IMG/VR virus record: IMGVR_UViG_3300042889_002336
Origin: an uncultured virus (IMG/VR IMGVR_UViG_3300042889_002336)
Lineage: Duplodnaviria; Heunggongvirae; Uroviricota; Caudoviricetes
DNA length: 20,000 nucleotides
Reading direction: 5' to 3' (one strand)
The notes under the pieces are model-generated. The model searched no databases. It saw only the letters and a program-made list of their open reading frames with translations, and was not told the origin of the DNA. The position numbers and the translations under genes were made by a program. Numbering within the stretch: position 1 is the first letter of the stretch; the number at the start of each line of letters is the position of its first letter. Positions 1 to 20,000 of this stretch are shown here, piece by piece.

Positions 1-794
1 CCTATTTTCCCGTTTACAATTTCTGTTGAGATATTACCATTTACAAGTAGTTTTTCTTGTGTAGTACTTGTTCCAATACTTACTTCATCTCTAAAATACC
101 CTCTACCTTCTACATGTATTGCTCTTGTAGGTAACAATGTACCTATACCTAATCCTACAGGAGTCCATGCCCCTACCCCTGTGGTTGTATTGCTTCCTAT
201 ATTAATTATAAGGTGACCTGGTTGTTGTGGTTTTGTACCGAAGACCGGATCAGTAGGTATGTATGTTTTTATGTATAGATTATTGTTATTGTTGTTATCT
301 TTTCCTATAGTACCCATAAAAGTAGATCCTTGGTAGAAGTCTACAGTAGCTTTCTTAGCCTGACTGTTACCGGAAGTGGTGCTCTCTAACCTTAATGTGG
401 CTGGAGTAATAGTTGAACCTACTGCATGTATTTTTGTATTGATTGCAGGAATAGTTGCTCCTATTCCTAATTGCTGTGAAGTAGTGTATATGAACCCTGT
501 ATCTGCATCTAATCTAGGATCTGTAGCATGTCTAAATTGAATGTTCCTTGGATTTCCTGCTACCACAAGTGTTGGATTGTTTCCTGTAGTTGGTTGTAAT
601 TCAATCTCTACAGACCTAGCAGGTCCGAAATTGTCATCCTGTGACATATTTAGGTTTGCACTCCCTGTGTACCATAGGTAAAGTCGGTTAGTATCTGTAT
701 CTACGGACGCTGAATAGAAGAAAGATGAGAAATTTCTATCCATCTCATTATAGGTAAGTGCTGATGCTTTATTTGTTCTTAATTGTATTGCCAT
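1..794 (-). CDS. Tail fibre / receptor-binding protein, N-terminal 264 aa (runs off the window edge; not in ORF track)
   Basis: Hand translation from ATG at 794: MAIQLRTNKASALTYNEMDRNFSSFFYSAS... stays open to position 3. The N-terminal LRxxKxxxLTxxEMDxNF is a common tail-fibre attachment motif. Repeated LGIGATIP..KIHAVG, LGIGTLLPTRAIHVEG and VSIGTSTTQEKLLVNG units are typical of trimeric beta fibre proteins. Confidence 0.8.
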   Translation of the reverse strand, partial: MAIQLRTNKASALTYNEMDRNFSSFFYSASVDTDTNRLYLWYTGSANLNMSQDDNFGPARSVEIELQPTTGNNPTLVVAGNPRNIQFRHATDPRLDADTGFIYTTSQQLGIGATIPAINTKIHAVGSTITPATLRLESTTSGNSQAKKATVDFYQGSTFMGTIGKDNNNNNNLYIKTYIPTDPVFGTKPQQPGHLIINIGSNTTTGVGAWTPVGLGIGTLLPTRAIHVEGRGYFRDEVSIGTSTTQEKLLVNGNISTEIVNGKI

Positions 795-804
795 ATTACT
801 TATT

Positions 805-1878
805 TTATATATCTATTTTTACAATGAAAGTCATATCTGTGTTTGCAGATTTTGGTACTGGTTGACCTAATTTCCCTACTGCTATTAATTCGTTTGCATC
901 GTTGTATAGTCCAACTGTTGTTATATAGGGTTGGAAATAACTTCCTGTTATATTACTGTTTAAATCTCCTGCTGATGAAGGAAGTGTATTTGAATACTCT
1001 GTTCCATCGTTATAGTAGGTTGTTTTTATTGAACTACTTATTGCTGAAGGATTATATGTATGGTTGAATTCTGACTCTCTAACTCTACAGTGATAGTTAT
1101 GTGTATAAATAGGGTGATTAGATTTCCATCTTATTGTTCCATCCACATAATTCATTAGGTAATTTGCTACAAGCTCGTCTGTAAGAATAATTTGACCATG
1201 AGTATATATTACATTTCCTACATACTTTTTAGGGTTAGAACATTTTAAATAAAGATTACCTTCTCCATCGTCTACTATTGTAGAAGAGTACCCTTCTGGT
1301 ATGTCTAAGTATTCTCCTCCAGCTGCTGGTGTTTCCTCTACGTAATCTCCTTCATTACTTAAGTAATCGTTACCTATTGTAGCACAGGCGTTAGGTGTAG
1401 ATCCGTATATGTTAAAGAAGTCTTCTACGTAATCATCTTCAGAATTTTCTCTAGCGTAAGAGGATAGTACATAACTTGAAGAAACTCCTGATTCAGGTAC
1501 TATCTCTAAAGAGAAAGGCTCTATGTGAGTACCTACAATATCTCTTGGCATAGAGTAAACCCCTATGTAAGACTTTATATTTCTAGATCCACTAGTGTAT
1601 GAAGATTGTAAGAAGTTTTCGTAAGATCCTGTAGTTGTAATACTTCCGCTTTGGAATAAACTGTAATATAAGTGGTTTATGCTTTGGAAAATTAATCTCT
1701 TATATGAAATACTTTGTATTTCGTTTACAGGTAAGTAGTAATTTGAAGAACCGGAGATACCTGAAAGTGTCTCTATATTATTTGCGCTATATTCACTACC
1801 AGATACTGCCCAAGATTTTCGGGCAGTGTAGGTTGTGATGTAAGCATCTTGCTTGTTTAGTTTTTTGTAAGCACTCAT
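805..1878 (-). CDS. Putative baseplate/tail-collar structural protein (paralogue of 1882..2916)
   Basis: 357 aa. The C-terminal ESEFNHTYNPS...YITTVGLYNDANELIAVGKLGQPVPKS is shared with the neighbouring ORF and resembles the C-terminal half of the tail-collar/fibre N-terminal domain (DUF3751-like). Located between baseplate and fibre genes. Confidence 0.6.
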   Translation of the reverse strand: MSAYKKLNKQDAYITTYTARKSWAVSGSEYSANNIETLSGISGSSNYYLPVNEIQSISYKRLIFQSINHLYYSLFQSGSITTTGSYENFLQSSYTSGSRNIKSYIGVYSMPRDIVGTHIEPFSLEIVPESGVSSSYVLSSYARENSEDDYVEDFFNIYGSTPNACATIGNDYLSNEGDYVEETPAAGGEYLDIPEGYSSTIVDDGEGNLYLKCSNPKKYVGNVIYTHGQIILTDELVANYLMNYVDGTIRWKSNHPIYTHNYHCRVRESEFNHTYNPSAISSSIKTTYYNDGTEYSNTLPSSAGDLNSNITGSYFQPYITTVGLYNDANELIAVGKLGQPVPKSANTDMTFIVKIDI

Positions 1879-1881
1879 TCA

Positions 1882-2916
1882 TTAATAATCCAACTTGATT
1901 CTTACTAATGCTTCTTTTGTGAAATCCTTTAAGAGTGGTTTAGATAGTTTTGCTACTGCTAAAAGGTCATTATTATCGTTATATAACCCTACTGTTGTAA
2001 TATATGCTTGAGGTGTATTGATCATAATATCATGTCTCAATTCTCCTGAACCTGTAATGTTAGAAGGGTTTGTTGAATAATTAAATTCACTATTTCTTAC
2101 TCTAACAAATATATAGTTTGAAGATACTGTTTCTTCTGCTTGTGCTTCAAAGTACAATCCTCCTGAGATAGCATTGTAGAATTTTCTTGTATTTTCACTA
2201 TCAGTAATAGGGCCAACAGCTTGAACTGTAGCTAAGTCTATACCTCCTGCTCCGGCTGTATCGTCTAATGCTTCTCCGTTAAGTACTATGATTCCTACAT
2301 CTGGTAAAAATTTACCGTAACTTCCTCCTGTTTGGTTATATCCACTGGTTGCAGATGTAACGTTAAGGTCCCATGGTTGCCCGTTTGATCCACTAATAAC
2401 GTCGTAAACTCTTCCTGAGTCTACATAAGAGATAGTTGTTAATGCTTTACTATTATCTGTTAAGGATATAACATCTCCGTTTGGACCTTTTAGTTTTAAG
2501 TTAAAACTACCTGGTAGTAGTTTTTCTTTATACCTACTTCTGTCTATAGAGATTACATAAATGTAGTCAGAAGATTGATTTTGAAATTGAAAAACTGTAT
2601 CTTCATCTCCAAATACTAAATTCCTATACTGTCCGTATATTGTCGCTGATGGTGATTTTCCTGCTGCTCCTACGTTATAGTTTACTGATCCTCTCCCTAA
2701 TCTATCTCCATAGGTAATTCCCATTTGAGCTACTGCTGTAGCATCATTGTTGATATTTGCATTAAATATCCTAGTGTAGTATTCTCCAGAAGTGGAGTAC
2801 TGAGCAGATGATGTAAAAAATGTAGTTAACAATTTACTATTTGTAGACCATAGAGGAGTTACTACTGACTCTGCACTGATGGATATATCTTCTGGATCTA
2901 ATCTTTTAAATGCCAT
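1882..2916 (-). CDS. Putative baseplate/tail-collar structural protein (paralogue of 805..1878)
   Basis: 344 aa. C-terminal NSEFNYSTNPS...YITTVGLYNDNNDLLAVAKLSKPLLK motif; structural-module context. Confidence 0.6.
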   Translation of the reverse strand: MAFKRLDPEDISISAESVVTPLWSTNSKLLTTFFTSSAQYSTSGEYYTRIFNANINNDATAVAQMGITYGDRLGRGSVNYNVGAAGKSPSATIYGQYRNLVFGDEDTVFQFQNQSSDYIYVISIDRSRYKEKLLPGSFNLKLKGPNGDVISLTDNSKALTTISYVDSGRVYDVISGSNGQPWDLNVTSATSGYNQTGGSYGKFLPDVGIIVLNGEALDDTAGAGGIDLATVQAVGPITDSENTRKFYNAISGGLYFEAQAEETVSSNYIFVRVRNSEFNYSTNPSNITGSGELRHDIMINTPQAYITTVGLYNDNNDLLAVAKLSKPLLKDFTKEALVRIKLDY

Positions 2917-2919
2917 ATC

Positions 2920-3579
2920 TTATTGATTTACTTTTACTATAGTTACTGGAATAGTTAATCTAGCACCTGAATCTCTACCAATCACTGTAAGTGTTGTTTG
3001 AAGTGATGTATTATCTCCAAATAGTGTATTAATTGTTGTTGCAGTTATGTTGATAGAAGTTCCAATTACTGCTTTAGAAACGTTTGTTCCTAGGGTAGTA
3101 GTTGAGTTTAATCTTTCAGCTTCTGAGGTATTAATACCTACTCCATTAAATGTATTTGTTACTCTAGCGTCTGCAATAGTTGCTACATATCCTCCAGCTT
3201 CAAAAGTTTGAGAAGATCCTAAATAATTTAATGTTTGAGGAGTAATTGCAAGTGATGCTCCTTGTTTTAATCTAATAGCCGAGAATCCTAAATCTAGAAT
3301 TGGTAACTTAGCAGTTCCTCTTGGAAGAGTTGTAAGTTTATACTTCATGATTTGAGTTTCATCCGGAAATGCTTCTAGTAGTGGCATTTTTTCAATAGCC
3401 TCTCCATAATATGCTGATCCATTTGGATGTGTTGGATTATATAATGTGTAATCAATCTCATCATCTGCTAAAGCAAATTGAGTGATTTTGAAAGAACCAT
3501 CACCTCTTGCAAGTAATTCTCTTCCTTTTTTAGTTAAAATTGCATCAACTGTTACAATTGAATTATCTAAGTATCCCAT
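2920..3579 (-). CDS. Putative baseplate/tail-collar structural protein
   Basis: 219 aa. The N-terminal AILTKKGRELLARG...ITQFALADDE resembles the LTxxGxxxLA...ITxxAxGD start of P2 gpH/DUF3751-type collar domains. The C-terminus is beta-rich. Confidence 0.6.
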   Translation of the reverse strand: MGYLDNSIVTVDAILTKKGRELLARGDGSFKITQFALADDEIDYTLYNPTHPNGSAYYGEAIEKMPLLEAFPDETQIMKYKLTTLPRGTAKLPILDLGFSAIRLKQGASLAITPQTLNYLGSSQTFEAGGYVATIADARVTNTFNGVGINTSEAERLNSTTTLGTNVSKAVIGTSINITATTINTLFGDNTSLQTTLTVIGRDSGARLTIPVTIVKVNQ

Positions 3580-3598
3580 TTTGTGTTTTTTATCTTAT

Positions 3599-3632
3599 TA
3601 TAAATATACGTTTTTTTATTATTTTATACAAC
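3599..3632 (-). promoter_or_regulatory. Composite promoter: host-type GTTG-N20-TATATTTA overlapping the candidate late motif TATTTATA
   Basis: Minus strand reads GTTG(3632-3629) tataaaataataaaaaaacg TATATTTA(3608-3601), with TATTTATA at 3606-3599. It lies in a 54-nt intergenic gap, 19 nt before ATG 3579. Confidence 0.65.
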
Positions 3633-3633
3633 C

Positions 3634-4869
3634 CTAAGTTATACACAGACTACTGCTACTATAAACTAACCCGTATTCATCTGTCTCTAGTATCTCTTTT
3701 GAATCTTTTACCCATATTCTAGAATTTGTTGAATTTACAATTTTTGCACTTGTATTATCTACTTTAAAAATCTTTAAAGGCTTTACTGTAAGAATTTTAC
3801 CGTATTGCGGCAAGGTTGTAGGTGCTGTATTTAGGTATCCTCTTGTTACTATCAATGTATTTGGTAAACCTCCTATTCCTGGTCTAATTCCAGTTACCCT
3901 TAATTTTTCTGATAGTATTACTCCTGTGTCTTTATTTTGGATCTGTAATATACTGCCTATTTCGACAGGACTTATATCAAGTGAACTGGTTGTTCCGTAT
4001 GCTAGAGAAATAACAGGCGCAAGATTTTGTTGCAATAATTCATACTTTGTACTTACAAGTCCGTCGAAAGAAGGTGTCTCCTGGTCTCCTGTAAATAGAA
4101 ATTCTGTCGTTACCCTATCTGTTAATGATCTTGAACATATTAACTGATATGCAGAGGATGATGGATTCTGTTCTCCTACAAATGTTTTAGCTGTTATTGC
4201 AGGTGGAATTCCTTTATAACTCTGTGCATCTGTTGTTGATCCTCTATACCTTGCGTTACTCCATCCTGTAGATGAGTAATTACTGTCTTGTATTTGTGCT
4301 TTTTCTGCTGAACCTGATAATATTTTCGGTAGGTTTGTAGGATTTACTCCTGATCCTACCCTGTCTGATTGCTGTATGTAAGTGGAGTTTCTATTTACCA
4401 GTGCATTACTGATTAATGGATTGAAATCACTATATTCGTACTTCTCATCTTGAACATAAGGTAGAAAAGCAACCTCTATTTGATCTACTCCTCCTTGATC
4501 TTCATTATTAGGAGTTCTATTAAATTCTATCGGCAATATTTCAAAGTAGTAGTAATCACTTATTGGATTACTAAAACTATTAGGATACTTAGACCTACTT
4601 TCGATAGGTATTAAATATACCTGCCCATCTACAACAAATCGGATGCTGGTTGCAGTTAGTAGTACATTCTCTAGATCTATTTGATTTAGAGGTGATGTCT
4701 GTAAACTCCAATCTCTCCTTGTAGCAACTGTTACAGTAACCCCTGTTACCATAACCTTGTTAGCGTTGTCTGTAGGATGTGGTTCACAGCATACATTTAT
4801 ACTGGCATCCTTATTTATATTGGTAAGGTTGTCTGTTTGATGTAAGAAAAGGAATGTTGCTATATTCAT
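3634..4869 (-). CDS. Hypothetical virion/baseplate-associated protein
   Basis: 411 aa, beta-rich and S/T/N-rich, inside the baseplate operon; no family confidently recognised. Confidence 0.55.
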   Translation of the reverse strand: MNIATFLFLHQTDNLTNINKDASINVCCEPHPTDNANKVMVTGVTVTVATRRDWSLQTSPLNQIDLENVLLTATSIRFVVDGQVYLIPIESRSKYPNSFSNPISDYYYFEILPIEFNRTPNNEDQGGVDQIEVAFLPYVQDEKYEYSDFNPLISNALVNRNSTYIQQSDRVGSGVNPTNLPKILSGSAEKAQIQDSNYSSTGWSNARYRGSTTDAQSYKGIPPAITAKTFVGEQNPSSSAYQLICSRSLTDRVTTEFLFTGDQETPSFDGLVSTKYELLQQNLAPVISLAYGTTSSLDISPVEIGSILQIQNKDTGVILSEKLRVTGIRPGIGGLPNTLIVTRGYLNTAPTTLPQYGKILTVKPLKIFKVDNTSAKIVNSTNSRIWVKDSKEILETDEYGLVYSSSSLCIT

Positions 4870-4884
4870 TTTTATTTTTATTTA

Positions 4885-7800
4885 TTAAAGTGTAGACCAA
4901 CTTGCACCTGTACCTGGGCCATGGAGACTGTTACATAGTATTACTCCTGTATTAGCGCTGTTTGTGTTTTGAACTTGTGTATTAGGGTACCCGTTAGTGT
5001 AAAAGTATGCGTATGTTCCATCACTATACCATCCACTTATAGGTACGTCAGTTCCAACAGTTCTTAAAAGTTTTCCTGCAGTCCATAATCCTGGGAAGTC
5101 ATAAGGAGGTTGGTTAATTAGCTTTGTATAGTATACTTGTCCGAGTAGTCCTACTTCCCCTGATGAGACATTTAAAGCACCGTTTGTACATGCTTCGTTT
5201 GGACCTCCTGCACCATAGTTTATTCCTATATTTACAATCTCTGTTGCTACTCCTGATTTAAGAAGTCTAATAACTCTTTCACAATTGTCCGGTACGTTTA
5301 CTAATTTAACCCACACTGCCCTAGAACCAAATGTAAAGTTCTGTGCTTGTGCAGTTGTTAGTTGCTGTATAGCAGGTACAGTAATTGCTCCCCAGTTACT
5401 AGGTTTAGCAAGTCCGGGATATACGTAGTAGGTTGCATTTGGCAATTCTCCTTCAAAGAAAGTTGTTAAGTCTATATTAAGTACGTCATTTCCATAATCT
5501 CCTGCAAAGAGGTCAATTTGTGTATCTTCCTGTGGTGACAAGAAACAGTTATAAAATGCTCTACTTACTGATGTTTTACAGGTAGGGTCATATGTATCTG
5601 CTACAGTAACGGTATACCTGTCCCCTGTAATACCGCCGACAAATGTATAAGTAGAGGTTCCTGGAGGAAGTGGTACCGGTGTTTCGTTATTCTTCTGTAC
5701 TGTATACACTACTTGAGTGTTTACGCCTAGTGGGAACCAGTTTGCGAAGTTATAACTTGCTCCTGCTATTATATAGTTTGGTGCTGTAATAGGTCCTAAT
5801 GTACAAGCTACGGTACGGAAGTTTACCGTTTCGTAACATGTCTCGTTTGATCGTCCGTATATAACTGTTGAGTTGTATTGAGGAGCTGTAAAAGTGTACG
5901 TAGATGGAATTACTTGTCCTGTTGCAGAATTAAGACGGTATACTGTATTAACAGGTGCTGATACTCCATTTTCTCCGAATAGTGGACCTAGTGCGTATGG
6001 AATATTTGGCTTTACAGTAAATGTATCGTTGGCTAATGGCTTTAGTGTACATGTTCCTGGTGGCAGGTCTTCATAAAACTTTATATTAAACTGAACTCTT
6101 GGTGGGATTCCTTTCTTTAATACATTATTATTATTAAGCTCTCCTGTTGTTACTCTAATAAAACTATTTGCTAATTCTCCATCAAACTTTGCTTCTTCTT
6201 TGTTTTTAGCAAGTGATACGGTTCTTCCTATTGGTGTTTCTACCACCTGTTTGTAAGAAGCTGTATATTCTACTACTGCTCCAAAAGTATCTCCGTGATA
6301 TCCTTCCGTGAAAGCTGTATTAATAGATGATGTATAGTTGAAAGCATTATCCATTGAAGCAGATAGAATTGTATCTACGGATGCTTTTACTGATTTTGCT
6401 TTTGATCTATTAAGTAAATTTGGTTTAATTATTATACCCGTATCTGCTACTGTTCTAGCAGGTACAAAGTCTTTAACCATCTTAAAGATTACGTTATCAA
6501 AAAATTTAATTAACCTAACATATGCTCTTACATCGTATTGTGATAAATTTCCTAATATGTCTTCTGCTACTTTATAAAGACCCTCGTAATCTGGGAGTAT
6601 TAGATTGCTTGGATCTCCTATATACTGATCTATATTGAATGTAGCCAGATTTGGATCTGCTAATGATTTAGATATAATATACTTATCTACGTTATCTGTT
6701 GGAGAAAATCCTACTTCAATAACATGTAAGTCATCTGTATACTTATTATCTCTTTTTATTATAGATGTATAGCTTGATAGAGTATCTCCTGGTATGATAC
6801 TTCCTGTATTGTCAATTCTTATCTTATCTAAAGAACTTGTATAGTACTGGTAGTCTCCGTAGAATGGTCTTTCATTTGTATTTCTACCTCCATATAGTTT
6901 TATATTTAATATATCTGAAGGAATACCAAAACAGTTTATAAGTGCTCTTAGTCCTCTCTCTGTACCTTTTGTTTTTAGTAAATAAGAAAGGTTATGGTAA
7001 ATTCTTTTTTGGATCTCTTTTTCATAAGTATCAAAAGAAGAAGGCTCAATAGGTGTATTAGATCCTATTAATGATCCTGTTATATAAAAATTAATCTTCT
7101 CACTTCCAGATATATAACCCTGTCCTATAAAGCTTGAAAACAAGTCTTCAATAGACTTATTAGAAGTATATAATTTAACTCCAAAATTCTTTAAAGCTTC
7201 TCCAACTAAGTCTTTAGAAATACCTTTGTTCATTCTATTATCAGCATCATACTTATCTGTTACTGCATCTGCATATAACCATAAGTTATCAAAATGCTGA
7301 CCTATCATATGAATAAATGTCAGGTAATTCTCATTATTTACATCTTCTCTAAGGTATGATGGTATGGAAAATATTAATGAATTATAATTTGTATTATCAT
7401 ATGAAATTGCTTCTGCAACTTGGTTGGAATACCATAGAATTGATTGTGGTGTAGTACTTACTTGGTTCTGGTATGGTTTACTATTATTTGATTTTGGCCA
7501 ACTAGAACTTCCTGATTCATAATATAAGAATCTTTCGTAATGATCGAAGTTATTTAAAACTCCTTCCATTAATCCTTCAAAATATGTTCTACTTCCTGAT
7601 ATTCCTTGAAGACCTTGTACTCCTTGAGTACTTGGTGTTTGATTATCTATAGCTGATAGACTTGCAGAGTATGATGTAACTAAGTCTAATTTATACTTAA
7701 AATTAATTAATCTCTCTTGAGCTGATGAAAAATGTATAAAGTCACTATATGATGTATGGTCAATACTTATTTCAACTCCTTTTTCGTTAACTAGAGAGAA

Positions 7801-8625
7801 TAGTTGACTATTTGCATTATTTACTGGGTAGCTAAATAATTCATCGTAGTTAAAGTATTGGGTAGGTATGATGTTCTCATCTTGTATTTCTATATTGAAG
7901 TTAGCAGGTTTTAGAGTTGGTAATACTACCGGTTCTGGTGTTATTTCAGATTGTACTTCGTATGCAAGAGAATCAGCTACTAATTCAACTACTCTTAACT
8001 TACTCTTTATTCCATAAGTAAAAGGTAGTGGTTCGTATAGTTTTACTGTTACTTCTTTCTCTGTTAAGTTATCTAAGGTATCTATGTTGATACCGATAAG
8101 TAAATCGTTATCACCAAAATTTAATCTAAACTCATTAAAGAAAGCTTCGTTATTTAATTTATCCTTTATTACAGTGGTAAATCTTTCTAGATCTGTAGGG
8201 GATAATGTTAATGAAGCAAGTTTTAATTCTGTTCTATCTGGTGAGATGTCTTGTATGTAAAGCTCTGCAGTTGAGGTATTATCTGTAAATAGGTCGTTTA
8301 AGAAGTGGTATAGTAACTTAACTCCTCCATTACCGTAATCAAAAGCTATACTATCCTGTATAGGATCTATTGTAAGTACTGATGTCCCTTCTTGTCCTGC
8401 AGATTGAGCGTTTCCTAACTGTTTATAACCTCTATAATCATATTCACTAAATAGTATCTCATCACTAAGTGTTAATAGGTGAAGTTCAACTACATGCTTA
8501 CTGGTATCAAAAGAACTATTTACTTCAAAAGAAGAAATTAACTGTGTATCCTCTGTAGAATATCTTTCAACACCTGCTATATTTTCCGGTATGTCTCTAC
8601 TAGCTATATAATTTATTTCTGCCAT
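4885..8625 (-). CDS. Large baseplate wedge protein (T4 gp7 / P2 gpI-like core) with C-terminal Cys-paired Ig/adhesin-like repeats
   Basis: 1246 aa. RIYHNLSYLLKTKGTERGLRALINCFGI matches the KGT motif of Tail_P2_I/gp7-like wedge proteins, and the later FKMVKDFVPART matches the second 'xxPA' motif. It lies downstream of gp25-like and gp6-like genes. Confidence 0.7.
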   Translation of the reverse strand: MAEINYIASRDIPENIAGVERYSTEDTQLISSFEVNSSFDTSKHVVELHLLTLSDEILFSEYDYRGYKQLGNAQSAGQEGTSVLTIDPIQDSIAFDYGNGGVKLLYHFLNDLFTDNTSTAELYIQDISPDRTELKLASLTLSPTDLERFTTVIKDKLNNEAFFNEFRLNFGDNDLLIGINIDTLDNLTEKEVTVKLYEPLPFTYGIKSKLRVVELVADSLAYEVQSEITPEPVVLPTLKPANFNIEIQDENIIPTQYFNYDELFSYPVNNANSQLFSLVNEKGVEISIDHTSYSDFIHFSSAQERLINFKYKLDLVTSYSASLSAIDNQTPSTQGVQGLQGISGSRTYFEGLMEGVLNNFDHYERFLYYESGSSSWPKSNNSKPYQNQVSTTPQSILWYSNQVAEAISYDNTNYNSLIFSIPSYLREDVNNENYLTFIHMIGQHFDNLWLYADAVTDKYDADNRMNKGISKDLVGEALKNFGVKLYTSNKSIEDLFSSFIGQGYISGSEKINFYITGSLIGSNTPIEPSSFDTYEKEIQKRIYHNLSYLLKTKGTERGLRALINCFGIPSDILNIKLYGGRNTNERPFYGDYQYYTSSLDKIRIDNTGSIIPGDTLSSYTSIIKRDNKYTDDLHVIEVGFSPTDNVDKYIISKSLADPNLATFNIDQYIGDPSNLILPDYEGLYKVAEDILGNLSQYDVRAYVRLIKFFDNVIFKMVKDFVPARTVADTGIIIKPNLLNRSKAKSVKASVDTILSASMDNAFNYTSSINTAFTEGYHGDTFGAVVEYTASYKQVVETPIGRTVSLAKNKEEAKFDGELANSFIRVTTGELNNNNVLKKGIPPRVQFNIKFYEDLPPGTCTLKPLANDTFTVKPNIPYALGPLFGENGVSAPVNTVYRLNSATGQVIPSTYTFTAPQYNSTVIYGRSNETCYETVNFRTVACTLGPITAPNYIIAGASYNFANWFPLGVNTQVVYTVQKNNETPVPLPPGTSTYTFVGGITGDRYTVTVADTYDPTCKTSVSRAFYNCFLSPQEDTQIDLFAGDYGNDVLNIDLTTFFEGELPNATYYVYPGLAKPSNWGAITVPAIQQLTTAQAQNFTFGSRAVWVKLVNVPDNCERVIRLLKSGVATEIVNIGINYGAGGPNEACTNGALNVSSGEVGLLGQVYYTKLINQPPYDFPGLWTAGKLLRTVGTDVPISGWYSDGTYAYFYTNGYPNTQVQNTNSANTGVILCNSLHGPGTGASWSTL

Positions 8626-8964
8626 CTACTCTATTTTTGTTTCTAAGTCAAGGATTTGTTGATTTGCTTGTAATAGCTGAATTCTTAACTGCGCTATTTC
8701 ATCTAAAAGAGGTTGTATATCTTCTGTATCTCTTTCGTAAGATATTAATTCTGAACTTTTTCTTATTAAATACTCATGTGAGTTCTCTTCTCCCTCTATA
8801 TCAATTGTAAAATACAGTTTTTCATACAACCTGAATAGTTCTTCTGCTGTATCTGTATCTTCCTCTGGTATTGGTTGAGTATATGTTCTAAACCCTTTAT
8901 CAATTACCTTAGAAAATTCTGTCTTATTATAGACTGTTTTTATTATTTGAATATCATTAGCCAT
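8626..8964 (-). CDS. Hypothetical protein with C-terminal coiled coil
   Basis: 112 aa. Its start overlaps the stop of 8957..10066. Heptad-like IQPLLDEIAQLRIQLLQANQQILDLETK. Confidence 0.7.
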   Translation of the reverse strand: MANDIQIIKTVYNKTEFSKVIDKGFRTYTQPIPEEDTDTAEELFRLYEKLYFTIDIEGEENSHEYLIRKSSELISYERDTEDIQPLLDEIAQLRIQLLQANQQILDLETKIE

Positions 8965-10066
8965 TTCTTACTACTTTGAATATATTTTGATTATCCACTA
9001 CTGTAGTGCTTCCGTCTAATGTCGTCTTAACTAATATACGATAATATCTCTCAGGTTGCAAGCCATCCATATACACATCAAAGAATGGTCCTGTTGGATC
9101 GCAGCTAATTTTTGTAAACTGTGTATCGAAATCAATAACCATCTCCTCTGTATTCTCATCTCGTAATCCCCAATATGAACTTGAAGGAAGAGCGTAGTTT
9201 GTTAAGTATATTGAAGAGGTTGTAAAAGTTCTAACCGGGTATTTAGGTTTTGCAGTTAATCTAAATCTCTGCTTTCCTACGTCTGCATACTTTCCTCTAT
9301 TATTCTTTATACCGATAGTTGATATGCTATTTGAAAGAACTGATAAAGATCCTGTAGTGTATGTACTATCATCCCACTTGAATTCTAAGAATGGTGGATA
9401 AATTGTATTTGTGTCTAAGCTGTAATACTTTAGCCTAATAGAGGAAGACATGTTATACTCTATATCATCTGAGAGTTTAAAGATAAACCCGTCATTTACC
9501 AATGTATTGGAGTTGATTTGACTAATTGCTCTTGTTACATTTATAGAAACATCGTGAGTAGAATTTATACTATGTGATTGTGTAAATTCCATGTTAAATC
9601 CTGCTGAAGCTGTGTACCAGTTTCCTCCTCCATTTAGTGGTGAATCATAAGAACCTGTTACAAAGGATGGGTAAGATCCTTGCAACCAAGGGCTAGCCTC
9701 TGTTGATTGTCTATATTGCCAAGACACTCCAGTTTTATTAGTTGGAATATCTCCAAACTTCCCTATCCCACTATCCCATGCTCCATAGACTGGGTATGCA
9801 TATACGGTGTAATCTATAGGGAGTTCATATGCTTCTGCCAGGTACATACCAAGGCTTGCACTATATCCTAATGCTCCGATTTTATTTGCAATTACATCCT
9901 TAATATCTGCTGTACTGAATTTGGTAAGTATTCGGTTTGTTTGACCTACTCCTGTTATATCTGGGTATCCTCCTAATTCAACTATTTCGTCTTTACCTGC
10001 ATTTCCTAAGACATTCTCACTTGATATGAATGCATCTTTTTCTGGGAATATTCTGTATACTGCCAT
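8957..10066 (-). CDS. Baseplate-associated protein, DNRLRE-like beta-sandwich plus C-terminal Ig-like domain
   Basis: 369 aa. PEKDAFIS...NAGKDEIVELG...RILTKFS...ASLGMY...WDSG...VSW resembles the DNRLRE/CBM96-type pattern. Directly follows the gp6-like gene. Confidence 0.5.
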   Translation of the reverse strand: MAVYRIFPEKDAFISSENVLGNAGKDEIVELGGYPDITGVGQTNRILTKFSTADIKDVIANKIGALGYSASLGMYLAEAYELPIDYTVYAYPVYGAWDSGIGKFGDIPTNKTGVSWQYRQSTEASPWLQGSYPSFVTGSYDSPLNGGGNWYTASAGFNMEFTQSHSINSTHDVSINVTRAISQINSNTLVNDGFIFKLSDDIEYNMSSSIRLKYYSLDTNTIYPPFLEFKWDDSTYTTGSLSVLSNSISTIGIKNNRGKYADVGKQRFRLTAKPKYPVRTFTTSSIYLTNYALPSSSYWGLRDENTEEMVIDFDTQFTKISCDPTGPFFDVYMDGLQPERYYRILVKTTLDGSTTVVDNQNIFKVVRNG

Positions 10067-10067
10067 G

Positions 10068-11891
10068 TTATAGTGTTGTTATTCTTCCTTTAATATCTCT
10101 ATCTAAGTATTTTACTTCAAAAATCATAGGATCATAAGAAGGGTATACTATATTACTTTTTGTTGCTCCTTCTACATCGTATGCATATTCTGAGTAATCC
10201 CCTCCTGCTTTGTTAAGTACTCTAACTCTCTGTACTGTTTGTACTCCTTTTTCTTGATCTAGTAATGTATATATACTTGACAGGTTAATTGGCTGGTTAA
10301 TATTCCATTTAGTAATATTAAAATAATCTCTTAATCTATTTGTACAAGCAAGTAGGACATCTCTACCGGAGTAGTTTGGCCTAACTATTATGTCAAAGTC
10401 AACTTCAATATTAACTACAAATGCATTTTTTATGTTAATAGCATCTGTTAGTAATATGTACTGAGATAAGTAGGTTTTTAGGTTATTATGTAGGTTAGGT
10501 GTTGCTTGTATAAGATTTCCGTTATTATCATAAGCTAATGTATATATAGAAAGTGATAAAGGATTACTATCTATTATACTATCTACTCTAGAATTAGGGT
10601 TTGATAACTGATCTTGAGCTACATATACCTTTGCAATTGAGCCATATTTCGACGGTAGTGACAGAGATCTAACGATATAATCCTGTAAAGAAACTGTCCT
10701 ACCTTGTTCGTTAAAAGATTTAAGAGCATTCTGTCTTAATTCCTCTACCGTATCTCCATCTCTACCTCCAGTAGCTGCTTGGGGGTTATTAAACGCTACT
10801 GTTGACTGTCTTGAAGTATTCCCTAAATAGCTTGCATTTATTATAGTTGTAATTGTATTTGCAGGTACATTAGCTGCTACTCCTCCTCCTACTATATACC
10901 TAATAGTAAGTGTGGTATTAGAAGGAGCTAACCCGTAAGTCTGTGTAATTAGGAAGTTAGATGGATCGTATGCATAGTCAATATTAATATTAAATGGTGC
11001 AAGCCCTAATCCGATATTAGTAGGATCTGGTGTTAATACTGTATCAGTAGTACCTGTTACTCCTGAGCCAAACTGTATCTGTAATTGTCCTGTAGAGTTA
11101 AATCTAGTAACAAATCTCCTAGGTACTCTTTCTAAAGTTAATAAGTACGGAGCTACGTTACTGTCTGATGCTCCTACGTTAGGGGTATCTTTAAAAATAG
11201 TATCTTGCCCTAAGAAAGGAACTTCATACCATGTATTTCCGTCACTATCTACTATAGAATGAATTCCTACTATATTAGTATCGTCTACTGTTATTGTCTT
11301 AAATTTTTCAACAGTTCCAATTGCTTCTGTTACAGTTCTTATCTCTCCTGAATATGCTTTAGTTGTTTTTCTAAGTATAAATTCAGTAGGAATAAAAGTA
11401 ATAGGATCTAGTTGAGAGATTGCAACTGTTGTTGGATTGTATGAACTAGAAAAACTAAAATCAACTGGTTGATCAATAATAAACCTAGCTTGACCTGAGG
11501 TTGTAGATGCAAGTTGTGTTCCTGATGATAGTTGCGGTGCTGTAGTCCAGTTTGGTTCACCATCAGTACCTGGTAATATTGTACAAGATACTTCTATATC
11601 TACTTCTGAAACTGTAGTAACTTTTGGACGATACCCCATCATATAAGCTAAGTTATATAAATTTGCAGGGTTTTTAGCATATTGTAGGTATGTTTCTTGA
11701 AGTTGTGTGTCTTGGTAGAAAGATAAAATATCACCTACATATGCAGCCATCTCTATAAACATCATACCTGGTGATGTTGGGGAGAAGTCGTTATAAGCGT
11801 CTGGGAAGTAATTCTTTGCGTACTCAGTTAACTGGGTTTTAAAATCGGTAAAATCCCTATTTACATATTTTATATCTCTATCTTGAGCCAT
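10068..11891 (-). CDS. Baseplate wedge subunit, T4 gp6 / baseplate J-like
   Basis: 607 aa with RDFTDFKTQL, GMMFIEMAAYVGDILSFYQD, LAYMMGYRP and ATGGRDGDTVEELRQNA...QGRTVSLQDY, all hallmark gp6/gpJ motifs. Coupled to the gp25-like gene by a TAATG overlap. Confidence 0.92.
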   Translation of the reverse strand: MAQDRDIKYVNRDFTDFKTQLTEYAKNYFPDAYNDFSPTSPGMMFIEMAAYVGDILSFYQDTQLQETYLQYAKNPANLYNLAYMMGYRPKVTTVSEVDIEVSCTILPGTDGEPNWTTAPQLSSGTQLASTTSGQARFIIDQPVDFSFSSSYNPTTVAISQLDPITFIPTEFILRKTTKAYSGEIRTVTEAIGTVEKFKTITVDDTNIVGIHSIVDSDGNTWYEVPFLGQDTIFKDTPNVGASDSNVAPYLLTLERVPRRFVTRFNSTGQLQIQFGSGVTGTTDTVLTPDPTNIGLGLAPFNINIDYAYDPSNFLITQTYGLAPSNTTLTIRYIVGGGVAANVPANTITTIINASYLGNTSRQSTVAFNNPQAATGGRDGDTVEELRQNALKSFNEQGRTVSLQDYIVRSLSLPSKYGSIAKVYVAQDQLSNPNSRVDSIIDSNPLSLSIYTLAYDNNGNLIQATPNLHNNLKTYLSQYILLTDAINIKNAFVVNIEVDFDIIVRPNYSGRDVLLACTNRLRDYFNITKWNINQPINLSSIYTLLDQEKGVQTVQRVRVLNKAGGDYSEYAYDVEGATKSNIVYPSYDPMIFEVKYLDRDIKGRITTL

Positions 11892-12301
11892 TATTGTTCG
11901 AAATTAATTAATAATTCGTCTTGTATATTTGTTTGATCTACACTATATCTTATGTAGATTGTTACAGTATGTGTGTCTGGTATTTCTTCTACTAGGAGCT
12001 GTTCTATTATTACATTAGGAAACCAATCTACTATTCCTCTTCTAACCTCTATCCTGATCTCTTCTTGAGTATCCGGTGTCATTTGGTTAAATAATAATGT
12101 TCTTAGGTTTGTTCCAAAATTTGGATTTAAAAACCTTTCCTGCCTTCCTGTTAAAAAGAAATTAATTAAATTAGATTTAAGTGCATCTTTTGTTGTGTAT
12201 GTAGAGTTGAATACAGCCTTAGAGGAAAACGGGAGACTAACGCCAACTGCTTTCCTAGGTTGTAAATCTATTGGATGTATTTTTTGTACACTAAATGCCA
12301 T
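11891..12301 (-). CDS. Baseplate wedge / sheath initiator, T4 gp25 / P2 gpW-like
   Basis: 136 aa. LKSNLINFFLTGRQERFLNPNFGTNLRTLLF matches the GPW_gp25 signature (LLTxxGERxxxPxFGxxLxxxLF). Confidence 0.92.
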   Translation of the reverse strand: MAFSVQKIHPIDLQPRKAVGVSLPFSSKAVFNSTYTTKDALKSNLINFFLTGRQERFLNPNFGTNLRTLLFNQMTPDTQEEIRIEVRRGIVDWFPNVIIEQLLVEEIPDTHTVTIYIRYSVDQTNIQDELLINFEQ

Positions 12302-12720
12302 TATCCTCCGAATCTTTGTTTATCTTTCTCAACCGATGCTTTAAAAACATCTCCTGCTCTCATCATGAAGTCAAACTGAGATATATCTAACCCCGGTTCA
12401 GGACCTTGTCTAAAGTTTTCCATCATTGGGTTCATACCTAATCCTGGTGCAGATACCATATCAGATGTTGCACTTACTAAGTTTTGGTATTCTCCCTGAG
12501 TCATTGAATGTTTTGTCTCATTCATTAAATCCATAATAGGATTACCTGTAGGTACTGGTTTTGCAACTATGGGTTTATGGTCTGCATACTTCGTTACATG
12601 TTGTACTACGGGTTTGTTTGAAACAGGTTTTACATCTTCAGAAAGAATTACTGCTAACTCTTCTCGAACTGCTTCTCGAACTGCTTCTTTAATTAGGTTT
12701 TTTAATAAGTCTAACTTCAT
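12301..12720 (-). CDS. Hypothetical late protein, possibly a protease-processed virion internal protein
   Basis: 139 aa. The N-terminus MKLDLLKNLIKEAVREAVREELAVILSE carries repeated I/V/L-x-E motifs. It has its own candidate late promoter. Confidence 0.6.
   Translation of the reverse strand: MKLDLLKNLIKEAVREAVREELAVILSEDVKPVSNKPVVQHVTKYADHKPIVAKPVPTGNPIMDLMNETKHSMTQGEYQNLVSATSDMVSAPGLGMNPMMENFRQGPEPGLDISQFDFMMRAGDVFKASVEKDKQRFGG
12660..12688. repeat. Perfect 12-bp tandem duplication (cttctcgaactg x2.4) encoding EAVR-EAVR-E
   Basis: cttctcgaactg cttctcgaactg cttct, read directly. Confidence 0.9.
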
Positions 12721-12723
12721 ATT

Positions 12724-12731
12724 AATAAATA
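12724..12731 (-). promoter_or_regulatory. Candidate late promoter TATTTATT
   Basis: Minus strand aacTATTTATTaatATG, in the 17-nt gap before ORF 12301..12720. Confidence 0.5.
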
Positions 12732-12737
12732 GTTATA

Positions 12738-13853
12738 TTATGGTAATTGATTATCTATTCTAAATTTCAATTCTTCTAGAAGTATATCTGTAGAAGAACT
12801 AAAAGATGGCTGCCCTCTTAGTACAATTACCCCTCTTCCATCTCTTGCTACAGCATACCTTCTTGGTGCTATTTTAGGAGAGTTAGGATCCTGTATAACA
12901 GCTAAAGTATACCCTCTATATGTGTATTTTGGATCAGGTTGCCCTGTTAGTGGATCTATAGGAGTACCTTCTGTACCTGTGTTACCTTTAGGTTGTGCTG
13001 TTGCTAATATAGCGGCTAAATCTGCAGTTGTTGCACTATCAGTACTACATTGTTGAATTGCAATATCTATTGAATCTAATCTGTTTTTTATATTGTCAAT
13101 AGGCGGTATTATGGCATCTACTGTTGATAGAATTGCATTACCTTCGTTTGTATATTTTTCTACAAGCTTATCTAATTGTATTAATTTATCTGAATATCTA
13201 GTTAAAATATTAGCTGGTATACCTAAACCTCCTACTTGTGGAGGTATTATTGCTGTCGGTATTGGTATGTTTTTGATAATTGTAATAGCTAATCTAACAG
13301 TACTTGCTATACTTACCAACTGCCCTGCTGTACCTTTATATTGCTGTGCTCTTTTTTGAAAAGCTCCTATATTTTTTGAAAGATTATTTTTAGTCTTTAC
13401 AATTCTTTGAAGTTCTTTTGCATTTGGACATTCATTAACAAATTTACTTAGAGCTTCTAAAACTCTTTGCTGTACTTGAGCAACAAGTTTTCCTCGCATT
13501 CCTCCTATCTGTATTGCAATTACTCCTGCAATTCCTTTTGCGGAAGGTCCTGCTGCTTTTAGTAGTGCTCTAGTTTCTTGTATCCTCCTCTGTAAGTCTT
13601 TTGCTCTTTTTGCCGCAGCTTCTGCTTTTGCTTTATAAGCTTCAAATTTTGCTTTTGCTTCATCAAACTGTGCCTTAGCAGCTTGTGCTTTCTCTAGAGA
13701 TGCACTTATTTTTGTGAGTCTTGCATCTGATTTTGCTAAATTCTTTGCTCTTTCAATGGATTCCTCTGCTCTTGCAAGCTCTTGAAGTGCTAGTTCTTTT
13801 CTGGTAGTAGCAGCAACTTCTAACTGTTCTGGTGTTGGTTGTATATCTGCCAT
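12738..13853 (-). CDS. Hypothetical alpha-helical/coiled-coil protein in the baseplate module
   Basis: 371 aa with an Ala/Lys/Glu-rich coiled-coil N-terminus and a small C-terminal alpha/beta domain. TAATG-coupled to the spike-like gene. Confidence 0.7.
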   Translation of the reverse strand: MADIQPTPEQLEVAATTRKELALQELARAEESIERAKNLAKSDARLTKISASLEKAQAAKAQFDEAKAKFEAYKAKAEAAAKRAKDLQRRIQETRALLKAAGPSAKGIAGVIAIQIGGMRGKLVAQVQQRVLEALSKFVNECPNAKELQRIVKTKNNLSKNIGAFQKRAQQYKGTAGQLVSIASTVRLAITIIKNIPIPTAIIPPQVGGLGIPANILTRYSDKLIQLDKLVEKYTNEGNAILSTVDAIIPPIDNIKNRLDSIDIAIQQCSTDSATTADLAAILATAQPKGNTGTEGTPIDPLTGQPDPKYTYRGYTLAVIQDPNSPKIAPRRYAVARDGRGVIVLRGQPSFSSSTDILLEELKFRIDNQLP

Positions 13854-14992
13854 TACTCTGTGAAGACTTTATTTGATTGAAATTGTTTTATCTGAGTTCT
13901 TAAAGATTTTACTACTGCTTGTAGTTCTGGTCCTGCTGCGTTTAGTTGTGTTACTGGACCTCCGCTTACTGCTGCAGCTGATGATAATGCAGATGCTACA
14001 CTACTTAGTGCATCTAATAGAGAATTCATCCAGTTTTCTAACTGTCTTCCTAATATTACAGGTTCTTTTGTTCTTGCTGTTCTAGCTTTTACCCCTAAGT
14101 ATATCTGCTTGGCATCTACACACATATAGTCTGTTGCATCGAAATTTAAAGTTCTTGCATTTAATCCTATAGATTCTTTAGCGGAAATAAAAGCACTATC
14201 CTCTTTTGCATTAAAGTATAACCTTCCTCCATTCAAAAGTACTTGGTTACCTAAATACCTATCAGAAGTGATAGGCGGTACATCGTAAGAATCTCTTTTT
14301 GTATTAATAGACTTAAGCGGTATTACGTGTTTTGATGTAAAATATAAGGAATTAAAATCATCGTTTATATTTTCTTCTATAGGATCTATCCCGTTATCTG
14401 TAGCTATTTGACCATTACTTATAATGATTAAAGGGCTTCCATTATTTGAATCTCCAATTAAAGTAGATTCTACTCCTCTATTTCCTCCAAATCTTATAGA
14501 TTGACCTAATCTACCTTCTATTAAAGTATCTCCAGGTGCTGCCTGTAGTGGATTTATGTTAGCTGCTTCTGCTGCCCCCCCTATTAACCTATCTTGCCAC
14601 CCTACTTGCTTTGTATCTGGAGAGGCATTATGATGAGGTGAGTTCCAGATATTAACTATTTTAGTCCAGTATTTCACTGTCGCACCTGGTGTTCCTTGAC
14701 TATTTGCTCCTGGTGCTGATTCTATCTGAACCATTTCACCTTCCATAGGGATCACCCTCATTGTAGCACTTCCTTGGTAAGCAAACTGTAAAGAATCTAT
14801 TTGACTTTCATCCCCTGGTACTTTAGGGAATTTATAGAATACTCCATTTAACATAGAGGGGTCTTTACAGTTAGGGTCGTTTATAGATAGAATAGTGCTT
14901 ACTACTCTTCCAAACTGTCCTCCTGATGACGATCCTCCTGTAGAACTTCCTGAAGAGCCTTTACTGGGTGTAAAATGTGATTTACTCGCCAT
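13853..14992 (-). CDS. Baseplate central spike/hub, T4 gp5 / P2 gpV-like (no lysozyme domain evident)
   Basis: 379 aa. N-terminal OB-fold-like GRVVS...RVIPMEGEMVQI, then GDTLIEGRLGQSIRFG, and a C-terminal beta-helix-like GNQVLLNGGRLYFNAK...IYLG...EPVILG. Located upstream of gp25/gp6. Confidence 0.7.
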   Translation of the reverse strand: MASKSHFTPSKGSSGSSTGGSSSGGQFGRVVSTILSINDPNCKDPSMLNGVFYKFPKVPGDESQIDSLQFAYQGSATMRVIPMEGEMVQIESAPGANSQGTPGATVKYWTKIVNIWNSPHHNASPDTKQVGWQDRLIGGAAEAANINPLQAAPGDTLIEGRLGQSIRFGGNRGVESTLIGDSNNGSPLIIISNGQIATDNGIDPIEENINDDFNSLYFTSKHVIPLKSINTKRDSYDVPPITSDRYLGNQVLLNGGRLYFNAKEDSAFISAKESIGLNARTLNFDATDYMCVDAKQIYLGVKARTARTKEPVILGRQLENWMNSLLDALSSVASALSSAAAVSGGPVTQLNAAGPELQAVVKSLRTQIKQFQSNKVFTE

Positions 14993-15342
14993 TACTCTTC
15001 GTCTTTTTTATCTAATTGCTTCCCTAGTTCTTCACTCTGTTCCATTAGTTTTGCAAGCTCTTCTGGGTTAAAAAAGTCTGTTTCAGACCCTTTTCCTGTT
15101 CCTTCAAGTCTTTGAACAAGTGCTACCATTTTAATAAGATGTTCGTCATTCTTTACTCCAACTTCTAAATACTCTTTAATCATAGGAACAACTAAAGTTG
15201 CATCTCCTATGTTCTCAACAAGAGGTTTTAACTCTCCAATAAGAGCGTTAATCTGTTTCTCTTTATTCTTAGAATTGTCGTAAATTTCTTTTAAAACATC
15301 AGAAACGGTCTTTTTTCCAAATATTGTTGTCTCTAATCCCAT
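14992..15342 (-). CDS. Hypothetical helical protein, first gene of the late operon
   Basis: 116 aa, helical-looking with an acidic tail. TAATG-coupled to the spike gene and preceded by the late motif. Confidence 0.75.
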   Translation of the reverse strand: MGLETTIFGKKTVSDVLKEIYDNSKNKEKQINALIGELKPLVENIGDATLVVPMIKEYLEVGVKNDEHLIKMVALVQRLEGTGKGSETDFFNPEELAKLMEQSEELGKQLDKKDEE

Positions 15343-15346
15343 AGTC

Positions 15347-15363
15347 TATTTATTATATAAATA
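15347..15363 (-). promoter_or_regulatory. Candidate late promoter TATTTATA (15363-15356) within a perfect inverted repeat TATTTAT-tat-ATAAATA
   Basis: Lies in the 33-nt gap between the sigma-factor gene and the structural operon, 13 nt before ATG 15342. Confidence 0.6.
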
Positions 15364-15375
15364 TCGAAAGATATG

Positions 15376-16074
15376 TTATTGAATAGAAAAACCTGCATCT
15401 TGGTAGGTTTTGTATATTTTATAGAACTCTTCTTTTAGTTTAGATATTACCCGTGTAAGTGTAGGAGTTTCACAATCAGTCATTTCTCTTATGTAGATAT
15501 ACAGAGCTTTCTTTCTAAAAATCTCTAAATCATGACGTGTTTTAAATAAGGTTAGAATAGCATCTGCTACTCTCTGGTCTTGTTCTTTAGGGAAGATCTC
15601 CTCCATATTATCATAACTACTTTCAACAAAGTAATTTACTATCACTGCTAGAGTTATTCTTCTTTCAGAATCCGGTAAACCTTCTACTTCATAAGAATCT
15701 TCCATTTCTTCGAAAGACCCTATTTGCTTTAGTTTCTTATAATTACGGTTATTGTAATTGATAAGCCACCTCTTTACTATTGTTTGGAAATAGGAAAATG
15801 CTTTAGCTCCGTTGGTAGAGTCAAATCTATGAAGTTTCTCTTCTACAAGCATGCTAACTACATCTAACTTTAAATCCTCTATACTATCTACATCTAAGTA
15901 GTAAAATTTAAAAGTATGTATAATATTCTCTGCTAGTTTATAAAGGGGGTGATATATCTCTTTTTTAAATACATTATCCCTAAAAACAGGATCAGAGGAT
16001 GCGTTATATCTTACGATTGCATCCTCTGTTTCTTGTGTGAAATAGTAGTTATCTTTATTTGGTGGTTTTGCCAT
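15376..16074 (-). CDS. Phage RNA polymerase sigma factor, T4 gp55-like (late transcription)
   Basis: YYFTQETEDAI...KLAENII...LHRFDSTNGAKAFSYFQTIVKRWLINY resembles sigma region 2 of gp55-like factors (FD...N/KxFxYFxxI). Start MAKPP at 16074 is preferred over 16098 because it gives a smaller overlap with the upstream ORF. Confidence 0.72.
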   Translation of the reverse strand: MAKPPNKDNYYFTQETEDAIVRYNASSDPVFRDNVFKKEIYHPLYKLAENIIHTFKFYYLDVDSIEDLKLDVVSMLVEEKLHRFDSTNGAKAFSYFQTIVKRWLINYNNRNYKKLKQIGSFEEMEDSYEVEGLPDSERRITLAVIVNYFVESSYDNMEEIFPKEQDQRVADAILTLFKTRHDLEIFRKKALYIYIREMTDCETPTLTRVISKLKEEFYKIYKTYQDAGFSIQ

Positions 16075-16348
16075 AGTCTTCTGGGAGACGGAAATCATTT
16101 ATTGTATCTTGTATTTCTTTCATGAAATTGAAGAAAACTCCTACTTCATCATCTGATCTAAATGCTCCTGACTCATCTAATTGTTCAACGTAAATTTTTG
16201 ATTCACTAATAAGATACGAAACTTTCCTTAAATAATCAACTTGGTACTCTAACACGTCTTCTTGTTTGATTACCTTACGATTTAGATTATAAACTACATA
16301 GACTAGTACTACAATAATTACCCCTAAAATTCCTGCTATTATTTCCAT
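16055..16348 (-). CDS. Small membrane-anchored protein
   Basis: 97 aa. N-terminal hydrophobic helix IIAGILGVIIVVLVYVVY followed by a helical soluble part. Confidence 0.75.
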   Translation of the reverse strand: MEIIAGILGVIIVVLVYVVYNLNRKVIKQEDVLEYQVDYLRKVSYLISESKIYVEQLDESGAFRSDDEVGVFFNFMKEIQDTINDFRLPEDYGKTTK

Positions 16349-16349
16349 A

Positions 16350-17087
16350 TTAAATTCCTTTTACTAAATTCATTAATCCTTCTGAGGCATTTACTTTCTT
16401 ACCTGTAGAAGAAGTTGTCTTCTCTACTTTTGGTGTAGAAGTTCCTCCTGAAGCTTTCCAAGCATCGTATTCTATTTTAGAAGCTAGGAAATCTGCTTGA
16501 TGTAAAATATAAACTATATTAGTTCTTAATTTAGAATCTGGATTAAAAGTCATGTAATAAGGTTTATTAACATCGTCATACAATCCGTCATGTAATTTAA
16601 TAGCTAAATATTCTTTCTCATTCATAGCTATACCATTTTGCTGAAGAATAAAAAGGGAACGGTCTTGAATAAGCATAAAAGAAAGGTCTTTATTATGCGT
16701 ATAAACTTCTCCTAATTTATCTCTTCTCCAGGCATCTGTTTGAGGAAGGTAATTTGGTTGCCCTTTAAAGCCTATTTTTCCTAAATCATGGTTAAGAGCA
16801 GCAAAAACTAACTCTTCATCATTAAAATCAATAGTAGCTCCCATTTCCTGCCATAGTTGTTTTGTCTTTAAAGCACAGTGAACAACTCGGTTGACATGGT
16901 CAATATACCCTCCCGGGAAGGCATTATGATAAGTAGGTTTACCGGAAGCAGGAGCCATAATCATCTCCTCACCTAAAGAACAGTAAAGATGTGTTAACTT
17001 TTCTTTACGTTCTCCGGTAATAAAAGTATCTACAATTTTAAGATGCTTATCCCAATTCTTTTCAATCTGTTCTGCCGAAAGGTTCAT
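16350..17087 (-). CDS. HD-domain metal-dependent phosphohydrolase (YhaM-type HD domain, no OB fold)
   Basis: 245 aa with APAS...HNAFPGGYIDHV, ALNHDLGKIG, IKLHDG and LHQADFLAS: a full set of HD motifs. Confidence 0.9.
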   Translation of the reverse strand: MNLSAEQIEKNWDKHLKIVDTFITGERKEKLTHLYCSLGEEMIMAPASGKPTYHNAFPGGYIDHVNRVVHCALKTKQLWQEMGATIDFNDEELVFAALNHDLGKIGFKGQPNYLPQTDAWRRDKLGEVYTHNKDLSFMLIQDRSLFILQQNGIAMNEKEYLAIKLHDGLYDDVNKPYYMTFNPDSKLRTNIVYILHQADFLASKIEYDAWKASGGTSTPKVEKTTSSTGKKVNASEGLMNLVKGI

Positions 17088-17260
17088 TAGTCTTGGTGTT
17101 CGGTATTTAGTAGAGTTCTCATATCCCCTATCTTTTCTAATAACTCTTCAACTTTTGCATAACCTTCCGCTTGTTCATTACGGTGTATATGATACCCGAT
17201 TTTCTTTACTTCGGATTCAAATCTTTCTAATTTCTGTTCAAATAAGGTCTTGTTTCTCAT
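17087..17260 (-). CDS. Small helical hypothetical protein (57 aa; below ORF-track cutoff)
   Basis: MRNKTLFEQKLERFESEVKKIGYHIHRNEQAEGYAKVEELLEKIGDMRTLLNTEHQD*. A-rich leader; the stop overlaps the HD gene start (TAATG). Confidence 0.8.
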   Translation of the reverse strand: MRNKTLFEQKLERFESEVKKIGYHIHRNEQAEGYAKVEELLEKIGDMRTLLNTEHQD

Positions 17261-17314
17261 TTTTTTATTTTTAGTTTATTAATACTTCTTTATACTTTAT
17301 AAATCCATATAGGG

Positions 17315-17346
17315 GTAAGTTATGAACTTTTTTTTTGGGAAACAAC
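17315..17346 (-). promoter_or_regulatory. Host-type promoter GTTG-N20-TAACTTAC
   Basis: GTTG 17346-17343, 20-nt spacer, TAACTTAC 17322-17315. Upstream of the 57aa/HD/membrane/sigma gene cluster; the -7 box is a variant. Confidence 0.55.
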
Positions 17347-17348
17347 TC

Positions 17349-18002
17349 CTATGGTTCAAACACTACTTTTAACTCTTTTAAAATGGTTTTTTTGTTCTCT
17401 CCTAAAGTAACTTCTATGTAAATTGTAGCAGATCTACCTATGAAATCCGGAAAAAACGTCATGGATTGCTGAGGCCTGTAAGTGTATTTGCTGTATGTAG
17501 CGAAATAAGTCTTATATGCTGGGTGATTTACATTCACATTAGGATTGCGTTGAATAGTATATCCTGTTAGGTTCATTATGTTTGTTTGTCCTATAAGCTG
17601 TGGGAAGGTATAAGTTTGTGTTCCAACAGGAATAGGAGTGTTCATTTGATTGCTTGACCATAGGCCTAAGTAAGAATAAACAGGGTAGGTCCATATAACA
17701 TTCCCTGGTGTATAGAAGAAATTAGAGTCAAAACCCACGCTTACTAAAGGAATTCCATTAATAACATAGTGAGGATCCAATTCATTTACATCACCTTTTA
17801 CTGTAAAATAATTCAATCCAGCATGTTTAATATGCCAAACACCTTGAGCATCTTGATAAGTTCCAGGATGTCCTTGGGTATCAATTCGGAATTCAGCCCC
17901 ACAATTACCGTTTAAACATACATTAGGTTCGATTTCAGGAGTAGAACAACTAAATACGAATAAAGAAAGAAGTAATAAGAATAAATTTTTTAACTGTTTC
18001 AT
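17349..18002 (-). CDS. Phage-encoded lipoprotein of unknown function
   Basis: 217 aa. MKQLKNLFLLLLSLFVFS-C19 has basic residues, a hydrophobic stretch and a lipobox Cys typical of SPase II substrates. Confidence 0.8.
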   Translation of the reverse strand: MKQLKNLFLLLLSLFVFSCSTPEIEPNVCLNGNCGAEFRIDTQGHPGTYQDAQGVWHIKHAGLNYFTVKGDVNELDPHYVINGIPLVSVGFDSNFFYTPGNVIWTYPVYSYLGLWSSNQMNTPIPVGTQTYTFPQLIGQTNIMNLTGYTIQRNPNVNVNHPAYKTYFATYSKYTYRPQQSMTFFPDFIGRSATIYIEVTLGENKKTILKELKVVFEP

Positions 18003-18024
18003 AACATATCTTTTTGATTGTACC

Positions 18025-18056
18025 TAAATATACGGAGAAAAAAGGAGGGGAGCAAC
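18025..18056 (-). promoter_or_regulatory. Host-type promoter GTTG-N20-TATATTTA
   Basis: GTTG 18056-18053, spacer ctcccctccttttttctccg (20 nt), TATATTTA 18032-18025, 22 nt before ATG 18002. Confidence 0.7.
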
Positions 18057-18108
18057 TATTTTACAAGTTATTTTCGAAGAATCGCCGCGCAAGATTTTTT
18101 ATATATCC

Positions 18109-18741
18109 CTAATAAATTATGCATTCCCCTACCGTAAACAATGCTCCTACCTCGCGAATCTTATCAAAAGCCTCAAAAGGGGTTACCTTGAAAAACTCTC
18201 TAGAACCTCCTCTATCAGAAGAAACCCTAACGGAAGAAAAATGCTTGTGAACGGCCTTCTCCACTTTTAAAGCAGAGCCTTTCTTTACAGGAAGAGCAAA
18301 TTTTGGAACCCATTCCTCAACTGTGGCTGTAGCGTTTATTGCCGTGACTCTCCTAGGAACGTCATGAATGGTCATTCCTATCTTAACGAGGGAAGTATAC
18401 CCGGGATTAACCAGAACGTAAACATACTCGATATCATCAGTAGACCTCTCCTGTATCTTCTTATTCTCTATACCATGGAAGTATCTCCAGGAGAAAGTAT
18501 TTGTATCCTGGTCTACTTGTCCTTCAGATACCTCTATAAGATATCTTGCCGAAAGAAAGTCAAGGAGTTTACCTGGAGATATATGTCTGTGTTTGGATTG
18601 TAGTGTAATGAAGTTCTCTTTCCACTTCTTTCCTACCTTAGGGTAAGGCAAAACAGACTCTGGTGAAGAATCAACAATAGTAATTTCCCCTATTAATTCC
18701 AAGGACATGGCCTCTGCCATACTAATTTTATCTCTATACAT
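18109..18741 (-). CDS. T5orf172-domain (GIY-YIG-like) protein
   Basis: C-terminal YVYVLVNPGYTSLVKIGMT...RRV...EKAVHKHF...REFFKV is the T5orf172/MUG113 pattern. The N-terminal ~100 aa are unrecognised. Confidence 0.85.
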   Translation of the reverse strand: MYRDKISMAEAMSLELIGEITIVDSSPESVLPYPKVGKKWKENFITLQSKHRHISPGKLLDFLSARYLIEVSEGQVDQDTNTFSWRYFHGIENKKIQERSTDDIEYVYVLVNPGYTSLVKIGMTIHDVPRRVTAINATATVEEWVPKFALPVKKGSALKVEKAVHKHFSSVRVSSDRGGSREFFKVTPFEAFDKIREVGALFTVGECIIY

Positions 18742-18756
18742 AACCGTTTTATTTTT

Positions 18757-18954
18757 TTAGTTGAAAAAATCTTCAAATACCGAAGTTAAGAAAGCACCTG
18801 CTACTATAGGCCAAGCAATAATAGTACCTAAGATCTCCATAAGAGTGAATGGTTCACTTGATCTTGTTAGACGAATGGATAGATCTACAAATGCTGCACA
18901 AATAAATCCAATAGCTCCGTATTGAATTAATACGTTTAAAATTAACGTTCCCAT
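18757..18954 (-). CDS. Small membrane protein (about two hydrophobic helices)
   Basis: 65 aa with hydrophobic segments ILNVLIQYGAIGFICAAFV and LMEILGTIIAWPIVAGAFL; has its own promoter. Confidence 0.75.
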   Translation of the reverse strand: MGTLILNVLIQYGAIGFICAAFVDLSIRLTRSSEPFTLMEILGTIIAWPIVAGAFLTSVFEDFFN

Positions 18955-18979
18955 AACCTTTTTGTTTTTAAATTATACA

Positions 18980-19011
18980 TAAAGATAAGAATTTATTAAC
19001 AATCTTCCAAC
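18980..19011 (-). promoter_or_regulatory. Host-type promoter GTTG-N20-TATCTTTA
   Basis: GTTG 19011-19008, 20-nt spacer, TATCTTTA 18987-18980, 25 nt before ATG 18954. Confidence 0.7.
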
Positions 19012-19424
19012 TTTTTTAAGGAAAAAAGGTCGAAATATTTCTGTAAAATAGCACATTTTTCATAATGCTCTACCAAAATAAAAGTCTCTATCATTTCTTC
19101 TAAAGCATATACAATAGCCTCCCTTCCGAATTCTTCCTCTATAATAGATAGCGTATCTGACTGTAGATCCTCAATGCTCCCGATATATTGCATAAGGTCT
19201 GTAAAATACCTTAGTTTAATATTTTCTTTATTGGAGAGATACTTTTCGCCTAACTTCTTTGTATATAAAAGATCCATTACATAATAATTCTCCACACCTG
19301 TTACCATTGTACCGAATCGAATAACTGGATCTTTTAGTAAATCCTCTACGTTATGTTCTTTATATACTTCCTCATCTGTAGCAGAAAATATATCAAATAT
19401 GCTGTTGCTATTTAGTCTTTTCAT
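18996..19424 (-). CDS. Hypothetical protein with a C-terminal UVR (UvrB/C)-like motif
   Basis: 142 aa. ALEEMIETFILVEHYEKCAILQKYFD resembles the ExYExAAxLRD motif. Preceded by TATTTATA 4 nt before the ATG. Confidence 0.65.
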   Translation of the reverse strand: MKRLNSNSIFDIFSATDEEVYKEHNVEDLLKDPVIRFGTMVTGVENYYVMDLLYTKKLGEKYLSNKENIKLRYFTDLMQYIGSIEDLQSDTLSIIEEEFGREAIVYALEEMIETFILVEHYEKCAILQKYFDLFSLKKLEDC

Positions 19425-19428
19425 CTTA

Positions 19429-19436
19429 TATAAATA
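19429..19436 (-). promoter_or_regulatory. Candidate late promoter TATTTATA
   Basis: Minus strand ataTATTTATAtaagATG. Confidence 0.5.
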
Positions 19437-19483
19437 TATATCTTTCTTATAATGAAAAATTTTCCGGAAAAAAACTGGGGGTA

Positions 19484-19515
19484 GTTGGAAAATTGATCAA
19501 AATGTTCTATATTAA
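19484..19515 (+). promoter_or_regulatory. Host-type promoter on the plus strand, GTTG-N20-TATATTAA
   Basis: GTTG 19484-19487, gaaaattgatcaaaatgttc (20 nt), TATATTAA 19508-19515. Same architecture as four minus-strand promoters, but no ORF follows. Confidence 0.6.
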
Positions 19516-19520
19516 ATATA

Positions 19521-19743
19521 AGAAATAAAAGTTCATAATACAATATAAGAGGTAGGTTAGGGGTATAGGTGGTAACCGTGCTAGGGTTTAGCAGCTATAT
19601 AGACCAAACTTTAGAGAGAGGACAACTTGGGCAGTAATTCTTCCTTTGGAAGGACTAGGATTGGATTGGTTGGGTCCATAACAACATCTCTCTTAAAGCT
19701 ATGTAGTATATATAAATATATACCCCCATACCTCAATTTTTAT
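19521..19743 (+). ncRNA. Candidate structured non-coding RNA (~220 nt, interrupted rod)
   Basis: Nested hand-folded helices: 19525-33/19735-43, 19549-54/19729-34, 19560-67/19719-26, 19595-602/19699-706, 19609-19/19687-98, 19620-27/19668-77. Hairpins at 19579-93 and 19638-54. Non-canonical pairs are G-U on the plus strand; it starts just after a promoter. Confidence 0.5.
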
Positions 19744-19818
19744 CAGAAATAGATTACTCTATGTGGCTCCGGATACCCGAGTACCAACCCGTTGAGGGAA
19801 CTTAACTATCAAACTTCT

Positions 19819-19851
19819 CTCAACTTGACCTCACCTTGACGTCACCTTGAC
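19819..19851. repeat. Three tandem 11-bp quasi-palindromic repeats (ctcaacttgac / ctcaccttgac / gtcaccttgac)
   Basis: Read directly; intergenic. Confidence 0.85.
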
Positions 19852-19855
19852 CTAC

Positions 19856-19882
19856 AAGAAAAAAAAGAGGCCTAAGCCTCTC
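19856..19882 (-). terminator. Intrinsic terminator
   Basis: Minus strand AGAGGC-TTAG-GCCTCT followed by TTTTTTTCTT. The stop codon of the upstream partial ORF lies in the loop. Confidence 0.85.
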
Positions 19883-20000
19883 TTATAAATTCTACCAAGT
19901 CTTCAAATCGATACCTAACTACTACTTTCTTATTCATTACAAAGCTAAAAGCTGTAAAGCCTACCCTTCCTATCTTTAATACATTGGCATGATGGCCTTT
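19872..20000 (-). CDS. 3' end of a hypothetical protein (partial)
   Basis: Open frame ...KGHHANVLKIGRVGFTAFSFVMNKKVVVRYRFEDLVEFIREA* from the window edge, ending in the terminator hairpin. Confidence 0.65.
   Translation of the reverse strand, partial: KGHHANVLKIGRVGFTAFSFVMNKKVVVRYRFEDLVEFIREA

Follow-up and report, generated by a model that had tools for sequence, protein, structure and literature searches.

To our knowledge, few phage-encoded structured RNAs have a known role. The prohead RNA of phi29, roughly 120-174 nt long and folded around a multi-helix junction, is known to us only from phi29-like podophages. The RNA described here is likewise phage-encoded, promoter-driven, structured and built on a multi-helix junction, but it has no sequence or model similarity to prohead RNA (Rfam) and belongs to a phage with a T4-like baseplate. 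It resembles bacterial 6S RNA in its size of about 190 nt, in ends that pair as a closing stem, in a partly unpaired centre and a long imperfect arm, and in having the look of an abundant, stable RNA. In contrast to 6S RNA, it matches no 6S model at E-values up to 10, has a four-way junction and a head-to-tail joint, and is encoded by the phage instead of the host. Bacterial Y RNAs (YrlA; Ro60/Rsr; PMC4201824), as portrayed in the accessible part of that source, also hold their 5' and 3' ends in a long bulged stem that leads into a branched module. Our RNA differs from them in that it had no Rfam Y RNA match, showed no T-arm-like motif and was accompanied by no TROVE/Ro60 gene in the phage genomes searched (0/3). 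The TROVE control search matched in Bacteroides, so the host may have a Ro60 of its own. Y RNA operons can include RtcB.

Bacteria have, as far as we know, no splicing endonuclease, and we know of essentially no description of natural circular RNAs, excised introns aside, in bacteria and their DNA phages. Circles derived from the bulge-helix-bulge (BHB) motif in archaea, and tRNA-intron circles in metazoans (PMC4536317), share with our locus, by the accessible sections of that paper, a DNA-encoded small RNA, helix-held ends that are joined, and an RtcB-type ligase as the candidate enzyme. Our locus differs from the systems in those sections in that it has no BHB, has its own promoter, is neither intron nor spacer, and lies in a tailed phage of a bacterium. 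Viroid-like circular RNAs (bioRxiv 10.1101/2022.07.19.500677) are similar in being small and highly paired and in appearing as a cycle or terminal repeat in RNA assemblies. In the available part of that survey they are taken as RNA replicons, often with paired ribozymes, and the one dsDNA-phage case given there is explained as a genome segment with a terminal repeat. Measured against that part, our RNA differs in that a dsDNA phage encodes it, once per genome, in a DNA gene with a promoter, and in that it has no recognised ribozyme. A full-text literature search, together with the same part of the survey (bioRxiv 10.1101/2022.07.19.500677), returned no circular RNA of this kind.

Results

Genome setting and promoters

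The window, by which we mean the whole 20,000-nt stretch of IMG/VR record IMGVR_UViG_3300042889_002336, is a genome fragment from a phage related to Flavobacterium phage immuto. The long ORFs that tile it are all on the minus strand (22/22), and the plus strand from 19400 to 20000 held only ORFs of 20, 22 and 41 aa, which agrees with an initial annotation that had placed every gene on the minus strand and seen no meaningful plus-strand ORF. The same annotation had called the segment G-rich on the plus strand, unlike its flanks; the plus-strand GC skew was +0.29 to +0.35 in 19400-19700 versus about -0.3 in the flanks. A tRNA and tmRNA search of the sequence found none. The features upstream of the RNA are:

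18996..19424, minus: gene of a 142-aa protein, the conserved divergent neighbour of the RNA gene
19484..19515, plus: predicted early RNA promoter of host type (Bacteroidota-like), with -33 GTTG at 19484-87, a 20-nt spacer and -7 box TATATTAA at 19508-15
19513..19544, minus: putative interleaved divergent promoter of the 142-aa gene, with -33 ATTG at 19544->19541, a 20-nt spacer and -7 box TATATTTA at 19520->19513
19520..19545, plus: leader, present in the window's clade only and equal to the spacer of the minus-strand promoter

The neighbouring protein gave an all-helical predicted model (pLDDT 85) with no match in a PDB fold search at E-values up to 0.001, and an Atlas search gave no family. 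Its gene still adjoins the RNA gene in phages in which the protein is only 37-42% identical.

A rightward promoter GTTG-N20-TATATTAA, of the same form as others in the window, had been noted previously. We found it at 19484-19515, with a predicted +1 near 19520; its class follows the Bacteroidota promoter consensus, which we take to fit this host. The looser form GTTG-N19-21-TATNTT occurred 5 times in the window versus 1.41 expected, the other four sites being on the minus strand, and the strict form GTTG-N17-23-TATATTA occurred at the RNA promoter alone. The promoter is conserved: GT[TA]G-N19-21-TAT[AT]TT lies upstream of the RNA core in 27/27 relatives, as it does in two distant homologues, L101 and L103. 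Box and core are separated by 33-35 nt in most relatives (20), by 0-2 nt in 4 and by 56-97 nt in 3. The predicted +1 is the first G of the closing helix P1 in 4 relatives, and falls 4-5 nt before P1 in L101 and L103. In the complete relative immuto (160 kb), the promoter form occurred 41 times on the gene strand and 10 times on the other (3.7 expected per strand), and 25 of the 41 gene-strand sites cluster at 60.8-76.2 kb, in a block of small ORFs that ends at the RNA locus. Because the same form marks the sites of this block, we assigned the RNA to the early class.

The minus-strand motif would, judged by its form, be the promoter of the 142-aa gene, with a predicted start near 19508. Its -33 element, ATTG in the window, is GTTG in relatives, its -7 box overlaps that of the RNA promoter, and its immuto counterpart (74413-74445) was picked up by the promoter scan. 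The leader is part of an imperfect 24-nt duplication (19500-23 / 19527-50, 75% identity) and lies outside the span covered by RNA contigs.

A conserved four-way junction with a long bulged arm

In its fold, the RNA core (19549-19734) has a four-way junction that carries a long bulged arm. Its parts are:

19546..19739, plus: RNA as seen in RNA libraries, comprising the P1 closing stem and a few flanking A/U, with the ends joined head-to-tail
19549..19567, plus: 5' strands of the closing stem, P1 GAGGTA at 19549-54 (with 19729-34), internal loop GGTTA, and P2 GGGGTATA at 19560-67 (with 19719-26)
19568..19593, plus: nearly invariant mini-hairpins of the four-way junction, P3 GGT-GGTA-ACC at 19568-77 and P4 TGCTA-GGGTT-TAGCA at 19579-93
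19594..19707, plus: long arm, P5 19594-602/19699-707, P6 19609-13/19694-98, P7 19614-19/19687-92, P8 TGGGC/GTCCA 19628-32/19674-78
19603-08, plus: conserved ACCAAA bulge of the long arm
19638-44/19648-54, plus: hairpin P9 in the variable arm tip
19708..19734, plus: 3' part of the core, invariant in relatives, with an unpaired AU-rich joining strand 19708-18, the P2 3' strand 19719-26 and the P1 3' strand 19729-34

The minimum free energy (MFE) fold of 19546-19739 as a single sequence gives helices P1-P8. Covariation was tested on 27 model-aligned relatives with 500 shuffles. In this set 94.1% of cells pair, and 27/53 pairs change on both sides, which 0/500 shuffles equalled; because the relatives all belong to a single narrow phage lineage, many of these events are inherited and not independent. 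A MAFFT alignment gave 93.6% of cells paired versus 36-52% with slid partners, and 14 pairs changed on both sides (0/500 shuffles). Among relatives P2 is 100% paired and P1 90%. Changes on both sides were found in 6/9 pairs of P5, 9/11 of P6/7, 5/5 of P8 and 4/6 of P9, and P4 varied from GCTA/TAGC to GCTT/AAGC. An internal loop of the long arm is conserved, its two sides reading GGACAMCT and ATAACWACA, whereas relatives differ in the size of the arm tip, by -27 to +120 nt. In L101 and L144 the fourth P2 pair is A-U instead of G-C. RNAalifold proposed an outer register, GGGGTAT with ATACCTC, which we rejected because this G-to-A change is compensated only in the GGGGTATA/TATACCCC register.

Most of the pairs listed in the initial annotation proved real and conserved, namely GAGGTA/TACCTC, GGGGTATA/TATACCCC and CTATATAG/CTATGTAG, which appear in the alignments and in the MFE fold, as well as CTTTA-GAGAGA/TCTCTC-t-TAAAG and the hairpin TTCTTCC-TTT-GGAAGGA. 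Its outermost stem (19525-33/19735-43) does form in the window, but is not conserved, its 5' half lying in the leader that is missing from 4/27 relatives and from the distant homologues. The proposed GGAC-AACT/GGTT-gg-GTCC is not the covarying pairing, which is TGGGC (19628-32)/GTCCA (19674-78), with 5/5 pairs changed on both sides. What had been taken as a large asymmetric junction holds the two conserved hairpins at 19568-77 and 19579-93, and is a four-way junction, with no open bubble.

Strand

Pairs that are G-U on the plus strand, and A-C on the minus strand, outnumbered the reverse by 104 to 26 in the MAFFT alignment and by 102 to 16 in the model-fitted alignment, extending to relatives the preference that had been read from the window. 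The excess of 102:16, together with the upstream promoter kept in 27/27 relatives, places the RNA on the plus strand. Folding energy against shuffled sequence had been suggested as a check on both strands. The locus does fold better than shuffles, but the two strands are not told apart: z was -2.63 on plus, with 4/200 shuffles doing as well, and -3.09 on minus, with 0/200, for 19521-19745, and -2.85 on plus (2/200) and -3.84 on minus (0/200) for 19546-19739. Since both strands beat shuffles, the z-score does not serve as a strand test. Covariation, the G-U excess and the conserved promoter agree with one another and support the earlier proposal of a structured, non-coding plus-strand RNA that has its own promoter and runs counter to the genes.

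A head-to-tail joint in RNA libraries

In four of four metatranscriptome runs, from four studies, the RNA assembled as a closed cycle in which about 19738 leads back to about 19546. The evidence consists of assembled contigs, which show presence and not strand, true ends, abundance or proportion; the strand of the joined RNA was taken from the G-U/A-C count and promoter conservation. The joints were 19739->19546, 19738->19544, 19738->19546 and 19736-AT-19548. Each run gave one contig of 221-225 nt, equal to the joined span plus 30 (224/194, 225/195, 221/191 and 223/193), with no loose ends. The joint varied between runs by a few A/U, giving loops of 5, 7, 8 and 9 nt, which may reflect strain differences or imprecise ends. 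A search for the joint pattern in DNA collections in which the linear locus does occur found it in none of 241 million metagenome records and 2.9 million viral contigs. No RNA contig covered the flanks (18500-19543 and 19740-20000). The stopping points shared by the contigs of the four studies are a weak hint, and weakly indicate that the RNA ends at the foot of P1.

Distribution

The RNA was present in one copy in each of three genomes searched, and is conserved in a lineage of Flavobacterium phages from fresh water and the Baltic. In the more distant phages (neighbour protein 37-42% identical) it was found at the same place, with 77.4 and 46.6 bits. A pattern search found the linear arrangement in 28 metagenome records, of which the model confirmed 26, the other 2 being chance. 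Matches of 30 genome contigs to a 17-mer, which would have been bacterial homologues, were all chance, the model matching 0 of them; L044 shares merely a 22-23-mer with the locus.

The 3' flank

Beyond the RNA, and on the minus strand within it, lie these elements:

19718->19711, minus: candidate late-promoter motif TATTTATA, the minus reading of the invariant joining strand
19740..19819: conserved 3' flank with CAGAAAT, ACCCGA and CTATCAAACTT, outside the RNA contig span
19820..19853: three direct repeats, 11 nt apart, TCAACTTGACCT / TCACCTTGACGT / TCACCTTGACCT
19863..19884, minus: intrinsic terminator of the upstream minus-strand gene, a hairpin then a T-run on minus (A-run 19859-66 on plus)

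An RNA fold of the 3' flank was rejected for want of covariation support: the consensus fold has -1.54 kcal/mol, and 1/15 pairs changes on both sides. The repeats keep their spacing and their GACNTCAC core in distant homologues, and may be binding sites for a DNA-binding protein. The terminator stem covaries (AGAGGCC.../GTTAGTC...).

Comparison with RNA families

Rfam at gathering thresholds gave 0 matches over the whole window, and at E-values up to 10 gave 11, 3 and 1 chance-level matches for 19300-20000, 19715-19870 and 19515-19760, the best being FtrA at 30.7 bits versus a gathering score of 134. Neither RF00013 nor the Flavobacteria 6S family was among the matches at E-values up to 10 for the linear locus. 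The initial annotation had drawn a tentative analogy with 6S RNA and proposed this Rfam check; besides the lack of a match, the centre with its two invariant hairpins lends it no support. Set beside the 6S layout, the locus has the closing stem and the long arm, but the 5' side of its centre forms the two hairpins, and on the 3' side only 11 nt (19708-18) are unpaired, the AU-rich strand that had been described. The phage sigma factor said to be encoded 3.5 kb away found no support: near 16 kb, neither Pfam (E-values up to 5) nor PDB sequences nor the annotation of the relative showed one. No self-cleaving ribozyme (hammerhead, hairpin, twister, pistol, hatchet or HDV-like) was found in Rfam searches of the linear locus.

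Several other classes were rejected. A group I intron circle had no Rfam Intron_gpI match at E-values up to 10, and the RNA ends 3' in AAUUU without a G. For a circularly permuted group II or intron-exon circle, box and core are 0-35 nt apart in 24/27 relatives, the 3' flank has no conserved fold and no Rfam intron family matched. RVT_1, sought for a retron or DRT-type template RNA, was found in 0/3 phage genomes, and every ring frame meets 9-18 stops in three turns, which also disposes of an endless ORF around a ring. A joint of the viroid type was seen in 4/4 RNA runs and may be an artefact; an RNA replicon lacking a DNA gene was rejected, the RNA being encoded once per phage genome behind a promoter. 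We concluded that the RNA matches no described family and that its gene founds a previously undescribed family of phage non-coding RNA.

Discussion

We consider it probable that the locus makes an early phage RNA of a new family that is trimmed to its closing stem and circularised. The fuller reading, to which we give roughly even chances, is of a dedicated and separately promoted tailed-phage gene whose product is a covalently closed circular RNA, made without intron, BHB motif or recognisable ribozyme by sealing helix-held ends, and deployed early, exonuclease-proof, against a host protein. Several points weigh against a ring. A few template-switched cDNAs on a linear RNA with P1-held ends could close the assembly graph in the same way, and in the window's clade a leader of about 26 nt needs removal, for which no processing signal was found. 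The joint might thus come from a stable linear RNA, likewise trimmed to the closing stem, on which reverse transcriptase jumps from the 5' end to the nearby 3' end so that the assembler closes the graph. P1 brings the ends to within a few nucleotides of each other, the position of the joint shifts by 1-4 nt from run to run, contigs speak of presence and not of proportion, and RtcB is missing from 3/3 and an Rnl2-family ligase from 2/3 of the phage genomes searched. Yet random template switching should yield mixed joints, whereas each of the four runs gave a single clean cycle, of exactly the joined span plus 30, with no competing paths reported; we hold this linear explanation to be doubtful, if the most serious of those opposed to a ring. 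It is quite improbable, in our analysis, that the ring would process itself, with core and conserved 3' flank acting as self-cleaving ribozymes that cut their own 5' edges, and host RtcB joining 5'-OH to 2',3'-cyclic phosphate as in engineered ribozyme-flanked systems. Such a scheme could draw on the invariant nucleotides at the junction, on CAGAAAT, conserved in all clades just past the 3' end, and on a 5' flank that needs no conserved sequence, the promoter position varying there. Against it stand the absence of a ribozyme family match for the linear locus, a 3' flank without a covarying fold, and a CUGAUGA-like minus-strand string that is missing in the window, L101 and L103. Moreover, ribozymes cut precisely whereas the joint varies by a few nucleotides, and in relatives whose promoter directly adjoins P1 hardly anything would be left to cleave off.

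The remaining explanations concern what the locus does. A decoy of the 6S kind, in which closing stem, opened centre and long arm would mimic an open promoter, sequester the host sigma-A holoenzyme and aid the switch to phage transcription, fits the size of about 190 nt, the order of closing stem, central unpaired region and long arm, and the early promoter; its unpaired 3' strand UAUAUAAA also equals the RNA's own -7 box TATATTAA at 7/8 positions. However, likeness between AT-only strings is weak evidence, the 5' centre is folded into invariant hairpins of a four-way junction, no 6S family matched and no sigma gene was found nearby. The RNA motif is, moreover, the complement of the candidate late-promoter motif TATTTATA, and hence not the non-template sense of that promoter, so we regard the decoy as unlikely. 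We think it very improbable that the locus acts at the DNA level, as a replication origin or regulatory hub at which the RNA would be a primer, or an activating transcript that extends into the 11-bp-spaced repeats, as happens at transcription-activated origins. The promoter does read toward the repeats, and three 11-bp-spaced repeats, an A-run and an 18-bp AT palindrome are kept in distant relatives without an RNA fold. But covariation shows selection on the RNA fold itself, the repeats are uncovered by RNA contigs (weak evidence), and the cumulative GC skew of the complete relative climbs steadily and, though its slope changes near 74-80 kb, has no turning point; the replication primer that the initial annotation had offered as an alternative thus found no origin signal there. 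A minus-strand feature is the least probable of all and would be most surprising. The immuto record has a CDS annotated at the locus (immuto35A_143, 51 aa), by z-score the minus strand folds no worse than the plus, and the candidate late-promoter motif is on the minus strand, so that a small protein or a structured leader of the 142-aa gene might be imagined. Yet the 102 G-U pairs would become A-C mismatches, a transcript from TATTTATA would begin near 19700 while RNA contigs extend to 19739, and the 142-aa gene has its own predicted promoter at 19544->19513. The small protein was rejected: from the shared ATG the ORF is 10-30 aa with stops at differing places in the 27 relatives, and the differences in core length are not multiples of three.

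If the RNA is trimmed and circularised as we favour, its course might be as follows. Early in infection, host RNA polymerase would start at the Bacteroidota-type promoter GTTG-N20-TATATTAA and transcribe rightwards, against all other genes. The transcript would fold into the P1+P2 closing stem, the four-way junction with its two invariant mini-hairpins, the unpaired AU-rich strand, and the long bulged arm with its variable tip. The part that persists would be that from P1 to P1, about 191-195 nt, with its two ends meeting below P1 in an A/U loop of 5-9 nt and covalently joined to give a ring without ends. The likeliest step on the proposed route is that nucleases remove the leader and the trailer as far as the stable stem; in clades whose promoter lies directly against P1, the transcript may instead start there, and it may stop in the U-run after P1. 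A leader-trailer duplex for RNase III-type processing was rejected, the pairing being inconsistent (z -2.5 to +1.3 in 14 rows scored). Next in likelihood, an RNA ligase, possibly host RtcB or an Rnl-type enzyme, would seal the P1-held ends. An RNA_ligase gene (PF09414; Rnl2-family) was found in 1/3 phage genomes searched, with none of the Rnl2 type in immuto or the window fragment; RtcB was found in 0/3, and a T4 Rnl1 search had no match in the phage genomes, its control matching nowhere either. The least certain step, a guess, is that the long-lived ring might act in trans by binding and titrating a host or phage protein.

The system is tractable, given the strong covariation, the early promoter, environmental RNA from four studies, and cultured immuto phages, which grow on Flavobacterium sp. 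LMO8. Should the joint prove an artefact, it would be a useful caution for surveys in which cycles in an assembly are taken as circular RNAs, and the new RNA family would still stand. If the ring is true, it could provide a natural scaffold for stable RNA expression in Bacteroidota. It would also open the question of how bacteria or their phages circularise RNA, and of what role an RNA without ends may play in host takeover, for example as a decoy for polymerase, nucleases or defence sensors.

The locus and its neighboring genes

Within a 58.7-kb viral fragment in IMG/VR, the window corresponds to bases 1066–21065, read on the reverse strand. Among named phages, the closest to it are the Flavobacterium phages vB_FspM_immuto (hereafter immuto), which belong to the genus Immutovirus, have genomes of 160 kb and infect Flavobacterium sp. 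LMO8; they matched window positions 19300–20000 at 87.7–87.8% identity across 91%. As the initial annotation had stated, all genes lie on the minus strand (22 of 22 long ORFs tiling the window), and the RNA segment is G-rich on plus. No plus-strand ORF in 19400–20000 exceeds 41 aa. The ORF products include baseplate wedge proteins, an HD phosphohydrolase and a T5orf172 protein. The RNA locus lies in a 430-nt gap between a minus-strand terminator and the start of a 142-aa gene at 19424; in the comparison with immuto, this gap was more conserved than the adjoining coding sequence. The 142-aa neighbor is an all-helical protein, for which a search for informative relatives found none. The features of the locus are as follows.

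19429–19436, minus sense: copy of TATTTATA, 4 nt before the 142-aa gene
19484–19515, plus: promoter GTTG-N20-TATATTAA, pointing right
19544→19541 (ATTG; GTTG in relatives) and 19520→19513 (TATATTTA), minus: second promoter, spacer 20 nt
19549–54 / 19729–34, plus: helix P1, GAGGTA/TACCTC
19560–67 / 19719–26, plus: helix P2, separated from P1 by an internal loop
19568–77 and 19579–93, plus: P3 and P4, nearly invariant hairpins of a four-way junction
19708–18, plus: unpaired AU-rich junction strand
19718→19711, minus: copy of TATTTATA, antisense inside the RNA gene
19820–19853: three direct repeats, spacing exactly 11 nt, core GACNTCAC, conserved in distant relatives
19863–19884, minus: strong terminator of the upstream gene

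A long arm (P5-P6-P7-P8) completes the fold. Its ACCAAA bulge and an internal loop are conserved, and its tip varies, from −27 nt to about +120 nt across relatives. An extra domain of ~85–120 nt replaces the ACCAAA bulge in six related loci (L047, L053, L029, L116, L124, L144), and the core junction is unchanged in them.

Covariation and coding strand of the RNA

We collected relatives by two exact-motif scans of IMG/VR (21 and 32 loci) and aligned 24 core sequences with MAFFT after duplicate removal. With a structure based on the helices of the window, pairing was possible in 93.6% of the cells of this alignment, vs 36–52% when partners were slid by 1–3 columns. Both sides had changed in 14 pairs, and none of 500 shuffles reached the observed value on any measure. 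A covariance model built from the alignment detected the RNA in all 27 relatives (50–230 bits), always on the promoter strand, with one match each in the window's fragment, a 150.7-kb relative and immuto. In the model-fitted alignment, which is biased towards the structure, 94.1% of cells paired and 27 of 53 pairs changed on both sides. Further loci were fetched via the neighboring 142-aa protein, including phages in which it is only 37–42% identical. Three of four such loci keep the RNA upstream in divergent orientation (77.4 and 46.6 bits); the fourth was without upstream DNA. Bacterial genomes yielded no homologue within the range that a 17-mer scan can detect.

One contig of another phage (L044) was dropped from the relatives because it shares only a 22-mer, and the covariance model found no match in it. 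This 108,841-nt IMG/VR contig of an RNA-less phage carries, at 1501–1523 and directly upstream of a 176-aa ORF, an exact 22–23-mer of the RNA's invariant 3′ part, which may be left over from recombination or be a promoter-like element common to the two phages.

Folding energy told us less. The z-scores on the two strands were −2.63 and −3.09 for 19521–19745, and −2.85 and −3.84 for 19546–19739; the expectation of a fold better than shuffled sequence was thus moderately upheld, but both strands behaved alike and gave no strand call, so that folding energy alone proves little. The preference for G-U over A-C pairs did favor the plus strand, as first proposed (104 vs 26 in the MAFFT alignment, 102 vs 16 in the model alignment).

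Not all of the helices first proposed survived. The GGGGTATA/TATACCCC register of P2 was supported by its fourth pair, which is A-U and not G-C in the distant homologue L101 and in L144, a locus from a further scan; this swap disfavors the alternative register given by RNAalifold. The outer stem 19525–33/19735–43 was abandoned, being partly in a leader missing from other clades, and GGAC-AACT/GGTT-gg-GTCC gave way to TGGGC/GTCCA (19628–32/19674–78), which covaries in its place. In the 3′ flank (19740–19862), sequence is kept even in distant phages without covariation, and no RNA fold that we sought there was supported. The direct repeats in this flank, which adjoin an A-run and the terminator, are candidate sites for a DNA-binding protein, as their arrangement suggests.

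Interleaved promoters and a candidate late motif

The rightward promoter was present as initially annotated, and a promoter aimed into the core is kept in every relative. Against 1.41 expected sites, the window has 5 of the looser form GTTG-N19-21-TATNTT; apart from the RNA promoter, all are on minus. In complete immuto, the gene strand has 41 sites of a similar form and the opposite strand 10 (expected, 3.7 per strand); 25 of them are concentrated at 60.8–76.2 kb, where small ORFs form a block whose end is the RNA locus. We read these promoters as an early, host-polymerase class; their form is similar to the TTG / TAnnTTTG consensus of Bacteroidota promoters.

The second promoter (19513–19544, minus) would, from its motifs, serve the 142-aa gene. 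Its −7 box overlaps that of the RNA promoter, so the two are interleaved and fire in opposite directions. In the window's clade the leader of the RNA, 19520–19545, is the spacer of this second promoter. Polymerase can probably occupy only one of them at a time, which might allow switching between expression of the RNA and that of the 142-aa gene. The −33 element of each falls within the other's transcribed region. An imperfect 24-nt duplication of the −7 region (19500–23 / 19527–50, 75% identity) seems to have created this arrangement. If the second copy acted like the first, it would put a start at ~19547, a position that coincides with the 5′ end in the RNA contigs.

Two immuto annotations touch this region. 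The annotation of the 51-aa immuto35A_143 (MW353176.1 74221–74376), which covers the RNA but on the strand opposite to it, is probably mistaken; this CDS is not conserved, the ORF from the shared ATG measuring 10–30 aa in 27 relatives. The start of immuto35A_144 (MW353176.1 74430–74948) is probably annotated ~30 codons too early, because the annotated ORF crosses both promoters.

The motif TATTTATA looks like a candidate late promoter. It occurs in immuto 30 times on the gene strand vs 15 on the other, and for 22 of the 30 gene-strand copies an ORF, mostly a structural gene, begins no more than 25 nt downstream. Since one copy lies antisense within the RNA gene, late antisense transcription through it is possible.

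A head-to-tail joint in RNA libraries

Of the sampled words of 19440–19900, 23–29% were present in each of six metatranscriptome runs. Four of these runs, from four studies, were mapped onto 18500–20000, and each gave one main contig, of 224, 225, 221 and 223 nt, spanning 19546–19739, 19544–19738, 19548–19736 and 19546–19738, respectively. In all four of these independent RNA data sets the right end goes back to the left end, in one contig with two extra letters, AT. At the base of P1, the joint falls within an A/U loop of 5–9 nt. Every contig is as long as its joined span plus 30, the length that a 31-mer assembly graph (31 presumably being the k used) would print for a closed cycle, and no loose ends were reported for any of them.

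The joint pattern had no match in 241 million metagenome records and 2.9 million viral contigs, while a control pattern for the linear arrangement was found in 28 metagenome records, 26 of them confirmed by the covariance model. We concluded that ordinary phage DNA does not account for the joined molecule. The contigs show no strand, stoichiometry or true ends, and a linear RNA with its ends held together could yield them if a minority of template-switched cDNAs closed the assembly graph. We consider it fairly likely that the RNA is a ring.

The ends of the RNA lie close against P1. On the 5′ side, the start predicted for other clades coincides with P1 or is no more than 5 nt from it: in L031, L034, L039 and L048 the nearness of the −7 box puts the predicted +1 on the first G of P1, and in the distant homologues L101 and L103 it is 4–5 nt upstream. 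In the window's clade, ~26 nt would have to be removed. The 3′ end falls within the U-run after P1 (AAUUUUU), kept in most relatives, L037 being an exception. These ends are compatible with termination and equally with a transcript trimmed back as far as the stem. We found no consistent leader-trailer duplex in the 14 sequences scored, and no known ribozyme or intron in Rfam searches of the locus. RtcB was found in none of three phage genomes and was present in a Bacteroides control, so the host enzyme is a possible ligase. An Rnl2-family RNA ligase occurs in one of the three, the 150.7-kb relative L068 (G001:C1:41866-42456, PF09414, 46.5 bits, 381-aa frame), and in neither immuto nor the window's fragment.

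Identity of the RNA

The initial annotation had tentatively likened the RNA to 6S RNA. Rfam searches matched no family, 6S included; membership is not supported, the analogy is only weakly so, and the claim of a phage sigma encoded 3.5 kb away found no support in Pfam, in PDB sequences or in the annotation of the relative. GC skew gave no sign of an origin, the three phage genomes carried neither a Ro60 gene nor a reverse transcriptase, and no endless ORF would run around a ring. Within the reach of a full-text literature search, no phage RNA of this kind had been described. We conclude that the plus strand in these phages encodes a real and conserved structured RNA, which is driven by an early promoter and belongs to a new family, and our best guess is that it is a long-lived, probably circular RNA that titrates a protein.
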